From Candidatus Amarobacillus elongatus (GTDB lineage: Bacteria > Chloroflexota > Dehalococcoidia > Tepidiformales > Tepidiformaceae), in the NCBI GenBank assembly GCA_016703545.1, contig JADJBX010000001.1, positions 643,186 through 707,185 on the forward strand: a DNA stretch of 64,000 nucleotides. Reading direction: 5' to 3'. How positions within the stretch are numbered: the first letter of the stretch is position 1; each line of letters starts with the position of its first letter. The notes beneath the pieces are model-generated. The model saw only the letters and a list, made by a program, of their open reading frames with translations. It searched no databases and was not told the origin of the DNA. A program made the translations under genes and the position numbers. Positions 1-64,000 of this stretch are shown here, one piece after another.

Positions 1-98
1 CGGCCCGGTAACGGCGTACAACCTCAGCCCCAATCCCGGCCGCAGCGACCCGCTGTACGCGGTCGTGGCGCATGCCGCGAAGGCGCCGGCCGGCAACG

Positions 99-134
99 AA
101 GAAGCGGCGGAGGGTAGCCCCTCCGCCGCTTCTT
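99..134 (-). terminator. Hairpin terminator downstream of the CAP-domain gene
   Basis: Perfect 16-bp stem (AAGAAGCGGCGGAGGG / CCCTCCGCCGCTTCTT) with a 4-nt loop. It begins 20 nt beyond the stop at 154. On the minus strand it is followed by CGTTGCC. Confidence 0.55.
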
Positions 135-153
135 GCCTTGCCGAACGAGCCGC

Positions 154-1345
154 CTAGTACGCGGTGGCGTAGCTGTAGTCGTTGTATTGCCAGCCCGCGG
201 CACTCCGCGTCCAGAGGCGGACGTAGATGGTGCCCTGCCGCGGGACGCTCGTGCTGAGCGACGTGTTGAGCCCCTGGGATCGGCCGTAAAGGTTGTTCGA
301 GCCGGGCGTAGTGCCGATGTAGAAGAAGTACTCCTGGGCGCCGGCGACGGGGGACCAGACGAAGGTGGCCCAGCCACCGCGAAGGGTGGTGCCGCCCGGC
401 GGGAGCGTCAGCGACGCCTTCGTACCCACGCTGCCGAGGTTGGCGGCGGTGTATTGGTAGTCGTTGAACTGCCAGCCGCTGGCGGAACGGGTCCAGAGGC
501 GCACCCACACGGTGGAGCCGTTCGTGGGCAGGTTCGAAATGGTCGCGGTGCGGTTCAGGCCGGTGCTCGAACCGTAGAGGTTGTTGGCGCCCTGGGTGGT
601 GCCGGCGTAGGAGGAAGTACTCCACCGCACCCGTACCGGCGGTCCAGGCGAACGCCGTGCTCGCGCCGGGGAGGGTCGAACCCGCGGCGGGGGAGGTCAT
701 GTCGGCCTTCGTGGCCTGGACCGGGGTCGCCGTGGGCGGCGGAGGCGGCTGCGTGGCGGTGCGAGTCGGGGTTGCGGTGGGCGTGGTGCCGCCACCACCG
801 CCGCCGGTGCCATCGACGACGAGGCCGAAGTCGGTGGTCCAGTACCAGTTGTACGGGGACCCGGCGACCTGCTCGCGGGCGATACCGATCACCTTGTAGC
901 TGCCGTTGAGCATGTTTGCGTTGTGGCCGGCGCTGTTGCGCCAGGCGTCGAAGGCCTCGGCGGCGCTGTCCCAGTTGGTGCCGGCGGCGATGTTCTCGCC
1001 GGCGCCGCCCGGGTAGCCGCAGTCGGTCGCGCGCTGCGAGGGCGAACGGCCGAGGGAGTCCGTGTGGGAGAAGTACGCCTTCGCACCCATGTCCTGGCTG
1101 AGCCAGGCGGAGGAGCGGTTGAGGTTGGTGGAGATGGTGAGCGGCCCGAGGCCGTTCTGCGCGCGGTAGTTGTTGATAAGGCCGAGGAATGCGGTCTCCT
1201 CACCGTCGAGGGCCATGGAGCCGCCCGTGCAGTTGGTGAGTGCCTGGGCATTACTCGGGAGGGTGGCCACGAGGGCGGAACCGAGCGCCGCAAGGCCGAC
1301 AAGCGAGCCGGTGATGAGGCCCATGGGCCGGAGCCGGAAGGTCAT
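154..1345 (-). pseudogene. Secreted CAP/SCP (PR-1-like) domain protein with two tandem ~85-aa C-terminal repeats; frameshifted as sequenced
   Basis: ATG at 1345 gives MTFRLRPMGLITGSLVGLAALGSALVATLPSNAQA (signal peptide). The CAP-like core follows (YRAQNGLGPL...GENIAAG...AWRNSAGHNANML...IGIA), then a Gly/Thr/Pro linker. Near 610-616 the reading ...GAVEYFL jumps frame into ORF 154..630 (YAGTTQGANNLYG...). Repeat 2 has the intact equivalent AQEYFFYIGTTPGSNNLYG. Span length is 3n+1, so one extra nucleotide. Confidence 0.75.
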
Positions 1346-1578
1346 GAAGAAGTCCCCTGGTGGGCGGCTTGTTTTGTCCGCCGCCCGCCAGTCCATTCGA
1401 CCCTCTGCGTGTCAAACCACAGTGTGATGCGTGTAAGGCCGTTGCAAAATCAACGCAATAGTCCCAATTCTTACCTTGATTTTGCACGGGAGTTACACCG
1501 GTAATCCCAGATTGAGGTTCCATCACACGAGGAGAGCACACATAATGCTCTCGTCTTGCTAACTTGCCGGAGGTGACG

Positions 1579-2634
1579 GTGGTACTCCCCCGCACACGGT
1601 CATCCCACCGGCGCCAGGCGGCGGCGCTTGCGCTGCTCGCTGGCGCATCCCTGTTCGCCGGGCTGTTCGCGCAGCCGGCGGCCGTTCGCGCCGCGGGCGC
1701 CACGTACACGGTCGCGAAGGGCGAAACCCTCAGCCAGATTGCGGACGACCTCGGCATCACGCCCGAGGCGCTGGTGCAGGCGAACAACCTCAAGGACCCG
1801 GACCGGATCTACGCGGGTATGGTGCTGCGCGTGCCTTCGGCCGCGGCGCGGTCGCGGCGTCGGTGCCCGGCGAGCGGCCGCGTACACACCGTGCGCGCCG
1901 GCGAAAGCCTTTCGGGTATCGCCGACCAGTACGGCGTGAATCCGGCGGCGATCGTGTCGCTCAACGGGCTCGCCGATCCGGACCACATCGTCGCGGGGTT
2001 GGACCTGCGCATCCCGGGGGGCGGCGGCGGAAGCGCGCCCTCGCCTTCGCCCAGTAACGCCGGCCTGCGCCGGTACGTGGTGCGGCCGGGGGACTCGCTT
2101 TCGGGGATCGCGGACCTGCTGGGAACGACGGCGGAGGCGATTGCGGCGGTCAACGGGATCACGAACCCTTCCCTCATCCAGGTGGGGCAGGAACTGAGCA
2201 TCCCGGCGGCGACGCGCACGACGGTCTCGACCGTGAGCCACGCCGAGGCGCGCGCGGCAGTCGTGGCGGCGGCGAACGAGTTCGGGATCGAGCCTTCGAT
2301 TCTGCTGGCGATTGCGTGGCAGGAGAGCGGCTTCCAGCAGCATGTGGTGAGCAACGTCGGCGCCGTGGGCATCATGCAGCTGCTGCCATCGACGGCGGTC
2401 TGGGCCGTGGACTTCCTGATTGATGGAGGGCACGGCTGGCAATACAACGCACGCGACAACGCACGTGTGGGAGCGGCGGTGTTCCGGGACCTGCTGGACA
2501 GCGCTGACGGCGACGTGCGGCTCGCACTGGCGGCGTACTACCAGGGCTGGGGAAGCCTCGAACGGTTCGGGTGGTTCGACGAGACGCACGACTACGTGGA
2601 CAACGTCATCGCGCTTTCGGCCGAGTTCCGCTAG
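1579..2634 (+). CDS. LysM-repeat (x3) peptidoglycan-binding lytic transglycosylase (SLT domain)
   Basis: Three LysM motifs (YTVAKGETLSQIADDLG, HTVRAGESLSGIADQYG, YVVRPGDSLSGIADLLG). C-terminal SLT signature AIAWQESGFQQHVVSNVGAVGIMQLLPSTA. The ORF-track start is TTG 1564. I prefer GTG 1579 because GGAGG lies 5 nt upstream. Confidence 0.85.
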   Translation: MVLPRTRSSHRRQAAALALLAGASLFAGLFAQPAAVRAAGATYTVAKGETLSQIADDLGITPEALVQANNLKDPDRIYAGMVLRVPSAAARSRRRCPASGRVHTVRAGESLSGIADQYGVNPAAIVSLNGLADPDHIVAGLDLRIPGGGGGSAPSPSPSNAGLRRYVVRPGDSLSGIADLLGTTAEAIAAVNGITNPSLIQVGQELSIPAATRTTVSTVSHAEARAAVVAAANEFGIEPSILLAIAWQESGFQQHVVSNVGAVGIMQLLPSTAVWAVDFLIDGGHGWQYNARDNARVGAAVFRDLLDSADGDVRLALAAYYQGWGSLERFGWFDETHDYVDNVIALSAEFR

Positions 2635-2658
2635 CGGGCGCTCGGCCGGGAGCGGGAG

Positions 2659-2892
2659 TCAGTCGGGGTCGTCGAGCATGGTCGGCGGCTCGGGCCCGAT
2701 GAGGCCGTGCTTCGCGGAGTACTTTTCGACCACAACGATCAGCAGGAAGAAGGGCACGAAGGCGGCCGCGGCCACGGCCGCCCACCACGACGGGATGATG
2801 GCCAGCAGGATGGCCGAGGCCGAGGTGAAGCCCATGCCGATGATCGAGAGGATGCGCCCGGCGAGGACGTAGGGCGTGACGGGCGAGTTCAT
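2659..2892 (-). CDS. Small membrane protein (77 aa, two predicted TM helices)
   Basis: ATG at 2892 within ORF 2659..3195 gives MNSPVTPYVLAGRILSIIGMGFTSASAILLAIIPSWWAAVAAAAFVPFFLLIVVV.... It is hydrophobic with high GC3 and lies 32 nt downstream of the response regulator stop. Confidence 0.5.
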   Translation of the reverse strand: MNSPVTPYVLAGRILSIIGMGFTSASAILLAIIPSWWAAVAAAAFVPFFLLIVVVEKYSAKHGLIGPEPPTMLDDPD

Positions 2893-2924
2893 ACGCCCAT
2901 CTTCCGTCCCACGTCCTTGACCGT

Positions 2925-3668
2925 CTAATCCGGGGCGGTTGCGGCCGCCGGCGCCGCGGCGGGAGCGGCCTGACGGGCCACGGGCTCGGCATCGAACATA
3001 TAGCCGATGCCCTGGAGCGTCTTGATGATCTGCGGGTTGCCCGGCTCGGGCTCGAGCTTGTGGCGAAGGCGCGAGACCCACACGCGCAGGTACTGGAGGT
3101 CGTCCCGGTACTCGGGGCCCCAGACCTTGCTCAGCAGTTCCGCGTTGAGGATGACCTTGCCGGCATTGGAGGCTAGGTGCTGGAGCAGCAGCCACTCCGT
3201 GCGCGTGACGGATACCAGTTCGCCGTTGCGCTTCACGAGACGCCGCGTGAGGTCGATTTCGACTTCGCCGGCGCGAACGACGCGCTCGCTGTCCTGGCCA
3301 CTGGTGCGGCGGAGGACGGCGCGGATGCGGGCGCCGAGCTCTTCGAGGCTGAACGGCTTGACGATGTAGTCGTCGGCGCCCAGTTCGAGGCCGCGGACCT
3401 TGTCGGCGTCCTTGTCCTTGGCGGTAACGAGGATGATTGGGGTGTTGGTCCGCTCGCGGATGCGGCGCATGACTTCGAGGCCGGTGATCTCGGGCATGAC
3501 GACATCGAGCAGGACGACGTCCGGGCGGCGCTCCTCGACGATGCGGAGGCCCTCCTCCCCGTTGGAGGCGGTCATCACGCGAAAGCCCTGCGCTGTCAGT
3601 TCGAGCTTCATGAGGCGAAGGATCCCGGCTTCGTCATCGACGGCGAGGACCAGTGGTTCAGTACTCAA
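2925..3668 (-). CDS. OmpR/PhoB-family two-component response regulator
   Basis: Receiver domain (LVLAVDDEAGILRL...DVVLLDVVMPEITGLEV...ILVTAKD...GADDYIVKPF) plus winged-helix output (LTRTEWLLLQHL...VWVSRLRHKLE...TLQGIGYMF). TTG start at 3668 is preceded by AGGAGG with a 7-nt spacer. No histidine kinase is adjacent. Confidence 0.9.
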   Translation of the reverse strand: MSTEPLVLAVDDEAGILRLMKLELTAQGFRVMTASNGEEGLRIVEERRPDVVLLDVVMPEITGLEVMRRIRERTNTPIILVTAKDKDADKVRGLELGADDYIVKPFSLEELGARIRAVLRRTSGQDSERVVRAGEVEIDLTRRLVKRNGELVSVTRTEWLLLQHLASNAGKVILNAELLSKVWGPEYRDDLQYLRVWVSRLRHKLEPEPGNPQIIKTLQGIGYMFDAEPVARQAAPAAAPAAATAPD

Positions 3669-3813
3669 GCAGCGACCTCCTGGGGTTCGCACAACAGCGG
3701 ATCGCGCAGCCGCTTGCTGACCGCGCTGGTGCAAGCATGGTACGGGAAGCGCGGGTGCGGCGATCGGCCGCGGGTGGCCGTGGAAGCCATCGATACGCTA
3801 TTGCAAGCCACGC

Positions 3814-4185
3814 TCAGCCGTGGCGTGGGGAGACGCGGCCATCCTCGGGTGGTTGGATCACCGGATCGAAGTGGTGGTCCAGGTGCAGCCAGATGACGCG
3901 TGAATAGCGGAAGGAGAGCGGGATCTGGAGGATGAGCTGGATGGTGGGCAGGCCAATCACCCAGAGCGGGGAGACGCCCATCACGAGCAGCGGAATCCAG
4001 TAGGCCGTGGAGACCAGCCCGAAAAAGTAGCTGGCGTACATGGCGCCATAGAAGTAGCCGAACTCGCGCTGATAGACGAGGCCGCAAACCGCGCACTCGG
4101 GGTACATGGACATCAGCCCATGGAAGACAGGACCTTTCCGGCAGCGCGGGCAGCGCTGCCGGATGACCGCCCAGAGCAATCCCAT
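3814..4185 (-). CDS. DUF983-like membrane protein with N-terminal zinc ribbon
   Basis: CPRCRKGPVF...CAVCGL is followed by hydrophobic helices. This architecture is typical of DUF983. Confidence 0.65.
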   Translation of the reverse strand: MGLLWAVIRQRCPRCRKGPVFHGLMSMYPECAVCGLVYQREFGYFYGAMYASYFFGLVSTAYWIPLLVMGVSPLWVIGLPTIQLILQIPLSFRYSRVIWLHLDHHFDPVIQPPEDGRVSPRHG

Positions 4186-4194
4186 GGGGATAGT

Positions 4195-4590
4195 TTAGCC
4201 CATCGTTTGCACGTGTTCCGGCTCGATGCGGTAGATGACTCGCTTGTCCGCGTCGTTCCGGTAGGGGTAGGAATCGAGGCCCATGTACTTCTTCGCCATG
4301 GCATCGATGTGCGCGTCGGCGCCGTCGGTCGTCTTGCCGGCGACGCGGCCGCGGACCTGCACGTAGCGATAGGGGTTGGCGCCATCGAACACCGACAGGG
4401 CGACGCGCCCGTCGCGGTCCAGGTTGCGGGCCTTCTGGCGGCCGACCACGGTGTTGATCACGAGGGTGTCGCCATCGAGGTCGATCCAGACGGGCGTGTT
4501 CTGAGGGGAGCCGTCGGGCATGAGGGTGGCGATGTGGGCGAAGTTCTTGCCCTCGAAGATGTCACGGTGGGACTGGGGGATGCTTACCAT
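4195..4590 (-). CDS. PPOX-class (pyridoxamine 5'-phosphate oxidase-like) probable F420-dependent protein
   Basis: MVSIPQSHRDIFEGKNFAHIATLMPDGSPQNTPVWIDLDGDTLVINT...KARNL..DGRVALSV is a typical PPOX/F420 split-barrel N-terminus. Strong RBS (AAAAGGAGG) lies upstream of the ATG. Confidence 0.8.
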   Translation of the reverse strand: MVSIPQSHRDIFEGKNFAHIATLMPDGSPQNTPVWIDLDGDTLVINTVVGRQKARNLDRDGRVALSVFDGANPYRYVQVRGRVAGKTTDGADAHIDAMAKKYMGLDSYPYRNDADKRVIYRIEPEHVQTMG

Positions 4591-4696
4591 TCGTTGCCTC
4601 CTTTTGGATAGGAAGCGTAACGAATTGTCGCGTATCGTTCAATGGAACGGCGAGCCCGGCGTCGCGGCAGAGTGCTCGCAATTGGCGCGCGATGGC

Positions 4697-5986
4697 TCAG
4701 GTGGCGAAGCGGCGGCCGAGGTACCCCAGCTGATCGGCGGCCTCCTCCAGCTCGGCCTGGAACCTCGGGTGGGCGATTTCGATGAGCATGCGCGCGCGTT
4801 CGCGGATGGTGCGGCCGTGGAGGTTGCGCGCGCCGAACTCAGTCACGACCCAGTGGACATCGCCGCGGGTGGTGACGACGCCGCCCCCCGTCGCGATCTC
4901 CGGCGCGATGCGGCTCACGGTGCCGCCCTTCGCGGTGGAGGGGAGCGCGATCACGGGGATGCCGCCGTCGCTGCGGGCGGCGCCGCGAATGAAGTCCACC
5001 TGCCCGCCGATGCCGCTATAGAACCGCGGGCCGATGGAGTCCGCGACGACCTGGCCGGTCAGGTCGACCGTGAGGGCCGCGTTGATCGCGCACATGCGGT
5101 CGTTCTTCGCGATGACCTCGACGTGGTTGGTGTAGTCGACGGGGCGCAGTTCGACCTCCGGGTTGCGATCGAGGAAGCGGTAGACGTCCTGACTGCCCAT
5201 GGCGAAGGCGCTGACGATCACGCCGGGGTGGAGGCTCTTGCGGGAGCCGTTGATGACGCCGGCCTTCACGAGCGGGAGCAGGCCATCGGTGAACATCTCG
5301 GTGTGGACGCCGAGGTCCCGGTGGCCGCGGAGGGAGGCGAGGATCGCGTTGGGGATGGCGCCGATGCCCATCTGCAGGGTCGCGCCATCGGGGACGAGCT
5401 TGGCGACATGGTGGCCGATGGCCTCGGCCTCGGGGGTGGGCGCGGCGATGCCGTGGGTGGGCAGCGGCGCATCGACGACGACGGCGAAATCGATCCAGGC
5501 GGCAGGCAGGACGTGGCCGCCCGTACGCGGCATCTGCGGGTTCACCTGCGCGACCACGACCTTCGCGTGGCGGGCGGCGGCGAGCGCGCAATCGACGGAG
5601 ACGCCGAGGGAACAGTTGCCGTCCTGGTCGGGCGGGGTGACGTGCACGAAGGCGACATCGAGCGGCAGGGCGCCACCGGGGGCGAAGAGCGACGGGATCT
5701 CGGAGAGGAAGATCGGGGTGTAGTCGGCCCGGCCATCGCAGACGGCGTCGCGCACGTTGGGGCCGATGAAGAGCGCGTTGTGCCGGAAGTGGCCGGCCAT
5801 CTCGGGAGCGACGTAGGGCGCGGGGCCATCGGTGTGCATGTGCACGAGCTCCACGCGCGCAAGGTCGTCCTTGCGCTGCATGAGGGCGTTGATGAGCGCA
5901 TGCGGGGTGGCGGCGCCGCCGTGGATATAGACGCGGTGTCCCGAACGGACCTCGGTGACCGCACGTTCGAGGGTGACGAACTGCAT
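4697..5986 (-). CDS. Acetyl-CoA hydrolase/transferase family protein (4-hydroxybutyrate CoA-transferase-like)
   Basis: ATG 5986 (MQFVTLERAVTEVRSGHRVYIHGGAATPHALINAL...) is preceded by AGGAGG with a 6-nt spacer. The protein is 429 aa. The family motif GIGGQVDF is present. The 117-codon upstream extension in the ORF track is Arg/Pro/Ser-rich and rejected. Confidence 0.85.
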   Translation of the reverse strand: MQFVTLERAVTEVRSGHRVYIHGGAATPHALINALMQRKDDLARVELVHMHTDGPAPYVAPEMAGHFRHNALFIGPNVRDAVCDGRADYTPIFLSEIPSLFAPGGALPLDVAFVHVTPPDQDGNCSLGVSVDCALAAARHAKVVVAQVNPQMPRTGGHVLPAAWIDFAVVVDAPLPTHGIAAPTPEAEAIGHHVAKLVPDGATLQMGIGAIPNAILASLRGHRDLGVHTEMFTDGLLPLVKAGVINGSRKSLHPGVIVSAFAMGSQDVYRFLDRNPEVELRPVDYTNHVEVIAKNDRMCAINAALTVDLTGQVVADSIGPRFYSGIGGQVDFIRGAARSDGGIPVIALPSTAKGGTVSRIAPEIATGGGVVTTRGDVHWVVTEFGARNLHGRTIRERARMLIEIAHPRFQAELEEAADQLGYLGRRFAT

Positions 5987-6115
5987 GTGGGGCCTCCTGC
6001 GAGCCTCCCATTGAGGTTCGCCGAGTGGGCGTGACGGACGCAAGGCCCCGAGCCGGGAGGAACCCCGCAGATCTGGCCGGGGGCGCCCCAAAAAGTGGAG
6101 GGGAACGAAACGGCA

Positions 6116-6143
6116 GGGGCCCCGGCGGCATCGCCGGGGCCCC
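6116..6143 (-). terminator. Hairpin terminator after the two-gene secreted-protein unit
   Basis: Perfect 12-bp stem GGGGCCCCGGCG/CGCCGGGGCCCC with a 4-nt loop. On the minus strand it is followed by UGCCGUUUCGUU. It lies 25 nt beyond the stop at 6168. Confidence 0.6.
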
Positions 6144-6167
6144 GAAATCAGGCTGCCAACGGAGGGT

Positions 6168-6455
6168 TCAGCTGCCGTCCTTCGCGAGCATGACGGCGCG
6201 GATCTTGAACTTCTCGAGGAAGCCCGCGAAAAAGCCCGACTGCACGGTGTACGTGCCGCCGGTAGCGGCGGCGCCGGTGACGGGCTGGCCGATGATGCCC
6301 TGCACGGAGTAGGGCGACTGCGAGCTCGTGCCGCCACCGCCGTAGGCGAAGACGGAGAGATCCCAGCCGCTGGCGGACTGGGCGAGGGCGGTGAGGCAGA
6401 GCGCGAGGGCGGCGAGGGCGGCCCCGCCCGTGGCCATCACGCGCGCGCTGCTCAC
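6168..6455 (-). CDS. Small secreted hypothetical protein (95 aa)
   Basis: Signal-peptide-like N-terminus (ATGGAALAALALCLTALAQSAS). Two related half-motifs are present (YSVQGIIGQPVTG / YTVQSGFFAGF). Its start overlaps the upstream stop by 4 nt, suggesting translational coupling. Confidence 0.55.
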   Translation of the reverse strand: MSSARVMATGGAALAALALCLTALAQSASGWDLSVFAYGGGGTSSQSPYSVQGIIGQPVTGAAATGGTYTVQSGFFAGFLEKFKIRAVMLAKDGS

Positions 6456-7330
6456 GGCGCCGCCGCCTTCACCACGATCACGTTGAACCGGCTGCCGTTG
6501 GGCAGCGCGAGGTCGTCGTAGATGATCCAGCGGTTCGCGGTGCAGCCGGCGACGTTGTACGCGACCGCGACGTCGGGCGGCATGGTCACGCCATCGCCGG
6601 CGCCGGTGACGACGAGGATGGCGGCGGGGTCACCGTTGGCGTTGGCGTTATCGACGACGGTGGCCTTGTCGGCGAGGCAGGTGTTGCCGCCCGTGACGGC
6701 GGTGTTCACGGTCTGGACGAAGGCAGCGCGGCCGGCGGCGGTACCGGAGACACGGATGCCGCCATCGAGGTCGAGGGCGACGGGGCCCTTGAGCTTCGCC
6801 GCCGACCCGGTGCCGGCGTTGGTGATATCGAGAACGGCGGCCGCGGGCGTCGCACTCACGGTGAGCGGGAAGGCGATGGAGCCGGCGGTCTTCGCGTACA
6901 GGGCATACGGGGTCGAGGTCACGGCCTGGCGCGGCGAAAGGGCGGTGTAGGCGCCCGTGGACGTGCCCGGACGGACGGCGATTTCCATCCAGCGGGCGTC
7001 TCCGTTGAAGGCGGAGGCGCCGAAGTCGAGGTTCGTCACGAAGATGCCGTTGGTCACGGTGACGTCGGCCTTCTCGACCACGCCGCCGACGCTCGCGCCG
7101 GCGATTTCGTCGTCGTAGAGGACGAAGCGGAGGTCGTAGACGCCGTTGGCCGGGTTGCCGCCGTCCGTGAGGCGGCCCTGGTAGGTGAAGCCGCTGCTGA
7201 GGGTCACGGCCTGGGCCTGGACCGAGCCAGACGGCGCGGGGTCGGCGCCCCGGGCGAGCACGACGGCGGGCACGGTAACGAGAACGGCCGCGGCCGTGGC
7301 GGCGAGCAGGAGTGGCCGGCGTATTGGCAT
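6452..7330 (-). CDS. Secreted hypothetical protein (292 aa)
   Basis: ATG 7330 follows GGAGGA. It gives MPIRRPLLLAATAAAVLVTVPAVVLARG (signal peptide). The N-terminal module FTYQGRLTDGGNPANGVYDLRFVLYD...ARWMEIAVRP...LSPRQAVTSTPYALYA recurs at the N-terminus of many surface or tail-fibre-like proteins. The C-terminal beta-rich domain ends ...RWIIYDDLALPNGSRFNVIVV. Confidence 0.7.
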   Translation of the reverse strand: MPIRRPLLLAATAAAVLVTVPAVVLARGADPAPSGSVQAQAVTLSSGFTYQGRLTDGGNPANGVYDLRFVLYDDEIAGASVGGVVEKADVTVTNGIFVTNLDFGASAFNGDARWMEIAVRPGTSTGAYTALSPRQAVTSTPYALYAKTAGSIAFPLTVSATPAAAVLDITNAGTGSAAKLKGPVALDLDGGIRVSGTAAGRAAFVQTVNTAVTGGNTCLADKATVVDNANANGDPAAILVVTGAGDGVTMPPDVAVAYNVAGCTANRWIIYDDLALPNGSRFNVIVVKAAAP

Positions 7331-7558
7331 TAGTTCCTCCGTTATGTGGTACCGGGAGTCGAGCCGCAGTATACGCCGCACCAGGGGAATGTGCTCAACG
7401 GAATGAGCACCTTGACACAATTGACCGTTCCAAAGGTGAGGATTACGGTCGGCACGCGGGCCCTTTTTCGGCCCCGCGGCAACCATGATGGACGTACACA
7501 GTACGCAGCTACCGTTTCCTGACCGGCCGTGCTCCACGGCCGGTGCGAGGGGTCGTCG

Positions 7559-8911
7559 TTGGCCGAGGACACTGTCACTCGCGACCTGCAGGATGACGCT
7601 CGCTCCCTGATCGAAGGGGGCGAGTGGTCGAAGGCCGTCGCCCTCGTTTCTTCCCTTCACCCCGCGGACCTTGCCGACCTCGTGCTCTCCCTGGAGGAGG
7701 ACGGGCGGCGCGAGTTCCTCGACCGCCTGCCCACGGACCTCGTCGGCCAGCTGTTCGAGGAGGTCGAGGACGACGAGCTTCGCCAGCTAATCCGCGGCGT
7801 CGGCGTCGAGGACCTCCCGGCGGTGCTGGAGGAGGTCGAGGACGACGTCGCGGCGGACGTCATCCAGCAGCTCGAACCCGAGGAGCAGGCGGAAACGCTG
7901 GCGCAGCTCGACCGCGGCGAGGAAGTCGCGGAGCTGCTGCAGTACGGGGACGAGTCGGCCGGCGGCATCATGAGCCGCGGCTACGTGGCGCTGAACGAGA
8001 GCATTTCCGTCAACCAGGCGCTGTCGTACCTGCGCGTGCTGCGGCCGGCATCGGACCGCGCGTACTACCTCTACATCATCGATAGCGGACGGCGGCTCAT
8101 CGGCACCGTCTCGATTCGCGACCTGATCGTTTCGGAGCCTTCCACCCGGCTGGGGGAGATCACCCTCCGGGACGTGCACGCGGTTTCGACCGAGACGGAC
8201 CAGGAAGAGGCGGCGCGCCTGCTGCAGCGGTACAACCTGCTGGCGGTGCCCGTGGTGGACGCCGACGGGCGGCTCGAAGGCGTCATGACCGCCGATGACC
8301 TCATCGACGTCCTGCAGGAAGAAGCGACCGAGGACATGTACCGCATGGTGGGCCTCGGCGACGAAGAGCGGGTGTTCAGCCCGGTCCGGCTTTCGGTGAA
8401 GCGCCGGCTGCCGTGGATGATGGTGAACCTCGTGACGGCGTTCGTCGCGCGCGCGGTCATCGGGCTGTTCGATTCCTCGCTTGGGAAGGCGACGGTGCTG
8501 GCGCAGTTCATGGCGGTGGTCGCGGGGCAGGGCGGCAACGCGGGCACGCAAACCGCGACCATCGCCGTCCGCAGCATCGCGCTGGGCGACCTCGACGTGC
8601 GGGATGTGCTGCGGGCGTGCCGGAAGGAGATCCTCGTCGGCATCGCGAACGGCTTGGCAATTGGGACGGTAGCCGGGGTGGTCGCCTTCGTGTGGAAACA
8701 GAACGAGACGCTGGGTGTGGTCCTCGGGACGGCGCTCTTCCTGAACATCGTGGCGGCGACGCTCGGGGGCGTGCTCATTCCGCTGGGGCTGAAGTCCATG
8801 CGCGTGGACCCCGCGCTGGCGGCGAACATCTTCGTGACGACGGTGACGGACCTGATGGGGTTCGTGTTCTTCCTTGGGCTGGCATCGATCGTGATCAACC
8901 GCATCGCCTGA
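7559..8911 (+). CDS. mgtE: Magnesium transporter MgtE
   Basis: MgtE N-domain (LHPADLADLV), tandem CBS domains, and a C-terminal 5-TM domain (GQGGNAGTQTATIAVR...TTVTDLMGFVFFLG). TTG 7559 has GAGGGG 6 nt upstream. The alternative GTG 7529 lies inside a 9-bp hairpin. Confidence 0.9.
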   Translation: MAEDTVTRDLQDDARSLIEGGEWSKAVALVSSLHPADLADLVLSLEEDGRREFLDRLPTDLVGQLFEEVEDDELRQLIRGVGVEDLPAVLEEVEDDVAADVIQQLEPEEQAETLAQLDRGEEVAELLQYGDESAGGIMSRGYVALNESISVNQALSYLRVLRPASDRAYYLYIIDSGRRLIGTVSIRDLIVSEPSTRLGEITLRDVHAVSTETDQEEAARLLQRYNLLAVPVVDADGRLEGVMTADDLIDVLQEEATEDMYRMVGLGDEERVFSPVRLSVKRRLPWMMVNLVTAFVARAVIGLFDSSLGKATVLAQFMAVVAGQGGNAGTQTATIAVRSIALGDLDVRDVLRACRKEILVGIANGLAIGTVAGVVAFVWKQNETLGVVLGTALFLNIVAATLGGVLIPLGLKSMRVDPALAANIFVTTVTDLMGFVFFLGLASIVINRIA

Positions 8912-8945
8912 GGGCGATCAGCGCGTGCCGGGGAAGAAGGGGAAT

Positions 8946-9022
8946 TGGGGCGAGCGGAGGGGTTCGAACCCTCGATCTTCTGGGCCACAACCAGACGCGT
9001 TAACCACTACGCTACGCCCGCC
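8946..9022 (-). tRNA. tRNA-His (anticodon GTG) with encoded G-1 and CCA
   Basis: Hand-folded cloverleaf. Acceptor GCGGGCG/CGCTCGC has one G-U pair. D-arm is GCGT/ACGC. Anticodon stem TCTGG/CCAGA carries loop TTGTGGC. Variable loop is AGATC. T-arm is GAGGG-TTCGAAC-CCCTC. The extra 5' G pairs with discriminator C73, which is diagnostic for His. Confidence 0.93.
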
Positions 9023-9093
9023 ACCTGTATCCAATGGTAGCAGAGGGCCCGTTCTGCGGAAGTGCGGGCGGCGCCTGGCCGGCAGGATGCGCG

Positions 9094-9351
9094 CTAGCCC
9101 ACGCGGGTGCCCGGCGCCGGCGGCACATCGACCACTGGAGGCGATGGCGGAGCGGTGACAGGCGGGAGGGGCGGCGTCTGCGTGGGCGGCAGCGGCTCCT
9201 GGGGCACCGGGGGCCGCGGCGGCGTGGGCGTGGGGTCCAACGGCTCCGGCGCGCGTGGGGGGATGGTCATGAAGAGGGAATACCCCGGCTCGCCGAAGGC
9301 GAGCATTCCCAGCCCCGGCGCCGGAACGGCAACGAAGGTCGCGGACGTCAT
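9094..9351 (-). CDS. Hypothetical Pro-rich protein (85 aa), weakly supported
   Basis: High GC3 in this frame and a Pro-rich C-terminal half (PTPTPPRPPVPQEPLPPTQTPPLPP). There is no recognisable RBS and no family recognised. Confidence 0.25.
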   Translation of the reverse strand: MTSATFVAVPAPGLGMLAFGEPGYSLFMTIPPRAPEPLDPTPTPPRPPVPQEPLPPTQTPPLPPVTAPPSPPVVDVPPAPGTRVG

Positions 9352-9453
9352 CGTGTGAGTGTCCGGCGCGGCGGCGGTAGGGAAGATGGGCGGCAGGGCG
9401 ATGGGGATTGCGAATTCGTAGAAAGAGCGGCCAGGAGAGCTTGCGTCGCGCTA

Positions 9454-9494
9454 ATGAGACTGAGTATCATCTCGCTATCGATACTTCATCTCAT
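9454..9494 (+). promoter_or_regulatory. AT-rich imperfect inverted repeat immediately upstream of znuA (candidate metalloregulator operator)
   Basis: ATGAGACTGAGTAT-N13-ATACTTCATCTCAT. The arms match in 11 of 14 positions as an inverted repeat. It ends 1 nt before the first in-frame ATG (9495). Locally AT-rich in a GC-rich genome. Confidence 0.35.
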
Positions 9495-9506
9495 ATGGAG
9501 CGCCCC

Positions 9507-10445
9507 ATGCGACGTCTCGCCCTCCTGGCTCTCACCCTCGCGGCTGCCCTGGTGCTGCCGTTCGCGGCCGCCTGCGGGGGCGATGATGGCGGCGGCGGCA
9601 GCGGCAAGCTCTCGGTGATCGCGACGATCGCGCCCGTCGGGGCGCTGGTGACGGCCGTGGCGGGCGACGATGCGGACGTTCGCGTGCTGGTGCCCGCAGG
9701 CGTCGATCCCCACGACTACGAGCTCAAGGCGTCGGATCGGCGGGCCGTGGAGCGCGCGAAGGTGCTGTTCCGGAACGGGCTGGGCATCGACGCATTCCTC
9801 GACAGCGCGATCGCCGACAGCAAGGGCACGGTGATCACCGTGACGGACGGCCTCGCGCTGCGGGCCGCGGACGGGAGCGCGCACGCAGCGGGGGACAGCC
9901 ACGACCACGAAGGGGAGGACGACCCGCACGCCTGGCACGACATCGACAACGACCGGGCGATGGTGCGCGCGATTGTCGAGGCGCTGGTGGCGGCGGACCC
10001 GGCGCATGAGGCGGGGTACCGGCAGCGCGGCGCCGCGTACGACCAGCGGCTGACGGCCGTGGACGCGGAGATCCGTGCGCTCATCGCCACCATCCCGCCC
10101 GCCAACCGGAAGGTGGTCACGAACCACGACGCGATCGGCTACTTTCTCGACCGGTACGGGCTGGAGTTCGTTGGCGCGGTCATCCCCGGGACTTCGACGC
10201 AGTCGGAACCATCGTCGAAGGAGATCGCGGCGCTGGTGGACACGATTCGGCGCGAAGGGGTGAAGGCGATCTTCGCCGATAGCTCCGTAGACCCCAAGAT
10301 TGCGCGGCAGATCGCGGCGGATACGGGGGCGCGCATCGTGGACGACATCTACGGCGATTCGCTTGGCCCGGCGGGCTCGGGCGCGGAAACGGTCGACGGC
10401 ATGCTGCTTTCGAACGCCCGCAGGATCGCGGAGGCGTTGCGATAG
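9507..10445 (+). CDS. znuA: Metal (probably zinc) ABC transporter substrate-binding lipoprotein, ZnuA/TroA family
   Basis: Lipoprotein signal MRRLALLALTLAAALVLPFAAAC. Cluster-9 SBP core (VIATIAPVGALV...DPHDYEL...DPHAWHD...VTNHDAIGYF...). His/Asp/Glu-rich loop SAHAAGDSHDHEGEDDPHAW is typical of Zn-specific members. An alternative ATG lies at 9495. Confidence 0.85.
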   Translation: MRRLALLALTLAAALVLPFAAACGGDDGGGGSGKLSVIATIAPVGALVTAVAGDDADVRVLVPAGVDPHDYELKASDRRAVERAKVLFRNGLGIDAFLDSAIADSKGTVITVTDGLALRAADGSAHAAGDSHDHEGEDDPHAWHDIDNDRAMVRAIVEALVAADPAHEAGYRQRGAAYDQRLTAVDAEIRALIATIPPANRKVVTNHDAIGYFLDRYGLEFVGAVIPGTSTQSEPSSKEIAALVDTIRREGVKAIFADSSVDPKIARQIAADTGARIVDDIYGDSLGPAGSGAETVDGMLLSNARRIAEALR

Positions 10446-10462
10446 CCGCGCACGTACTCGAA

Positions 10463-11169
10463 CTGGAGGGTGTGGCGGCCGGGTACGGCACCACCTTCGA
10501 ACTGCGCGGCGTGAGCTTCACGGCGCGCGGGGCGACGTCGTTGGGCTGATCGGCGCGAACGGCAGCGGCAAGAGCACGCTGCTCAAGGCGATCGCGGGGG
10601 TGCTGCCGACACGCTCGGGCACGGTGACGCTCGATGGGGCGAACGTCCGCGAACACGCCGCACGGGTCGCCTTCGTGCCACAACGGGAGGACGTGAACTG
10701 GGACTTCCCGGTGACGGCGCGGGATGTCGTGCTCATGGGCCGCTACCGCATGGCCGGATGGTTCCGCCGCCCCGGCCGCGACGACGTGCGGCGGGCCGAG
10801 GCGGCGCTGGAGCGCATAAGGCTCGCGGGCATGGGGAACCGGCACATCAGCCAGTTCAGCGGTGGCCAGCAGCAGCGCATCTTCCTTGCGCGCGCGATCG
10901 TGCAGGAGCCGGCGGTCATCCTGCTGGACGAGCCGTTCACCGGAATCGACGCCCAGAACCGCGAGGTGCTGCACGGCGCGATCAGCGATTTCGCCGCATC
11001 GGGGATGGTCGTGCTGATGGCGACCCATGACCTGGACGAGGTGGCGCAGACCTGTTCGCACGTGTGCTGCCTGCGAGGGCGGCTCGTCGCGTTCGGGCCA
11101 ACGGCGACGACCTATACCCCCGAGAACATGCGCGCGACCTTCGGCGGCCAGGTGGCGGTGTTCGCATGA
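10463..11169 (+). pseudogene. znuC: Metal ABC transporter ATP-binding protein (ZnuC-like); frameshifted as sequenced
   Basis: Walker A GANGSGKST, signature FSGGQQQR and Walker B ILLDEP are in the frame of ORF 10300..11169. The obligatory N-terminal strand LELEGVAAGYGTTFELRGVSFTAR is in another frame that stops at 10547-10549. The two frames join if the G4 run at 10529-10532 is G5 (..FTARGGDVVGLIGANGSGKS). The start codon is uncertain (CTG 10463 or GTG 10472). Confidence 0.8.
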
Positions 11170-12056
11170 ACGCGCTGACGGAGCCGTTGGAGTACGCCTT
11201 CATGCAGCGGGCACTGATCGAGATCGTGCTCGTGGGGTCGCTCTGCGGGCTGGTGGGGTGCTTCGTGGTGCTTCGGGGGCTGGCGTTCATCGGGGACGCA
11301 CTCGCGCACGCGGTCTTCCCCGGGGTCGTGCTCTCGTACATGGCCGAGAAGAGCATCCTCATCGGCGCGTTCGTGTTCGGTGCGTTCACGGCGCTGGGGG
11401 TCGGCATCCTGGCGCGCAGCCGGCGGGTGAGCGAGGACTCGGCGATCGGGGTGATCTTCGCGGCGTTTTTCGCCGTCGGCGTGGTGCTCATCAGCCGCGA
11501 AGCGGGGTTCAAGAAGGACCTGGGTTCGCTGCTGTTCGGGAACGTGCTCGGCGTTTCGCAGAGCGACGTGATGTGGACGGGGATCATCGCGGCGGTGGTG
11601 GCGGGGCTCGTGCTGCTCTTCCTGAAGGAGTTCACGCTCGTGGCCTTCGACGCGACGATGGCGCGCGCCGCGGGCTACCCGGTATTCGCGCTCGACCTGC
11701 TTTTGCTCCTGCTGGTGGCGGCGACGATCGTCGCGAGCCTGCAGACGGTGGGCAACATCCCCATTCTCGCGCTCCTCGTAACGCCGCCCGCGACGGCACG
11801 GCTGCTCACCGACCGGCTGGGGCGAATGATGCTGTACAGCATGGCGACGGCAATCGGGAGCGGGATCGTCGGCCTGTACATCTCGTACCACGCCAACACG
11901 GCGGCGGGCGCGACGATCGTGCTGGTTGCGACGGCGGCGTTCGTGGTCGCGTTCGTGGTCGCGCCGGACCATGGGCTGCTCGCGGGGTGGCTACAGGGAC
12001 GCCGCGGCAAGCACCACGTGCACCATTACCACCCCGTCGACGAGGAAGTCGGATAG
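11166..12056 (+). CDS. znuB: Metal ABC transporter permease (ZnuB-like)
   Basis: ATG 11166 overlaps the znuC stop (ATGA). MNALTEPLEYAFMQRALIEIVLVGSLCGLVGCFVVLRGLAFIGDALAHAVFPGV is a typical ABC-3 permease. Confidence 0.88.
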   Translation: MNALTEPLEYAFMQRALIEIVLVGSLCGLVGCFVVLRGLAFIGDALAHAVFPGVVLSYMAEKSILIGAFVFGAFTALGVGILARSRRVSEDSAIGVIFAAFFAVGVVLISREAGFKKDLGSLLFGNVLGVSQSDVMWTGIIAAVVAGLVLLFLKEFTLVAFDATMARAAGYPVFALDLLLLLLVAATIVASLQTVGNIPILALLVTPPATARLLTDRLGRMMLYSMATAIGSGIVGLYISYHANTAAGATIVLVATAAFVVAFVVAPDHGLLAGWLQGRRGKHHVHHYHPVDEEVG

Positions 12057-13572
12057 CGGCGGAAACGGAACGGGCCCGCGGGGTGATCCGCGGGCCCGCA
12101 CGTGGAAAGCCGGGTGCCGTCGTCAGGCGACGGGGCAGGTATCCGGGAGCGAGGTCTCCCATGAGGAAGGCGTCGATGCCGCGGGCGGCCTGGCGGCCTT
12201 CGGCGATCGCCCAGACGATGAGCGACTGGCCGCGCGTCATGTCGCCGGCGGTGAAGACACCCGCGACGCTGGTCATCTTGTTCTCATCGGCGCGGACGTT
12301 GCCGCGTTCCGTGAGTTCGACGCCGAGCTGTTCGAGCATGCCGGGCTTCTCGGGGCCGAGGAAGCCCATGGCGAGGAGGAGGAGGTCGCACTCCTCTTCG
12401 AACTCGGTCCCCGGGATCTCCTTCATCACCGGGCGGCCGTTCTCGTTCACGAATTCGACGCGGATGCCGTGGAGCTTCTTGAGCACGCCGTTTTCGCCGC
12501 TGAGGCGGGTGGTCGAGATTGAGTAGTCACGGGTACCGCCTTCTTCGTGCGCGGAGGAAACGCGGTAGACCATCGGGAAGCTCGGCCACGGCTGCGTCTC
12601 CGGGCGGCTCGAAGGCGGCTTCGGCAGCAGCTCGTATTGCAGGACTTCAGTCGCGCCCTGGCGGAGGGCGGTGCCGAGGCAGTCGGCGCCGGTGTCGCCG
12701 CCGCCGAGGATGATGACGCGCTTGCCCTTCGCGGAGATGAATTCGCCCTCGGGGATTTCGTCGCCCGCGTTCCGCTTGTTCTGCTGCGTCAGGTACTCCA
12801 TCGCAAAGTGGACGCCCTTGAGGTCACGGCCTTCGACGGGGAGGTTGCGGGGGTTGGCGGCGCCGCCGGCGAGGCAGACGGCATCGAACTGGGTTTGCAG
12901 TTCGCGCACGTCCATGTCGACGCCCATGTGCACGCCAGGCTTGAAGGTGACGCCCTCGGCCTCCATCTGCGCGAGGCGGCGGTCGAGGAAGCGCTTCTCC
13001 ATCTTGAAATCCGGGATGCCGTAGCGGAGGAGGCCGCCGATGCGGTCGTCGCGTTCGAAGACGGTCACGTCGTGGCCGGCGCGGGCGAGCTGCTGCGCGC
13101 AGGCGAGGCCGGCGGGGCCGGAGCCGATGACGGCGACGGTCTTGCCGGTGCGGAAGGCGGCGGGCTGCGGCTTCACCCAGCCCTCGTCCCAGGCGCGCTC
13201 GATGATCGTGAGCTCGACCTGCTTGATGGTCACCGGGTCGTTGTTGATGCCGAGGACGCAGGCGGATTCGCAGGGCGCCGGGCAGAGGCGGCCGGTGAAC
13301 TCGGGGAAGTTGTTGGTGGCGTGCAGGCGGGCGATCGCCTCCTGCCAGCGGTCCCGGTACACGAGGTCGTTCCAGTCCGGGATGATGTTCCCGACGGGGC
13401 AGCCCTGGTGGCAGAAGGGGATGCCGCAGTCCATGCAGCGGGCGGCCTGGTCGCGAAGGCGCTGCCTGGGGAAGTCCTCATAGACCTCGAGCCAGTCGTG
13501 AACGCGCTCGCCCACGGGGCGGCGGGTGGGAGTCTCGCGGGAGAACTCCATGAAACCGGTTGGCTTAGCCAC
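11806..13572 (-). CDS. gltD: Glutamate synthase small (NADPH) subunit GltD; as-sequenced ORF over-runs the probable true stop at 12123
   Basis: GTG 13572 gives (M)[12 protein letters not shown], the canonical GltD N-terminus. Also present: [13 protein letters not shown] Fe-S motifs and [10 protein letters not shown] / GGGDTGADC nucleotide-binding motifs. After ...GIDAFLMG the frame turns Arg/Pro-rich and overlaps znuB by 250 nt. Removing one G from the GGG at 12158-12160 gives ...[14 protein letters not shown]-stop (TGA 12125..12123), just upstream of the hairpin. Confidence 0.88.
12071..12098 (-). terminator. Hairpin terminator between convergent znuB and gltD
   Basis: Perfect 11-bp stem CGGGCCCGCGG/CCGCGGGCCCG with a 6-nt loop. 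On the minus strand it is followed by UUCCGUUUCC. It lies inside the as-sequenced 3' extension of the gltD ORF. Confidence 0.6.
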
Positions 13573-16500
13573 GGGCAGCCCCCACCGCGGGGCCAGCCTG
13601 GCCCTCCTGCTGGCCGGCGTTCTCGCGAGCCTTGCGCTGCTCGTTGAGGACGCGCCGGTATTCGTTCGGCATGACTTTGACGAACCGCTGCGCGGAGGCG
13701 GGCCAATCGACCAGCAGGTCCTGGGCGACGGTGCTCCCGGTGTATTCGATGTGGCGTTCGAGGAGGCCGTGGACGAGTTCGAGGTCTTCGTGCTCTTCCA
13801 GGCGCTCGAGGCTCACCATCTCCATGTTGCAGTGGTTCGCGAAGGTGCCGTCCTCGTCGTAGACGTAGGCGACGCCGCCGCTCATGCCCGCGCCGAAGTT
13901 TCGGCCGGTGCGGCCAATGACGACGACGCGGCCACCGGTCATGTATTCGCAGCAGTGGTCCCCGGTACCTTCGACGACGGCGACGGCACCGGAGTTGCGA
14001 ACGGCGAACCGCTCGCCGGCGACGCCGCGGACGAAGGCGGCGCCGCTCGTCGCACCGTAGAGGGCGACGTTGCCGATGAGGATGTTCGCCTCGGGGACGA
14101 ACGTGGCCTCGGCGGGCGGACGGACGATGATTTTGCCGCCGGAGAGGCCCTTGCCGACGTAGTCGTTGGTGTCGCCGATGAGCCGCAGGGTCATGCCGGA
14201 GGGCACGAAGGCGCCGAAGCTCTGGCCGGCCGAGCCGTGGAAGGTGATGTCGATGGTGTCATCGGGCAGGCCGTTATTGCCGTAGCGGCGGGTGAGCTCG
14301 CTGCCCGTGATCGTGCCGACGGTGCGGTTCACGTTGCGAATCGGGATCTCGAAGGAGACGCGCTCGCTCCGTTCGAGAGCGGGCTCGACGCGCGCGAGGA
14401 TCTCCTGGTCGAGGGCCTTGTCGAGGCCGTGGTCCTGCGGGATGACGCAGCGCGTGGCCACTTCATCGGCGAGGGCCGGGCGGTAGAGGATGGCCGAGAG
14501 GTCCAGCCCCTGGGCCTTCCAGTGATCGACGGCGCGGCGCATATCGAGGATGTCGCTGCGGCCGACCATCTCCTCGAAGCTGCGGAACCCGAGCTGCGCC
14601 ATGTACTCGCGCACTTCCTCGGCGATGAACCGGAAGAAGTTGACGACGTGCTCGGCGCGGCCGGCGAACTTCTCGCGCAGGACCGGGTTCTGGGTGGCGA
14701 TGCCCACCGGGCAGGTGTCGAGGTGGCAGACGCGCATCATGACGCAGCCCATGACGACGAGCGGGGCGGTGGCGAAGCCGAACTCCTCGGCCCCAAGGAG
14801 GGCGCCGATGACGACATCGCGGCCGGTCTTCATCTGGCCATCGACCTGCACGACGATGCGGTCGCGGAGCTTGTTGAGGACGAGCGTCTGCTGGGTCTCG
14901 GCGAGGCCGAGCTCCCACGGGGCGCCGGCGTGCTTGATGGAGGTGAGCGGGCTGGCGCCGGTACCACCGTCGTACCCGGAGATGAGGACGACGTCGGACT
15001 TGGCCTTCGCCACACCCGCGGCGACGGTGCCCACGCCGACCTCGGCCACGAGCTTCACGCTGCACGCGGGCACGCGGGTTGGAGTTCTTGAGGTCGTGGA
15101 TGAGCTGGGCGAGGTCCTCGATGGAGTAGATGTCGTGGTGCGGGGGCGGACTGATGAGGCCGACGCCGGGGGTGGCGTGGCGCACCTCGGCGATCCACGG
15201 GTAGACCTTGTGGCCGGGAGCTGGCCGCCCTCGCCGGGCTTGGCGCCCTGCGCCATCTTGATCTGCAGCTCATCGGCGTTGACCAGGTATTCGCTGGTCA
15301 CGCCGAAGCGGCCGGACGCGACCTGCTTGATCGCGCTGCGGCGGAGGTCGCCGTTGGCATCGGGTTGGAAGCGGCGGCGGTCTTCGCCGCCTTCGCCGGT
15401 GTTGCTGCGGCCGCCGATGCGGTTCATGGCGATGGCGAGCGTCTCGTGGGCCTCGGCGGAGATGGAGCCGTAGCTCATTGCGCCGGTGGCGAAACGCTTG
15501 AACAGCTGGTCCGCGGATTCCACTTCCTCGATCGGCACGGGCTGGCGGTCGGCCTTGAAATCGAAGAGGCCGCGGAGCGTGGCCATGCGCTCGCTCTGCT
15601 CGTTGACCATGCGCGTGTATTCGCGGAAGACGTCCATCTGCCCCGTGCGCGTCGAATGCTGGAGGCGGAAGACGGTCTCGGGGTTGAAGAGGTGGTACTC
15701 GCCGTCCCGGCGCCACTGGTACTGGCCGCCCCAGTCGAGCTCTTCCAGGCCGCCATCGCGATCGGGGAAGGCGCGCGCGTGGTGGGCCATCGCCTCGACG
15801 GCGACCTCGTCGATGCCGATGCCGCCGATGCGCGAAACGGTCTTCGTGAAGTAGCGGTCGATGAACTCGTCGTTCAGGCCGATGGCTTCGAAGATCTGGG
15901 CGCCGCGGTAGCTCTGGATGGTCGAGATGCCCATCTTCGACATGACCTTGACGACGCCCTTCTTGATGGCCTTGAGGTAGTGCTTCGTGGCCTCGTCCGG
16001 GGTCATCTGGACTTCGAGGTAGCCCTCGTCCAGGAGGTCGTGGATGGTGTCGATGGCGAGGTACGGGTTGATGGCGCCGGCGCCGTAGCCGATGAGCAGG
16101 GCGAAGTGGTGCACTTCGCGCGCTTCGCCGGTTTCGAGGATGAGGCCGACCTGGGTGCGCTTCTTTTCGCGCACGAGGTGGTTGTGCAGGCCGGCGACGG
16201 CGAGCAGCGCGGGAATGGGCGCGGATTCGGCGGTGACGCCGCGGTCGCTGAGGATGAGGACCTTGGCGCCGTTGGCGATGGCGCGGTCGGCCTGCGCGTA
16301 CAGCTCCTCCATGGCCGGGGCGAGCCCGGCGGGGCCGGCCTTGGCGGGGAAGAGGATGGGCAGGACGGTGGCGCGGAGCGCGGAATCGCGCAGCGCCTTG
16401 AACTGCGCCAACTGCTCGTTATCGATGAACGGCGACTCGAGGCTGATGAGGTGGCAGCTTTCGGGCTCGGAATCGAGGAGGTTGCCCTCGGGACCGATGA

Positions 16501-18136
16501 CCGTCTTCACGGAGGTCACGAGCTCTTCGCGAATGGCATCGAGCGGCGGGTTCGTGACCTGGGCGAAGAGCTGTTTGAAGTAGTTGTAGAGCGGCTGGGG
16601 GCGGTCGGAGAGCACCGCCAGCGGCGTATCCGTGCCCATGGAGCCGAGGGCTTCCTCGGAGTTGCGCGCCATGGGGGTGAGGACGTACTTGAGGTCCTCG
16701 ACGGTGTAGCCGAAGGCGAGCTGCTGTTCGAGCAGCTGCTTGCCGCCGAAGGAGGCCACGGGCTCGCCGGGAGGGGCCGCATCGAGCGGGAGAAGGTTGT
16801 TCTTGAGCCACTCGCCGTAAGGGCGGTCGGTGGCGAGCTTATTCTTGAGTTCCGCGTCATCGATGATGCGGCCTTCTTCGAGGCTGACGAGGAACATCTT
16901 GCCCGGCTGCAGGCGGCCCTTGTGGAGCACGCGCTCGGGCTCGATGGGGAGCACGCCGACTTCGGACGCCATGATCACCAGGTCGTCCTTGGTGACGTAG
17001 TAGCGCGAAGGGCGGAGGCCGTTGCGGTCGAGGACGGCACCGATGTTCTTGCCATCGGTGAAGGCGACGGAGGCGGGGCCGTCCCACGGCTCCATCAGGC
17101 AGCTGTGGTATTCGTAGAACGCCTTCTTCTCGGCGCTCATGGACTCATGGCCGCTCCACGCCTCGGGGATGAGCATCATCATCGCGTGCGGGAGCGGGCG
17201 GCCGGCGAGCACGAGCAGCTCGAGGGCGTTATCGAGGCAGGCGGTGTCGCTCCCCTTCTCGTCGATGATGGGGAGGATCTTGTGGATGTCGTCGAAAAGC
17301 GGCGAATCCATGAGCGCTTCGCGCGCGGTCATCCAGTTGATGTTGCCGCGCAGGGTGTTGATTTCGCCGTTGTGCGAAACCATGCGGTAGGGGTGCGCGA
17401 GCCGCCAGCTGGGGAAGGTGTTCGTGCTGAAGCGGGAGTGGAACATCGCCAGCGCGCTGATTAGGCGGGGGTCGCCCAGGTCCGGGAAGTACGCGCGGAG
17501 CTGGGTGGCCGTGAGCATGCCCTTATAGACGAGGGTGCGGCAGCTGAGGCTGGCGAAGTAGAAGTATTCGTGGTCTTCGATGCCGTAGCGCGCGATCGCC
17601 TTTTCGAACCGCTTGCGGATGACATAGAGCTTGCGTTCGAAGGCGTCGTCATCGGCGACCTGGCTGTCCCGGCCAATGAAGACGTGCAGCATGGACGGCT
17701 CGACGGCGCGGGCGGTGGCGCCGACGTCGCTGTTGTTGGTGGGCACATCGCGCCAGCCGAGGAGGTGCTGGCCCTCTTCCTCGACGATCGCCGTGAGGAG
17801 AGCCTGCGCCTGCTGGCGGGCGCGGGGATTGGGAGCCGCGAAAAAGAGGCCGACACCGTAGTGGCCGGCCTCGGGGAGGCGGATGCCAAGGGCGGCGCAT
17901 TCACGACGGAAGAACTCGTGCGGGACCTGGATGAGGATGCCGGCGCCATCGCCGGTGTTCACTTCGCAGCCGCAGGCGCCGCGGTGGTCCAGGTTCTCGA
18001 GGGCAGTGAGGCCGTCGGTGACGATCTGATGGGAACGCTGTCCCTTCAGGTGCACGATGAAGCCGACGCCGCAGCTGTCGTGCTCGTGCCGAGGGTCATA
18101 GAGGCCCTGGGGGCCGGGCTGTCCGGGGTGCACCAT
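13565..18136 (-). CDS. gltB: Glutamate synthase large subunit GltB (contains a ~50-codon out-of-frame patch, see findings)
   Basis: ATG 18136 gives [28 protein letters not shown] (Ntn amidotransferase Cys1 context). The central, FMN and GXGXG domains are recognisable throughout. Its stop overlaps the gltD start by 8 nt. Confidence 0.92.
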
Positions 18137-18227
18137 GTTCTTCAATCCAGCCGGGACTCCCAAACCGTACCGATCTCGGGGAATGCGCGTAGCCGAGGCG
18201 GTGCCGTTGTGCGGCTGTCTCCCGCGA

Positions 18228-18245
18228 TTGTGAAACAATTCCCAA
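18228..18245. promoter_or_regulatory. Rex-operator-like site in the gltB / aminotransferase divergent region
   Basis: TTGTGAAACAATTCCCAA versus the published Rex operator consensus TTGTGAA-N4-TTCACAA. The left half matches 7/7 and the right half 6/7. It lies 92-109 nt upstream of the gltB ATG. Confidence 0.5.
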
Positions 18246-18420
18246 AGTATGAGGTGCGGCTTGGTGAGCCCCCAGTATAACAGCCGCGTCAACTCGCCCG
18301 TCGAGGTCTGATTGTTTCGGGCACATTAACTCCAATACGCCGCATCGCCCCCGCTTATGACGCGTCGAGGAGGCTCGGCCGCCACCGTATACTGGCGGGT
18401 ATTCGCTCCGGAGGACCGCC

Positions 18421-19653
18421 ATGACCGAACCGTACTGGACGCCTGAACACCTTGAGGAGGTCGTGAGCGCGCGTGCGCGGATCCTCGGGCCCGCCGTGTG
18501 GGCGGCCGCCGCGCCGGACCGCGGTCCCGTCATTTCCTTCGCCGGCGGGCTGCCGGACATCCCGTCGCTCCCGGGTGATCTGCTCCTTCGCGCGACGAAG
18601 TGGGTCGTGGAAAACGACGAGAAGGAAGCGCTGGAGTACAACGGCACGTTCGGGCCGCGGCCCCTGCGGGAGGCGATCGCGGAGCGCTCCTCGAAGATCG
18701 AAGGCATTCCCGTCTCGGTGGACCAGGTGATGATCGTGTCCGGGTCGGCGCACGGCATCGGGATCATGTGCGAGACGCTGTTGGACCCGGGCGACACGGT
18801 GCTCGTGGAGAGCCCGAACTTCCCCGGGAGCATGCGCACAATCAAGAGCTTCGGCGCCACGCAGGTCCCCATTCCCATGGACGAGATGGGGATGCGCGTG
18901 GACGTGCTGGAGGAGGAGCTGAAGAAGCTGGCGGCGGAGGGCAAACGGGCGAAGTTCCTCTATTGCATTCCGACGCACCAGAATCCGGCCGGGTGCACGC
19001 TGCCGATGGACCGGCGCGAACGGATTGTGGAGCTGGCGCGCGAATACAACACGTTCGTGCTCGAGGACGATGCCTACGGGGAGCTGTGGTTCGACCGCAC
19101 GCCCCCGACGTCGCTGTTCGCCCTGAGCGGCGGCGACCACGCGGTGAAGATTTCGAGCTTTTCGAAGATCCTGGCGACGGGGTTGCGGCTGGGCTGGACG
19201 ATGGGGCCGGCGTCGCTGACGGCGCGCATGGCCGCGCTGCGATACGACATGGGGTCGAGCGCGTTCCTTGGCCGCGTCGTCGCCCGGGCGATGCGCAGTG
19301 GGGAGCTCGACGCGCACATCACGGACCTGCGGAACATCTACCGGCGCAAGCTGGAGCGCGTCGAGGACGGCCTCCAGCGGTACTGCTCCGACTACTGCAC
19401 GTACACGCGGCCGGACGGGGGATTCTTCCTCTGGTTGATGCTCCGGCCCGGGATGAGTTCGCGCGATGTGCAGATGGCGGCGAACGCGCGCGGCGTGATG
19501 GTGGGGCAGGGGCCACAGTTCTTCGCCGACGGCGTGGCGACGAACCACCTGCGGCTGGCGTTCAGCTATGTGGCGATGGAGGACATCGAAGAGGGGCTGC
19601 ACCGGCTGGGCGAGGCGATGGCGGAGGTCGCGGCGAACAGCGGAGCGAAGTAG
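18421..19653 (+). CDS. PLP-dependent aminotransferase, class I/II fold (2-aminoadipate/aromatic aminotransferase-like)
   Basis: 410 aa. Contains ...YCIPTHQNPAGCTL...FVLEDDAYGELWF...KISSFSKILATGLRLGW (PLP-lysine SxSK context). RBS is GGAGG. A TATACT -10-like hexamer lies at 18388-18393. Confidence 0.85.
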   Translation: MTEPYWTPEHLEEVVSARARILGPAVWAAAAPDRGPVISFAGGLPDIPSLPGDLLLRATKWVVENDEKEALEYNGTFGPRPLREAIAERSSKIEGIPVSVDQVMIVSGSAHGIGIMCETLLDPGDTVLVESPNFPGSMRTIKSFGATQVPIPMDEMGMRVDVLEEELKKLAAEGKRAKFLYCIPTHQNPAGCTLPMDRRERIVELAREYNTFVLEDDAYGELWFDRTPPTSLFALSGGDHAVKISSFSKILATGLRLGWTMGPASLTARMAALRYDMGSSAFLGRVVARAMRSGELDAHITDLRNIYRRKLERVEDGLQRYCSDYCTYTRPDGGFFLWLMLRPGMSSRDVQMAANARGVMVGQGPQFFADGVATNHLRLAFSYVAMEDIEEGLHRLGEAMAEVAANSGAK

Positions 19654-19729
19654 GACGCCGCGCGTTCGCGCGTCCGGTTCGTCGCTTCACGGGTGCTTGC
19701 GTATACTTCGCTCCCTCAGGGGGATTGCC

Positions 19730-20014
19730 GTGCTGTTTTCCGTTCGCCTTGTGTCTCGCCAGCCCGCCGAGATGGCGGCCGAGGCATGGCAGGGCATCGT
19801 CGCGGACCAGCTGCGCGCGGTGAAGGCGCAGTACGACCAGGGCAAGATCCGCGCGATCTACCGGGAAACGGGCGTGGGCGTCCTCGCGATTTATGACGTG
19901 GCGGACGCGCGCGAGATGGATCAGCTGCTCGCGGGCCTGCCGATGTCGCGCTTCTTCGTGGATACGACGGTGCACCCGGTCTGGGACATGGCCCCGACCC
20001 TCCAGGGGCTGTAG
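19730..20014 (+). CDS. Muconolactone delta-isomerase-like small protein (94 aa)
   Basis: GTG 19730 follows AGGGGGA with a 5-nt spacer. (M)LFSVRLVSRQP...IYRETGVGVLAIYDVADAREMDQLLAGLPM has the length and pattern of the MIase family. Confidence 0.6.
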   Translation: MLFSVRLVSRQPAEMAAEAWQGIVADQLRAVKAQYDQGKIRAIYRETGVGVLAIYDVADAREMDQLLAGLPMSRFFVDTTVHPVWDMAPTLQGL

Positions 20015-20018
20015 CGCG

Positions 20019-20513
20019 ATGACGCACGTCAGCCCCGAGGACTTCCGGGGGGCGCTGGGATCGTGGGCGGCGGGCGTGGCGGTGGTGACGACGCGCCACG
20101 AGGACCTCGTCTACGGCATCACCGTTTCGAGCTTCGCGTCGCTTTCGGTGGACCCGCTGCTGGTGCTGGTGTGCCTCGCGAACACGAACCGCATCCCCGG
20201 GATGATCCGGGATTCCGGCCGGTTCGCGATCAGCATGCTCGCGGACGACCAGGAGGATGTCTCGCGGTATTTCGCGAGCTCCGGGCGGGAGCCGGCGCTG
20301 GATTTCGAGGGCGAATTCGGGACGATCGAGTGGCACACGGGGAGCCCGATCATCGATGGCGCGATTGCCCACCTCGATTGCGAACTGCATGAACTGCTAC
20401 CCGGCGGCGACCATACGATCGCGGTCGGGAGGGTGCTCGGAGCGGCGTTCGACGCGGGCAGGAAGCCACTCGTCTATTTTCGGCGGGGTTACCGCCAGGT
20501 CGTGTTGGAGTAA
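20019..20513 (+). CDS. Flavin reductase family protein (HpaC-like, FMN-binding split barrel)
   Basis: MTHVSPEDFRGALGSWAAGVAVVTT...YGITVSSFASLSVDPLLVLVCL...GDHTIAVGRV is typical of the flavin reductase domain. Confidence 0.82.
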   Translation: MTHVSPEDFRGALGSWAAGVAVVTTRHEDLVYGITVSSFASLSVDPLLVLVCLANTNRIPGMIRDSGRFAISMLADDQEDVSRYFASSGREPALDFEGEFGTIEWHTGSPIIDGAIAHLDCELHELLPGGDHTIAVGRVLGAAFDAGRKPLVYFRRGYRQVVLE

Positions 20514-20518
20514 GCGCG

Positions 20519-20830
20519 ATGGCCGTGAAGGTACTGATCGAACGGAGAGTCCTGCCGGGGCAGGAGCGAAGGGCGCTGGAGCTGCTGCGCACGCTGCGGG
20601 CCCAATGTCTGCAGGAACCGGGCTATATCAGCGGGGAGACGCTGCGGGACAGCGAGGACGCGCACAACATCATCGTCATCAGCAGCTGGTTCGGACTGAT
20701 GGATTGGCGGCGATGGCACGCATCGGCCGAGCGCAAGGCCATTGAGACCCAAATTCGGCAGCTATTGGTCGCTCCCGAGCGGGTGCGGGTACTGCTTGAA
20801 GGGTTGAGCGAGAGCCACTCCGGGGCGTAG
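20519..20830 (+). CDS. Antibiotic biosynthesis monooxygenase (ABM) family protein
   Basis: 103 aa. Contains VKVLIERRVLPGQE...EPGYISGETLRD...IIVISSWFGLMDWRRW (ABM/Dabb pattern). Confidence 0.7.
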   Translation: MAVKVLIERRVLPGQERRALELLRTLRAQCLQEPGYISGETLRDSEDAHNIIVISSWFGLMDWRRWHASAERKAIETQIRQLLVAPERVRVLLEGLSESHSGA

Positions 20831-20885
20831 CGGGCCCGGTTTTGCGCGTGCGCGAACGTGCGGGGTAGTATCCCCTGCGGAGGTT

Positions 20886-21683
20886 GTGGCTGTGTCTCCT
20901 GCGCTTGCCTTCCTTGGTGTGTCGATCCTCGGCACCTGGGGTCTTGCTTCGATTGCCCTCATCGCTGGCGGCATCATCATGCTGTTCTTCCCAGGCGATG
21001 CCCAGGTCGACGGCGACAACGTGCTCGGCGGCCTTGTGCTGCTGATCGCGGGTCTCGGTTCCATGGGCGCGATGGTCCAGGTGACCATGGGCCCGCTGCT
21101 TGGGATGGATCCGCCGCTGCCCGTCCCCGCGAAGAAGAACGTGCCGGCATCGCGCCTCACCCGCTGGGTGAAGGCCGGCCTCCTGCGGGACTTCCCGGAC
21201 GGCACGCCGAAGGAGATCCGCCTGCGCAGCAAGCGGGTCCTCGTCATCCGCCAGGGCGATACCGCCTCGGCGATGAGCGCCCTCTGTTCGCACGCGCGCC
21301 TGCCGATGGCGGGGCTGCCGGGTTCGCCCGTGAAGCCGATCGCCGTCCGGGACGGCTGTGTGACCTGCCCGTTCCACGGAGCGATGTTCGAGGCGGAGAG
21401 CGGGCGCGTGGTGCGCAAGCCGTTCGATAGCGCCTGGAACAACGCCCACCCGTTCCTCGGACGGTTGCAGGCGCCGCTGTTCAAGCTGCTTTCCGCGCCA
21501 CCCGCGCCGAAGTACCTGAAGCCTTCGATGGACGCGGAGACGATGCAGACCTACCCGGTGCGCATCGAAAACGGGGAGATCGAGGTCGGGCTGCCGGCCG
21601 GCCAGGGCGGGCTGCGACACGGCCGAACCCCAGCCCGGGGCGTACCCGCGGCACGCCGTCGCAACCCCCCGCTGCCTGCCTGA
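20886..21683 (+). CDS. Membrane-anchored Rieske [2Fe-2S] domain protein
   Basis: Two N-terminal TM helices, then the Rieske ligand motifs CSHARLPM ... CPFHGAMF. Start is GTG 20886, or GTG 20892 downstream of GGAGG. Confidence 0.7.
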   Translation: MAVSPALAFLGVSILGTWGLASIALIAGGIIMLFFPGDAQVDGDNVLGGLVLLIAGLGSMGAMVQVTMGPLLGMDPPLPVPAKKNVPASRLTRWVKAGLLRDFPDGTPKEIRLRSKRVLVIRQGDTASAMSALCSHARLPMAGLPGSPVKPIAVRDGCVTCPFHGAMFEAESGRVVRKPFDSAWNNAHPFLGRLQAPLFKLLSAPPAPKYLKPSMDAETMQTYPVRIENGEIEVGLPAGQGGLRHGRTPARGVPAARRRNPPLPA

Positions 21684-21770
21684 TGCCCGCCCTCAATAAG
21701 TCGGCGCCGGGTCCACCAACGCGGCTGCCTCGCGCGGACGAAGGTCCCGGGAGGGCGCGGGGCGGCCCGC

Positions 21771-21787
21771 CGGGGGGGGGGCCCCCC
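21771..21787. repeat. G10-C6 homopolymer pair within a G-run-rich intergenic segment
   Basis: cGGGGGGGGGGCCCCCCggg was read directly. It is flanked by further G-runs (GGGAGGG, GGGG, GGGGG, GGGGG) between 21750 and 21808. Confidence 0.9.
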
Positions 21788-21843
21788 GGGACGCCGGGGG
21801 CGGGGGCGTGCTATAGTCCCCGGGCAATTCAGGGAGGCGACTG

Positions 21844-22305
21844 GTGGAAGAAGAACAGAGCCTGTTGACGGACGAACACCGCGCGATGATCGGCGTCCCC
21901 GGCGAGCCGGCGACGGTGGTCGTGCGGGAAGAGGATGCGCGCCGCATGCGCGATGTGCTGGGGGATACGGACCCGCGCTGGGCCGATGGCACGGGCATGG
22001 CGCCGCCGTACGTGATCGCCCACTTTGGTGGCCGCGGCAATCGCGGCGGCCCGACGATCCTCCCCGGGGGCATCCTCACGCAGCAGGAATGGAAGTTCAC
22101 GCGGCCGTTCCGTATCGGCGAGGAACTGAAGAGCGTGGGGCAGGTGTTCGACATCCGCGAGCGGCTCGGCGGCCGTTACGGCCACAGCGTGCTCGTGACG
22201 ACGAGCACGGACTACTACGACGGCGATGGCAACCACGTGGGCGCTTCGCTGCTCACGGTGACGCAGTTCGACCCCGCGCGCGCGGGCAAGGGGGGCAGCG
22301 AATGA
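21844..22305 (+). CDS. FAS1-like / MaoC N-terminal-type dehydratase subunit (HadA-like)
   Basis: GTG 21844 lies 6 nt after GGGAGG. 153 aa. The stop overlaps the next gene start (ATGA), so the two are paired. Confidence 0.7.
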   Translation: MEEEQSLLTDEHRAMIGVPGEPATVVVREEDARRMRDVLGDTDPRWADGTGMAPPYVIAHFGGRGNRGGPTILPGGILTQQEWKFTRPFRIGEELKSVGQVFDIRERLGGRYGHSVLVTTSTDYYDGDGNHVGASLLTVTQFDPARAGKGGSE

Positions 22306-22724
22306 GCCGCTACTTCGAGGACGTGCAGGTCGACGAAGAGCTGGAACCGGTGGAGAAGCTGCCGACGGAGGACCTGGCCATCGACTTCTTCGGGCGTGGC
22401 AACCCCACGAACCCGGCGTTCGCCGATGCGGAAGCGGGGCGGCGCATGGGCATCGGCGGGGCGCTCGTGCCGGGCGCGCTGAAGATGTCGTGGATGACGC
22501 AGTACGTGAGCGACTGGGCGGGGCCGGAGGCGCAGATCGCGAGCATTCGCGTGGCGTTCCGGCGGCCGGACGTCGCGGGCCGGCCGCTGATCCTGATGGG
22601 CCGGGTGGTAGATAAGCGCCAGGACGGCGGCAAGAACATCGTGGAACTGGAAGTGGTGACGGTGGCGGAAGGCCAGCCCAGCGTGCGCGGGAACGTGGCC
22701 GTGGAGCTGCCCGCGCGAGGGTAA
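22302..22724 (+). CDS. MaoC-like (R)-specific hydratase/dehydratase subunit (HadB/C-like)
   Basis: MSRYFEDVQVDEELEPVEK... is a 140-aa hot-dog fold pattern. It is translationally coupled to the preceding subunit. Confidence 0.72.
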   Translation: MSRYFEDVQVDEELEPVEKLPTEDLAIDFFGRGNPTNPAFADAEAGRRMGIGGALVPGALKMSWMTQYVSDWAGPEAQIASIRVAFRRPDVAGRPLILMGRVVDKRQDGGKNIVELEVVTVAEGQPSVRGNVAVELPARG

Positions 22725-22741
22725 TTCCGCGGGCGAAAGCG

Positions 22742-22764
22742 GGGCCGCCGCGAGCCGGCGGCCC
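22742..22764 (+). terminator. Hairpin after the dehydratase pair
   Basis: GGGCCGCCG-cgagc-CGGCGGCCC (9-bp perfect stem) followed by GTTGG. It lies 18 nt after the stop. Confidence 0.5.
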
Positions 22765-22882
22765 GTTGGCATGAAGGCGAAATTCTCCACTCCGCTGCTG
22801 TAGCGCGAGTCCGGCGGCCGGGCAGGCACGATGTGTTTGCCAGCGGGCGGCCCCCAACGCGCCCCGGCGGAGGAGTGCGAGG

Positions 22883-23479
22883 ATGACCTTCCTACTGGAA
22901 TGGCCCGGGGGTTCGTGGCAGGACACGCTCCGCCTCACGGGGCTGGTGATCGGCCTGTACTGGGCGGCGCTGTGGCTCGCGGTGACGTTCTGGGCCGCGC
23001 GCGATGCGCGTATCCGCAGCGGCAGCTGGACGTTCAGCATGGCCGCGGTGTTGCTCGTCGGGCTCGGATCGCTGCCCGGCCTGGCGGTCTACATGCTCGT
23101 CCGGCCTCGTTCGACGCAGCGCCAGCGGTACCTGCGAACGCTGCAGGAAGAAGCGCTCCAGCGGCTGCTTTCGGACGAAGAACACTGCCCGGCATGCAAG
23201 CGGGTGGTGCGCGCGGAATACCTGGTCTGCCCGGCGTGCCTGATGCAGCTCAAGCGGAGCTGCCACGCGTGCAGCAAGCCGCTCTCCGAGGATTGGCAGG
23301 TGTGCCCGTTCTGCATGGTGCCGGCGAACGAGACAGCGCGGCCCCTGGGCGGGCGGCGCGCGGCCGCGGCACGGCGGGCGGTCCCGGCGGCGGCCATCAC
23401 GGTTACGCCCGCTCCCGCGGCGCCCACGCCTGCCCCGGCGGCGGCGGTCTCCCAGGCGCCGAGCACGCTCGCGAGTTAG
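22883..23479 (+). CDS. Membrane protein with C-terminal double zinc ribbon
   Basis: The two-TM N-terminus resembles the PLD-nuclease N-terminal membrane module (GLYWAALWLAVTFWAARDARIR...). Then CPACKR...CPACLMQL..CHACSKPL...CPFC (four CxxC pairs), then an Ala/Pro-rich tail. Confidence 0.7.
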   Translation: MTFLLEWPGGSWQDTLRLTGLVIGLYWAALWLAVTFWAARDARIRSGSWTFSMAAVLLVGLGSLPGLAVYMLVRPRSTQRQRYLRTLQEEALQRLLSDEEHCPACKRVVRAEYLVCPACLMQLKRSCHACSKPLSEDWQVCPFCMVPANETARPLGGRRAAAARRAVPAAAITVTPAPAAPTPAPAAAVSQAPSTLAS

Positions 23480-23520
23480 CAGCCCGGGCGCAATCCCCGG
23501 CTTCGCATCAACCAACCGGT

Positions 23521-23549
23521 GCGGCGCCCTCCCTCTTGGAGGGCGCCGC
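23521..23549 (+). terminator. Hairpin between the zinc-ribbon membrane protein gene and the 71-aa Cys-rich ORF
   Basis: GCGGCGCCCTCC-ctctt-GGAGGGCGCCGC, a perfect 12-bp stem. Confidence 0.5.
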
Positions 23550-23584
23550 GACGACAACACCGCAACGAGGCAAGGAGGCAGGTC

Positions 23585-23800
23585 ATGGCTCTCTTCGCGA
23601 TTCGATCACGGCGCGTGACGCCGGCCGCCTTCGTGTCGCTGGTGTGTTCCTGGTGCAAGTGCGAAGTGGAGGAACTGGGACCGCCCGGCACGTTCACAAT
23701 GTGCGCGCAGTGCCTGGGCTGGCTCGATGACTCCGGCACGCTCGCTCCACGAGAGGCGGAGGAGGTTACAGCCGCGGAAGCTCGTCCATGTACTCCGTGA
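23585..23800 (+). CDS. Small Cys-rich (zinc-ribbon-like) hypothetical protein, 71 aa
   Basis: ATG 23585 lies 6 nt after AGGAGG. It contains CSWCKC...18 aa...CAQC. GC3 is high up to about codon 55. The 3' end overlaps the convergent gene by 35 nt. Confidence 0.5.
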   Translation: MALFAIRSRRVTPAAFVSLVCSWCKCEVEELGPPGTFTMCAQCLGWLDDSGTLAPREAEEVTAAEARPCTP

Positions 23801-24113
23801 CGTCGAAGTCCGGCATCTCGTGGTCGAGCCGGAAGAGCGTGGCGGGGCCTTCGAACGAGACCTGCCACGCGAACTGGTGCCCGGATTCGCACCAGAATTC
23901 GACGCGAATGACGGTTCCCACGCGGTCGGCTTCTGACTCGGGGCGGGTGGCAAAGCCGACGCCATCGGGGGCGACTTCGACGACGTCGCCCATGCGGTCC
24001 ACCTCGACCCTGCGCGGGTGCACCCAGGTGGATTCGCGGCGCTGAACCGGGCAACGCGGGCAGGCAACGGCCAGGGAGGTCGAAAGGCTCGCGACGAGAC
24101 GGTCTGCAGGCAC
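23766..24113 (-). CDS. Hypothetical protein (115 aa) with CPRC / WCESGH motifs
   Basis: High GC3 throughout. GTG start at 24113 with TATAGT 8 nt upstream and no SD, so it is a leaderless candidate. No family recognised. Confidence 0.55.
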   Translation of the reverse strand: MPADRLVASLSTSLAVACPRCPVQRRESTWVHPRRVEVDRMGDVVEVAPDGVGFATRPESEADRVGTVIRVEFWCESGHQFAWQVSFEGPATLFRLDHEMPDFDVTEYMDELPRL

Positions 24114-24161
24114 GTTCGCAACTATAGGCCCGGCATACCGCTGCGTCTTCCAGCGTATGGC

Positions 24162-24198
24162 AGACTCCCGCGCGCACTAGTCGTACGCGCGGGAGTCT
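24162..24198 (-). terminator. Strong hairpin after the 43-aa membrane peptide gene
   Basis: AGACTCCCGCGCG-11 nt-CGCGCGGGAGTCT, a perfect 13-bp stem. It lies 28 nt beyond the stop at 24226. Confidence 0.55.
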
Positions 24199-24225
24199 GG
24201 TTGTGGCGCGAGGAATGGGCGCCGG

Positions 24226-24357
24226 TTAGAGGAGCCAGACCAGCAGCAGAACGATGACGATGACGGCGAGCAGGCTGCCGCCGCCGTAGGCGTAGGCGTG
24301 GCCCTCTTCGCCGCTCGTGAGCTCCTCGATGCGTTCGCGTGCGGTCTCCCTATCCAT
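24226..24357 (-). CDS. Small tail-anchored membrane peptide (43 aa)
   Basis: ATG 24357 lies 7 nt after GGGAGG. Sequence MDRETARERIEELTSGEEGHAYAYGGGSLLAVIVIVLLLVWLL has a charged N-half and a single C-terminal TM helix. Confidence 0.5.
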   Translation of the reverse strand: MDRETARERIEELTSGEEGHAYAYGGGSLLAVIVIVLLLVWLL

Positions 24358-24546
24358 GAACGAACCTCCCTTGGTGGTACGCCCATGGTGCGAAATCAGG
24401 CGATGCTCGCGCGTTTGCGATCGCGGCCCTCGGATTACGCGCCAATGACAGTTCCCGCTGGCCACGCTGCCGAAAGGTCCGGGGCGCTCGCTGTTGCGCT
24501 CGCGGGGCACCCGCGCCCATAGGGTGGGCGGGCGGAGGGAAGCTGC

Positions 24547-26124
24547 ATGGCAGGGCGACGTTCGACCCGGGTGCGCGAAATCGCACGAGAAGTGCTTGGA
24601 TACGACCGGCTGCGGCCGGGCCAGGAGGAGGCGATTCGCGCCGTGCTGGGCGGGCGCGACACGCTTGCCGTGCTCTCGACCGGGTCCGGGAAGTCCGCCA
24701 TCTACCAGCTCGCCGGCGTGCAAATCGAGGGCCCGACGGTCGTCGTGTCGCCGCTCATTGCGCTGCAGCAGGACCAGGTACGCGCGATCGAGGAACAGGA
24801 GCTTGGCGGCGCCGTGGCCCTCAACGCCTCCATGAGTGACGGGCAGCGCGAAGCTGCGTTCGCGGCCATCGAAGCCGGGCACGCCGAGTTCGTGTTCCTG
24901 GCGCCGGAGCAGCTGGCGAAGCCCGACGTGGTGGCGCGGCTGGCGGCGGCGGGCCCCTCGCTCTTCGTGGTGGACGAGGCGCATTGCATCAGCCAGTGGG
25001 GCCACGACTTCCGGCCGGACTACCTGGGGCTGGCGCGGGCGGCGGAGGACCTCGGGCGGCCCGTGATCCTCGCGCTCACGGCGACGGCGGCGCCACCGGT
25101 GCGGCAGGAGATCGCGGCGCGCCTGGGGATGGAGGACCCGGCGGTGGTTGTGCGGGATTTCGATCGGCCGAACATCGCGCTGGACGTGCGGAACGTCGCG
25201 GATGACGACGCGAAGCTCACGGCCCTCCTCGACGCGCGGCCCGGCGGCGAGGGTGCGGCAATCGTGTACGTGGCCACGCGGCGCGCGGCCGAGTCCGTCG
25301 CCGCCGCGCTCACGGGTGCGGGGCTGCCGGCCGCGGCGTACCACGCGGGCATGGCCGCGGGCGAACGGACGCGCGTACAGGAAGGGTTCATGGCGGGCGA
25401 ACCGCCGTGCGTGGTCGCGACGATCGCCTTCGGCATGGGCATCGATAAGCCGGACGTGCGGCTCGTCGCGCATTACGACATCAGCGATTCGCTGGACGCG
25501 TACTTCCAGGAGATCGGCCGGGCCGGGCGCGACGGCGAAGCGGCGCGGGCGCTGCTGCTCTACCGGCCGGAGGATCTCGCGTTGCGGCGGTTCTTCGGCG
25601 GCGAATCGGAGTTCGAACCCGAGGAGCTGGAGCAGGCCGCGGCGGAGGCGGGCGGCGAACGGGACACCGCGGCACTGGCCGAGCGGCTGGAGTGGCCGGA
25701 GGCACGCGTGAAGCGGGCCCTGGCGCTCCTGGGGGTCGCGGAGGAGGGCGAGGACACGGTGGCGGGCGCGCTGGAGGCACAGGAGCGGCGGCAGGGGTAC
25801 CTGCGGACGCGCATGGAGATGCTACGCGGGTACGCCGAGACGCGCGGATGCCGGCGGGAGTTCCTGCTGTCGTACTTCGGGGAGCCGTTCGCGGGGCCGT
25901 GCGACAACTGCGACAACTGCCGCGAGGGAACGCCAGCCGCGCTGGAGGTTTGCGAAGGACCGTTCGCGCCCGGCACGGCCGTCCAGCACGCGACGCTTGG
26001 GCGCGGCCAGGTGCTGCGCTACGAAGGGAACAGGGTCTCGGTGCTGTTCGAGGAGGCGGGGTACCGCACGCTCGACCTGGAGATCGTCATCGGCGAGGGG
26101 CTGCTCGTTGCCGCGGGGGAGTAA
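24547..26124 (+). CDS. recQ: RecQ-family ATP-dependent DNA helicase
   Basis: Contains LRPGQEEAI, TGSGKS, DEAHCISQWGHDFRPDY, LTATA, and the RecQ C-terminal zinc module (CRREFLLSYFGE...CDNCDNC). Confidence 0.9.
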   Translation: MAGRRSTRVREIAREVLGYDRLRPGQEEAIRAVLGGRDTLAVLSTGSGKSAIYQLAGVQIEGPTVVVSPLIALQQDQVRAIEEQELGGAVALNASMSDGQREAAFAAIEAGHAEFVFLAPEQLAKPDVVARLAAAGPSLFVVDEAHCISQWGHDFRPDYLGLARAAEDLGRPVILALTATAAPPVRQEIAARLGMEDPAVVVRDFDRPNIALDVRNVADDDAKLTALLDARPGGEGAAIVYVATRRAAESVAAALTGAGLPAAAYHAGMAAGERTRVQEGFMAGEPPCVVATIAFGMGIDKPDVRLVAHYDISDSLDAYFQEIGRAGRDGEAARALLLYRPEDLALRRFFGGESEFEPEELEQAAAEAGGERDTAALAERLEWPEARVKRALALLGVAEEGEDTVAGALEAQERRQGYLRTRMEMLRGYAETRGCRREFLLSYFGEPFAGPCDNCDNCREGTPAALEVCEGPFAPGTAVQHATLGRGQVLRYEGNRVSVLFEEAGYRTLDLEIVIGEGLLVAAGE

Positions 26125-27208
26125 CGCGAATGCCGGCGGCGCGGCGCGCGGCCGCGGCGGCCTCGGCCAGCTTCGCCACGGCGAGCTCGAGGGCAAGATC
26201 GTCGTCGACTTCGCCGAGCTTAGGGAGCCGGTCCGCTTCGACAAGGGTCTCGAACGCGGCAAGCAGACCGTCGTGGCCGAGCAGCTTCGCGCGGCGGATG
26301 GCGGCGTCGCGCAGGCCAGGCCACGGCATGTTCATGGCCTTGCCGATCTCCTCGGCGCTGACCCCCTGCTCGACAAGGTCGACGATGGGCACGAGGCGCC
26401 GGTAGGCGTTGATCAGCAGCCCGAGCAGGGCCTGCTCGCTCTCTCCCTTCGCAACGAGCGCGTCGAGCACGGAGAGCGCCTGCAGCAGCTGGCCATCGAG
26501 CACGGCGTCGGTGAGGGCGAAGACGGCGAATTCGCGTTCGCCGGAGCAGACCTCGTAGACGTCGTCAATCGTGGCGTCGCGGCCGAGAGTGTAGAGGGCG
26601 AGCTTGTCGAGTTCGTTCGCGATGGCGAGCGTCTCGCCGCCGGTGAGGACACCGATGAGGGCGATAGGATCCTCGGCCGTGGCACGGTCCCATTCGCCGC
26701 TGGCCGGGTGCGCCTGGCGGGGCGGGCCGGGGCGGAAGCGCAGGCCGCGCACGGCGGCCTCGTCGCGGATGTAGCGAATGAGGCGGTCGCCCTTGAGCTC
26801 GGCCTTCTCGGCGAGGGTCACGCCTGGCAGCTTCTTGAGGGCGGCGAGCAGCGCGTTCCCGGCGGCGAGGCGGGCGTCCTTGAACACGAGGATGGTTGTC
26901 GGTGGGAGGCCACGCTCGATGGCCGTCAGGAGCGGCGCGAGGGGTTCGAGGCTGCGGCCACCGCGGCGGCCCTCGCCCGGCGCGGACTCGAAGCGCGAGA
27001 GCAGATGGTCGACGACAACGAGACGCGCGGGCGAGAGGAACGGCGGGGAGAGGACGGCACCGGCGATCTCGGCGGGTTTGGCGTCGCGGCCATCGAAGAC
27101 GGTGAAGTTCGTGGCGAGCATGCCCGTGCCGCCGTCGGCCTTATCGCGCAGCTGCTGGAGCTCGCGGTCGATGGCGAGCTGATCCGCACCGTAGAGAACG
27201 ATGATCAC
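26087..27208 (-). CDS. holA: DNA polymerase III delta subunit
   Basis: (M)IIVLYGADQLAIDRELQQL...LVVVDHLL... 373 aa with the HolA N- and C-domain pattern. It overlaps the recQ 3' end convergently by 38 nt. Confidence 0.75.
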   Translation of the reverse strand: MIIVLYGADQLAIDRELQQLRDKADGGTGMLATNFTVFDGRDAKPAEIAGAVLSPPFLSPARLVVVDHLLSRFESAPGEGRRGGRSLEPLAPLLTAIERGLPPTTILVFKDARLAAGNALLAALKKLPGVTLAEKAELKGDRLIRYIRDEAAVRGLRFRPGPPRQAHPASGEWDRATAEDPIALIGVLTGGETLAIANELDKLALYTLGRDATIDDVYEVCSGEREFAVFALTDAVLDGQLLQALSVLDALVAKGESEQALLGLLINAYRRLVPIVDLVEQGVSAEEIGKAMNMPWPGLRDAAIRRAKLLGHDGLLAAFETLVEADRLPKLGEVDDDLALELAVAKLAEAAAAARRAAGIRVTPPRQRAAPRR

Positions 27209-27241
27209 CGGGCGAGTGTAGAGCGCGGCCGCAAAAACCGC

Positions 27242-27958
27242 TCAGGCGGAGGTGAAGCAGGCCTGGATGGCGCGAGCGAGATTGGGGTCGCCCGTGAGTT
27301 CGCCGACCTGCTCGGCGGGCGCCTGCCCGCGAACGAAGGCGAAGAAGCCGCTGGCCGTGGTGCGAAGGTGGAGGTCGGCCGTGGGGGTGGCGTTGCGGCG
27401 GGGAAGGAGGTGTCCGTCGCGGATTTCGAAGGTCCAGGCGGTGCAGTTGGTGGATTCGGCGATCTCGACGACCATCGTGGCGGCGATTTCGACGGCCTTT
27501 TCGGCCTTGAATGCAAAAGTAGGGATTACACGTACGACGAAATCGGTGGTTGCCCCCGTGTCGGGATCCTCGGGGTCAAGCGAGCCTACGTGCTGCTTCG
27601 CCCAGTCGATCAGCGACTGAAGGACCGGCCGCACGGCCCAACCCTTTTCGGTGAGCGTGTACTCGATCTGCGGCGGGAGGCCTTTGCGGTGATGCCGTTC
27701 GACCAGTCCATCGTCCTGGAGCCGCTTGAGGCGGTCGGACAGGACGTTTGGGGACATGCCCTGGCAGCTCTCCTGGATTTCGGTGTAGCGGTGCAGGCCG
27801 GACATGAGGTCGCGGAGGATCAGCAGGGTCCAGCGGTCGCCGAGGATATCGAGGGCGCGGGCGATGGTGCAGGGATGGTTGTAGGACTTCCGGTCGTTTT
27901 GGCCCGTGCCGCGGGATTGGTAAGTGCCGTTAACGCTTGCAGGCATGCCTTTACCCAT
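27242..27958 (-). CDS. HxlR-family winged-helix regulator fused to an SCP2-like C-terminal domain
   Basis: CTIARALDILGDRWTLLILRDLMSGLHRYTEIQESCQGMSPNVLSDRLKRLQDDGLVER...YTLTEKG is the HxlR signature. The ~120-aa C-terminal extension ends in an SCP2-like pattern (..GDPNLARAIQ). Confidence 0.82.
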   Translation of the reverse strand: MGKGMPASVNGTYQSRGTGQNDRKSYNHPCTIARALDILGDRWTLLILRDLMSGLHRYTEIQESCQGMSPNVLSDRLKRLQDDGLVERHHRKGLPPQIEYTLTEKGWAVRPVLQSLIDWAKQHVGSLDPEDPDTGATTDFVVRVIPTFAFKAEKAVEIAATMVVEIAESTNCTAWTFEIRDGHLLPRRNATPTADLHLRTTASGFFAFVRGQAPAEQVGELTGDPNLARAIQACFTSA

Positions 27959-27976
27959 TCGATAGCACCGAGACTA

Positions 27977-28004
27977 TTGACTTGATAGTGAGGGGTGGTA
28001 TGCT
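27977..28004 (+). promoter_or_regulatory. Sigma-70-like promoter for the 64-aa gene
   Basis: TTGACT (27977-27982), 16-nt spacer, TATGCT (27999-28004). It lies in an AT-rich divergent region 19 nt from the hxlR-like start. Confidence 0.45.
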
Positions 28005-28094
28005 ACCACTACGAAAACGATAGCTACAGCACTACTCTCACAGAAGCGTACCGGACACGCTTCGGGCGAGTCAACAAGGGAAGGAGTTACCAAG

Positions 28095-28289
28095 ATGCCC
28101 GACACCACCGTCCAGACCCCTGTCGCCCAGGCTTCTCACTCGGATCACCTCCACCGCTGGCGGATCGATGAGCCGAACGGGCCGAAGAGTGCAGGCGTGT
28201 GCAAGATCTGCGGCCAGACCAAGGAATTCCGCAACTGGCTGTCCGACATGGACTTCATCACCAACGAAGAGCACCGGATGGCGGCCTAG
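28095..28289 (+). CDS. Small HxxH/CxxC protein (64 aa), hypothetical
   Basis: ATG 28095 lies 8 nt after GGAAGGAG. Sequence is MPDTTVQTPVAQASHSDHLHRWRIDEPNGPKSAGVCKICGQTKEFRNWLSDMDFITNEEHRMAA. It is followed by a terminator hairpin. Confidence 0.6.
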   Translation: MPDTTVQTPVAQASHSDHLHRWRIDEPNGPKSAGVCKICGQTKEFRNWLSDMDFITNEEHRMAA

Positions 28290-28349
28290 CCGCTGCTCCG
28301 ATTTCGGCGAGCGTCCTGTCCTCTCCCTCGGCGCTCGCTCGCCTCTCCA

Positions 28350-28382
28350 ATCGCCGGCCTCCCTCTCCAGGGGGCCGGCGAT
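28350..28382. terminator. Bidirectional hairpin terminator
   Basis: ATCGCCGGCC-13 nt-GGCCGGCGAT (10-bp stem) followed by TTCCGTTTG. It sits between the convergent 64-aa gene and the CaiB-like gene. Confidence 0.6.
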
Positions 28383-28395
28383 TTCCGTTTGCGGG

Positions 28396-29577
28396 CTAGA
28401 TGACCTTGCGGTCGCGGAGGTGCGCGACGTCCTCCGGCGCGATGCCGAGCAGCTCGGTCAGGACTTCGTTGGTGTGTTCGCCCAGCGCGGGTGCGCCGCG
28501 TTCGACCCTTCCCGGGGTCGCGGTCAGCCGGGGGACGACGCCGGGCTGGAGGACGGAGCCGTACTCCGGGTTCTCCACGGTCAGCACCTGGTCCCGCGCC
28601 TGATAGTGAGGGTCGGAGAGGATGTCGCTGGTGGCGTAGACCTTGGTGGCGGGCACGCCGGCAGCATCGAAGGCGTCCTGGCATTCCGCGAGCGTGTGCA
28701 GGGCCACCCACTCGCCGATGATGGCGTGGATGTCGGCGTGGTTCTCCATGAGCGCCTTCCGCGGGGTGAAGCGCGCATCCCGCACCAGTTCGGGGCGGCC
28801 GATCGCCTCGCAGAGCCGCTCGAAGGCGCGCTGGGTGGTGGCGTTGATGACCAGGTACTGGCCGTCGCTGGTTTCGAACTGCTCGGCGGGGATGACGCCG
28901 GGGAAGTAGTTGCCGGAGCGTTCGCGGTTCTGGCCGCTGCGGCCGTAGCCACCTGCGTGCATGCCGCTCATTCGCCACACGGCTTCGTACAGCGCGACAT
29001 CGACGTCCTGGCCGCGGCCGGTGCGGCGGCGGGCCTCGAGTGCGGCCAGCGCGCCAAAGGCGGCGAACGTTCCGGCCCCGTAATCGGCGACAAAGTAGCC
29101 GGGGCGCACGGGCTGGCGGTCCGGGTAGCCCGTCACGTAGGTGATGCCCGCGAATGCGAGCGCGACCCTATCGAAGCCCGCGCGGTCGCGGTAGGGGCCG
29201 GTCTGGCCGTAGCCGGAGATGCGCACGCAGACGAGGCCGGGGTTCGATTCGCGCAGGGCGTCCGGTCCGATGCCCCAGCTTTCGAGGGTGCCGGGCCGGA
29301 AGTTCTCCACGAGGATGTCGGCGGTATCGCACAGGCGCCGGAAGAGGGCCTGTCCTTCGGCGTGGTGGAGGTCGATGGTCACGGACTTCACGCCGCGGTT
29401 GTCCTGTGAAAAGGAGAGGTTGTCGCGATTCGGGTCACCGATGCCCGGCTGTTCGACTTTGATGACTTCGGCGCCGAATTCGCCGAGCAGGGTGGAACAG
29501 TACGGGGCGGCCAGGATCTGGCCGGTGGTGATGACGCGGATACCTTCGAGGGCGGCGGGCGTGGAGCGTTCGTGCAT
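28396..29577 (-). CDS. CaiB/BaiF family (class III) CoA-transferase
   Basis: Contains LEGIRVITTGQILAAPYCSTLLGEFGAEVIKVEQPG.GDP.R and the later GYGQTGPYRDRAGFD motif. Confidence 0.88.
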   Translation of the reverse strand: MHERSTPAALEGIRVITTGQILAAPYCSTLLGEFGAEVIKVEQPGIGDPNRDNLSFSQDNRGVKSVTIDLHHAEGQALFRRLCDTADILVENFRPGTLESWGIGPDALRESNPGLVCVRISGYGQTGPYRDRAGFDRVALAFAGITYVTGYPDRQPVRPGYFVADYGAGTFAAFGALAALEARRRTGRGQDVDVALYEAVWRMSGMHAGGYGRSGQNRERSGNYFPGVIPAEQFETSDGQYLVINATTQRAFERLCEAIGRPELVRDARFTPRKALMENHADIHAIIGEWVALHTLAECQDAFDAAGVPATKVYATSDILSDPHYQARDQVLTVENPEYGSVLQPGVVPRLTATPGRVERGAPALGEHTNEVLTELLGIAPEDVAHLRDRKVI

Positions 29578-29599
29578 GGCGGGGCGATACTACCGGCCT

Positions 29600-29962
29600 A
29601 TGGCCGGGGGCGGAAACCGCGAGACGTTCTACGACCGGGTGTACGAGCTGGTGCGCCGCTGCCCGCCCGGGCGGGTGATCACCTATGGGCACGTGGCGGT
29701 GGAGCTGGGGGCGCCGATGGCGTCTCGCGCGGTCGGGTACGCGCTCCACAACCTGCCGCCGGGCAGCGACGTGCCGTGGTGGCGGGTGATCAACGCCTCG
29801 GGCGCGATCAGCTTCAAGAACCGCGGCGCGCAGGCCGACCTCCAGCGGGAGCTGCTGGAACGCGAGGGAATCGCCTTCGACCTCGAAGGGCGGACGGACC
29901 TGGGGAGATTCCGCTGGTGGCCGCAGGAGGATGCGGGCGCCCCCGGCACGGAACCGGGTTAG
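29600..29962 (+). CDS. MGMT-fold alkyltransferase-like (ATL) protein lacking the acceptor cysteine
   Basis: Contains FYDRVYELVRRCPPGRVITYGHVA...GYALHNLP...VPWWRVINASG. The position of the PCHRV active-site Cys is Trp, as in ATL proteins. An alternative ATG at 29576 would overlap the divergent CaiB start codon. Confidence 0.72.
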   Translation: MAGGGNRETFYDRVYELVRRCPPGRVITYGHVAVELGAPMASRAVGYALHNLPPGSDVPWWRVINASGAISFKNRGAQADLQRELLEREGIAFDLEGRTDLGRFRWWPQEDAGAPGTEPG

Positions 29963-30612
29963 AGCAGGTTCCGGTAGATCGAGACCTGGCTCGTGAGGAA
30001 CACCATGCACTCGCGCGTGGCCTTACGCAGGGCGGCGAAGTCGGCGTCCTTCTGGGCCATCTCGTCGAACTTTTCGAGATCGGCGAGGGTGTCGAACTCG
30101 GCCACGACCTGGATGCCGCTGGTCTGACCGGTGACGGCGGTCCAGACGCTCGTGACGGCATCGATCCCGCGCTGCTTCTGGTATTCGAGGGCGAGGGAGA
30201 TGGCGAGCACGAACTCACGGTGCTTGCCGGGCTTCACTTCGCCGCTGAGGGTGCGCATGAAGCGGCGCGGCGCCGTCGCCTCCTCGGAGGAGTAGAGCCC
30301 CTCGGAGTGGTAGGCCATGCGGTGGATGGAGACGTCGTTGTGGTCGAAGAGCATGTTGGTGCGCACGCCGCGGCGAACGGCGGCGAAGCTCGCATCCTCC
30401 GATGAGAGGTCGGCGAAGCGTTCGAGGTCTTCCATCGTGTTGAAGTCGCTGGCGATGACGACGGCGTTCGTCTGGCCGGTCATCGAGCCCCAGATGGTGG
30501 TGCGGGCGCGGATGCCACGCTGCTCCTGATGCGTGCGCGCTTCGCGCATTGCTTCGAGGAAGCTGGCGGTCTTCCCCTGGTCGATGATGCCGGCGAAGAT
30601 CCTTCGGTACAT
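29959..30612 (-). CDS. Hypothetical protein made of two tandem ~105-aa alpha+beta (Dabb/NIPSNAP-like) domains
   Basis: An internal duplication is visible: ...EQRGIRARTTIWGSMTGQTNAVVIASDFNTMEDLERFADL versus ...KQRGIDAVTSVWTAVTGQTSGIQVVAEFDTLADLEKFDEM. Confidence 0.65.
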   Translation of the reverse strand: MYRRIFAGIIDQGKTASFLEAMREARTHQEQRGIRARTTIWGSMTGQTNAVVIASDFNTMEDLERFADLSSEDASFAAVRRGVRTNMLFDHNDVSIHRMAYHSEGLYSSEEATAPRRFMRTLSGEVKPGKHREFVLAISLALEYQKQRGIDAVTSVWTAVTGQTSGIQVVAEFDTLADLEKFDEMAQKDADFAALRKATRECMVFLTSQVSIYRNLL

Positions 30613-30737
30613 GGCTTCCTCGTGCGCCTCGCCGGTGTGCGCGCCGGTACGGGCAGCGCGAGTTTACCAGAGGCGGGCCTTTGCATCGCCGGGGTGCTGC
30701 TCAAGGGGTGAGCACCCACAGCCGATAACGTTACGGA

Positions 30738-32375
30738 GTGCGCCTTTTCGCGCCATCGCAACGGAGATCTGCATTGGAGACGACCTTCGCCCGTGTTCAC
30801 CGGTGGCGGCCGGCGCCGGGGCTCGCGCGCTCGCGCGACGTCATCCTCGCGGTGGCGCTGCTGGCCGGGTTCCCCGCGCTGTTCGTGCTATTGCGCGCGT
30901 TCCCGGCCATCGACCTCACATTCGGCTCGGGGAGTTCGCACTTCGTGGTCGTGAGCCTGGTGGCGGCGCTCGCGGCGGTGCTCGCGCTCGCGGTGCTGGT
31001 GGCGGCGCAACACGTCCCCGATGGGCGCACGACGCTGTTGGCGCTGGGGTTCGTGGCGATGGCGACCATCTTCCTCGCGCACGGGCTCGGCACCTCGCCG
31101 CTGTTCGACCAGCGCAGCACGAGCGGCGCGCACGCGGGGCACGCCGTGACCGCCCCCGTCACGTACGGCGGCGTTGAGGAGGTGGCGGCGCCCGTGGGAC
31201 CGCCGCCGGGGCTGGAGACGCGAATCGCGCGGCTGAAGGTGGTCGGCTATTCGGCGCAACTGAGCCTGCTCGTCAGCGCGGTGTTCTTCGCGCTCGCGAC
31301 GGTGGACCTCCCGGAGCGGGTGAGCCGGTTCATTGTGCGGCGGCGGCTGGCACTGGCGGCGGTGGTTGGCCTGGCGCTGACCGCGCACCTCGCGGTCGCG
31401 CTGTGGTGGCCGAAGACGATGAGCCCGCTGCCGCTGGCGACCAACCCGGTGCGGCTCATCGTCGCGGGGCTCGCGATGAGCGCGCTGTTCTTCGCCGGCG
31501 AGCGGTTCCTGCAGGCGCACCGGCTCGCGTACCTGCCGTTGCAGGGGGCGATGGCAGCGGGGATGGGCCTGCTCATCGAAGCGCAGGTGTTCATGCTCGA
31601 AGGCGAGCTCTGGCACGTGTCGTGGTGGCTGTACCACTTCGCCATGCTCGCGGGGTTCCTGCTCGCGGCGGGGTCGCTGTACTGGCAGTACCGGGTGACG
31701 GGCGACCTCGGCGCCATTGTCGAGGGCTTGTTCCTGCGGCGGCAGGTGGCGGGCATCCGTTCGCGCGATCCGCGGGCGATGCACGCGTTGGGCGCTGCCA
31801 TCGCCGCCAAGGACACGGAGACCGCCGGGCACATCGAGCGCGTGGGCGAACTGACGGTGATGGTGGGCGCACGCATGGGCATCGCGCGGGACCGCATGGA
31901 GCCGCTCCGGCTCGCGGGCCGGCTGCACGATATTGGGAAGCTGGGCGTGCCGAACAGCATCCTCCGCAAGCCCGGCGCGCTCACGCCCGAGGAGTTCGAC
32001 GTCGTGAAGCGGCATACCGTCCGCGGCTGGCATCTTGCCGTGCGATCGGAAGCGCTGGCGGGGGTGGCCCCGATTATCCGCGCTCACCACGAACGGATGG
32101 ACGGGCGCGGCTACCCGGACGGGCTGAAGGGCGATGAGATCCCGCTGGAGGCGCGGATCGTGGCGGTCAGCGACGTCTGGGACGCGCTCACCTGCGACCG
32201 CCCGTACCGGAAGGCGATGGCGTGGCAGGCGGCGGCGGCGATCATGGCGAAAGACGCCGGTCCGCACCTCGATCCGGACTGCGTGGAGGCGCTGTTCGAA
32301 GTGCTGGGACTGCCGGACCTCGCGCGGTTGAGCGACCAGCGGAACGACCCCACGGAGCTGCGGCGAGCCGCCTGA
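30738..32375 (+). CDS. Multi-pass membrane sensor with C-terminal HD-GYP domain (probable c-di-GMP phosphodiesterase)
   Basis: About 330 aa of hydrophobic helices, then ...TAGHIERVGEL...RLHDIGKLGVP...HHERMDGRGYPDGL... (HD and GYP motifs). The start (GTG 30738) is uncertain. Confidence 0.85.
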   Translation: MRLFAPSQRRSALETTFARVHRWRPAPGLARSRDVILAVALLAGFPALFVLLRAFPAIDLTFGSGSSHFVVVSLVAALAAVLALAVLVAAQHVPDGRTTLLALGFVAMATIFLAHGLGTSPLFDQRSTSGAHAGHAVTAPVTYGGVEEVAAPVGPPPGLETRIARLKVVGYSAQLSLLVSAVFFALATVDLPERVSRFIVRRRLALAAVVGLALTAHLAVALWWPKTMSPLPLATNPVRLIVAGLAMSALFFAGERFLQAHRLAYLPLQGAMAAGMGLLIEAQVFMLEGELWHVSWWLYHFAMLAGFLLAAGSLYWQYRVTGDLGAIVEGLFLRRQVAGIRSRDPRAMHALGAAIAAKDTETAGHIERVGELTVMVGARMGIARDRMEPLRLAGRLHDIGKLGVPNSILRKPGALTPEEFDVVKRHTVRGWHLAVRSEALAGVAPIIRAHHERMDGRGYPDGLKGDEIPLEARIVAVSDVWDALTCDRPYRKAMAWQAAAAIMAKDAGPHLDPDCVEALFEVLGLPDLARLSDQRNDPTELRRAA

Positions 32376-32436
32376 CCCACCGACGGGGCACCTCCGGACC
32401 TGCCCGGGGCTTGCACCTCGGGTAGACGATGGCGGC

Positions 32437-34022
32437 ATGGAACAGGGCGAACTGGTCCGGTGGCTCGCGGCGCCCGGCGTGCTCCCGGGGAGCGCGGACG
32501 GGGTGGAGGTGCGCGAGACGCACGCCTCGGTGGTGTTCCTCACCCGCGAACGCGCGTTCAAGCTGAAGAAGCCGGTGGACTTCGGGTTCCTCGATTACAG
32601 CACGCCGGGCCGGCGGCTGCGCATGTGCCGCCGAGAGGTCGCGCTCAACCGGCGGCTGGCGCCCGGCGTGTACCTGGGCGTGCGGGCGGTGCGCGAGGGC
32701 CCCGGCGGCGCGCCGTGCATCGGGGGCCGGGGGCGCGTGATCGACCACCTTGTGGAAATGCGCCGACTCGCGGACGAGGATTCCCTGGCGGCACGACTGG
32801 CCCTCGGTGAAGCCGGGGAGGCGGAGTGCCGGGCAGTCGCCGCCGCTATTGCCCGGTTCCACGCCACCGCCCCCGCGGGGGAGGCGCGCCGGGGGCGCGT
32901 GCCGGCCGTGCGCGTGAGCGTGATGGAGAACTTCCGCCAGCTCGCCGAGATGCCCGGCGTGGCCATGCCGGCCGAATTCCAGGCCGCGCTGCGGGCGAAG
33001 GCAGCCCGGTTCCTTCGCGACTCGCGCCGGGTGCTGGCCGCCCGCGCGGCTGCGGGGGCGGTGCGCGAATGTCACGGCGACCTGCGCGCGGAACACGTCT
33101 ACCTCACGGCGGGCGACGGCATCGAGGTGATCGACTGCATCGAGTTCAATCGCCGCCTGAGCGAAATCGACGTCGCCGCGGACATCGCCTTCCTCGTCAT
33201 GGACGTGGCGGCGGCCGGCCATTGGCACGAGGCAGGCGCCATCGCCGAGGAGTATCGCGAGCGGTCGGGCGACGCGCTGGAGGGCGTGTTGGAGTTCTAC
33301 GCCGCGTACCGGGCGGTGGTGCGGGCGAAGGTGGCGGGCCTGTTCGCATCCGGCCACGCGCCCGATGACCCCGCCCGTGAGAACGCGCTGATTGAGGCGA
33401 GGCGGTACGCATGGGCCGCACTCGAGTTCGCGACGCCCCCCCGCCGCCCGGTCCTCGCGATCACGGGCGGGCTGACGGGGACGGGGAAGAGCTGGCTGGC
33501 GGAACCGCTCGCGGCCGTGCTCGCGGCGGAACGGCTGAACGCGGACCGCGTTCGAAAGGAGCTGGGGGCCGTGCCAGCAGGCGTGCGCGTACCGGCCGGT
33601 CCCGACGAAGGGCTCTACCGGCCGGAGATGAACGTGGCGGTGTACGGCGCGCTGCTGGAGCGGGCGGCGACCGCACTCGCGGCGGGTCGCAACGTAGTGC
33701 TGGACGGGACCTTCCGCCGCGAGGGGGACCGCGCGGCCGCGGCCGCGGTCGCCGCCGCGGCGGCGCGCTGTTCTTCGCGATCGAATGCACCGCGCCTGCG
33801 GAAGAAGTGAGGCGCCGGCTGGACCGGCGCCAGGCCGAGGGCAGCGACCCATGGTCCGACGGGCGGTGGGAGGTGTACCTCGCGCAGGCCGCGGCTGCGG
33901 AGCGATGGCCGGAGAGCGACGGGGCCGCCGGGATCCGCGTTGACACCACGGCGCCGCGCGTCACGGTGCTGGACGCCGTGCTGACCGCGATGGCGGGCAC
34001 GTTCGGGCTGCTGGACGACTGA
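32437..34022 (+). pseudogene. Bifunctional aminoglycoside-phosphotransferase-like / P-loop ATPase protein; frameshifted as sequenced
   Basis: ORF 32437..33810 carries the APH-like domain (HGDLRAEHVYL) and the P-loop GGLTGTGKSWLA. Its last ~15 codons are nonsense. The conserved C-terminus ...ALFFAIECTAPAEEVRRRLDRRQAEGSDPWSDGRWEVY... continues in ORF 33411..34022. The junction is in the GCG/GCC repeat at about 33755-33768. Span length is 3n+2, so one base is missing. Confidence 0.78.
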
Positions 34023-34066
34023 GGGGGCGGGCCCGCTCGCGCGAGCCCGCCAACGTTTGTGCGGGC

Positions 34067-35227
34067 CTACCCGGGGATCGCGGTGACGATGGACGGGAGG
34101 CGCCGCGCGAGGATGTCGGCGGCTTCGGCCACCATGTCGTAGAGGATGTCGGCGGCCGGCCGGGACTTCGTGAGCATGCCGGAGATCTGGCCGGCGGCGT
34201 TCATCATGAGGTCGTCGCGGCCGGCGGCTCGTACGGAGTTCAGGAGGTCACCGGTGAGGGCGCCCTGCAACCCCATGGGCATCGCCGGGATGCTCGCGGC
34301 CTCCCATGCCTCGATGAGCGGGTTCGTGATGTTGCGCATGGTCTTGCCGCTGTAGAGCTTCGTGATGCGGGTGTCTTCGTCAGTGGCGGCGAGGATGCGC
34401 TGCTTCTGGATCTCGGGCTGGTTCGCTTCGTTCGAAACAAGGAAGGCGGTGCCGCACCAGACGCCGATCGCGCCGAGCGCGAGGGCGGCGGCGAGCCCGC
34501 GGCCATCGGCAATGCCGCCGGCGGCGACGACGGGCGTCGGGGACACGGAGTCGACGACCTGGGGGATGAGCGCCATGGTGGCGACGCGGCCCGTATGACC
34601 GCCCGCTTCGGTCCCCTGCGCGACGACGACATCGACGCCGGCGGCAGCGACGCGCTTCGCGTTCTTCGTGTTGCCGACGAGGGAGAGGACCTTCGTGCCG
34701 TTGGCGTGGAGGCGATCGAGCCAGGGCGCGGGCGTCCCGAGCCCGGCGGCGAAGACGGGCACCTTCTCATCGATGACGACTTCCATCTGGTCATCGGACA
34801 TGCCGCCGCCCTGGCGGCGGTTCGCCAGCGGGCTGTTGACCTGCTCGACGGGCTTCCATTCGATACCGAGGTCGTCCGCGATCTTGCGCATGCCGGCCTT
34901 GCTGGATTCGGGGATCAGTTCGCGGGGGTCGCGTGGGATTTCACCGCTGGCGGCGCCCCCGAGGAAGTTCGACGGAAGGAGGAGGTCGACGCCGAAGGGC
35001 TTATCGGTCATGGAACGCACCTTCGCGATCTCCTCGCGCAGGCGGTCGGGGCTGAAGCCGGCGCCACCGATGACGCCAAGGCCGCCGGCATTGGAGACGG
35101 CGGCGGTGAGCTCAGCGAGCGCGACGGCACGGGAACCGCCGCCGACGGGACCCATACCCGCGGAAATGACGGGGTACTCGATGCCGAGGAGGTCGCAAAG
35201 GGGAGTGCGCAGGATGGGCCGGGCCAT
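34067..35227 (-). CDS. Nitronate monooxygenase (NMO / 2-nitropropane dioxygenase family)
   Basis: Contains LLGIEYPVISAGMGPV...AVSNAGGLGVIG...VVAQGTEAGGHTG... Confidence 0.88.
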   Translation of the reverse strand: MARPILRTPLCDLLGIEYPVISAGMGPVGGGSRAVALAELTAAVSNAGGLGVIGGAGFSPDRLREEIAKVRSMTDKPFGVDLLLPSNFLGGAASGEIPRDPRELIPESSKAGMRKIADDLGIEWKPVEQVNSPLANRRQGGGMSDDQMEVVIDEKVPVFAAGLGTPAPWLDRLHANGTKVLSLVGNTKNAKRVAAAGVDVVVAQGTEAGGHTGRVATMALIPQVVDSVSPTPVVAAGGIADGRGLAAALALGAIGVWCGTAFLVSNEANQPEIQKQRILAATDEDTRITKLYSGKTMRNITNPLIEAWEAASIPAMPMGLQGALTGDLLNSVRAAGRDDLMMNAAGQISGMLTKSRPAADILYDMVAEAADILARRLPSIVTAIPG

Positions 35228-35265
35228 GGAGGGAACCTCGCGGTGGTGTGGCCGCGACTATACGC

Positions 35266-35698
35266 TCAGGCCGGGAAAATGGACGCGAGTGGGAGGGCGA
35301 AGCCGGGGACGTCGAAGGAGGCGTCGTCGCTCGTGAGGACGGCGCCAGCGCCGTGGGTAGTGGCGGTGCCATCCGGGCGGCGAACGGTGATCTGCTTCCG
35401 TTCGGGCCAGACGAGCCAGACCCTGCGGGCGCCTGCCGCGAAGTACTGGGCGACCTTGTCCTCGATGTCGGTGGCGATTTCGGAGGGGGAGATGACTTCG
35501 ACCGCAAGGTCGGGCGCCATGGGGACGAACTCGGGGCCGAAGGACTCGCCGCCGAGGCGCGCGAAGGAGATGAAGGCGACATCGGGGAGGGCCAGGCATG
35601 GGGACCACCCTCCCGCGCACGAGCTCCGTCCTGGTCTCTTCGCAGTCCGGAAGTGCGGCGTACTCGGCGGCGGTAAGCAGGGTCTCGACGCTGGTCAT
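35266..35698 (-). pseudogene. Uma2-family (DUF820) endonuclease remnant: internal deletion plus frameshift
   Basis: The N-terminus MTSVETLLTAAEYAALPD..TELVRGRVVPMP (ATG 35698) and the C-terminal part PDVAFISFARL...APDLAVEVISPSE...AGARRVWLVWPE are in different frames, shifted near 35590-35600. They are separated by only ~5 codons. The segment normally found between these motifs in the family is absent. Confidence 0.65.
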
Positions 35699-35830
35699 GG
35701 GGAGAGTATATACCGCAGCGGCATGGTGAGGGTCGCGACAAAACCCGCAAGGAAGGGGTCTGGCTGTTCGCGCGAGGGATATGGCGTGTGGCCGACGATG
35801 CCGGGAACACCGCGCGAAGGAGGCTTCGAG

Positions 35831-35959
35831 ATGGCACACAACGGACCGCACTGCGCCCACTGCAACGTCGAGATCCAGGACCGATCGTCGATGGTGGAGC
35901 GGAACGGGAAGCAGTTCTGCTGCAACAACTGCGCGATGGCGATGAGCAGCGGCGGCTGA
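35831..35959 (+). CDS. Small TRASH-type metal-binding protein (42 aa)
   Basis: ATG 35831 lies 7 nt after AAGGAGG. MAHNGPHCAHCNVEIQDRSSMVERNGKQFCCNNCAMAMSSGG fits C-x2-C-x18-C-x3-C. A terminator hairpin follows. Confidence 0.55.
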   Translation: MAHNGPHCAHCNVEIQDRSSMVERNGKQFCCNNCAMAMSSGG

Positions 35960-35980
35960 ATGCCAGCCGCGGGAACGGGA

Positions 35981-36007
35981 ACGGGCCGCCCATGTAGGGC
36001 GGCCCGT
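35981..36007. terminator. Bidirectional hairpin between the TRASH ORF and serA
   Basis: ACGGGCCGCCC-atgta-GGGCGGCCCGT, a perfect 11-bp stem followed by TCGCGTGT. Confidence 0.55.
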
Positions 36008-36030
36008 TCGCGTGTCCGAGGTGGCGAAGA

Positions 36031-37815
36031 CTAGAACGCGACGAAGCGGACGTTGTAGATGCCGTCGATGGCCTCGATGTCGGCGAGCTGCTCCTCCGAG
36101 GGGCGTTCGTCGACGGCGATGAGCATGAGGGCGCGGCCCCGGCGGCCGCGGCGCCCCACCTGCATGGAGCGGATGTTGATATCGAAGCCGCCGAGGAGGG
36201 TGCCGACGCGGCCAATCATCCCGGGTCGGTCCTCGTTATCGCAGGCGAGCAGGAACGTGCCGCGTTCGGGGATGAGGTCCACATCGAGGGCGTTGAGGAT
36301 GACGATGTGCGGATGGCCGTGCTGGACGGTGCCGGCGACGGTGACCTCGGCGTCGGTGGTCTGGACTTTGACGTGGACCAGGTTATGGAAGACCTCGTGC
36401 GAGGGCTTCATCCGCTCTTCGATCTGCCAGCCGCGCGACTGCGCGATGAGATTCGCATTCACCATATTCACGTTCTCCTCGCTGATGGGGCGAAGGAGGC
36501 CGCGGATGATGGAGGCGCGCAGCGGCGTGACGTCGTGCTCGGTGATTTCGCCGTAATACTCGATCTCGATGCCCGTCAGCTTGCCGGTGACGAGCTGCGT
36601 GGCGATCGCGCCGACCGACTCGGCAACGGTCATGTACGGCTGCACGACCTGCAGGGTCTCGGGCGCGAGCATGGGCGCGTTGACGGCGTAGCGGGCGGGC
36701 TTGCCGGAGAGGATTTCGACGATCTGCTCGGCGACATCGAGGGCGACGCGCTCCTGTGCTTCGGCCGTGCTGGCGCCGAGGTGCGGGGTGACGATGATAC
36801 GCGGGTCGCCGAGGAGCGGGTTATTGGGGTCAATCGGCTCGGCCGTGAAGACGTCGATGGCGGCGCCGGCGAGCTTCCCGGACTTCACGGCCTCGGCGAG
36901 CGCGGCTTCGTCGATGATGCCGCCGCGGGCGACGTTGATGAGGCGCGCGCCGTCCTTCATCTTCGCGATCTGCTCGGCGCCGATCATGCCGCTGGTGGAG
37001 GCGGTGAGGGGCGGGTGCACGGTGAGGAAGTCGGAGAGCATGAGGAGCTGCTCGAAATCGACGGACTCCACGCCCATGGCCTTCGCGCGCTCGGCGGGGA
37101 CGAAGGGGTCGAAGGCGAGCACCTGCATCTCCATGGCGACGGCGCGGCGGGCGACTTCGGAGCCGATCTTGCCGAGGCCGACGATGCCGAGGGTCTTGCC
37201 GCGGAGCTCGGTGCCCATGTAGTCCTTGCGGGCCCACTTGCCGGCGCGCATGGAGGCGTCGGCCTGGGGGACGTGGCGGGCGAGGGACATGAGGAGGGCG
37301 ATGGTGTGCTCGGCGGCGGCGACGGTGTTGCCCTGCGGCGCATTGACCACGATCACGCCGCGTTCGGTGGCGGCGGGGATATCGATGTTGTCGACGCCGA
37401 CGCCCGCGCGGCCGACGACGGTCAGCTTCGAGGCGGCTTCGATCACGGGGCGGGTGACCTTCGTCTCGGAACGAACGACGAGGGCATCGTAGTTGCCGAT
37501 GATGTCGACGAGGGTGTCCTGCGGGAGGCCGGTCTTCACATCGACGTCGCCGACGGCGCGAAGCATTTCGATGCCCTCGGGGGCGACGGGATCGGCGATG
37601 AGGATGCGCGGGCGTGCTTCCGTGGGCATGGGTGCGTTCTCCTTGAGGGCAGCGAGGGCGAAATCAACGGCTGCGGGGATGCGTGTCCGGCCGGAGTCCC
37701 AACGGCTGATGGTGGCCTGGTCCACGCCGAGGGTGGTGGCGATGGCGGCCTGGGAGAGGCCGAGGCGGCTGCGGGCGGCGACGAAGTCGCTGGCTTCCAT
37801 GTATGCAGAATGCAT
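36031..37815 (-). CDS. serA: D-3-phosphoglycerate dehydrogenase (long type with ASB and ACT domains) carrying an in-frame N-terminal XRE-type HTH extension
   Basis: From internal ATG 37629 (MPTEARPRILIADPVAPEGIEML...) this is a 532-aa PGDH with a Rossmann GxGxxG (GIVGLGKIG) and a C-terminal ACT domain. The 62 upstream in-frame codons encode ...MEASDFVAARSRLGLSQAAIATTLGVDQATISRWDSGRTRIPAAVDFALAALKE. No stop separates the two parts. Confidence 0.88.
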   Translation of the reverse strand: MHSAYMEASDFVAARSRLGLSQAAIATTLGVDQATISRWDSGRTRIPAAVDFALAALKENAPMPTEARPRILIADPVAPEGIEMLRAVGDVDVKTGLPQDTLVDIIGNYDALVVRSETKVTRPVIEAASKLTVVGRAGVGVDNIDIPAATERGVIVVNAPQGNTVAAAEHTIALLMSLARHVPQADASMRAGKWARKDYMGTELRGKTLGIVGLGKIGSEVARRAVAMEMQVLAFDPFVPAERAKAMGVESVDFEQLLMLSDFLTVHPPLTASTSGMIGAEQIAKMKDGARLINVARGGIIDEAALAEAVKSGKLAGAAIDVFTAEPIDPNNPLLGDPRIIVTPHLGASTAEAQERVALDVAEQIVEILSGKPARYAVNAPMLAPETLQVVQPYMTVAESVGAIATQLVTGKLTGIEIEYYGEITEHDVTPLRASIIRGLLRPISEENVNMVNANLIAQSRGWQIEERMKPSHEVFHNLVHVKVQTTDAEVTVAGTVQHGHPHIVILNALDVDLIPERGTFLLACDNEDRPGMIGRVGTLLGGFDINIRSMQVGRRGRRGRALMLIAVDERPSEEQLADIEAIDGIYNVRFVAF

Positions 37816-37843
37816 GAAGAACGTGTTTCATGCAAAGTGCATG
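37803..37843. promoter_or_regulatory. Twin palindromic operator-like sites over the start of the HTH-serA ORF
   Basis: ATGCAgaaTGCAT (37803-37815) and CATGCAaagTGCATG (37829-37843). They are also linked by an 8-bp inverted repeat TGCATGAA-N8-TTCATGCA. Locally AT-rich. Confidence 0.5.
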
Positions 37844-37971
37844 GCGGCCTGCGGCCGCCAGTTCCCCGTTGGCGGCCACTGGTTCCCGTGGCGCAGGGTG
37901 AGCGCGGCGAAAAGGGGATGGCGGTTGGCCATCCCCCTGGATTGGTTGCGACTGTGGACTGGGTCAGGCGG

Positions 37972-38442
37972 CTATTTGGTGACGGAGGAAAGGATGCGGA
38001 TCGCCGCGGCTTCGCTGATGGGACCGGGGGTGGGGAGGGTGACGATGAAGCCTCGGTCGGCGGTGAGAAGGGTGTACTCGACGAGTGGACCGGCGGTGAC
38101 GCGGTAGAGGTCCTGGCCGGCCGTTGGCGCGGGCAAGCGGTTCGCTGGGCTTTCGTCGCCGGGGAACTGGAATCGGGAGCCGACGTACAGGAGCTTGAAC
38201 CACTCGGACCCCTTCTCGTATCGCGCCTCGATCCGCGTGGGCAGGCCCGACGTCGGGAACGGAGGCATGGGGAGAATCGTGAGGGAGACGAGGCGGTAGC
38301 CTGCGGGTGGTGAGCCGAGCGGTATGGCCGCACCGGAGGCCTTCTCCGCCGCAGACGCAGCTTCAGCCGCGGAAGTGAAGGTAGTGATCTGCGGCGGTTG
38401 GCCGTTGCGCTGTTGGGACGCTCCGCACTCGCCAGGCACCAA
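37972..38442 (-). CDS. Hypothetical protein with a DUF4367-like C-terminal domain (possibly the 3' part of a longer broken gene)
   Basis: Contains ...PLGSPPAGYRLVSL...RIEARYEKGSEWFKLLYVG...LVEYTLLTADRGFIVTLPTPGPISEAAAIRILSSV. This matches the pattern of the periplasmic domain found in anti-sigma/LolA-like proteins, from my recollection of the family. TTG start directly abuts a C5/G5 run. Confidence 0.5.
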   Translation of the reverse strand: MVPGECGASQQRNGQPPQITTFTSAAEAASAAEKASGAAIPLGSPPAGYRLVSLTILPMPPFPTSGLPTRIEARYEKGSEWFKLLYVGSRFQFPGDESPANRLPAPTAGQDLYRVTAGPLVEYTLLTADRGFIVTLPTPGPISEAAAIRILSSVTK

Positions 38443-38479
38443 CCCCCACGGTCGCTACGAGGGCCACGCGGGGCCCGTG

Positions 38480-38937
38480 AGGACCGGGCAGACCCGGCCA
38501 AAGCATTGCTGGTCCCCGCGCGCGGCAGCGCGCTGCGCACCTCGAGCAGGAGCCCACACAATGTGATGTCGTAAGAGTAGAACGACTGCTGGTTCCACGC
38601 CGATAGAGCACCGAATCGGTATGAGTGATTCGGATTGTTGCCGACAACCCAGAATCGGACCCACTGGGGCGGGTGGGATGTTCCTGCCATAGAAATCGAC
38701 GAGGTCCTGCCGGTGTTGACATCTGCGCTATACGCGACGCCGTGCCACCATGAGTACGCCGGAGTACGCGCCGTGGCCGGAAGATGGACCGGCACTTCCG
38801 GTGTTCCAGCCGGAATACACCGAACGGACCTCGACCTGGGAGGCCACGGCGGTCAGTACGCCGATAGCCATCGGCAACACCAAGGCGAGCCCAACGACGA
38901 TGATGAATCGCTTGTTGGTGACGCTCGGGCTATTCAG
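38480..38937 (-). pseudogene. Fragmented ORF: signal/TM peptide plus aromatic-rich domain, interrupted by a 10-bp tandem duplication
   Basis: GGAGGG then CTG 38937 gives LNSPSVTNKRFIIVVGLALVLPMAIGVLTAVASQVEVRSVYSGWNTGSAGPSSGHGAYSG.., with a stop at 38728. A second frame continues YSWWHGVAYSADVNTGRTSSISMAGTSHPPQWVRFWVVGNNPNHSYRFGALSAWNQQSFYSYDITLCG. Deleting one copy of GAGTACGC-NN (38752-38761 / 38762-38771) joins them in frame. Confidence 0.35.
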
Positions 38938-40399
38938 GGAACCCTCCTGCGTTAGTGCGCCGAAGGTAGACCAGCCTCACGTACCAGAGACGAGCTATTC
39001 TGCGGAAGTTTCCACCGAGGGTTCTGGCAGGTATTGTCAGGCGCTGAAGACCGTCCCAAGGCAGCACGAAAGGGCTGCGGCCCAGACCTGACGCCTGAGT
39101 GCGTTCATGCAGGGGAACAATCGCATTCTGGACTCTTTCAAAGGGGGCCGGTCGGCGGCAACCGTACGCTCGCGATCCGCAACCTCCTCTGCGCTCCCCG
39201 CCCGGGGACGACTCTATTCGAGGGACTGCCGTCCGCCTGTGGCACCGGGGGGGCTGCCCCCTTTGTGATAGCGGCCGGGGGGGGTAGCGCGCTTCGGCGA
39301 GCAGCTTCTCGACGACGTCGAGGGCTTCGACGAGGTCCGAGTGCTGGAAGTAGCCGAGGTGGCCGATGCGGAAGATCTTGCCTTCGAGCTTGCCCTGGCC
39401 GCCGCCGAGCACGACGCCGTGCTCTTCGCGCGCCTTCTTGCTGATGGCCTTGCCATCGACGCCTTCGGGCCACCAGATGGCGGTGACGGTGTTCGAGGCG
39501 TACCGCTCGTCGACGGGGACGAGCTTCAGGCCGAGCGACTTCACGCGTTCGCGGGTGTAGTTCCCGGCGGCTTCGTGGCGGGTGAAGATGCCTTCGAGGC
39601 CTTCGGCGCGCATCAGCTCGAACGCCTTGTCCATCGAGTAGTAGACGGTCATGGCCGGGGTCCAGGGGTTCTGAAGCTTCTCCAGGGAGTCGCGCGTCTT
39701 CGCTGCATCGAAGTAGAAGCGCGGCATCTTCGCCTCGGCGTTCGCCGCCCAGGCGCGCTCGCTCAGCCAGACGAAGGCGAGGCCGGGGGGCACCATCCAG
39801 CCCTTCTGCGAGCCACTGACGACGACATCGAGGCCCCAGCGCTCGGCCGGGCAGGGGACGGAGCTCATGGAGCTGACGGCGTCGACGATGATCAGGCGGT
39901 CGCGGGAGCGGACTTCCTTCGCGATCGCCTCGAGGGGGTTGGTGACGCCGGTCGAAGTCTCGTTATGGGTGACCATGACGGCCTTGATGTCCTTGTCGGC
40001 ATCGAGGCGGCGGCCGACTTCGGCGGGATCGATCGCTTCGCCCCACTCCACGGCATAGCTTTCGATCTCGGCGCCGTAGGTCTTCGCGATGCTGCGAAGG
40101 CGGTCGCCGAAGGAGCCGATGGAGCAGGCGAGCACCTTGTCGCCGGGGCTGAGAGTGTTGACGACGGCGGTTTCGAGGCCGCCCGTGCCGGACGTGGTCA
40201 GCGAAAGGACATCGCTGTTCGTACCGAAAACCCAGTTCAGGCCGTCAGTGACGCGCCGGATGATCTGGGCGAACTCGGGACCGCGGTGGTTCATCATGGG
40301 CGCGGCGCTCGTCTGCAGGACGTCCTTGGGGATGGGGGTGGGGCCGGGAATGCGGAGGTTGACCAAGGAGTGGCTCCGGGGGAGGTGAGTGCGAATCAT
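38930..40399 (-). CDS. Class-V aminotransferase (serine-glyoxylate / phosphoserine aminotransferase-like); true 3' end probably near 39290
   Basis: ATG 40399 gives MIRTHLPRSHSLVNLRIPGPTPIPKDVL...TSGTGGLE...VVSGSQKGWMVPPGLAF (PLP-lysine SQK)...RIGHLGYF...VVEKLLAEAR, about 370 aa. The as-sequenced frame then runs ~120 more codons of non-protein-like sequence through a C8 run to TAG 38930. Confidence 0.85.
   Translation of the reverse strand: MIRTHLPRSHSLVNLRIPGPTPIPKDVLQTSAAPMMNHRGPEFAQIIRRVTDGLNWVFGTNSDVLSLTTSGTGGLETAVVNTLSPGDKVLACSIGSFGDRLRSIAKTYGAEIESYAVEWGEAIDPAEVGRRLDADKDIKAVMVTHNETSTGVTNPLEAIAKEVRSRDRLIIVDAVSSMSSVPCPAERWGLDVVVSGSQKGWMVPPGLAFVWLSERAWAANAEAKMPRFYFDAAKTRDSLEKLQNPWTPAMTVYYSMDKAFELMRAEGLEGIFTRHEAAGNYTRERVKSLGLKLVPVDERYASNTVTAIWWPEGVDGKAISKKAREEHGVVLGGGQGKLEGKIFRIGHLGYFQHSDLVEALDVVEKLLAEARYPPRPLSQRGQPPRCHRRTAVPRIESSPGGERRGGCGSRAYGCRRPAPFERVQNAIVPLHERTQASGLGRSPFVLPWDGLQRLTIPARTLGGNFRRIARLWYVRLVYLRRTNAGGFPE
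38938..39290 (-). other. AT-richer, structured ~350-nt segment of unknown function (candidate cis-regulatory leader or ncRNA)
   Basis: It lies between the conserved end of the class-V aminotransferase and the broken ORF. An 8-bp helix pairs the SD region (GAGGGUUC, 38946..38939) with GAACCCUC (39024..39017). Several further hairpins are present, plus G7 and G8 homopolymers at 39247-39253 and 39277-39284. I could not match any Rfam family by eye. Confidence 0.25.
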
Positions 40400-40647
40400 C
40401 GTCGAACGTGCGAATAAGCCGGTCAACCAGCGAACGAGCGGCGCTGGTGCGAATCGTGTGCGCTGAGGCGAGAAGGCCCCGCCCGCGCGCCTCCGGCGAT
40501 CGCACATGCGGCGGATCGTGAATCGTGTCAGGTTCGAAATCGTCCGGAAGGCGTGGGGGAGGGGCTCCGAGGGGGAGTGTGTGTTACGACTCATCGACGG
40601 TCCCAATGGAGCGTTGCCGCCGCAAATCCGGAGATCTATAGTCCCTG

Positions 40648-40665
40648 TTGTTACGGATTTCACAA
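40648..40665. promoter_or_regulatory. Rex operator-like site upstream of rex
   Basis: TTGTTACGGATTTCACAA versus TTGTGAA-N4-TTCACAA. The right half matches 7/7 and the left half 5/7. It starts 6 nt downstream of a TATAGT -10-like hexamer (40637-40642) and ends 10 nt before the rex GTG. Confidence 0.55.
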
Positions 40666-40674
40666 CCGTAGCGG

Positions 40675-41322
40675 GTGACGATGACGCTCGAAATCCCAGA
40701 GGTCGTGATTAATCGTTTGCCGGTGTACGCACGGGCACTGGCGGCGCTCGCGATGGACGGGGAGACGGTCGTGAGCTCGCAGACGCTGGGCGAGCGGCTG
40801 GACGTGACGCCGGCGCAGATCCGGAAGGACCTCAGCTACTTCGGGCGGTTCGGCAAGCAGGGCCGCGGGTACAACGTGCTCGGTCTGCTGGCGAAGCTCC
40901 GAGAAATCCTGGGATTGGACCGGAAGTGGCGGGTGGCGCTCGTCGGTGTCGGGCGGCTCGGGCAGGCCATCGCCGAGTACGGCGGGTTCGAACCGCAGGG
41001 GTTCCAGATTGTCGCCGTGTTCGACAGCGACCCCGCGGCGATTGGCACGACGGTGAAGGACGTGGTGGTGCGCGATTCCGCCGACCTGGACACGTTCCTG
41101 CGCCAGAACCCGGTCGATATTGGGGTCGTGGCGGTTCCGGGGCACGCGGCGCAGCAGGTGGTGGACCGGCTCGTGAGCGCGGGCATCCGCGCCATCCTGA
41201 ACTACGCCCCCATGACGCCGCACGTGCCGGCGGAGGTCGCGGTGCGCAACATCGACCCCGTTCTCGCAATGCAGAGCATGACCTTCTACATCAAACGCCA
41301 GGACCCGATGGGCGCGAAGTAG
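40675..41322 (+). CDS. rex: Redox-sensing transcriptional repressor Rex
   Basis: Contains RLPVYARAL...VSSQTLGERLDVTPAQIRKDLSYFGRFGKQGRGYNV (winged helix) plus the Rossmann motif VALVGVGRLGQA.... Confidence 0.92.
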   Translation: MTMTLEIPEVVINRLPVYARALAALAMDGETVVSSQTLGERLDVTPAQIRKDLSYFGRFGKQGRGYNVLGLLAKLREILGLDRKWRVALVGVGRLGQAIAEYGGFEPQGFQIVAVFDSDPAAIGTTVKDVVVRDSADLDTFLRQNPVDIGVVAVPGHAAQQVVDRLVSAGIRAILNYAPMTPHVPAEVAVRNIDPVLAMQSMTFYIKRQDPMGAK

Positions 41323-41404
41323 GCGTTGCGGGGCGGGGGCGGGCGGACTAGAGTCCGGGTCCGGCCCCATGTTTGGGGTGCGAGTTCGGGCGAGGTGAGG
41401 ACCG

Positions 41405-41569
41405 GTGCGGCAGAGGCTTCTCGCGGGGTTGGTTGTGGCGATGGTTGCCGTCGCGTTCGTTTCGAGGGTGGGCGGCTCTTTCGCGGCGCCGGCGGGCACG
41501 ACGCCACGCGCGGTCCTGCCGATGCTCGCCGCGGACTTCGGGGACGATTCGGACACGAGCCAGAAGTAG
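41405..41569 (+). CDS. Small secreted/membrane peptide (54 aa), not in the ORF track
   Basis: GTG 41405 follows GAGGTGAGG. Sequence is (M)RQRLLAGLVVAMVAVAFVSRVGGSFAAPAGTTPRAVLPMLAADFGDDSDTSQK. It has a signal-like N-terminus and very high GC3 in this frame only. Confidence 0.35.
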   Translation: MRQRLLAGLVVAMVAVAFVSRVGGSFAAPAGTTPRAVLPMLAADFGDDSDTSQK

Positions 41570-41581
41570 GCGGCGCGGTCC

Positions 41582-43108
41582 TCAGCGGCAGGTGTCGGTG
41601 CGTGGGTCCGAACTGGCCACGACAGACGGCGTCGTGCCCGCGACCCAGTTCTTCCAGATGTCGAAGAAGGTGACCGGCTTTGCGCCGCCGGGGATGGCGA
41701 CGCCGTAAACGGTCTCGTTCGCGTAGATGGTGTAGTGCTCCGGGCAGGTGGGGGCGTAGACGCCGGGCGGGGTCGTGACCAGCTGGCGCTCTTCGCCCTT
41801 CGCGACGGCCGCCGGGAGGTCCAGCAGGAACTGGCGCAGCTCCGAGGCGAAGGTGAGCAACGTGAGCGGGCGGCCGGCGAGGGTGTAGCCGGCTGCGATG
41901 ATCTCGCTCGAGATGAGGCGATCGGTGAGGCCCATGCGGACGAAGTAGGGCGTCGTGAGGTGGTTGGCCATTACGTGCTCGACGTCCGTGCACAGCCACT
42001 CGGTGCCAGGGCGGTTGCGGGCGTGCCATTCGACGCAGCTCTCATCGAGGTGGCGATTCAGGGCCTGCGTGTCGCGTGCGGAGACCGCGGTCTCGTAGGT
42101 GCAGCGGCCGTTCGTCCTGCACGCCTCGGTGGCCCCCCACCCGAGCTTCGAGAGGTCCGGGGTGGTGGCGGAATCGATGAGGCCGCGGACGATCGGCCGG
42201 TTGGGGCCAGCGGCCAGTAAGGCGGCGACGCGGTCGAGGTTGAAGACCACACCGACGCCGCCCGCCGAGCCGCCAGCGAATACGACCTCGGCGGCGTCGG
42301 AGAGGTCGGGAAGCGGCGTGCGGGTGCGAACGTACGTGAGGGGCGCGGTCCCGGGGTCGCGGTTGAGGGGTCGCGAGGGGCGGCATCCAGCACGAGCGAG
42401 GCCGGTCATCGCGATCATGTACTCGACGGGCTTCCCCGTGGCGGGGTCGTTCGCCTGCACGGTCAGGGCGGGCGCGCGGCCGGACCAGAGGTCGCTGGAG
42501 CAGTAGCGGACGAAGACCTGGTTCCAGTTGGCGAACGGGTTCTCAGGACGACGGGCGAAGATGCCATCGCCGGGATTGGCGTTGCCGGCGGCGTCGGTGC
42601 TCATGTTGGAGGAGTCGAAGTTGGTATCGACGCCACACCACCGGTTCGCGCAGTCCTGCGGCGTGGCGCAGCTGCCGCCGCCGGCGAGGCCAATGACCCA
42701 GCGGTTGCGGTTGGCCTCACCTTCGTAGGGCCGGAAGAAAAGGACGGCGGGCGAGCCGTCGTTGCAGATGGCGCGCGGAAAGAGCGCGATGTCGATGTCG
42801 TGGCGCTGGAGGCCCGGGGTTGAGGTGCCGGCCTGCCCCGACGGGCCGCGAGCGGGCACGCGGCAGCTCAGCGCATCCTCGATGGTTGGCTTGAGAACGA
42901 CGGCGGTTTCGCGCGGGACGGCGGTCGGGGAGGGGGCTGCCGCCGTCGTGGGCGAGGCCGGGCTCGCGTTGGCCGTGGCCGGGGCCGCGGTAACGCCATC
43001 GCCGGGGGTGGGCGAAGGTGCCGCGCCACTCCCGGAACCACCGCAGGCCGCGAGGAACAGGCCAAGCGCCAGGGCGGCGACAACAAGGGTGAGGGATCCT
43101 GCTCGCAC
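41582..43108 (-). CDS. Pectin acetylesterase / Notum-like family lipoprotein
   Basis: Lipobox LFLAAC. Contains ...NRWVIGLAGGGSC...NPFANWNQVFVRYCSSDLWSG...VVFAGGSAGG, the PAE-family pattern with nucleophile motif GxSAGG. Confidence 0.75.
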   Translation of the reverse strand: MRAGSLTLVVAALALGLFLAACGGSGSGAAPSPTPGDGVTAAPATANASPASPTTAAAPSPTAVPRETAVVLKPTIEDALSCRVPARGPSGQAGTSTPGLQRHDIDIALFPRAICNDGSPAVLFFRPYEGEANRNRWVIGLAGGGSCATPQDCANRWCGVDTNFDSSNMSTDAAGNANPGDGIFARRPENPFANWNQVFVRYCSSDLWSGRAPALTVQANDPATGKPVEYMIAMTGLARAGCRPSRPLNRDPGTAPLTYVRTRTPLPDLSDAAEVVFAGGSAGGVGVVFNLDRVAALLAAGPNRPIVRGLIDSATTPDLSKLGWGATEACRTNGRCTYETAVSARDTQALNRHLDESCVEWHARNRPGTEWLCTDVEHVMANHLTTPYFVRMGLTDRLISSEIIAAGYTLAGRPLTLLTFASELRQFLLDLPAAVAKGEERQLVTTPPGVYAPTCPEHYTIYANETVYGVAIPGGAKPVTFFDIWKNWVAGTTPSVVASSDPRTDTCR

Positions 43109-43277
43109 GCGAGCATGCTACGCGATTTTCGGCCGCCGCCGGGCGCCAGTGTGGTGCGATCCACACTGACGCTGTCTCCGCCGTATGACGGATCCGGTGT
43201 CCGGGAAGCGCCGCGGATGATGGGAGGCGAAGCAAGACAACGAAACGACCGCGAAGGCGGCGACGGAGGAACCCCGG

Positions 43278-44363
43278 ATGTCACACGCAACGATCTCTGA
43301 AGCCAGCGCCAACGAGCTCGTGGCGCGGCTTGTCGATTCGACGCTGGCGACCATGGACGTGCTCGCCATCTACCTCGGGGACCAGCTCGGGCTCTACCGG
43401 GCACTGGCCGAAGGCCCCGCGACGGCGGCGGAACTGGCCCGCCGGGCGGGCATCGATGCCCGCTACGCTCGCGAATGGGTCGAACAGCAGTCGCTCAGCG
43501 GCATCCTGCGGGCGACGCCGGAGCGCGATGGGGAGCATCGCTTTTCGCTGCCGGACGGCTACCGCGAGGTGCTGGTCGACACGGGCAGTCTGAACCACAT
43601 GGCGCCGATGGCCCGGTTCCTCGTGGCATCGCTGGGGCACGGACGGGAGCTGGTCGAGGCGTTTCGCACGGGCGGCGGCGTGTCGTGGGACGACCTCGGC
43701 GATGACGCGCGCGAGGCCCAGGCCGCGCTCAACCGGCCGATGTTCGAGCAGCTCCTGGCCACGGAGTACCTGCCTTCGGTGCCGGAGGTGCACGAACGGC
43801 TGACGGCGCCGGGCGCGCGGGTCGCGGACATCGGTTGCGGCTACGGCTGGTCGAGCGTGGCCATCGCCCGGGGGTACCCGGAGGTCCGCGTCGACGGCTT
43901 CGACGTCGATGAGCCCTCGATCCGCCGGGCGCGGCGCATCGCGGAGGAACGGGGGCTCTCGGACCGGGTGCGGTTCGCCTGCATCGATGCGAATTCGGTG
44001 GGGGGCGGCGGCGCGTACGACGTGGTGACGGCGTTCGAATGCCTGCACGACATGCCGGACCCGGGGAGGATGCTGCGCACGATGCGCCGCCTCGTTTCTC
44101 CGTACGGGAGCGTGCTCATCGCCGACGAGCGGGTGGCGGACCGGTTCGATCCGGAGAACAACGACCCGGTGGAGCGGCTGATGTACGGCTTCAGCATCGG
44201 CTGCTGCCTGCCGTCGGCGCGCGTGAACGGGTCGGACGTGGCGACCGGGACGGTGCTGCGGCGGCCGGCGCTGCAAACGCTGGCGGAGGAGGCCGGGTTC
44301 CGGACGGTCGAGGTGCTCGACATCGACCACGAGATGCTGCGGTTCTACCGGCTCGCAGCCTGA
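43278..44363 (+). CDS. Class I SAM-dependent methyltransferase with N-terminal winged-helix/dimerisation domain
   Basis: Contains VADIGCGYGWSSVAIA (motif I), ...DVVTAFECLHDM..., and N-terminal ...LGLYRALAEGPATAAELARRAGI.... Confidence 0.85.
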   Translation: MSHATISEASANELVARLVDSTLATMDVLAIYLGDQLGLYRALAEGPATAAELARRAGIDARYAREWVEQQSLSGILRATPERDGEHRFSLPDGYREVLVDTGSLNHMAPMARFLVASLGHGRELVEAFRTGGGVSWDDLGDDAREAQAALNRPMFEQLLATEYLPSVPEVHERLTAPGARVADIGCGYGWSSVAIARGYPEVRVDGFDVDEPSIRRARRIAEERGLSDRVRFACIDANSVGGGGAYDVVTAFECLHDMPDPGRMLRTMRRLVSPYGSVLIADERVADRFDPENNDPVERLMYGFSIGCCLPSARVNGSDVATGTVLRRPALQTLAEEAGFRTVEVLDIDHEMLRFYRLAA

Positions 44364-44386
44364 CCCGGAAGCATGGACGAAAGGAC

Positions 44387-44416
44387 GGGCGGGAGGCATA
44401 CGAGTGCCTCCCGCCC
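44387..44416. terminator. Bidirectional hairpin between the methyltransferase and DUF1579 genes
   Basis: GGGCGGGAGGCA-tacgag-TGCCTCCCGCCC, a perfect 12-bp stem. Confidence 0.55.
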
Positions 44417-44424
44417 ACTCGCCT

Positions 44425-44901
44425 TCACGCGGTGCGCGTGAACGTCATCTTCATGAACTCAACCCAGCCGTCCGGGCCTTCAGCCTGCGAACGCATGATG
44501 TAGGTGTTCGGTCCGGGGATTTCGACGATGTCCTGGAAGTGGGCCACGCCGCCGGAGCCGTCCATGCTCGGGCCGTCGGAATTGAGGACAAGGCGGTTGG
44601 CGGCGGCATCGAGTTCGCCTTCGTACACCCAGAGCTGAGGCATCATCGACGAAATGAAGGTGCCCACGAAGCGGGCCTTCGCGGGGTCATACCCGAGGCT
44701 GATGATGTTGTAGTGCGGCCCGTGTTCCTGCTGTTCCACCATGTTGCCGACGACCCAAACGTCGCCGAGGGTGCGAAACGACGTGGTGCCAGAGGTCAGG
44801 AAGGGCGGGTCATCCGGGGCGCCCTGGGCGATGCTTTCGAAAGTCCATTCGCCGACCAGCTGCTGGAGCCACTGGTGTTCCCTGGTTGGTTCTGGGTTCA
44901 A
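44425..44901 (-). CDS. DUF1579-like protein
   Basis: Contains ...EHQWLQQLVGEWTFE...GDVWVVGNM...YNIISLGYDPAKARFVGTFISSMMPQLWVYEGELD.... TTG 44901 or CTG 44904 lies downstream of GGAGG. The ORF-track start GTG 44943 has no RBS. Confidence 0.7.
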   Translation of the reverse strand: MNPEPTREHQWLQQLVGEWTFESIAQGAPDDPPFLTSGTTSFRTLGDVWVVGNMVEQQEHGPHYNIISLGYDPAKARFVGTFISSMMPQLWVYEGELDAAANRLVLNSDGPSMDGSGGVAHFQDIVEIPGPNTYIMRSQAEGPDGWVEFMKMTFTRTA

Positions 44902-45006
44902 CAGGGACTGCCTCCATCGAATTGTGGCAGTCCAGCGTAGCACAGGAGGCTATACAAACCCCTACGAATCGATGGCACTGGCGGGGAGTGTTCAGGAGAA
45001 GGCGCG

Positions 45007-46068
45007 TTAGCGTTCCGGGGTTGGGAAGAGGCCGATGAGGTTCTCTTCCTCGGTCGGCAGGCTGCGCTTGATGACGTCGAGGTGGTCGAGGGCGATGCCG
45101 GCGCCGATGGCGACGCACTCCAGCGGGTTGTCCGCGACGTAGCAGGGGACGCCCGTCTCCTGCGTGAGCAGCTCGTCCATGTGGCGCAGGAGCGCGCCGC
45201 CGCCCGTGAGCATGATGCCGCGATCGATGACGTCGGCGGCAAGCTCGGGGGGCGTCTTTTCGAGGACGGCGCGCACGGTCTGCACGATGGTGCCGAGGCA
45301 GTCCTGGATGGACTGCGAGACTTCAGTGCTGTTGAGGGTGATGGTCTTGGGGAGGCCGCTGAGCTGGTCGCGGCCGCGCACCTGGGTGCTGAGGCCCTCA
45401 TCGACGGGGAGCGCGCTGCCGATGGCCATCTTGATTTCCTCGGCCGTCTTCTCGCCGATGATCAGGTTGTGGCGGCGGCGGACGTAGGCCATGACGGCCT
45501 CGTCGATGCGGTCGCCGGCCATGCGCACCGATTCGCTCACGACGATGCCGTAGAGGGAGATGACGGCGGCTTCGGTGCGGCCGCCACCGATGTTCACGAC
45601 CATGTTTCCGCGCGCGCTGCCGATGGGGATCTGCGCGCCGATGGCGGCGGCGAGCGGCTCGGGGACAAGGTGGGCGGGCTTGCGGGCGCCGGCCTGCTCG
45701 GCGGCGTCGCGCACGGCGCGCTGCTCCACGCTGGTCACGCCCGCGGGCACGGTGACCATGACTTCGGGCCGGATGAGGTTGAAGCGCCCGGCGATGACGC
45801 CGATGAAGTAGCGCAGCATCGCTTCGGTGGTGAGGTAGTCGGCGATGACGCCGTCGCGCATGGGGCGAATAACGCTGATGGAGCCGGGGGTGCGGCCCTG
45901 CATGGCGCGCGCTTCGTTGCCGACGGCGACGATGGCGTTGTCGCGATTATGTCGCGCGACGACGGAGGGTTCGTTCACGACGATCCCCTGGCCCTTCACA
46001 TATACGAGGATGTTGGCGGTCCCGAGGTCGATTCCCGCCTTCTTGGGGGTCATGAATTCGAAGGCCAT
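45007..46068 (-). CDS. mreB: Rod-shape-determining protein MreB
   Basis: Contains [27 protein letters not shown]...[12 protein letters not shown]...[13 protein letters not shown]. Confidence 0.93.
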
Positions 46069-47348
46069 TATTGGCGCTCGATGGAGACGCCGAGGCCACG
46101 CAGCTTGTCGGCGAGTTTTTCGTAACCGCGATCGAGATGCGACACGTCGTCGATGATGGTCTCCCCGTGGGCGACAAAGGCGGCGAGCAGGACCGCGGCG
46201 CCGGCGCGGACATCGAGCGCGCGGACATGGGCGCCGTTGAGCTGCGCCTTGCCCACCACGATGGCGGACGAGCCGGTGCTGACAATTTCCGCGCCCATTT
46301 TGCGGAGCTCGCCGACGTAGAGCATGCGGTTATCGAAGACGCGTTCGTGGATGATGGAGACCCCGTGAGCCTGCGTGAGCATGGCCGCGAGCGGCGCGTG
46401 CAGGTCGGTGGCGAGGCCGGGATAGGGCAGCGCCTGGAAGTTGACGCCGCGCAGGTGGCCATCGCTGGCGACGCGGACGCAGCCTTCGCGTTCGGTGGTG
46501 ACGGTGGCGCCGGCGTCGGTCAGCTTCGCCCAGAGGGCGTCCATGACCTCGACGGGGGCGCCATGAAGGCGGACATCGCCGGCGGTCATGGCGGCGGCGA
46601 CGGCGAAGGTCCCGGCTTCGATGCGGTCGGGCATAATGTCGAGGGTGGCGCCGTGAAGCCGCTGCACGCCATCGACCTCGACCATCTGCGTGCCGATGCC
46701 TTCGATGTGGCCGCCCATGGCGTTGAGCATGTGGCAGAGGTGCTGCACCTCGGGCTCGGTGGCGGCGTTGACGATGGTGGTGTGCCCGCGCGCGAGGGCG
46801 GCGGCCATGACGACGTTCTGCGTGCCCGAGACGGACGGGTAGTCCATGAAAATGCGGGCACCGCGCAGGCCGCCATCGGGGGCCTCGGCGACGTACCGTT
46901 CGCCCTCGCGGCGGATGGTCGCGCCCATGGCGTGGAAGCCGCCGAGGTGGACATCCAGGGGGCGCTGGCCGATGACATCGCCGCCCGGGGGGACGGACGA
47001 CGCGCGGCCGAGGCGGGCGAGCAACGGGCCCATCACCTGGAACGACGCGCGGTTCTCCGTGATCAGCTCGCTGGGGGTTTCGACCTTGCCGACGGTGCCG
47101 CCCAGGAGGCGCAGCGTGTTCGGCGCCGTCCATTCCACGCCAGCCCCGAGGTTGGTCAGCAGCTGCGCGAGGGAGCGGGCGTCGCTGATCTCGGGGACGT
47201 TATTGAGGACGACGGCGTCCTCGGTGAGGAGCGAGGCGCACATGGCGGCGAGGGCGTGGTTCTTGGCCCCCGATATGGGCACGTCACCGCGCAGGACGGC
47301 GCCGCCCTGAACGATGTACCTCGGGCCCCGGGGAAGCGTTGAATTCAT
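46068..47348 (-). CDS. murA: UDP-N-acetylglucosamine 1-carboxyvinyltransferase MurA
   Basis: Contains [24 protein letters not shown]...and the catalytic loop region. Start is ATG 47348, or TTG 47360. The stop abuts the mreB start. Confidence 0.92.
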
Positions 47349-47465
47349 GCGATGTGTCAAGGATAGGGCGTGGGGGGTGAGCGTTCCACCGCGCCAGCGG
47401 CGGGAATTGCATTCGGCGCGCGGCCGTCACGGGAACGCAAGGCGGCAACGGCGCCGGAGAGGCAA

Positions 47466-47491
47466 CGAGCCCGCCGGTGAGGGCGGGCTCG
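47466..47491 (-). terminator. Hairpin terminator after atpC
   Basis: CGAGCCCGCC-ggtga-(G)GGCGGGCTCG, a 10-bp stem 28 nt beyond the atpC stop. Confidence 0.55.
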
Positions 47492-47518
47492 CTGGAATGA
47501 ACGGATGGGGCGCGACGG

Positions 47519-47962
47519 TTAGACGCGCGGCCGGCCGTCGGTGCGGCGGCGGCGGCGGTCCGCGACGCGAAGGCGCAGCAGCGACCGCTGCAGCGCCGCG
47601 GCGGCACGGGCCATGTCGACGTCGCGAACGTTCTGCTCGCGGGCGCGGCGAAGGCGCTCCTCCGCGCGGGCCCGGGCGGCCTCGGCGCGGGCGATGTCGA
47701 TCTCCTCGGCGGGCTCGGCGGCATCGGCGAGGATGGTCACGCGGTCGTTGCGGACCTCCATGAAGCCGCCGGTCACGGCGAAGGGCTCTTCCTCGGTGCC
47801 GCGCCGGAAGAGGAGTTCGCCCGGCTGGAGTGTGGTCATGAGCGCGGCGTGCTTGGGCAGGATGGCCAGCTGGCCTTCCGTGCCGGGCGCGACGAGGACA
47901 TCCACACCCTTTTCGGTGCGAACGATGCGTTCCGCGGTGACGATTTCTACCGTCAGCGGCAT
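47519..47962 (-). CDS. atpC: F1 ATP synthase epsilon subunit
   Basis: Contains [45 protein letters not shown].... It lies 4 nt after atpD. Confidence 0.9.
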
Positions 47963-47966
47963 GGGG

Positions 47967-49406
<1,440 letters not shown>

Positions 49407-49492
49407 TTACTGCTGTTCCGCGGCGGCATTGCTGCCGCCGGCCATAACCGGGGCCTGCCCCGGGCTGGTTCCGATGGTGGCGAGGGTACCGC

Positions 49493-50179
49493 TCACGCGG
49501 CCACCTCAAGGATATCGCCAATCGCGATGTCGCTGAGCGAATCGAATTCGCGGTCCGGTTCGCCCAGGTCAAGGCCGCGGGTGTACTCCGTGCGTACGGC
49601 CCAGCAGCGCATGCCCGCCGCGCGAGCGGAGGCGATGCCGGCGGGAGCGTCCTCGATGGCGAGGCAGGCCGATGCGGGAAGCCGCAGCCGCTTCGCCGCG
49701 AGCAGGTAGATCTCCGGATCCGGCTTGCCGTTCGCGACATCGGAGCCAGTAACGACTTCGTCGAACACGCCATCCAGGCCGATGCGCGCGAGGCAGGCAT
49801 CGACCCATGGCCGGCGCGACGAAGACGCGAGCGCGATCGGAACCTGCCGTCGATGGAGGTCCAGCACGAGGCAGGTGGCGCCGTCGAGCGGCTCGGCGTG
49901 TTCGCGGTACTGCGCGAGGATGAGCTCGTTGTAGCGCGGGGAGTAGTGCTCCGGGCCGTGAGCGAAGCCGAAATCGCGGACCATTTCGGACCAGCCGGCC
50001 TTGGTGCCCATGTACGGCTTGTACTCTTCGAGCGTGATCTGGCGGCCTTCGGGGGCGAGGAGCTGGTTCACCGCGGCGAAATGCAGCGGCTCGCCGTCCA
50101 CGAGGACGCCGTCCATATCGAAGATGACGGCCGATATCCGTTCCAGCCTAGGCCCCCTTGAGCGCCTCGACGCCGCCAA
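49493..50179 (-). CDS. HAD-superfamily hydrolase (subfamily IA, beta-phosphoglucomutase/phosphatase-like) embedded in the atp operon
   Basis: Contains AVIFDMDGVLVD (motif I), ...ALASSS (II), ...GKPDPEIY...AIEDAPAGIASARAAGM (III/IV). Start is TTG 50179, overlapping atpG by 32 nt, or CTG 50146, 1 nt after the atpG stop. Confidence 0.85.
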   Translation of the reverse strand: MAASRRSRGPRLERISAVIFDMDGVLVDGEPLHFAAVNQLLAPEGRQITLEEYKPYMGTKAGWSEMVRDFGFAHGPEHYSPRYNELILAQYREHAEPLDGATCLVLDLHRRQVPIALASSSRRPWVDACLARIGLDGVFDEVVTGSDVANGKPDPEIYLLAAKRLRLPASACLAIEDAPAGIASARAAGMRCWAVRTEYTRGLDLGEPDREFDSLSDIAIGDILEVAA

Positions 50180-51029
50180 CGATGTCGAGCAGTTCCTTGG
50201 TGATCTGCTCCTGGCGCGCCTTGTTGTACGTGAGCGTGAGTTCGCGAGTGAGGTCGTTAGCGTTGTCGGTCGCGTTCTTCATCGCGACCATCTGCGCCGA
50301 CTGGAAGCTCGCCGCGTTCTGGAGGATGGCCTCGTAGATCTGCATCTCGATGTAGCGCGGGAGGATGCGTGCGAGCACGTCCTGTGGCGACGGTTCGAAG
50401 ATGTACTCCTCGGCCAGGTTCCCGGCGGCGGCCTCGTCGTTCACGGCCGGCGGTTCGATGGGCAGCAGCTGCCGCACCACGGGCCGCTGGACGGCCGTCG
50501 AGACGAAGAGCGGGAAGCTCACGTAGACGCGGTCGACGGTGCCGTTCAGGTAGTCGTCGATGATGATGCGAGAGATGCCGAGGGTGTCCGACTGCGTGGG
50601 ATAGTCTCCCAGCTCCGTGAACTCGGCGGTCAGGTGCTGATGGGCGCGGACGAAGAAATCGCGGCCCTTCTTGCCCACGGCGACGACGGAGACGGGCTCG
50701 TGCTGCATGGCGACGAAGGTGCCCGCGGCGCGGTTGAGGTTGGCGTTGAGACCACCGCAGAGGCCGCGATCCGGCGTGATGTGAAGAACGGCGATGTTCT
50801 TGACGGGCCGGTTCGCGAGCAGCGGGTGAGCGGCGCCTTCGCCGTCACCGGATGTGCTGGCGAGACCCGCGAGCACGACGCGAAGCTTCTCGGCGTAGGG
50901 CTGCGCCTGGGTGGCGCGGTCCTGGGCGCGGCGCATCTTCGATGCGGCCACGAGCTGGAGCGCATTCGTGATCTTCGCGGTGTTCTTGACGCTCCCGATG
51001 CGTCGTTTGAGCTGGCGGATCGTCGGCAT
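50148..51029 (-). CDS. atpG: F1 ATP synthase gamma subunit
   Basis: Contains MPTIRQLKRRIGSVKNTAKITNALQLVAASKMRRAQ... and C-terminal ...LTLTYNKARQEQITKELLDIV. Confidence 0.93.
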   Translation of the reverse strand: MPTIRQLKRRIGSVKNTAKITNALQLVAASKMRRAQDRATQAQPYAEKLRVVLAGLASTSGDGEGAAHPLLANRPVKNIAVLHITPDRGLCGGLNANLNRAAGTFVAMQHEPVSVVAVGKKGRDFFVRAHQHLTAEFTELGDYPTQSDTLGISRIIIDDYLNGTVDRVYVSFPLFVSTAVQRPVVRQLLPIEPPAVNDEAAAGNLAEEYIFEPSPQDVLARILPRYIEMQIYEAILQNAASFQSAQMVAMKNATDNANDLTRELTLTYNKARQEQITKELLDIVGGVEALKGA

Positions 51030-51125
51030 TGGCGTAATCCCGTCCGGGGGTGGTGGGGCCGGGCGGGGCCGCCCGGCGCGCGGGGGCGGGCGAACCGCCC
51101 CCAGCCGTCAGCGGGTGCCGGGCCC

Positions 51126-52628
51126 CTAGAAGGGGACCGTCGTCTTGAAGGTAGTGATGACCCCGCGCAGCTTCTCGGTCAGCTCCGGCGTCATGACGGG
51201 GCTGGCGGCGATGTCGCGCAGGACTTCGGGGTTGTTGCTGGCGAGGAACTTGCGCAGGCCGTCCTCGAAGGGGCGAACCTTGGCCACGGGCACGTCGTCG
51301 AGCATGCCGCTGGACAGCGAGAAGAGCACCGCCACCTCTTCCGCCATGGAAAGCGGGGTGAACTGGGGCTGCTTCAGCAGCTCGGTGGCGCGCTGACCGC
51401 GCTCCAGCTGGCGGCGCGTGGCGGCGTCGAGGTCGCTGGTGCCGAACTGGGCGAAGGCCTGCAGCTCGCGGAACTGCGACATCTCGCCCTTGAGGCCGCC
51501 GGACACGGTCTTCATCGCCTTCGTCTGCGCCGCCGAACCCACGCGGCTCACGGAGAGACCGGTGTTGATGGCGGGCCGGATGCCGGCGTTGAAGAGGTCC
51601 GACTCCAGGTAGATCTGGCCGTCGGTGATGGAGATGACGTTCGTCGGGATGTAGGCGGACACGTCGTTCGCCTGCGTCTCGATGATGGGGAGAGCGCTGA
51701 GCGAACCGCCAGCTTCGAGGCGCGCGGCGCGCTCGAGGAGGCGGCTGTGGAGGTAGAAGACGTCGCCGGGGTAGGCTTCGCGGCCCGGCGGGCGGCGGAG
51801 GAGGAGCGAGATTTCGCGGTACGCCCAGGCGTGCTTGCTCAGGTCGTCATAGACGATGAGCGCATCGCGGCCGGACTCCATGAACTCCTCGCCGATGGCG
51901 CAGCCGCCGTAGGGGGCGAGGTACTGGAGGGCGGCGGCGTCCGAGGCGTTGGCGGCCACGACGATGGTGTGGTCCATCGCGCCGTTCTCTTCGAGGAGAC
52001 CGACGACCTGCGCGACCTTACCGGCCTTTTGGCCGATGGCGACGTAGATGCAGATCAGGTCGCCGCCCTTCTGGTTGATGATCGTGTCCAGGGCGATGGC
52101 GGTCTTGCCGGTGGAGCGGTCGCCGATGATGAGCTCGCGCTGGCCGCGGCCGATGGGGAACATCGCGTCGATGGACTTGATGCCCGTCTGAACCGGCTGG
52201 TTCACGCTCTGGCGAAGGGTCACGCCGGGGGCGATGCGCTCGATCGGGCGGGTCTTGGTCGTGTTGATGGGACCCTTGCCATCGATCGGGCGGCCGAGGG
52301 GGTCGACAACGCGGCCAATGAGGGCGTCGCCAACGGGAACCTCGATGATGCGCCCGGTGCCGCGGACTTCATCGCCTTCCTTGATGTCGATGTAGTCACC
52401 AAGGACGACGGCGCTGACGGATTCCTGTTCGAGGTTCATGGCGATGCCCATGGACCCGTTCGAGAATTCGAGCAACTCGGAGTACATGGCGCCGGAGAGG
52501 CCGTGAACGCGGGCCACGCCGTCGCCGGCTTCGATCACGGTGCCGACGTCCGTCGTGACCGTGCCGGAGCCGAAGCCCTGGATCTGCTCCTTCAGGATGG
52601 AGGCAATCTCTTCAGCGCGTACTGCCAT
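51126..52628 (-). CDS. atpA: F1 ATP synthase alpha subunit
   Basis: Walker A GDRSTGKT and a full-length 500 aa. Confidence 0.95.
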
Positions 52629-52673
52629 CGCGGCGCACCTCTCTCTTCCTCAAAACCAGCCTGAGCGGGGAGC

Positions 52674-53207
52674 TCAGATGGCCCCTTCCAACTGCCGCCG
52701 GAGCTGCCGAAGCCGCGTCCGGACGCTTCCATCGACGATGCGATCGCCGACGCGGAGGACCGCGCCGCCGATAATGGCGGGGTTGACCACCGCGGTGGCG
52801 GTGACCCGCTTGCCGAGCTGGCCGGAGAGGCGCTGCTCGATGGCTTCCACCTGCGCGGGCGTGAGCTCGACGGCGGTGGTGATCTGTGCGTGTTCGATGC
52901 CCTGGTGCTCGTCGGCGAAGCGGTTGAAGGCGTCGCTGACGGCGCGGGCATCGTAGCTCCGGCCCTTCGAGATCAGCAGCTTCGCCAGGTTGATGGCGAG
53001 GGGCTGGATATCGAGGACGCGGTCCACCATGGCGTAGCGGGATTCGAGCGGGAGGCGCCCGTCCGCGAGGACGGACGCCGCACCGGATTCGGCGAGCACC
53101 TCGGCGATATCGCCGAGGTCGGCGCGCCAGCGGTCGATATCGCCGGATTCACGGGCGAGTTCGAACGCGGCCTGGGCATAACGCCGTGCTGCCTGGAGGT
53201 CAGCCAT
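52674..53207 (-). CDS. atpH: F1 ATP synthase delta (OSCP) subunit
   Basis: 177 aa. Contains ARRYAQAAFELA... and C-terminal ..IIGGAVLRVGDRIVDGSVRTRL. Confidence 0.88.
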   Translation of the reverse strand: MADLQAARRYAQAAFELARESGDIDRWRADLGDIAEVLAESGAASVLADGRLPLESRYAMVDRVLDIQPLAINLAKLLISKGRSYDARAVSDAFNRFADEHQGIEHAQITTAVELTPAQVEAIEQRLSGQLGKRVTATAVVNPAIIGGAVLRVGDRIVDGSVRTRLRQLRRQLEGAI

Positions 53208-53209
53208 GG

Positions 53210-53722
53210 TTAATTGGTCCCGCTGAAGCTGGAGTTGGCCAGCGCTTCATCGATGATGCGCTGGTGGGCGGTGCGGTCGAGCGATTGACCGATGACCTTC
53301 TCGGCGGCCGAGACGGTGATATCGGCGAACTCGCGGCGGAGGTCGGCGACGGCGCGGTCGCGTTCGAGCTGAATCTCGGCGCGGGCGCGTACGAGTGATT
53401 CCTCGCGGTCGCGGTTGGCCTGTTCGCGCGCTTCGGCCTGGATGCGCGTCGCGATCTGCTGAGCACCCGCGACGACTTCCTGGGCCTGGCGCTGGCCTTC
53501 CTGGAGCTGCGAGGCGATATTCGCCTGCGCCTGGGCGGCCTCGGCGCGCGCGATTTCCGCGGCGTTGAGGCCTTCGGCGATCTTCTGCTTGCGCTCGTCG
53601 AGCATCTTCAGGATGGGCTTGTAGGCCACGAGCCTGAGGATGACGAGCAGCAGGAAGAAGTTCGCTACCTGCGCGATGAGCTGGGGCAGGTTCAGGCCGA
53701 GGGCTTCAACTGCCTTGTCCAT
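53210..53722 (-). CDS. atpF: Fo ATP synthase subunit b
   Basis: Single N-terminal TM helix (LIAQVANFFLLLVILRLVAY), then a long charged helix rich in A/E/R/Q. Confidence 0.85.
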   Translation of the reverse strand: MDKAVEALGLNLPQLIAQVANFFLLLVILRLVAYKPILKMLDERKQKIAEGLNAAEIARAEAAQAQANIASQLQEGQRQAQEVVAGAQQIATRIQAEAREQANRDREESLVRARAEIQLERDRAVADLRREFADITVSAAEKVIGQSLDRTAHQRIIDEALANSSFSGTN

Positions 53723-53771
53723 GCGGGCGCACCGTCCCTTTCTTCGTTGTTCCGCACCGGGGCGCGGGAGA

Positions 53772-54038
53772 CTAGATGACGAACGCGATGATGAGCGCCG
53801 AAAGGAGCGCGTAGATGCCGATGGCTTCGGCGAAGGCGACGCCGAGAATCATGTTCGTCTGAATGGCGGCGCGGGCCTCGGGGTTGCGGCCGAGCGCTTC
53901 CATGGCCTTGCCAACGAGCATGCCGATGGCGAGGGCCGGGCCGATACCGCCGACCGCCATGGCGATGGCGGCGCCGATCGCCTTGGCGGCGTCGGTCTCG
54001 AGGATGACCATGAACGGGAGAATGCTGAGGATGTCCAT
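53772..54038 (-). CDS. atpE: Fo ATP synthase subunit c
   Basis: 88-aa hairpin with GRNPEA loop and carboxylate helix ...ILGVAFAEAIGIYALL. Confidence 0.9.
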   Translation of the reverse strand: MDILSILPFMVILETDAAKAIGAAIAMAVGGIGPALAIGMLVGKAMEALGRNPEARAAIQTNMILGVAFAEAIGIYALLSALIIAFVI

Positions 54039-54137
54039 GAGCGTGCTTCTGCCTCCGTTGCGCCCTCTCCATGGCGCGGGTTTCCAGGTTTGCTTGCGAA
54101 CAGGCCCGGGGGCCTGGACTGCCCGTTAGGGTGGTGG

Positions 54138-55502
54138 TTAGTGCGCGGCCGCTGCTCCGTGCACGTTGTGGGCATCGGCGCCCGCGTCCTCGCCGTGGTG
54201 CCCTTCGTGGTGCTCATCGTCGCCGTGGTGTTCCACCGCGCCGACCGCGAACACGAGCGTGAGGAGCGCGAACACCGCGGCCTGGATGAAGCCGACGAAC
54301 AGTTCGAGGCCATAAATGATGTCCACGAACAGGAACGGCATCAGGAATGTCAGCATCAGGATGAGGACTTCGCCGGCGAAGATGTTGCCGAAGAGGCGGA
54401 AGGTGAAGCTGATGATGCGGATGAACTCCGAGAGCAGCTCCAGGATGCCGACGAAGGCGTTCACGCCGTTGAGGTTGAAGAACTTCTTCAGGTAGCCAAA
54501 GCCCAGCGCCTGGAAGCCCCAGAACTCAATGCAGAGGAAGGCGACGATACCGAGGGCGAGCGTGTTGTTCACGTCGCTGAAGGCGCCGCGGAAGAGCGGG
54601 ATGACGAGGCCGAACTTCTTCGCGCCCTCGAAATCGATGCCGGTGATGGTTTGATGGAGGGTCGGGCTGGCGAGGCCGTGAGCGGCCTCGGCGCTGCCGT
54701 GGTCGTCGGCGGCGTGCGCATCGCCGAGCAGGATGTGCGGGCGGCCATCGTTGCCATCGAGGCGCGCGGCTGCCGCGGCGACCATCTCGGCGGACGGGTG
54801 CTCGAGCTCCTCGTCGGTGGCTTCGAAGTCGGCGAAGTGCTTGGCGACGAAGACGACGTAGCGGTCGAGGGCTTCGCCGGGGGTTTCACCTTCGAAGACC
54901 TCGAACTCGATCGCCTTCGTGCGGGGCATGGCGGTGATGAGGCCGCCATCGCCTTCCATGATCCAGCCGCCGAAGCCGTCGCCTTCGATGTAGTGGCCGT
55001 CTTCGCCGAGGACGAGGTCGTGGGGGTGCTCGGCGGTGATTTCGTGGAACACGTGGTGGTGAACGTCTTCGTGCTTGCCGAAGGCGTTGAAGAACGGCAT
55101 CAGGCCGAACCAGTTGTTGCAGATGACGAAGAGGAAGATGGTCGCGACGACCATGAAGAACTTGCGGCCGTTCTTCTCGCCGGCGATCTCCTCGACCTGG
55201 CCAACGAGGAAGCCGATGACGGCTTCGGCGAAGTTCTGAATGCCGGAGGGCATGAGCTTCATGGAGCGGGTGGCGCTCCAGAAGAAGAGGATCATGAACG
55301 CCATCACGACCCAGGAGGTGATGAGGGTGTTCGTGAGGTTCAGGGGGCCGACTTTGGTGATGACTTCAGCGGGGACGATGATTTCCGGCTGAGGACCCTG
55401 CGCGACGACAAGGCCGATCCCAAGCCAGACGAGGACACCGACGAAGGCGGCAAGGCCGATAACGAGCTTCAATTCAGCGTTACTCCGTTGGCCCGGTCCC
55501 AA
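54138..55502 (-). CDS. atpB: Fo ATP synthase subunit a, unusually long (454 aa) with a large insertion and His-rich tail
   Basis: The conserved core is present (..NWFGLMPF.., ..DVNNTLALGIVAF.., ..ISFTFRLFGNIFAGEVL.. with the essential Arg). About 160 extra residues lie between the first two motifs. The start is uncertain (TTG 55502 or TTG 55472). Confidence 0.88.
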   Translation of the reverse strand: MGPGQRSNAELKLVIGLAAFVGVLVWLGIGLVVAQGPQPEIIVPAEVITKVGPLNLTNTLITSWVVMAFMILFFWSATRSMKLMPSGIQNFAEAVIGFLVGQVEEIAGEKNGRKFFMVVATIFLFVICNNWFGLMPFFNAFGKHEDVHHHVFHEITAEHPHDLVLGEDGHYIEGDGFGGWIMEGDGGLITAMPRTKAIEFEVFEGETPGEALDRYVVFVAKHFADFEATDEELEHPSAEMVAAAAARLDGNDGRPHILLGDAHAADDHGSAEAAHGLASPTLHQTITGIDFEGAKKFGLVIPLFRGAFSDVNNTLALGIVAFLCIEFWGFQALGFGYLKKFFNLNGVNAFVGILELLSEFIRIISFTFRLFGNIFAGEVLILMLTFLMPFLFVDIIYGLELFVGFIQAAVFALLTLVFAVGAVEHHGDDEHHEGHHGEDAGADAHNVHGAAAAH

Positions 55503-55707
55503 ACCGGCGCATGAAGGGCAGGAGCATACGGATGCCCCCGACCATCGCGACAGCGAGTCCGATCGTGATCCCGACGAGTGTCAATACGGGCTCGAAACCG
55601 GTTGCCGCGTCGGCCCAACGGCCAATCACGACCCCGAGGATGATACAGGTGGCGAAATACCACCCGATCCCAAGCAGGTAGGCAGTTGGCACCATCCAGC
55701 TGCCCAC
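55480..55707 (-). CDS. AtpZ/AtpI-like small membrane protein
   Basis: 75 aa with two TM helices (YLLGIGWYFATCIILGVVIGRWAD...LTLVGITIGLAVAMVGG), immediately upstream of atpB. Confidence 0.7.
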   Translation of the reverse strand: MGSWMVPTAYLLGIGWYFATCIILGVVIGRWADAATGFEPVLTLVGITIGLAVAMVGGIRMLLPFMRRFGTGPTE

Positions 55708-55757
55708 AGCCGCCTCCCCAGGCGCCCGGTCTCCAGACCCGGCGCATCATAGCCAGA

Positions 55758-55775
55758 TTGTGAATCAATGCGCAA
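55758..55775. promoter_or_regulatory. Rex-operator-like site upstream of the atp operon
   Basis: TTGTGAATCAATGCGCAA. The left half matches 7/7 and the right half 5/7 versus TTGTGAA-N4-TTCACAA. It lies 51-68 nt upstream of the atpI-like start. Confidence 0.4.
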
Positions 55776-55798
55776 CCGACCCCGAGGGCCTCGCGCGG

Positions 55799-56338
55799 CT
55801 ATTTTCTGGGGTCGCCGAAGTCCTCGAGATCGAGGCTTTCGATGAAGTCCTTGAAGGCGCCCAGGCGTTCCAGTTCGGCCGGATCGACGGGCCGGGAGGA
55901 TTCGCCGACGCTCACGGAAGGCTGCGGCTTGCCCTCTTCATCGAGTACGACGCCGGCGCGATCGAGCACGGTTTCCTCGGCGAAGATGGGGGCTTCGACG
56001 CGCACAGCCAGGGCGATCGCATCACTCGGGCGGGAATCGATCTCCATCGTTTCGCCGTGCACATCGAGGACGATGCGGGCGAAGAACGTGTCGTTCGAGA
56101 TGTCGTTCACGAGGATGTAGACGACGCGGCCGCCGAGCTGCTCGATGAGGTTGCGGATGAGGTCGTGCGTGAGGGGGCGGGCGACGGTGACATCCTGCAG
56201 GCGCACGGCGATGGCCTCGGCCTCCGCGGCGCCGATCCAGATCGGGAGGTACCGGTCGGCATCTTTTTCGCGCAGGATGACGACGCGCTGGTAGTTCATC
56301 ATGCTGAGGCGAATGCTTTCAATAGTTAGCTCTTTCAC
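55799..56338 (-). CDS. Bifunctional nuclease (DUF151/BFN) family protein
   Basis: GTG 56338. Contains KELTIESIRLSMMNYQRVVILREKDADRYLPIWIGAAEAEAIAVRL....ARPLTHDL.... Confidence 0.8.
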   Translation of the reverse strand: MKELTIESIRLSMMNYQRVVILREKDADRYLPIWIGAAEAEAIAVRLQDVTVARPLTHDLIRNLIEQLGGRVVYILVNDISNDTFFARIVLDVHGETMEIDSRPSDAIALAVRVEAPIFAEETVLDRAGVVLDEEGKPQPSVSVGESSRPVDPAELERLGAFKDFIESLDLEDFGDPRK

Positions 56339-56433
56339 GTTCGCACCGCCTCGGTCGGATCCGGCTCTGGATTCATGGTAGGAGCGGCCTGATCGGCGAG
56401 TCAATGGACCAACGGGCGGGGTTCGAATCCGGT

Positions 56434-57699
56434 TCAGGGGATGGCGCCGGCGGTGCGCGCGGCGGGCCGCCGCGAGGGCCGGAAGTTCAGGACCGCCGCG
56501 GCCGCAATACAGGCGGAAACGAGAGCCATCACGGGGGTCACGCCGACCTGGTCGGTGAGCGCGCCGGCGGCGAGCACGGGCAGGGCGGAGGCGAGCGCGG
56601 AGAGCGCCGCCTGCGTGGAATTGACCCTCCCCTGGAGATGCAGCGGGACGCGGTCGTTGATGACGGTTTGGGCGGCGACCGAGACGGTGGCGTAGGCGAA
56701 GCCGAGGGGGAAGGTGGTGACCATGGCGAGGACGCCGCCGCCATCGAAGCTGCCGATATCGACGGCGCCGAGCCAGGCGAACATCCCGTAGCCCGCGAGG
56801 AACTCGGCCTCGGGGTTGACGAACGTGATGAACGCGCGCAGCGGCACGAAGAGGGCGAACCCGGCCGAGGACAGCACGGAATGCGGCACACGGTGCGAGA
56901 GGAAGCCGGCGGTTCGCAGGCCGAGCGCGATGCCGAGGACGGCCGGCATCAGGACGACGGCGCCGACATCGACGGGCAGGCTCAGGACGCTCGTGAGGTA
57001 CCCCGGGATGAGGCCGGCGATGACGATGATGGCGGCGGAGATGACGGTGAGTTCGATCGCGGCGTGCATGACGAGGGGGTCGCGTTGCATGGCGCGCCAG
57101 CCGGCCTTCCACCAAGCGCCTCCAGCGTCGGCCGATTCGCCGCCCACTTCGACCCGGGCGGGCGGGTGGACGCGCCCGATCAGCACGGCCTGCACGGCCG
57201 CAAGCACGAACATCACGGCACAAAGGCCGAAGAGGACGTCGGGAGTTTCGAACACGCGCAGGAGCAGGGGCGTGAGGACGCCGAGGCCGACCACCTGCGC
57301 GGCGCCGCCGACGGCGTGGCTGATCGCGTTGGCGCGGGCGTAATCGGCGCGGTCGACGATGGCGGGGAGGACGGTGCCCTCCGCGGTGGCGGCGAACTGG
57401 GTGAGGGTGGAGACGGCGATGGCGACGATGAAGTACGTCTCGACGCCGCCCGAGCCGCGAATGAACCAGATGCAGATGGCCGCCCGGGCGATGTCGCCGA
57501 GGAAGATGACGGGCCGCCGGGGGAAGGTATCGGCGACGGCGCCCGCGGCGATGCCCGCGACGGTGGAGGGAATGACCAGGGCGAGCACGAGCAGGCTCGA
57601 GAGGAAGGCGCGGTCCGTTTCGCGAACGATGAGGAGGACGAGGGCGAAGTTCAGGCAGTTATGGGCGACGCGCGACCAGAAGCGCGTGTAGCTGAGCAT
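56434..57699 (-). CDS. MFS transporter
   Basis: 12-TM pattern with motif-A-like region ADTFPRRPVIFLGD. The first ATG is at 57699. The conserved ..QRQFR.. just upstream suggests the real start may be earlier (GTG 57777), overlapping the DUF951 gene. Confidence 0.8.
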   Translation of the reverse strand: MLSYTRFWSRVAHNCLNFALVLLIVRETDRAFLSSLLVLALVIPSTVAGIAAGAVADTFPRRPVIFLGDIARAAICIWFIRGSGGVETYFIVAIAVSTLTQFAATAEGTVLPAIVDRADYARANAISHAVGGAAQVVGLGVLTPLLLRVFETPDVLFGLCAVMFVLAAVQAVLIGRVHPPARVEVGGESADAGGAWWKAGWRAMQRDPLVMHAAIELTVISAAIIVIAGLIPGYLTSVLSLPVDVGAVVLMPAVLGIALGLRTAGFLSHRVPHSVLSSAGFALFVPLRAFITFVNPEAEFLAGYGMFAWLGAVDIGSFDGGGVLAMVTTFPLGFAYATVSVAAQTVINDRVPLHLQGRVNSTQAALSALASALPVLAAGALTDQVGVTPVMALVSACIAAAAVLNFRPSRRPAARTAGAIP

Positions 57700-57739
57700 G
57701 CGGAACTGACGCTGCTGCCAGGGGCCGCGCGCGTGGCCG

Positions 57740-57940
57740 CTAGTCGGCGGCGGTGGCGGAGACGAGTGACTTCGCACGGGATTCGAAGCGGCGCCGGTCG
57801 AGGAGAACGCGGCGGGCGCAGGTGGTGCACTCGATGCCGATATCGGCGCCGGTGCGAAAGACGCGGAAATCGAACCCTCCACAGGGATGCGGGCGGCGCA
57901 TGCGGTAGACCTCCCCTTCGCGGACGGTGGGGATATCCAT
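57740..57940 (-). CDS. DUF951 family protein
   Basis: Contains ...RMRRPHPCGGFDFRVFRTGADIGIECTTCARRVLLDRRRFE.., the characteristic DUF951 pattern. Confidence 0.75.
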   Translation of the reverse strand: MDIPTVREGEVYRMRRPHPCGGFDFRVFRTGADIGIECTTCARRVLLDRRRFESRAKSLVSATAAD

Positions 57941-57941
57941 G

Positions 57942-58739
57942 TCAGAGGGGTGCGAGCGCGGCGGCGTTCAGTTCATCGCGAAGCTGGCGGGCGGCCTCAC
58001 GGGCGGCCTCGGCGAACCCCGGACCCTCAGCGGCGTACATGATGGAGCGGCTGGCGTTGACGACCATACTGCCGGGGACGGCGCCGGCGGCGGCGACGAC
58101 ATCCTCGGCACGGCCGCCCTGCGCCCCCACGCCAGGGACGAGGAGGGTGACGGCGGGGAGGAGTTCGCGGACGCGGCGCAGCTCGGCCGGAGCGGTCGCG
58201 CCGACGACGAGGCCGACGGCGGGGGACCAGCTCGCGGCGGTCACGGCGACGTGTTCGAACAGGAGCGTGCCGTTGGCGAGTGGCTGCTCCTGGAACTCAC
58301 GGGAGCTCGGGTTCGAGGTGCGGCAGAGGACATACACGCCCCTGCCCTCGTAGGCGAGGAACGGGGCGACGGTGTCGAGGCCCTGGTAGCCGTTCACGGT
58401 GACGGCGTCGAACTTCCAGATTTCGAAGGCGGCGCGAGCGTACGCCTCGGCGGTGTTGCCGACGTCGCCGCGCTTGATATCGCCGATGACGGGGATGCCC
58501 GCGGGGATGGCGGCGAGCGTCTCTTCGAGGGCGCGCAGACCGGGGATGCCGTGCTGTTCGTAGAAGGCGATGTTGGGCTTGTAGCAGGCGGCGTAGGGCG
58601 CGGTGGCGGCGATGATCGCGCGGTTGAATGCGGCGAGATCCTCGATGCGGTGCTTCTTGAAGTCCGGGTCGAGGCCCACGCAGACGAGGGTGCCGGCTTC
58701 ACGGCTGCGTGCGGCGAGCCGCTCTGCATAGCTGGTCAT
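57942..58739 (-). CDS. pyrF: Orotidine 5'-phosphate decarboxylase (type 2)
   Basis: ATG 58739 gives MTSYAERLAARSREAGTLVCVGLDPD...YKPNIAFYE...VIGDIKRGDVGNT.... It overlaps the murI stop (ATGA). Confidence 0.9.
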   Translation of the reverse strand: MTSYAERLAARSREAGTLVCVGLDPDFKKHRIEDLAAFNRAIIAATAPYAACYKPNIAFYEQHGIPGLRALEETLAAIPAGIPVIGDIKRGDVGNTAEAYARAAFEIWKFDAVTVNGYQGLDTVAPFLAYEGRGVYVLCRTSNPSSREFQEQPLANGTLLFEHVAVTAASWSPAVGLVVGATAPAELRRVRELLPAVTLLVPGVGAQGGRAEDVVAAAGAVPGSMVVNASRSIMYAAEGPGFAEAAREAARQLRDELNAAALAPL

Positions 58740-59521
58740 GAGATGGCCTCCGCGGGGTGTGAGGCGAATCCGAGGCGTGCCATCACGGCCCGGAACGCCT
58801 CGCGATCGCCGGTGACGATGAGGTCGAGCGCGCCCGCCTGGGAATCGGGGGCGGCAAGGTCGTTCTCGTGGAGCACGGCAACCGCGCGGCGGGCGACGGC
58901 TTCGCTGGTCTCGACAGTGGTCACGCCGGGGAAGCGCGCGACGACGTCCTCGGCGAGGAAGTGATAGTGGGTGCAACCAAGGACGACGGTATCGGCGCCG
59001 GCGGCGATGGCGGGGCCGAGGATGCGCCCGATGGTCTCGCGTGCGGCGTCGGTGCCCGACTCGCCACGTTCCACGAGTTCGGCGAGACCGTGGCCGGGGA
59101 CGTTCTCGATGGTCACGCCGCGGCCGAATTCGTCGACCACGCGTGCGTAGAGTTCGCCATCGAGGGTGCCGGGCGTGGCGAGGATGGCAACGCGGCCGGA
59201 GCGGGACTTCTGGGTGGCGGGCTTGAGGCCGGGGACCATGCCCACGAATGGCACCGGGAAGGCGTCGCGGAGGTCGGCGATCGCGGCGGCGGAGGCGGTG
59301 TTGCAGGCGACGACGATCATCTTGCAGCCGGCGCCGGCGAGCCGGTGGGCGATGGCGAAGCTGCGCTTGCGCACCTCGGCCGCGGGCCGGGGGCCGTACG
59401 GGAAGAATGCGGTATCCGCGAAATAGATAACGCGTTCGTGGGGGGCGAGGCGCTGGAAGTCGCGGAGGACGCTGAGGCCGCCAACGCCGGAATCGAACAT
59501 CCCTACAGGCCGGGGATCCAT
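58736..59521 (-). CDS. murI: Glutamate racemase
   Basis: Contains MDPRPVGMFDSGVGGLSVL...YFADTAFFPYG...VVACNTAS...LGCTHYHFL. An alternative GTG start lies at 59539. Confidence 0.9.
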   Translation of the reverse strand: MDPRPVGMFDSGVGGLSVLRDFQRLAPHERVIYFADTAFFPYGPRPAAEVRKRSFAIAHRLAGAGCKMIVVACNTASAAAIADLRDAFPVPFVGMVPGLKPATQKSRSGRVAILATPGTLDGELYARVVDEFGRGVTIENVPGHGLAELVERGESGTDAARETIGRILGPAIAAGADTVVLGCTHYHFLAEDVVARFPGVTTVETSEAVARRAVAVLHENDLAAPDSQAGALDLIVTGDREAFRAVMARLGFASHPAEAIS

Positions 59522-59577
59522 CGCCGGTAAGCATAGCACCGGATGCGCGGACGCCGAGGCGGCGCGATGCTACCGCA

Positions 59578-60309
59578 ATGCTGGAACGAATCGACCTGGC
59601 GATGCTGCCGGCGGAGGCCGAGGCGATGCCCTCGGAGGCGTACATCGTCGTCGATGTGCTGCGCGCGACGACCACGATCGCGACGCTGTTCGCGGGGGGG
59701 ATGACGTCGCTCATCGCGGCGGGACGGCTAGAGCTGGCGCGCCACCTCGCGGCAGCCGAGGGCCGGCTGCTGATGGGCGAGGTGGGCGGCTTGCCGCCGG
59801 CCGGGTTCGACTTCGGCAACTCGCCGGTGGAGGCGGCCGCGGCGCCGGTGGCGGGCCGGGGCGGGGTGCTCTTCACGACGAACGGGACGGCGGCGCTCTG
59901 CCTGCTGGCGGGCCGGGGCGCGGTCTTCGCGGGGGCGGCAGCGAACGCGACAGCGCTCGCGGCGTACGTGGCGGGGCACTTTCGCAGCGCGACGATCGTC
60001 TGTGCCGGGAACGCGGCGGGGGCGCGCTTCTCGCTCGAGGATTTCGCGGCGGGCGGGTTGCTTGCCGGCGCGCTCTCGGAGGCGGCGCCGGGGGCGGCAC
60101 TGGGTGACGCGGCCGCCCTCGCGCGGCACACCCCGGACCTCGCGGACCTCATCGGCCTTTCGGACCATGCCGCCATCGTGCGCGGGCTCGGGTTGGCCCA
60201 CGACATCGACTTCGCGAGCCGTCTCGACACCTCGGCGGCGGTGCCGATGGTGGTGGCGTGCGGAGATGGCTGGGCGCGGATCGAGGCAGTTATGACCTCG
60301 GCGGGCTAG
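59578..60309 (+). CDS. comB: 2-phosphosulfolactate phosphatase family protein (ComB-like)
   Basis: Contains VVDVLRATTTIATL...GFDFGNSP...FTTNGTAAL.... Confidence 0.8.
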   Translation: MLERIDLAMLPAEAEAMPSEAYIVVDVLRATTTIATLFAGGMTSLIAAGRLELARHLAAAEGRLLMGEVGGLPPAGFDFGNSPVEAAAAPVAGRGGVLFTTNGTAALCLLAGRGAVFAGAAANATALAAYVAGHFRSATIVCAGNAAGARFSLEDFAAGGLLAGALSEAAPGAALGDAAALARHTPDLADLIGLSDHAAIVRGLGLAHDIDFASRLDTSAAVPMVVACGDGWARIEAVMTSAG

Positions 60310-61649
60310 CGGCGGCTCGTTTGCCAGCGCTGTTCGAGGTCCGCGAGGGCGCGGGCGTCGGGTTCGCGGCCGGCGTACCGGGCCTGCTCGAAGGCGGCGG
60401 TGATGTCATCCGTCACGGGGGTCGCGAGGGCACTGCGAAGCCCGGGGGCGATCTCCTCGGGGGTGTCGCCCGGTTCGCGCGTGAGGCCGGACCGGCGGGC
60501 GTGGTCGAGCGTTTCGAGGTAGAGGCGTTCAGCGGATGACGCGGGCGCCGGGGCCCGCGAGCGTGAGCCGCGATTGAGGATGTTGCCGAAGAGCGAGCGG
60601 AGGTCCTCTCCCACGCTGCCGGAGGTGGAGCGGTCGCCGAGTTCCTTGTGCAGGCGGCGGGGGTGGCGGCGCAGGCGCATGTACCAGGCCACGGCGCCCG
60701 CGAGGATCGCGAGCACGATGACGAGGCCCACCATGCGGAAAAGGATGTTGATGAAGGTGCGGAAAGTGGAGGGGTCGGAGCCACCGGCTTCGTCGCCGCC
60801 GCGAATGGGTTGGCGGGCCTCCTGGGCGAGGTTGGCGAAGGGGTTTTCGTCACCGAAGAGGAGGCGCATGACGGACTGGATGATCCACGCGAAGGGCGTG
60901 AGGATGATGGTCAGGACGATCTCGATGGTGCGGCCGAGGATGGCGCCGATCGTGGGGCCGGCGATGCCGAAGAGCACGCCGAAAACGATGACGCAGAGGA
61001 TGGTGGCGCCCACGGTCGCGGCGAGGAGGGCGGCGGTGATACCGCCGGCGCGCAGCTCGCCAATGGTGGCGCCGCTCATCGCGAGCTGCGAACAGGCGAG
61101 GGCGACGACGGCCACGGCGTAGAACGCGACGCCCGCGCGGGCGACTTCGCCGGAGCGGTCGGTGGCGGCGCCGATGACGACCATGGTCGTCACGAGCAGG
61201 AACGGCACGCCCACCGTGCGCGGCATGAGTTCGAGTTCAATCTCCTCGGCGGCGCGGGAGGAGGAGCGGGCCCAGAGGGCGACGGCGAGCACGGCGCTGA
61301 ACAGCAGCGGGAAGCGGCCGCGGACGGTGTCGCCGGCATCCCGGGCGAAGTCGGTGATCCAGGAGAGGTCCCAGATGGCGACGTCGCCTTCGAAGCTGAG
61401 GCGGAGGGAGCCGACGATGGCCACGTAGGCGACGACGCCCGCGATGGCGGCGGAGACGCTAGGGGAGAGATCCAGCTCCTCGCGGGCGCGCATGAGGCCG
61501 AAGGCGAGCAATCCAAGGAGTACGAACAGCCAGCCGCCCATGGCGTGCGGCGTCTCGTGCGTGCCGAGGCCGGCCATCAGTTCGGCCCCCGTGTAGAACG
61601 CGAGGGCTTCGGCGGCGAGTGCGGCGACGACGGCGGCGGCGGCAATCAC
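60306..61649 (-). CDS. Multi-pass membrane protein with C-terminal DUF4129-like domain
   Basis: GTG 61649 overlaps the DUF58 stop (GTGA). It has about 9 hydrophobic helices. The cytoplasmic tail ...ERLYLETLDHARRSGLTREPGDTPEEI...AFEQARYAGREP is typical of DUF4129. Confidence 0.7.
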   Translation of the reverse strand: MIAAAAVVAALAAEALAFYTGAELMAGLGTHETPHAMGGWLFVLLGLLAFGLMRAREELDLSPSVSAAIAGVVAYVAIVGSLRLSFEGDVAIWDLSWITDFARDAGDTVRGRFPLLFSAVLAVALWARSSSRAAEEIELELMPRTVGVPFLLVTTMVVIGAATDRSGEVARAGVAFYAVAVVALACSQLAMSGATIGELRAGGITAALLAATVGATILCVIVFGVLFGIAGPTIGAILGRTIEIVLTIILTPFAWIIQSVMRLLFGDENPFANLAQEARQPIRGGDEAGGSDPSTFRTFINILFRMVGLVIVLAILAGAVAWYMRLRRHPRRLHKELGDRSTSGSVGEDLRSLFGNILNRGSRSRAPAPASSAERLYLETLDHARRSGLTREPGDTPEEIAPGLRSALATPVTDDITAAFEQARYAGREPDARALADLEQRWQTSRR

Positions 61650-62857
61650 GCCGGAGCCTGCGCTGGCGAGTGACGGCCGCCGATGACGGTCACGGGGAGG
61701 CCGGGGGGCAGCGCCGGCGTGACGCGGTCGGTGGTGGCGACGACGAACACGCGGTGGCCTTCGTCCTGCAGGCGGAGCAGCACACCCGCGAGCGACTCCG
61801 GCACGAGCGCGGCGACGCACACGATGGTGCTGCCCGCGGGGATGCGGTTGCCTTCGCGGTGAAGGGTGCCGGCGAGGTCGCCGAGGGTGAGGGGCTGGAT
61901 AACGGCGAGCGCTTCGAGCACGCGCGTCAGCTGGTCGCGGCTGCGGGAGGGTGCGAGGCGGATGGGGCGGTCGGCGTTGGGGAAGGAGCCGTTCGCCATG
62001 AGGCCGACGGAGTAACGCTGCCCGGCGGCCCACACGGCGATGGACGCGGCGGCGGACACGGTGAACTCGAGGTCGTCCTTGAGGTACCCCTCCCAGGCGT
62101 GTTCGAGGGTATCGATGTTGAGGACGACGTAGAGCTGCTGTGTCGCGCTCGGTTCGTACACGCGGGAGGTGAGCTCGCCGTGGCGGGCGGTGGCCTTCCA
62201 GTCGATGCGCTTGAGCGGGTCGCCGGGGCGGTAATCGCGCAGGCCGGCGATGCGCAGGGGATCCTCGAACACGCGGTTGCCGCCCTTTCGTTCGCCGAAC
62301 GGGCGGTCGGCGGGGAGGCCGAGCTCCGCCATCGAGACGACCCGCGGAAAGACGATGAGGGCGTCGGACGTTCGATCCTCGATGGTGCGGGGGAAGACGC
62401 CGAACAGGTCGCCGGACTTGATGGAGCCGGGCCCGACCTGGTGGTAGCCGCGCTCGGAGGCGTGGATGTCGTACTGCCAGGTCCGTTTTTCGTACCAGCC
62501 CATGGCGCCGCGCTTCACGAGCCAGCTCAGCCCCGGGACAGTGGCCGAGGCGAGCATTTCGCCTTCGACCGTGATCGGATCGGCGAGGGCGAGGCGCCAT
62601 TCGTACCATGGCAGGGGCAGGAGTTTGCGGTTTTCGAGCTCGACTTCCAGCCGCACGGATTCGCCGGTGAAGGCGCGGTGTTCGCCGAGCCGGCGGACAA
62701 GGGTGACGCGGTCAAAAAGGTGCCGGGACCAGACGCGGCTCACCCCGCCGATGATGATGATGACGAACCCGACGCCGGAAATGGCGGGTTCGGAGGCCCC
62801 GAAGCCGACCAGGACGAGCAGCGCGCCCACGAGGAGCCAGGCGTCGCGAAAGGGCAT
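61646..62857 (-). CDS. DUF58 domain protein (vWA-like, MoxR-associated)
   Basis: N-terminal TM pair, then ...FEDPLRIAGLRDYRPGDPLKRIDWKATARHGELTSRVYE.. (DUF58 signature). Confidence 0.85.
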   Translation of the reverse strand: MPFRDAWLLVGALLVLVGFGASEPAISGVGFVIIIIGGVSRVWSRHLFDRVTLVRRLGEHRAFTGESVRLEVELENRKLLPLPWYEWRLALADPITVEGEMLASATVPGLSWLVKRGAMGWYEKRTWQYDIHASERGYHQVGPGSIKSGDLFGVFPRTIEDRTSDALIVFPRVVSMAELGLPADRPFGERKGGNRVFEDPLRIAGLRDYRPGDPLKRIDWKATARHGELTSRVYEPSATQQLYVVLNIDTLEHAWEGYLKDDLEFTVSAAASIAVWAAGQRYSVGLMANGSFPNADRPIRLAPSRSRDQLTRVLEALAVIQPLTLGDLAGTLHREGNRIPAGSTIVCVAALVPESLAGVLLRLQDEGHRVFVVATTDRVTPALPPGLPVTVIGGRHSPAQAPA

Positions 62858-62858
62858 G

Positions 62859-63839
62859 TCAGGACTCGACGGGGACGGGGACGCGGCGAAGGATGTCGGC
62901 GAGGAGCTCCTTCGTTTCGCGGCCGCGCAGGCGGGACTGGCTCGAAAGGATGAGCCGGTGCGGGAGGACGTGCGGCGCCATCGCCTTCACGTCGTCCGGC
63001 AGGACGTAGTCGCGGCCGTTGATGGCGGCGTAGGCGCGCGCCGAACGGAAGAGCGCGAGCGACGCGCGCGGGCTGGCGCCAAGCTCGAAGGCCGGGTCGT
63101 CACGGGTCGCGCGGACGAGGCGGACGGCGTAGCGGCGGACATCCGGGGCGACATGCATGTGGCCGAGGGCGGCGGCCAAGCGCACCAGCTCGTCGCCGTC
63201 GATGACCGGCGTGAGCGCATCGAGCGGGCTAGTGGATTCGAAACGGGCGAGGATTTCGTCCTCGTCGTCCTCGCCGGGGTAGCCGATTTCGAGGCGGAGG
63301 AGGAAGCGGTCGAGCTGGGCCTCGGGAAGCGGGAAGGTGCCTTCAAGCTCGACCGGATTCTGGGTGGCGAGCACGAGGAACGGCCGCGGAAGGCGGGTCG
63401 TGACCCCTTCGACGGTCAGCTGGCGCTCCTCCATCGCCTCGAGGAGGGCGGCCTGCGTGCGCGGGGTGGCGCGGTTGATTTCGTCCGCGAGCACGACCTG
63501 GGCGACGAGCGGACCCTCGCGGAAGGCGAACTCGCCGAGCTTCTGGTTATAGAAGTTGATGCCCGTGATGTCGGCGGGCATGAGGTCCGGAGTGAACTGG
63601 ATGCGGCGGAAGGAGCACCCGAGCGACCGGGCGATGGCGCGTGCGAGGGTGGTCTTGCCGGTGCCGGGGACGTCCTCGAGGAGGATGTGGCCTTCGCAGA
63701 GGAGGGCGACGAGCGCGAGACGAACGACCTCGCTCTTGCCGACGATGACGCGCTCGATGCTCGCCTGCATGCGTTCGGCGGTGGCGCGAATGGCATCGAC
63801 ATCGGCGGGCGTAAGCCGGTTGGCGGCGGGTGCGGTCAC
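62859..63839 (-). CDS. moxR: MoxR-family AAA+ ATPase
   Basis: Contains GHILLEDVPGTGKTTLARAIA (Walker A), ...VVLADEINRATPRTQAALLEAMEE (Walker B / sensor). 326 aa. Confidence 0.92.
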   Translation of the reverse strand: MTAPAANRLTPADVDAIRATAERMQASIERVIVGKSEVVRLALVALLCEGHILLEDVPGTGKTTLARAIARSLGCSFRRIQFTPDLMPADITGINFYNQKLGEFAFREGPLVAQVVLADEINRATPRTQAALLEAMEERQLTVEGVTTRLPRPFLVLATQNPVELEGTFPLPEAQLDRFLLRLEIGYPGEDDEDEILARFESTSPLDALTPVIDGDELVRLAAALGHMHVAPDVRRYAVRLVRATRDDPAFELGASPRASLALFRSARAYAAINGRDYVLPDDVKAMAPHVLPHRLILSSQSRLRGRETKELLADILRRVPVPVES

Positions 63840-63920
63840 GCGGGGCAGTCCTCCTGAGGCCGGGAATGCTACGCGAGTGACGGTGCGCGCGCGAACCGGC
63901 GTTCAGAGAGGGTACGCGGG

Positions 63921-63990
63921 GGAGTGGTTGTTGGTTGTCGGTTGTCGGCCGTACCCCGTACGCCGCGGGCCGTCGGCTCTCGGCTCTCGG
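63921..63990. repeat. Degenerate heptanucleotide tandem array (10 units)
   Basis: GGAGTGG TTGTTGG TTGTCGG TTGTCGG CCGTACC CCGTACG CCGCGGG CCGTCGG CTCTCGG CTCTCGG was read directly. It lies 80-150 nt upstream of the moxR start. Confidence 0.8.
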
Positions 63991-64000
63991 TGTGGCCATG

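Follow-up and report, generated by a model that had tools for sequence, protein, structure and literature searches.

The gltB locus and its displaced block

The window, by which we mean the whole stretch of 64,000 nucleotides that was analyzed, carries on its minus strand a gene for the large subunit of glutamate synthase (gltB), directly followed by gltD. The minus-strand ORF that holds gltB (13565..18292) is open throughout, and translation probably begins at the ATG at 18136, so that the gene spans 13565..18136 and has 1523 codons as assembled; this assignment is based on Pfam domains and on the alignment from M53 of P0001 with P0003, a protein of 1523 aa encoded on a JGI metagenome contig. 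The first-pass annotation had described the 1523-codon ORF as uninterrupted, and both the open frame and its length, equal to that of the conspecific P0003, agree with this description. All four domains expected of a GOGAT large subunit, namely GATase_2, Glu_syn_central, Glu_synthase (FMN), and GXGXG, were identified in GltB by Pfam, each well beyond the cut-off, with E-values of 2e-189 to 3.5e-88. The contiguous in-frame core of the FMN domain (GHKV...), in turn, is missing from GltB as assembled and lies in another frame, which we attribute to an error of assembly rather than to the organism.

The genome comprises 3.49 Mb in 21 contigs (the three largest of 872, 613, and 497 kb) with zero Ns, a completeness of about 90%, and a GC content of 68%; from the number and sizes of the contigs, the completeness, and the GC content, we regard it as a metagenome-assembled genome (MAG). 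The named protein matches of GltB are mainly from MAGs of Dehalococcoidia/Chloroflexota, and at least nine studies contributed runs with near-identical DNA, the samples being activated sludge, wastewater, sludge, and biofilm. An ELFV-type dehydrogenase is encoded elsewhere in the genome (C5:100709-101407), so the cell might survive without GOGAT.

Read as assembled, the GltB translation passes from GEGGQLP into 51 out-of-frame residues, many of them Ser, Thr, Pro, or Arg, which end in TRVPAC, and then resumes with SVKLVAEVG. The displaced block (15064..15213, minus strand) comprises about 51 codons in the wrong frame, as indicated by the translations, the codon scan, Pfam, and the substitutions; the canonical FMN-domain peptide that GltB lacks is encoded in the overlapping frame, as part of a spurious ORF at 14463..15185 on the same strand that was recognized from the ORF list and its translation. 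A six-frame Pfam search of the genome returned positions 146-207 of the Glu_synthase profile as a separate match of 69 bits in that other frame (C1:658248-658433, corresponding to 15063-15248 of the window), which bears out the claim of the first-pass annotation that this ORF holds the canonical conserved sequence. The block was also recovered independently, at 15059-15217 with an LLR of 58, by a Viterbi scan of codon usage.

The boundaries of the block are two indels of opposite sign. At site 1 (15214..15218, minus strand), one base is missing from a C/G run (ctccc-ggcc, where relatives have cccc or ggg), and the 11 relatives and the conspecific contig L013 are one base longer here, as are contigs of four public runs. 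At site 2 (15062..15063, minus strand), which lies outside any homopolymer, one extra base is present (cgcgtGCagc, where relatives have cgc atc agc) and the original frame is regained; the 11 relatives and L013 are one base shorter, in agreement with contigs of the runs X1 and X13. The first-pass annotation had placed the missing base near 15213-15216 and the extra base near 15061-15064, about 150 nt apart and with the downstream frame preserved. Alignment with the 11 relatives confirmed both events and refined their positions to the run at 15214-15218 and to 15062/15063, with a distance of 152 nt between them. It also served as the ortholog comparison that the annotation had proposed for mapping the discordant block, which proved to be 51 codons long, with all 11 relatives in frame.

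Relatives, a conspecific contig, and contigs from public runs

Of the relatives in the DNA alignment, four loci show 86-91% identity, including three from the same genus, and seven are more distant. Both sites are in frame in 11 of 11, whether of the same genus, family, or class. P0003 was the best protein match; it differs from GltB of the window at seven positions outside the block (about 99.5% amino acid identity) and is canonical inside it. The contig that encodes it, L013, comes from an independent JGI metagenome and belongs to the same species, with 98.6% nucleotide identity over 24 kb (3567-27680 of the window). With its full domain order, its neighboring gltD, and these seven differences from the conspecific outside the block, the gene resembles a standard GltB (the alpha chain of Fd- or NADPH-GOGAT), but it departs from one in that about positions 146-207 of the Glu_synthase profile are out of frame as assembled. 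The as-read block was not found in any full-length protein of a collection of 5.8 billion proteins, where the best match was again the canonical P0003. Short proteins containing the out-of-frame peptide were considered as support for the as-read sequence and were rejected; these were pieces of gltB from other assemblies rich in errors, which enter and leave the wrong frame at different points, and they show only that out-of-frame translations of conserved DNA resemble each other.

The substitution pattern within the block points in the same direction. Compared with L013, all five differences fall at third positions of the canonical frame, where they are synonymous, and each alters an amino acid in the as-read frame; the same holds for 7/7 and 8/8 differences from the same-genus loci L002 and L004, respectively, and the third same-genus relative, L003, shows seven synonymous and two non-synonymous changes. 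The substitutions relative to L013, L002, and L004 gave no hint that selection on the block had been relaxed or changed. Since these substitutions leave the canonical peptide unchanged, the block has been kept in its canonical GltB form until now.

We further compared the whole 4.7-kb gene with Logan contigs of four runs (X1, X2, X9, and X13) from four sludge or wastewater studies, representing other or unknown samples. The only indels of these contigs relative to the window were at 15060/15063 (minus one base) and at 15215/15218 (plus one base), and they were always frame-restoring. At site 1, the additional base behind 15215/15218 was present in contigs of all four runs, and the form with a G behind 15215 (ctc ccc ggc, which matches the genus) had a depth similar to that of the organism's own sequence in X1, X2, and X9. 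At site 2, removal of one base at 15063 was reported only for X1 (12.4/12.4 depth) and X13 (16.3/30.1); in X9 and X2, contigs with the allele of the window (15065-15072) carried no reported deletion at 15063, and their coverage apparently ends between 15060 and 15063. In the bins of the block, contig depth rose to between several-fold and tens of times the baseline of the gene, which shows that many other members of the community share at least 95% identity over this region. Thus, as is to be expected of consensus errors, both indels are absent from independent same-species sequence, namely from L013 with its protein P0003, from the contigs of four runs at site 1, and from those of two runs at site 2.

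Two alleles of the same species were observed at 15064-15074, cgt gcc cgc gt in the window, X9, and X2, and cgg gct cgc atc in L013, X1, and X13; they differ by three synonymous changes and a Val/Ile exchange, and they adjoin the extra base. Two exact-pattern scans of JGI metagenome contigs for the allele of the window, with zero to two bases at the disputed position, returned no matches.

Frame-disrupting indels elsewhere in the assembly

Over the 24 kb shared with L013, the window shows 11 indels, seven intergenic and four coding, and the four coding ones (two in gltB, one in gltD, and one in an ABC-transporter ATPase gene) are all specific to this assembly when compared with L013, G003, and G004. 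In gltD (ORF 11806..13572, minus strand), a deletion of two bases at 12152..12156 changes tctctc, as retained in all three comparators, to tctc about 11 codons ahead of the stop, and the ORF consequently continues for about 55 codons in the wrong frame; the codon-model scan placed this frame break at 12117. In the ATPase gene (plus strand), one base that is present in the same three sequences has been lost from a G run (GGGGG to GGGG, 10526..10530) immediately before Walker A, some 19 codons from the start of the gene, and the N-terminus and apparent start are altered. Further assembly-specific deletions of one or two bases relative to G003 and G004 are probable at about 33760, 30615, and 1349, where the proteins of relatives match the window in two frames and the alignments are more divergent.

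The damage extends to essential genes. The genes rpoB and rpoC, each present in a single copy, lie at C1:709,300-717,900, 2-11 kb past the end of the window, and are divided among at least five frames, with the Pfam domains Rpb2_6, Rpb1_3, and Rpb1_5 cut at 320/315, 60/64, and 46/56, respectively. Compared with G003, five net one-base deletions were located (C1:710828, ~711520, 713917, 714373, and 716590), two of them reductions of GGG to GG, and the tail of rpoB continues into rpoC as a single ORF of 1228 codons. Because no organism lives with both genes in pieces, these indels must be consensus errors. A gene for a YmdB-like phosphoesterase (C1:302283-303044) contains indels of -2, -1, and +1 relative to four relatives; the -1/+1 pair is 151 nt apart and puts the conserved metal-binding core (DFHAEATSEK...GTHTHVPT) out of frame, and the ORF is still open. 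Another -1/+1 pair, 105 nt apart, is found in a PAS-domain gene, and about ten assembly-specific indels of one to three bases are crowded into 2 kb of a small contig (C21:17433-19584). Indels equivalent to those of gltB, as consensus errors would leave behind, are therefore present elsewhere in the assembly, in rpoB, rpoC, gltD, the ABC ATPase, YmdB, the PAS-domain gene, and C21, and include hits in essential single-copy genes. The blocks at C1:329385 and C8:33928, which lie in divergent regions with longer indels, were left out of this tally.

For a genome-wide estimate, a codon-usage model was trained on the genome and a three-frame Viterbi path was computed along every long ORF. This approach replaced a tblastn frame-switch scan of stop-to-stop ORFs, which was dropped as noisy since upstream non-coding DNA was translated along with the genes. 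The scan predicted 146 in-gene frame breaks in 3.49 Mb, at which a well-supported frame ends within an open ORF, and the original frame is regained in 29 of these; four of the predicted breaks fall in rpoB/rpoC, 4-10 kb past the window. The densest breaks were found on C21 and on the small contigs C4, C19, and C17, with 11-31 per 100 kb versus about 4 on the large contigs. As a control, 140 kb of DNA from relatives contained a single break, which is common to one of the three in the window. That break, at about 39283 in a minus-strand gene, follows codon 368 and occurs at the same codon in the same-genus genome G004; the break is thus either natural to this gene or falsely called by the model, and is no assembly error. 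The view that many of the top internal alternative-frame blocks are compensated pairs was rejected, since only about 12 of 42 are free of a stop in the alternative frame; where the alternative frame ends in a stop, the block reflects a gene boundary or an uncompensated break.

Origin of the compensated frameshift

Taken together, these comparisons make it very probable that the two indels of gltB are errors of the assembly consensus and that gltB in the organism is ordinary and intact, as judged from assembled sequences. The first-pass annotation had left the choice between a local consensus error and an inactive enzyme that still looks intact; the relatives, the conspecific contig, the run contigs, the substitutions, and the other frame errors all favored the former, and the latter gained no positive support. 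Two real and very recent indels would scramble the segment of the FMN and substrate site and leave GOGAT inactive, with glutamate obtained through a dehydrogenase or by uptake, and this is how the deposited sequence itself reads; the ELFV-family dehydrogenase at C5:100709-101407 would fit such a loss, and no contig of X9 or X2 was seen to contradict site 2. However, the same species from an independent sample has the canonical sequence, the site-1 indels of the contigs from all four runs add a base, and the changes within the block are synonymous in the canonical frame relative to L013, L002, and L004, so that the event would have to be extremely recent. An exact frame-restoring second indel in a dead gene with 4.6 kb otherwise undamaged is improbable in itself, and the essential rpoB and rpoC are broken likewise in the same assembly. 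Hence we consider a real inactivation quite improbable, and there is only a very slight chance that the window represents a wastewater Chloroflexota (Dehalococcoidia-like) with a very recent double frameshift in the FMN site of its only GOGAT, which would depend on GDH or on scavenged glutamate and have its gene scored as intact. Genuine compensated frameshifts recur in orthologs or in independently obtained isolates, within segments that tolerate change. The gltB pair resembles them in its two closely spaced indels, one of each sign, that flank a novel peptide, but no part of the enzyme is more conserved than the block, which is unique to this sequence and has substitutions that are synonymous in the canonical frame.

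Intermediate readings, in which one indel is real (for example through strain heterogeneity at site 2) and the other erroneous, or in which two strains living side by side were merged into a chimeric consensus over the block, draw on three SNPs relative to L013 within 10 nt beside the extra base, on the two local alleles in the runs, and on the excess depth over the block, several-fold to tens of times baseline with many community members at least 95% identical. A single real indel would nevertheless truncate gltB, no independent contig was seen to carry either indel, and a chimeric consensus would still be an artefact of assembly; we therefore regard these readings as very improbable. Programmed recoding, in which the ribosome or RNA polymerase shifts twice and the canonical peptide is made, has nothing in its favor except that the other frame encodes this peptide. 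Recoding sites are conserved, and yet the arrangement occurs in 0 of the 11 relatives; moreover, many unrelated genes of the assembly show the same pattern, randomly placed, and the probability of this explanation is vanishingly small.

For two consensus errors as the preferred explanation, the contiguity of the assembly, the excess of deletions, the sites in G/C runs, and the clustering suggest an un- or imperfectly polished long-read assembly, the platform being deduced from these features. According to one report, the errors that persist in long-read-only assemblies most often concern homopolymer length (PMC8812927), a second describes homopolymer-derived indels in Nanopore genomes and metagenomes that have needed short-read polishing (PMC9262707), and frameshifts that fragment genes are mentioned for long-read assemblies in a third (PMC12007338). 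The indels of the present assembly are like such errors in that they are of one or two bases, mostly deletions, often in G/C homopolymers, hit essential genes, and do not recur in same-species short-read data. The gltB pair differs from the usual case in its opposite signs, in an ORF that stays open and is not flagged by counts of broken genes, and in the position of site 2 outside a homopolymer. The consensus of this highly contiguous MAG from activated sludge or wastewater has retained many indels of one or two bases, mostly deletions, often in G/C runs, and clustered. In gltB, a deletion and an insertion 152 nt apart enclose a stop-free wrong frame, so that gene callers report a single intact ORF; wrong frames are often open for at least 50 codons because the genome has 68% GC. 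Within gltB, nucleotide conservation across the community is highest over the block, and pile-ups from mixed strains and species, together with the two alleles at site 2, may have misled consensus building or polishing.

Thus, we concluded that the double frameshift of gltB is not a biological feature and is of little biological importance. Its consequences are for annotation: compensated pairs of indel errors escape frameshift and pseudogene counts as well as completeness tools, since a long ORF survives, and about 50 nonsense residues enter a database protein within the most conserved segment of the enzyme. The genome appears to carry a hundred or more frame errors, including those in rpoB, rpoC, gltD, and YmdB, and because it appears so rich in them, odd protein features in this genome need comparison with relatives first. 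With regard to the spacing of the compensated pairs, the similar distances in gltB (152 nt) and YmdB (151 nt) raised the possibility of a fixed spacing of about 150 nt as an artefact of short-read length, which was rejected in view of other pairs at 105, 138, and 52 nt. Blocks of 39-53 codons are in excess, and this excess is explainable by detection bias.

Follow-up and report, generated by a model that had tools for sequence, protein, structure and literature searches.

Organization of the locus

The minus strand of the window, by which we mean the whole 64-kb stretch of DNA that was analysed, carries an open reading frame that joins an XRE-type helix-turn-helix (HTH) domain to phosphoglycerate dehydrogenase (PGDH, SerA). 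In the encoded protein, a four-helix HTH (residues 1–55) is followed by a flexible linker and then by an entire type I PGDH, the types of this enzyme being defined by domain order and the ASB domain marking type I (PMC6300728). The parts of the reading frame are as follows.

36031–37800, minus strand: HTH-PGDH fusion ORF, 589 aa
37636–37800, minus strand: XRE/Cro-CI-type HTH domain, residues 1–55, from Pfam, AF2 models, fold neighbours and pN/pS
37615–37635, minus strand: flexible linker, roughly residues 56–62, about 10 residues long, with low pLDDT and variable length
36679–37614, minus strand: PGDH catalytic unit (substrate-binding and NAD-binding domains), approximately residues 63–374, Pfam 2-Hacid_dh and 2-Hacid_dh_C
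36301–36645, minus strand: ASB (intervening) domain, Pfam PGDH_inter, E = 7e-31
36031–36243, minus strand: ACT regulatory domain (Pfam ACT) with effector-site residues N522, D524, R525 and N542, and stop codon

The minus-strand frame of 36031–37815 is open from ATG 37815 and ATG 37800 through ATG 37629 to the stop at 36031. A sequence-only reading of this DNA had proposed an in-frame fusion, and indeed there is no stop codon between the HTH and the PGDH; the other features that it described were also found where it had placed them. Its choice of the upstream start has to be amended: ATG 37815 is in frame, but the conserved start is ATG 37800, at which the motif M-[DEN]-A-x-x-F begins. ATG 37815 belongs to the proximal palindrome described below; among relatives, it shares the reading frame only where palindrome and start happen to be separated by 2 or 5 nt. 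The linker differs from the domains in its pN/pS (0.66 vs 0.26–0.32), has a pLDDT of about 61 in the full-length AF2 model and changes in length among species.

The HTH domain

Residues 9–45 are matched by Pfam HTH_3 (PF01381) and HTH_31 (PF13560). When the HTH is scanned alone the scores are 27.1 for HTH_3 (gathering cut-off 23) and 28.8 for HTH_31 (cut-off 27), and within the full-length protein they are 22.5 and 23.9, slightly under the cut-offs. The AF2 model of the domain (pLDDT 88) is a compact bundle of four helices, at residues 3–13, 17–24, 28–36 and 43–55, in which helices 2 and 3 form the HTH and the usual fifth XRE helix is missing. Helix 3 is the presumed recognition helix, and V26, D27, Q28, T30, S32, R33 and W34 are invariant in its region. 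The best fold matches, with TM scores of 0.6–0.83, are C.BclI, C.EcoT38IS, P2 C, P22 c2, HigA2, HipB, MqsA and Aca1/2. Across species pS is about 0.5, and the pN/pS of the HTH is 0.32 vs 0.26 for the enzyme core, which indicates purifying selection; this selection acts at the amino-acid level and speaks for translation of the HTH. Thus, the view that the N-terminal extension is a real XRE-type domain is borne out by its pN/pS, by its pLDDT and by its nearest folds, which are Cro/CI-type autoregulators.

Distribution of the fusion

The fusion is present in at least 150 protein clusters (90% identity), mostly 586–605 aa long, and in 31 GTDB species representatives; where the carriers are named, all are Tepidiformaceae-type Chloroflexota. 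The earlier reading had asked whether relatives carry a fused or a separate small XRE gene. The same fused architecture was found in all of the best 120 homologues of the window protein, in all of the best 120 homologues of L026 (the most divergent member examined) and in the 31 species representatives. Neither a stop or frameshift separating the two parts nor orthologues with a separate XRE gene, which that reading had named as contrary findings, appeared in the relatives compared, apart from a few isolated interrupted copies that are named below. In their PGDH cores the fusion proteins are monophyletic, with 67–100% identity inside the clade and 40–55% identity to HTH-less PGDHs. In a representative library at 50% identity, no fusions were found outside this clade, the matches being family fragments, plain PGDH N-termini and unrelated multi-HTH proteins. 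Four proteins whose alignment starts at residues 30–35 (L037, L048, L052 and L063) were rejected as fusions, as they have no HTH.

A missed stop codon or an indel could in principle have joined two genes during sequencing or assembly, and isolated interrupted copies do exist, namely the frameshifted L029 and the singleton clusters P0163 and P0210. Against this, the same in-frame junction recurs in hundreds of independent NCBI, JGI, ENA and Logan assemblies at 67–100% identity, and we give an artefact a practically negligible probability.

The enzyme

PGDH is among the most studied allosteric enzymes. The part that follows the linker scores 664.3 bits against the TIGR01327 equivalog (cut-off 454) over residues 65–588, and each of the Pfam models 2-Hacid_dh, 2-Hacid_dh_C, PGDH_inter and ACT passes its cut-off. 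Among solved structures, the best matches are 1YGY and 3DDN of the M. tuberculosis PGDH. The catalytic triad, R292, E321 and H340, corresponds to R233, E262 and H280 of the M. tuberculosis enzyme and is invariant in 62 sequences. In the ACT domain, N522, D524, R525 and N542 align with M. tuberculosis Y461, D463, R464 and N481, which form the L-serine site (PMC6300728); three of the four residues match, Tyr461 being replaced by N522, and all four positions are invariant among the HTH-PGDH proteins.

These data also bear on the idea that the protein is a sensor-regulator only, whose PGDH body senses 3-phosphoglycerate, NAD(H) or serine while a separate serA catalyses the reaction. Enzyme folds sometimes become sensors, and the dehydrogenase superfamily to which PGDH belongs includes CtBP, a corepressor of transcription (PMC6303947). 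However, the TIGR01327 score lies far over the equivalog cut-off, the catalytic triad is invariant and the core has a pN/pS of 0.26. Moreover, a class-V aminotransferase gene adjoins the HTH-PGDH gene in 27 of 33 loci, no second PGDH was found within the 64-kb window, and the conserved internal SD and start would serve specifically to make an HTH-less enzyme (see below). We consider a purely sensory role quite unlikely.

The twin palindromes

Two palindromes lie immediately upstream of the conserved start. We call them operators, in the sense that is proposed further below.

37829–37843, minus strand: distal operator O_D, CATGCA-CTT-TGCATG, with the core ATGCA-N3-TGCAT at 37830–37842
37803–37815, minus strand: proximal operator O_P, ATGCA-TTC-TGCAT

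Both perfect palindromes had been reported in the earlier reading with centres 27 bp apart, and sites, spacing and positions are as it described; O_P ends 2 nt before ATG 37800. The pattern ATGCANNNTGCAT matches only these two sites in the 64-kb window, with a chance expectation of 0.01, and none of 100 shuffles contained two or more ATGCANNNTGCAT matches. The surrounding DNA (37801–37845) has 44% G+C vs 68.6% in the window, which places it in the lowest 0.2% of 45-mers.

All 33 tabulated loci contain two (A)TGCA-N3-TGCA(T) palindromes, 26–28 bp apart and 2–5 nt before the start codon. The proximal site reads ATGCA-nAn-TGCAT in 33/33 loci, and the left half of O_D is ATGCG in three loci. In 32 aligned loci the ATGC and TTGCAT of O_D are invariant and the flanking DNA is unconserved. 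In 190 kb around the fusion loci there are 63 core sites no more than 60 nt upstream of the start and zero elsewhere, and 269 kb around 45 HTH-less PGDH genes contain only two single chance sites. The twin sites also precede a stand-alone paralogue, P0245 (125 aa), whose HTH is 50% identical; there they are again 27 bp apart, 3 nt before the ATG. A search for further members of the P0245 family returned P0245 alone, and the neighbour of its gene has only a generic HTH_23 domain. The paired palindromes had been described as the layout of an autoregulated XRE protein. This description holds up well, as sequence, spacing and position are invariant amid unconserved flanks and the pair is tied to HTH-bearing genes.

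With centres 2.5–2.7 helical turns apart, the two sites should lie on roughly opposite faces of the DNA, which counts against the mode of binding proposed below. Because they are identical, the two palindromes in the window can pair in RNA, but an RNA structure as the cause of their conservation was rejected: the cores are kept in sequence without covariation, and only the flanks of O_D covary, in some loci. A long covarying hairpin with O_D at its tip is present in about 15 loci. It resembles a terminator for the aminotransferase gene upstream, and in those loci O_D may be conserved partly for the termination of that gene. The clade of the window has the sites without an extended stem, and the proximal site has no extended hairpin. 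An extra operator site, which would point to a wider regulon, was found neither in the 64-kb window nor in 190 kb of flanks. The twin-operator pattern was also searched in other sequence collections. In metagenome contigs, nine HTH-PGDH loci are among the 120 matches listed; the remainder of these are tandem repeats of a heptamer or have no relation to the system, as in the case of two MarR/MFS loci. A phage origin of the HTH-operator module is unsupported, as the five matches in IMG/VR are all ATGCATN tandem repeats and the HTH_23 domain encoded next to P0245 is a generic one.

The upstream start and a candidate promoter

The sequence elements at the start of the fusion gene are listed below.

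37798–37800, minus strand: conserved fusion start codon, ATG in 33/33 tabulated loci and GTG in L210
37835–37830, minus strand: -35-like hexamer TTGCAT, the 3' half of O_D
37812–37807, minus strand: -10-like hexamer CATTCT, inside O_P, 17 nt downstream of TTGCAT

A Shine-Dalgarno (SD) sequence has no room before ATG 37800, so the mRNA may be leaderless. The missing SD is not special in itself, because among 18 genes called in related loci no more than 3 are preceded by one. The spacer of O_D has an invariant T as its third base; this T disrupts the dyad symmetry and completes the hexamer TTGCAT. Across loci the -35-like and -10-like hexamers are 16–18 nt apart, and the latter, CAnAnT, begins 12–15 nt before the ATG. 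In leaderless genes, TAnnnT is found some 12 nt ahead of the start codon (PMC3160421). The hexamers are weak: TTGCAT fits the -35 consensus at 3/6 positions, and the -10-like element starts with C, without the T at -12. A consensus promoter and terminator scan of 37600–38000 found nothing at threshold. From the placement of these elements we infer that the palindromes overlap putative -35 and -10 elements of the gene's own promoter, and the transcript is probably leaderless, starting at or beside ATG 37800.

The same overlap can be taken the other way, with the palindromes being promoter or terminator elements, or the sites of another regulator, while the HTH binds elsewhere or contacts protein or RNA. 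Both operators overlap -35-like and -10-like hexamers, as such an explanation would have it, and O_D sits inside the terminator-like hairpin in the loci mentioned above. Nevertheless, promoter elements need no perfect dyad symmetry at both sites, and a terminator leaves out the proximal site and the clade of the window, which have no extended stem. In addition, the twin motif is absent from the 45 HTH-less PGDH loci and from elsewhere in the 190 kb, and it accompanies a stand-alone HTH paralogue without serA. Thus, we find it unlikely that the palindromes belong to another system.

A probable internal start

A second set of translation signals is found inside the reading frame, at the end of the HTH domain.

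37639–37644, minus strand: internal SD AAGGAG, within codons K53–E54
37627–37629, minus strand: internal in-frame ATG (M58), 9 nt after the SD

That AAGGAG precedes the internal ATG 37629 by 9 nt was already noted in the first reading, and we locate it at 37644–37639. AGGAG followed by ATG after 6–12 nt occurs in 30/30 loci, and L209 has GTG at 9 nt in place of the internal ATG. Residue 53 varies among K, Q and R (codons AAG, CAG and AGG) while AGGAG stays fixed, which implies that AGGAG is kept by selection on the nucleotides. The Glu codon within the SD is GAG in 30/30 loci vs 59% in the rest of the genes, and AGG, which is used in the SD, makes up only 2.1% of Arg codons. M58 is therefore a probable start of an HTH-less SerA isoform, as judged from sequence conservation. 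The suggestion that the gene could yield a stand-alone SerA beside the fusion is strengthened by this nucleotide-level conservation of AGGAG and start codon. In the L080/L082 subclade (L080/L081 and L082) the internal SD and the internal start are lost together and the HTH and the operators are kept; these genes can yield SerA in no other form than the fusion.

One might argue that SerA is made from the internal SD and ATG only, and that the 57 codons upstream are the untranslated or functionless remnant of a separate XRE gene minus its stop codon. The strong SD, the position of its ATG exactly at the canonical PGDH N-terminus and the missing SD at ATG 37800 would agree with this. It is very hard to reconcile with an HTH whose amino acids are under purifying selection though synonymous sites differ by about 50%, with a frame that stays open in at least 150 clusters, and with the L080/L082 subclade, which has the HTH and the operators without internal SD or ATG. 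We regard a vestigial extension as highly improbable.

Proposed mechanism

We think it likely that the fusion is a trigger-enzyme SerA that represses its own promoter through the twin palindromes, and that its mRNA also yields an HTH-less SerA. It is the co-occurrence of the domain with the sites that suggests binding of the HTH to the palindromes. HTH pairs of the oligomeric enzyme would bind the two ATGCA-N3-TGCAT sites. As these predicted operators cover the -35-like and -10-like elements of the gene's own promoter, the enzyme would thereby repress its own transcription, and repression appears a better description of the expected effect than activation. Ribosomes would also initiate at M58 by way of AGGAG-N6-12-ATG, so that with both starts in use one mRNA would give HTH-SerA and plain SerA, and the two kinds of subunit could mix in one oligomer.

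The conserved ACT domain raises the question of an effector, and serine binding there may modulate binding to DNA. A more specific version, which we offer tentatively and with more doubt than confidence, is that serine at the ACT domain (or 3-phosphoglycerate or phosphate at the ASB domain) shifts the quaternary state, which would inhibit catalysis and align the HTH pairs with the operators. In that case, a single allosteric transition would let serine control both the enzyme activity and serA transcription. The number of HTH-bearing subunits in an oligomer would then depend on how often translation begins at the leaderless start relative to the internal one, and this would tune the threshold of repression.

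Relation to known systems

Enzymes that regulate genes through a fused DNA-binding domain are known, and "trigger enzymes" of this sort are a functional class, not a homology family. The classic trigger enzyme is PutA of proteobacteria, which likewise combines an N-terminal DNA-binding domain with a dehydrogenase of amino-acid metabolism, and which represses its own locus, as is proposed here for HTH-SerA (PMC5397151). However, PutA has a ribbon-helix-helix domain, is catabolic and contains unrelated enzyme domains, whereas HTH-SerA has an XRE HTH and is biosynthetic; the switch of PutA is membrane association on flavin reduction, and it has no homology to HTH-SerA. In BirA, NadR and the archaeal RbkR, too, an N-terminal HTH or winged HTH is joined to a functional enzyme from the regulated pathway, and RbkR, like the present system, was found by comparative genomics and has palindromic, often tandem operators before its own operon (PMC5397151). 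These three proteins use other DNA-binding folds and enzymes, serve cofactor metabolism rather than serine or amino-acid biosynthesis, sense a product or intermediate at the active site, whereas HTH-SerA has a separate ACT domain, and are encoded without a dual-start ORF. Pfam, NCBIfam and PDB searches gave no homology to PutA, BirA, NadR or RbkR, only PGDH/2HADH and XRE relatives.

Among enzymes of the same fold, M. tuberculosis SerA1 (1YGY/3DC2/3DDN) aligns full length with residues 63–580 (E = 1.5e-101, 39% identity) and has the same domain order. CtBP, another member of the D-2-hydroxyacid dehydrogenase superfamily, links NAD(H) to transcriptional repression, but it is a eukaryotic corepressor that is recruited by DNA-binding proteins, without a DNA-binding domain of its own or a role in serine synthesis. 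No type with a DNA-binding domain is included in the three-type PGDH classification (PMC6300728), nor is such a PGDH in the 2HADH knowledgebase (PMC6303947). In the literature that we searched, on PGDH with an HTH or fusion, trigger enzymes, PGDH types and Tepidiformaceae, we found no PGDH described as binding DNA. HTH-SerA would thus be a fourth architecture beside the three accepted ones (PMC6300728, PMC6303947), and the first dehydrogenase of amino-acid biosynthesis that we could find to serve as the transcription factor of its own gene. Its reach is limited to one bacterial family and the principle of an enzyme-repressor fusion is already known; what it would add is the extension of the PutA/BirA/NadR/RbkR principle to serine synthesis. 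The system is compact, being made up of two copies of a 13-bp site, an HTH of 55 residues, an allosteric domain that is intact and a pair of conserved translation starts. It offers an entry point to gene regulation in the poorly understood Tepidiformaceae, including Ca. Amarobacter glycogenicus, abundant in activated sludge, and a self-contained metabolite-linked repressor-operator pair could serve synthetic biology.

The nearest proteins to the HTH, in both fold and sequence, are the small XRE autoregulators, such as the C proteins of restriction-modification systems, MqsA, P22 c2, 434, Aca1/2, HigA and HipB. They act as dimers on short palindromes over their own promoters, often with two adjacent sites, and the transcripts of C proteins are often leaderless. 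They are free-standing proteins of 60–130 aa, each with a helix or domain for dimerisation, whereas here the HTH has only four helices and hangs on a large oligomeric enzyme, and it is presumably this enzyme that brings the HTHs together. The half-site centres are 8 bp apart here, a shorter distance than in the operators of phage 434 or lambda, which is a point against the proposed binding. MqsA recognises ACCT-N2-4-AGGT, a site whose geometry resembles that of ATGCA-N3-TGCAT.

An in-frame HTH-PGDH fusion

A sequence-only reading of this locus had claimed that an XRE-type HTH domain is fused in frame to phosphoglycerate dehydrogenase (PGDH), with AAGGAG lying 9 nt before an internal ATG and twin palindromes in an AT-rich patch upstream. 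The observation was confirmed in every detail, down to the base composition of the patch (44% G+C inside a window of 68.6% G+C).

Features of the HTH-serA locus in the window
ATG 37815 and ATG 37800 to stop 36031, minus strand: HTH-serA ORF, uninterrupted reading frame
37644-37639, minus strand: internal SD AAGGAG, 9 nt ahead of ATG 37629
37843-37829, minus strand: palindrome CATGCA-CTT-TGCATG, predicted distal operator
37815-37803, minus strand: palindrome ATGCA-TTC-TGCAT, predicted proximal operator
38930-40663, minus strand: class-V aminotransferase ORF
37972-38442, minus strand: 156-aa ORF in an insert of ~1.4 kb
about 37911-37937, after the 156-aa ORF: terminator-like hairpin, GGGGGAUGGC...GCCAUCCCC-UUUU
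35266-35520, minus strand: 84-aa ORF downstream of serA, Uma2 profile match

The fusion is supported by the open frame to 36031 and by the Pfam matches along it: HTH_3 and HTH_31, which exceed their cut-offs when the HTH domain is scanned alone, followed by 2-Hacid_dh, 2-Hacid_dh_C, PGDH_inter and ACT. Residues 1-55, numbered from ATG 37800, are MEASDFVAARSRLGLSQAAIATTLGVDQATISRWDSGRTRIPAAVDFALAALKEN; the canonical PGDH N-terminus begins at ATG 37629 in the window translation, and the NCBIfam PGDH equivalog TIGR01327 covers residues 65-588 with 664 bits (cut-off 454). The full AlphaFold2 model is closest to M. tuberculosis type I PGDH. Catalytic R292, E321 and H340 are invariant and align with R233, E262 and H280 of that enzyme, and D524, R525 and N542 in the ACT site are counterparts of its serine-binding D463, R464 and N481, whereas its Tyr461 is replaced by Asn.

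When relatives were checked for a fused or a separate XRE gene, as had been proposed, the HTH-PGDH architecture was found in all of the best 120 relatives of the window protein (74-99% identity; NCBI, JGI, ENA and Logan assemblies) and in all of the best 120 of a second query, L026, the most divergent fusion member examined. The latter search added 30 clusters, Candidatus Amarobacter glycogenicus (Tepidiformaceae, Tepidiformia) being the source of one. When one genome per GTDB species was scanned, the fusion turned up at 31 loci, all labelled Chloroflexota, Dehalococcoidia or Tepidiformaceae, and plain PGDH at other Dehalococcoidia and SAR202 loci. Every carrier seen is a metagenome-assembled genome or a metagenomic contig, and the database label of these proteins is merely "phosphoglycerate dehydrogenase". 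A neighbour-joining tree built from nothing but the PGDH cores groups the fusion-bearing proteins in one clade (core identity 67-100% inside it, 40-55% to the rest), which points to a single ancient fusion event, stably kept since. Interrupted copies occur only in isolation, in L029 and in two singleton clusters, P0163 and P0210. In L029 (3001-3219; 1.96 Mb MAG contig), the sole broken copy among the 31 species representatives, the gene is frameshifted ~12 codons in, probably by an assembly error.

The HTH domain and its predicted operators

The HTH domain is under purifying selection. Across 30 species, pN/pS is 0.32 in the HTH, 0.66 in the linker and 0.26 in the enzyme core, with synonymous differences of ~0.5 in all three; the invariant residues V26, D27, Q28, T30, S32, R33 and W34 fall within or beside helix 3, the presumed recognition helix. 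Modelled alone by AlphaFold2, the HTH is a confident four-helix domain (pLDDT 88), which a low-confidence linker connects to the enzyme in the full-length model. By fold, its closest solved relatives are autoregulators of the Cro/CI class that bind palindromes (R-M controller proteins, P2 C, P22 c2, HigA2, HipB, MqsA, Aca1/2), and sequence searches agree. In a 50%-identity representative library, P0122 (1048 aa, 11 HTH_3 stretches by Pfam) and ~60 other long proteins (300-1050 aa) carry 4-12 tandem XRE-type repeats, 30-40% identical to this HTH.

The pattern ATGCANNNTGCAT has just two matches in 64 kb, the twin palindromes, with a chance expectation of 0.01. DNA upstream of the fusion genes is unconserved apart from two copies of (A)TGCA-N3-TGCA(T), whose centres are separated by 26-28 bp (2.5-2.7 helical turns; half-site centres 8 bp apart), the proximal copy stopping 2-5 nt short of the start codon. 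The core TGCA-N3-TGCA is present in 63 copies within 60 nt upstream of fusion genes and nowhere else in 190 kb of fusion loci, and only two isolated chance matches came from the 269 kb that surround 45 PGDH genes without an HTH. The gene of P0245, a stand-alone 125-aa protein with an HTH 50% identical to that of HTH-SerA and an unrelated C-terminal part, has the same twin sites in front of it, with a spacing of 27 bp and 3 nt left before the ATG. The sites thus track the HTH and not serA, which is the strongest argument available for the HTH as their candidate binder.

P0245 is a singleton cluster whose C-terminal 70 residues gave no match; its gene (L083 1463-1840, plus strand) diverges from that of a 147-aa HTH_23 protein (914-1357, minus strand). 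Two metagenome contigs of very high G+C content (73-74%; L101 3940-3978, L160 1340-1378) also carry twin ATGCA-N3-TGCAT beside a gene for a MarR-type regulator, with a gene for a long, apparently membrane (transporter-like) protein on the other side in L101; these look like unrelated operators sharing the half-site by coincidence. Tandem ATGCATN heptamers, such as (ATGCATA)n and (ATGCATC)n, are frequent in metagenomic and viral contigs and swamp operator-pattern searches (L084-L088, most of L089-L208).

Proposed regulation and the two starts

In the mechanism that we propose, HTH-SerA would attach to the twin operators and shut down its own promoter, and one mRNA would give two products: translation from the 5' start would yield HTH-SerA, and translation from the internal SD would yield plain SerA. 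A link to serine via the ACT domain is an attractive, hypothetical addition. The fusion resembles PutA, BirA, NadR and RbkR functionally (PMC5397151), but both their DNA-binding fold and their enzyme differ from its own. Neither a review of the three PGDH types (PMC6300728) nor the 2HADH knowledgebase (PMC6303947) mentions a DNA-binding form, and full-text literature searches found no report of one.

The suggestion that the internal SD and start could serve a stand-alone SerA has support at the nucleotide level. AGGAG lies 6-12 nt ahead of the internal ATG in 30/30 loci, and the overlapping Glu codon is GAG in all 30, against 59% across the rest of the same genes. The preceding residue may be K, Q or R, and its codon ends in AG throughout, even where this means AGG, just 2.1% of Arg codons; selection therefore acts on nucleotides, as an SD would need. 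In L209, GTG replaces the ATG with the 9-nt spacing unchanged. The internal start, where present, is probably used. The L080/L081/L082 subclade has lost AGGAG and the internal start codon and kept the HTH and both operators, so there the full-length fusion must serve as the working enzyme.

At the distal site, the third base of the spacer is T in 32/32 aligned loci, so that the dyad is no longer symmetric and a TTGCAT hexamer arises. A CAnAnT hexamer lies inside the proximal site, 16-18 nt from TTGCAT and starting 12-15 nt ahead of the ATG, a position equivalent to that of the TAnnnT box of leaderless bacterial genes (PMC3160421). There is no space for an SD between the proximal site and the start codon. 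Three points speak against reading this as a leaderless promoter: both hexamers are weak, a consensus promoter scan of the region was negative, and SD sequences seem uncommon throughout the lineage. The odds that the mRNA is leaderless are about even; protein bound over the promoter or start would repress in either case.

In ~15/32 loci (L005, L007-L009, L011, L013, L017, L019, L020, L022, L023, L027, L029 and L030 among them), the distal operator sits at the apex of a G+C-rich hairpin of 11-17 bp, with a short T-containing tail after it; the window clade is without this hairpin. The flanks vary between species yet remain complementary (69.7% of cells paired vs 31-45% with partners slid; 0/500 shuffles attain this). 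The hairpin looks like a terminator that serves the upstream aminotransferase gene and is built round the operator.

Neighbouring genes

A co-directional class-V aminotransferase gene lies upstream of HTH-serA in 27/33 loci. It has no NCBIfam equivalog match above cut-off and is taken, from context only, to be a candidate phosphoserine aminotransferase. In the window, TAC (Tyr) stands at 39284-39286 where L001 and L002 stop (...EKLLxAAR*), and the frame runs ~118 codons further to the stop at 38930, Arg/Pro/Gly-rich and beside a run of C, through either stop codon loss or sequencing error. The ~1.4 kb inserted between the aminotransferase gene and HTH-serA (37850-39285, minus strand) compares with ~50-150 bp in most relatives; its 156-aa ORF has no match in Pfam or NCBIfam and is conserved in place (68-72% identity) only in the closest relatives, L001-L003.

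Downstream, the 84-aa ORF matches the profile of Uma2, a putative restriction endonuclease, at positions 95-159 only, out of 172, and is therefore a copy that has been truncated or frameshifted; in L209, the Uma2 genes found downstream of HTH-serA are intact. In one species (L082 3218-3913), a gene for a 231-aa PHP-domain phosphoesterase sits between the aminotransferase and HTH-serA, and it might encode the pathway's missing phosphoserine phosphatase.
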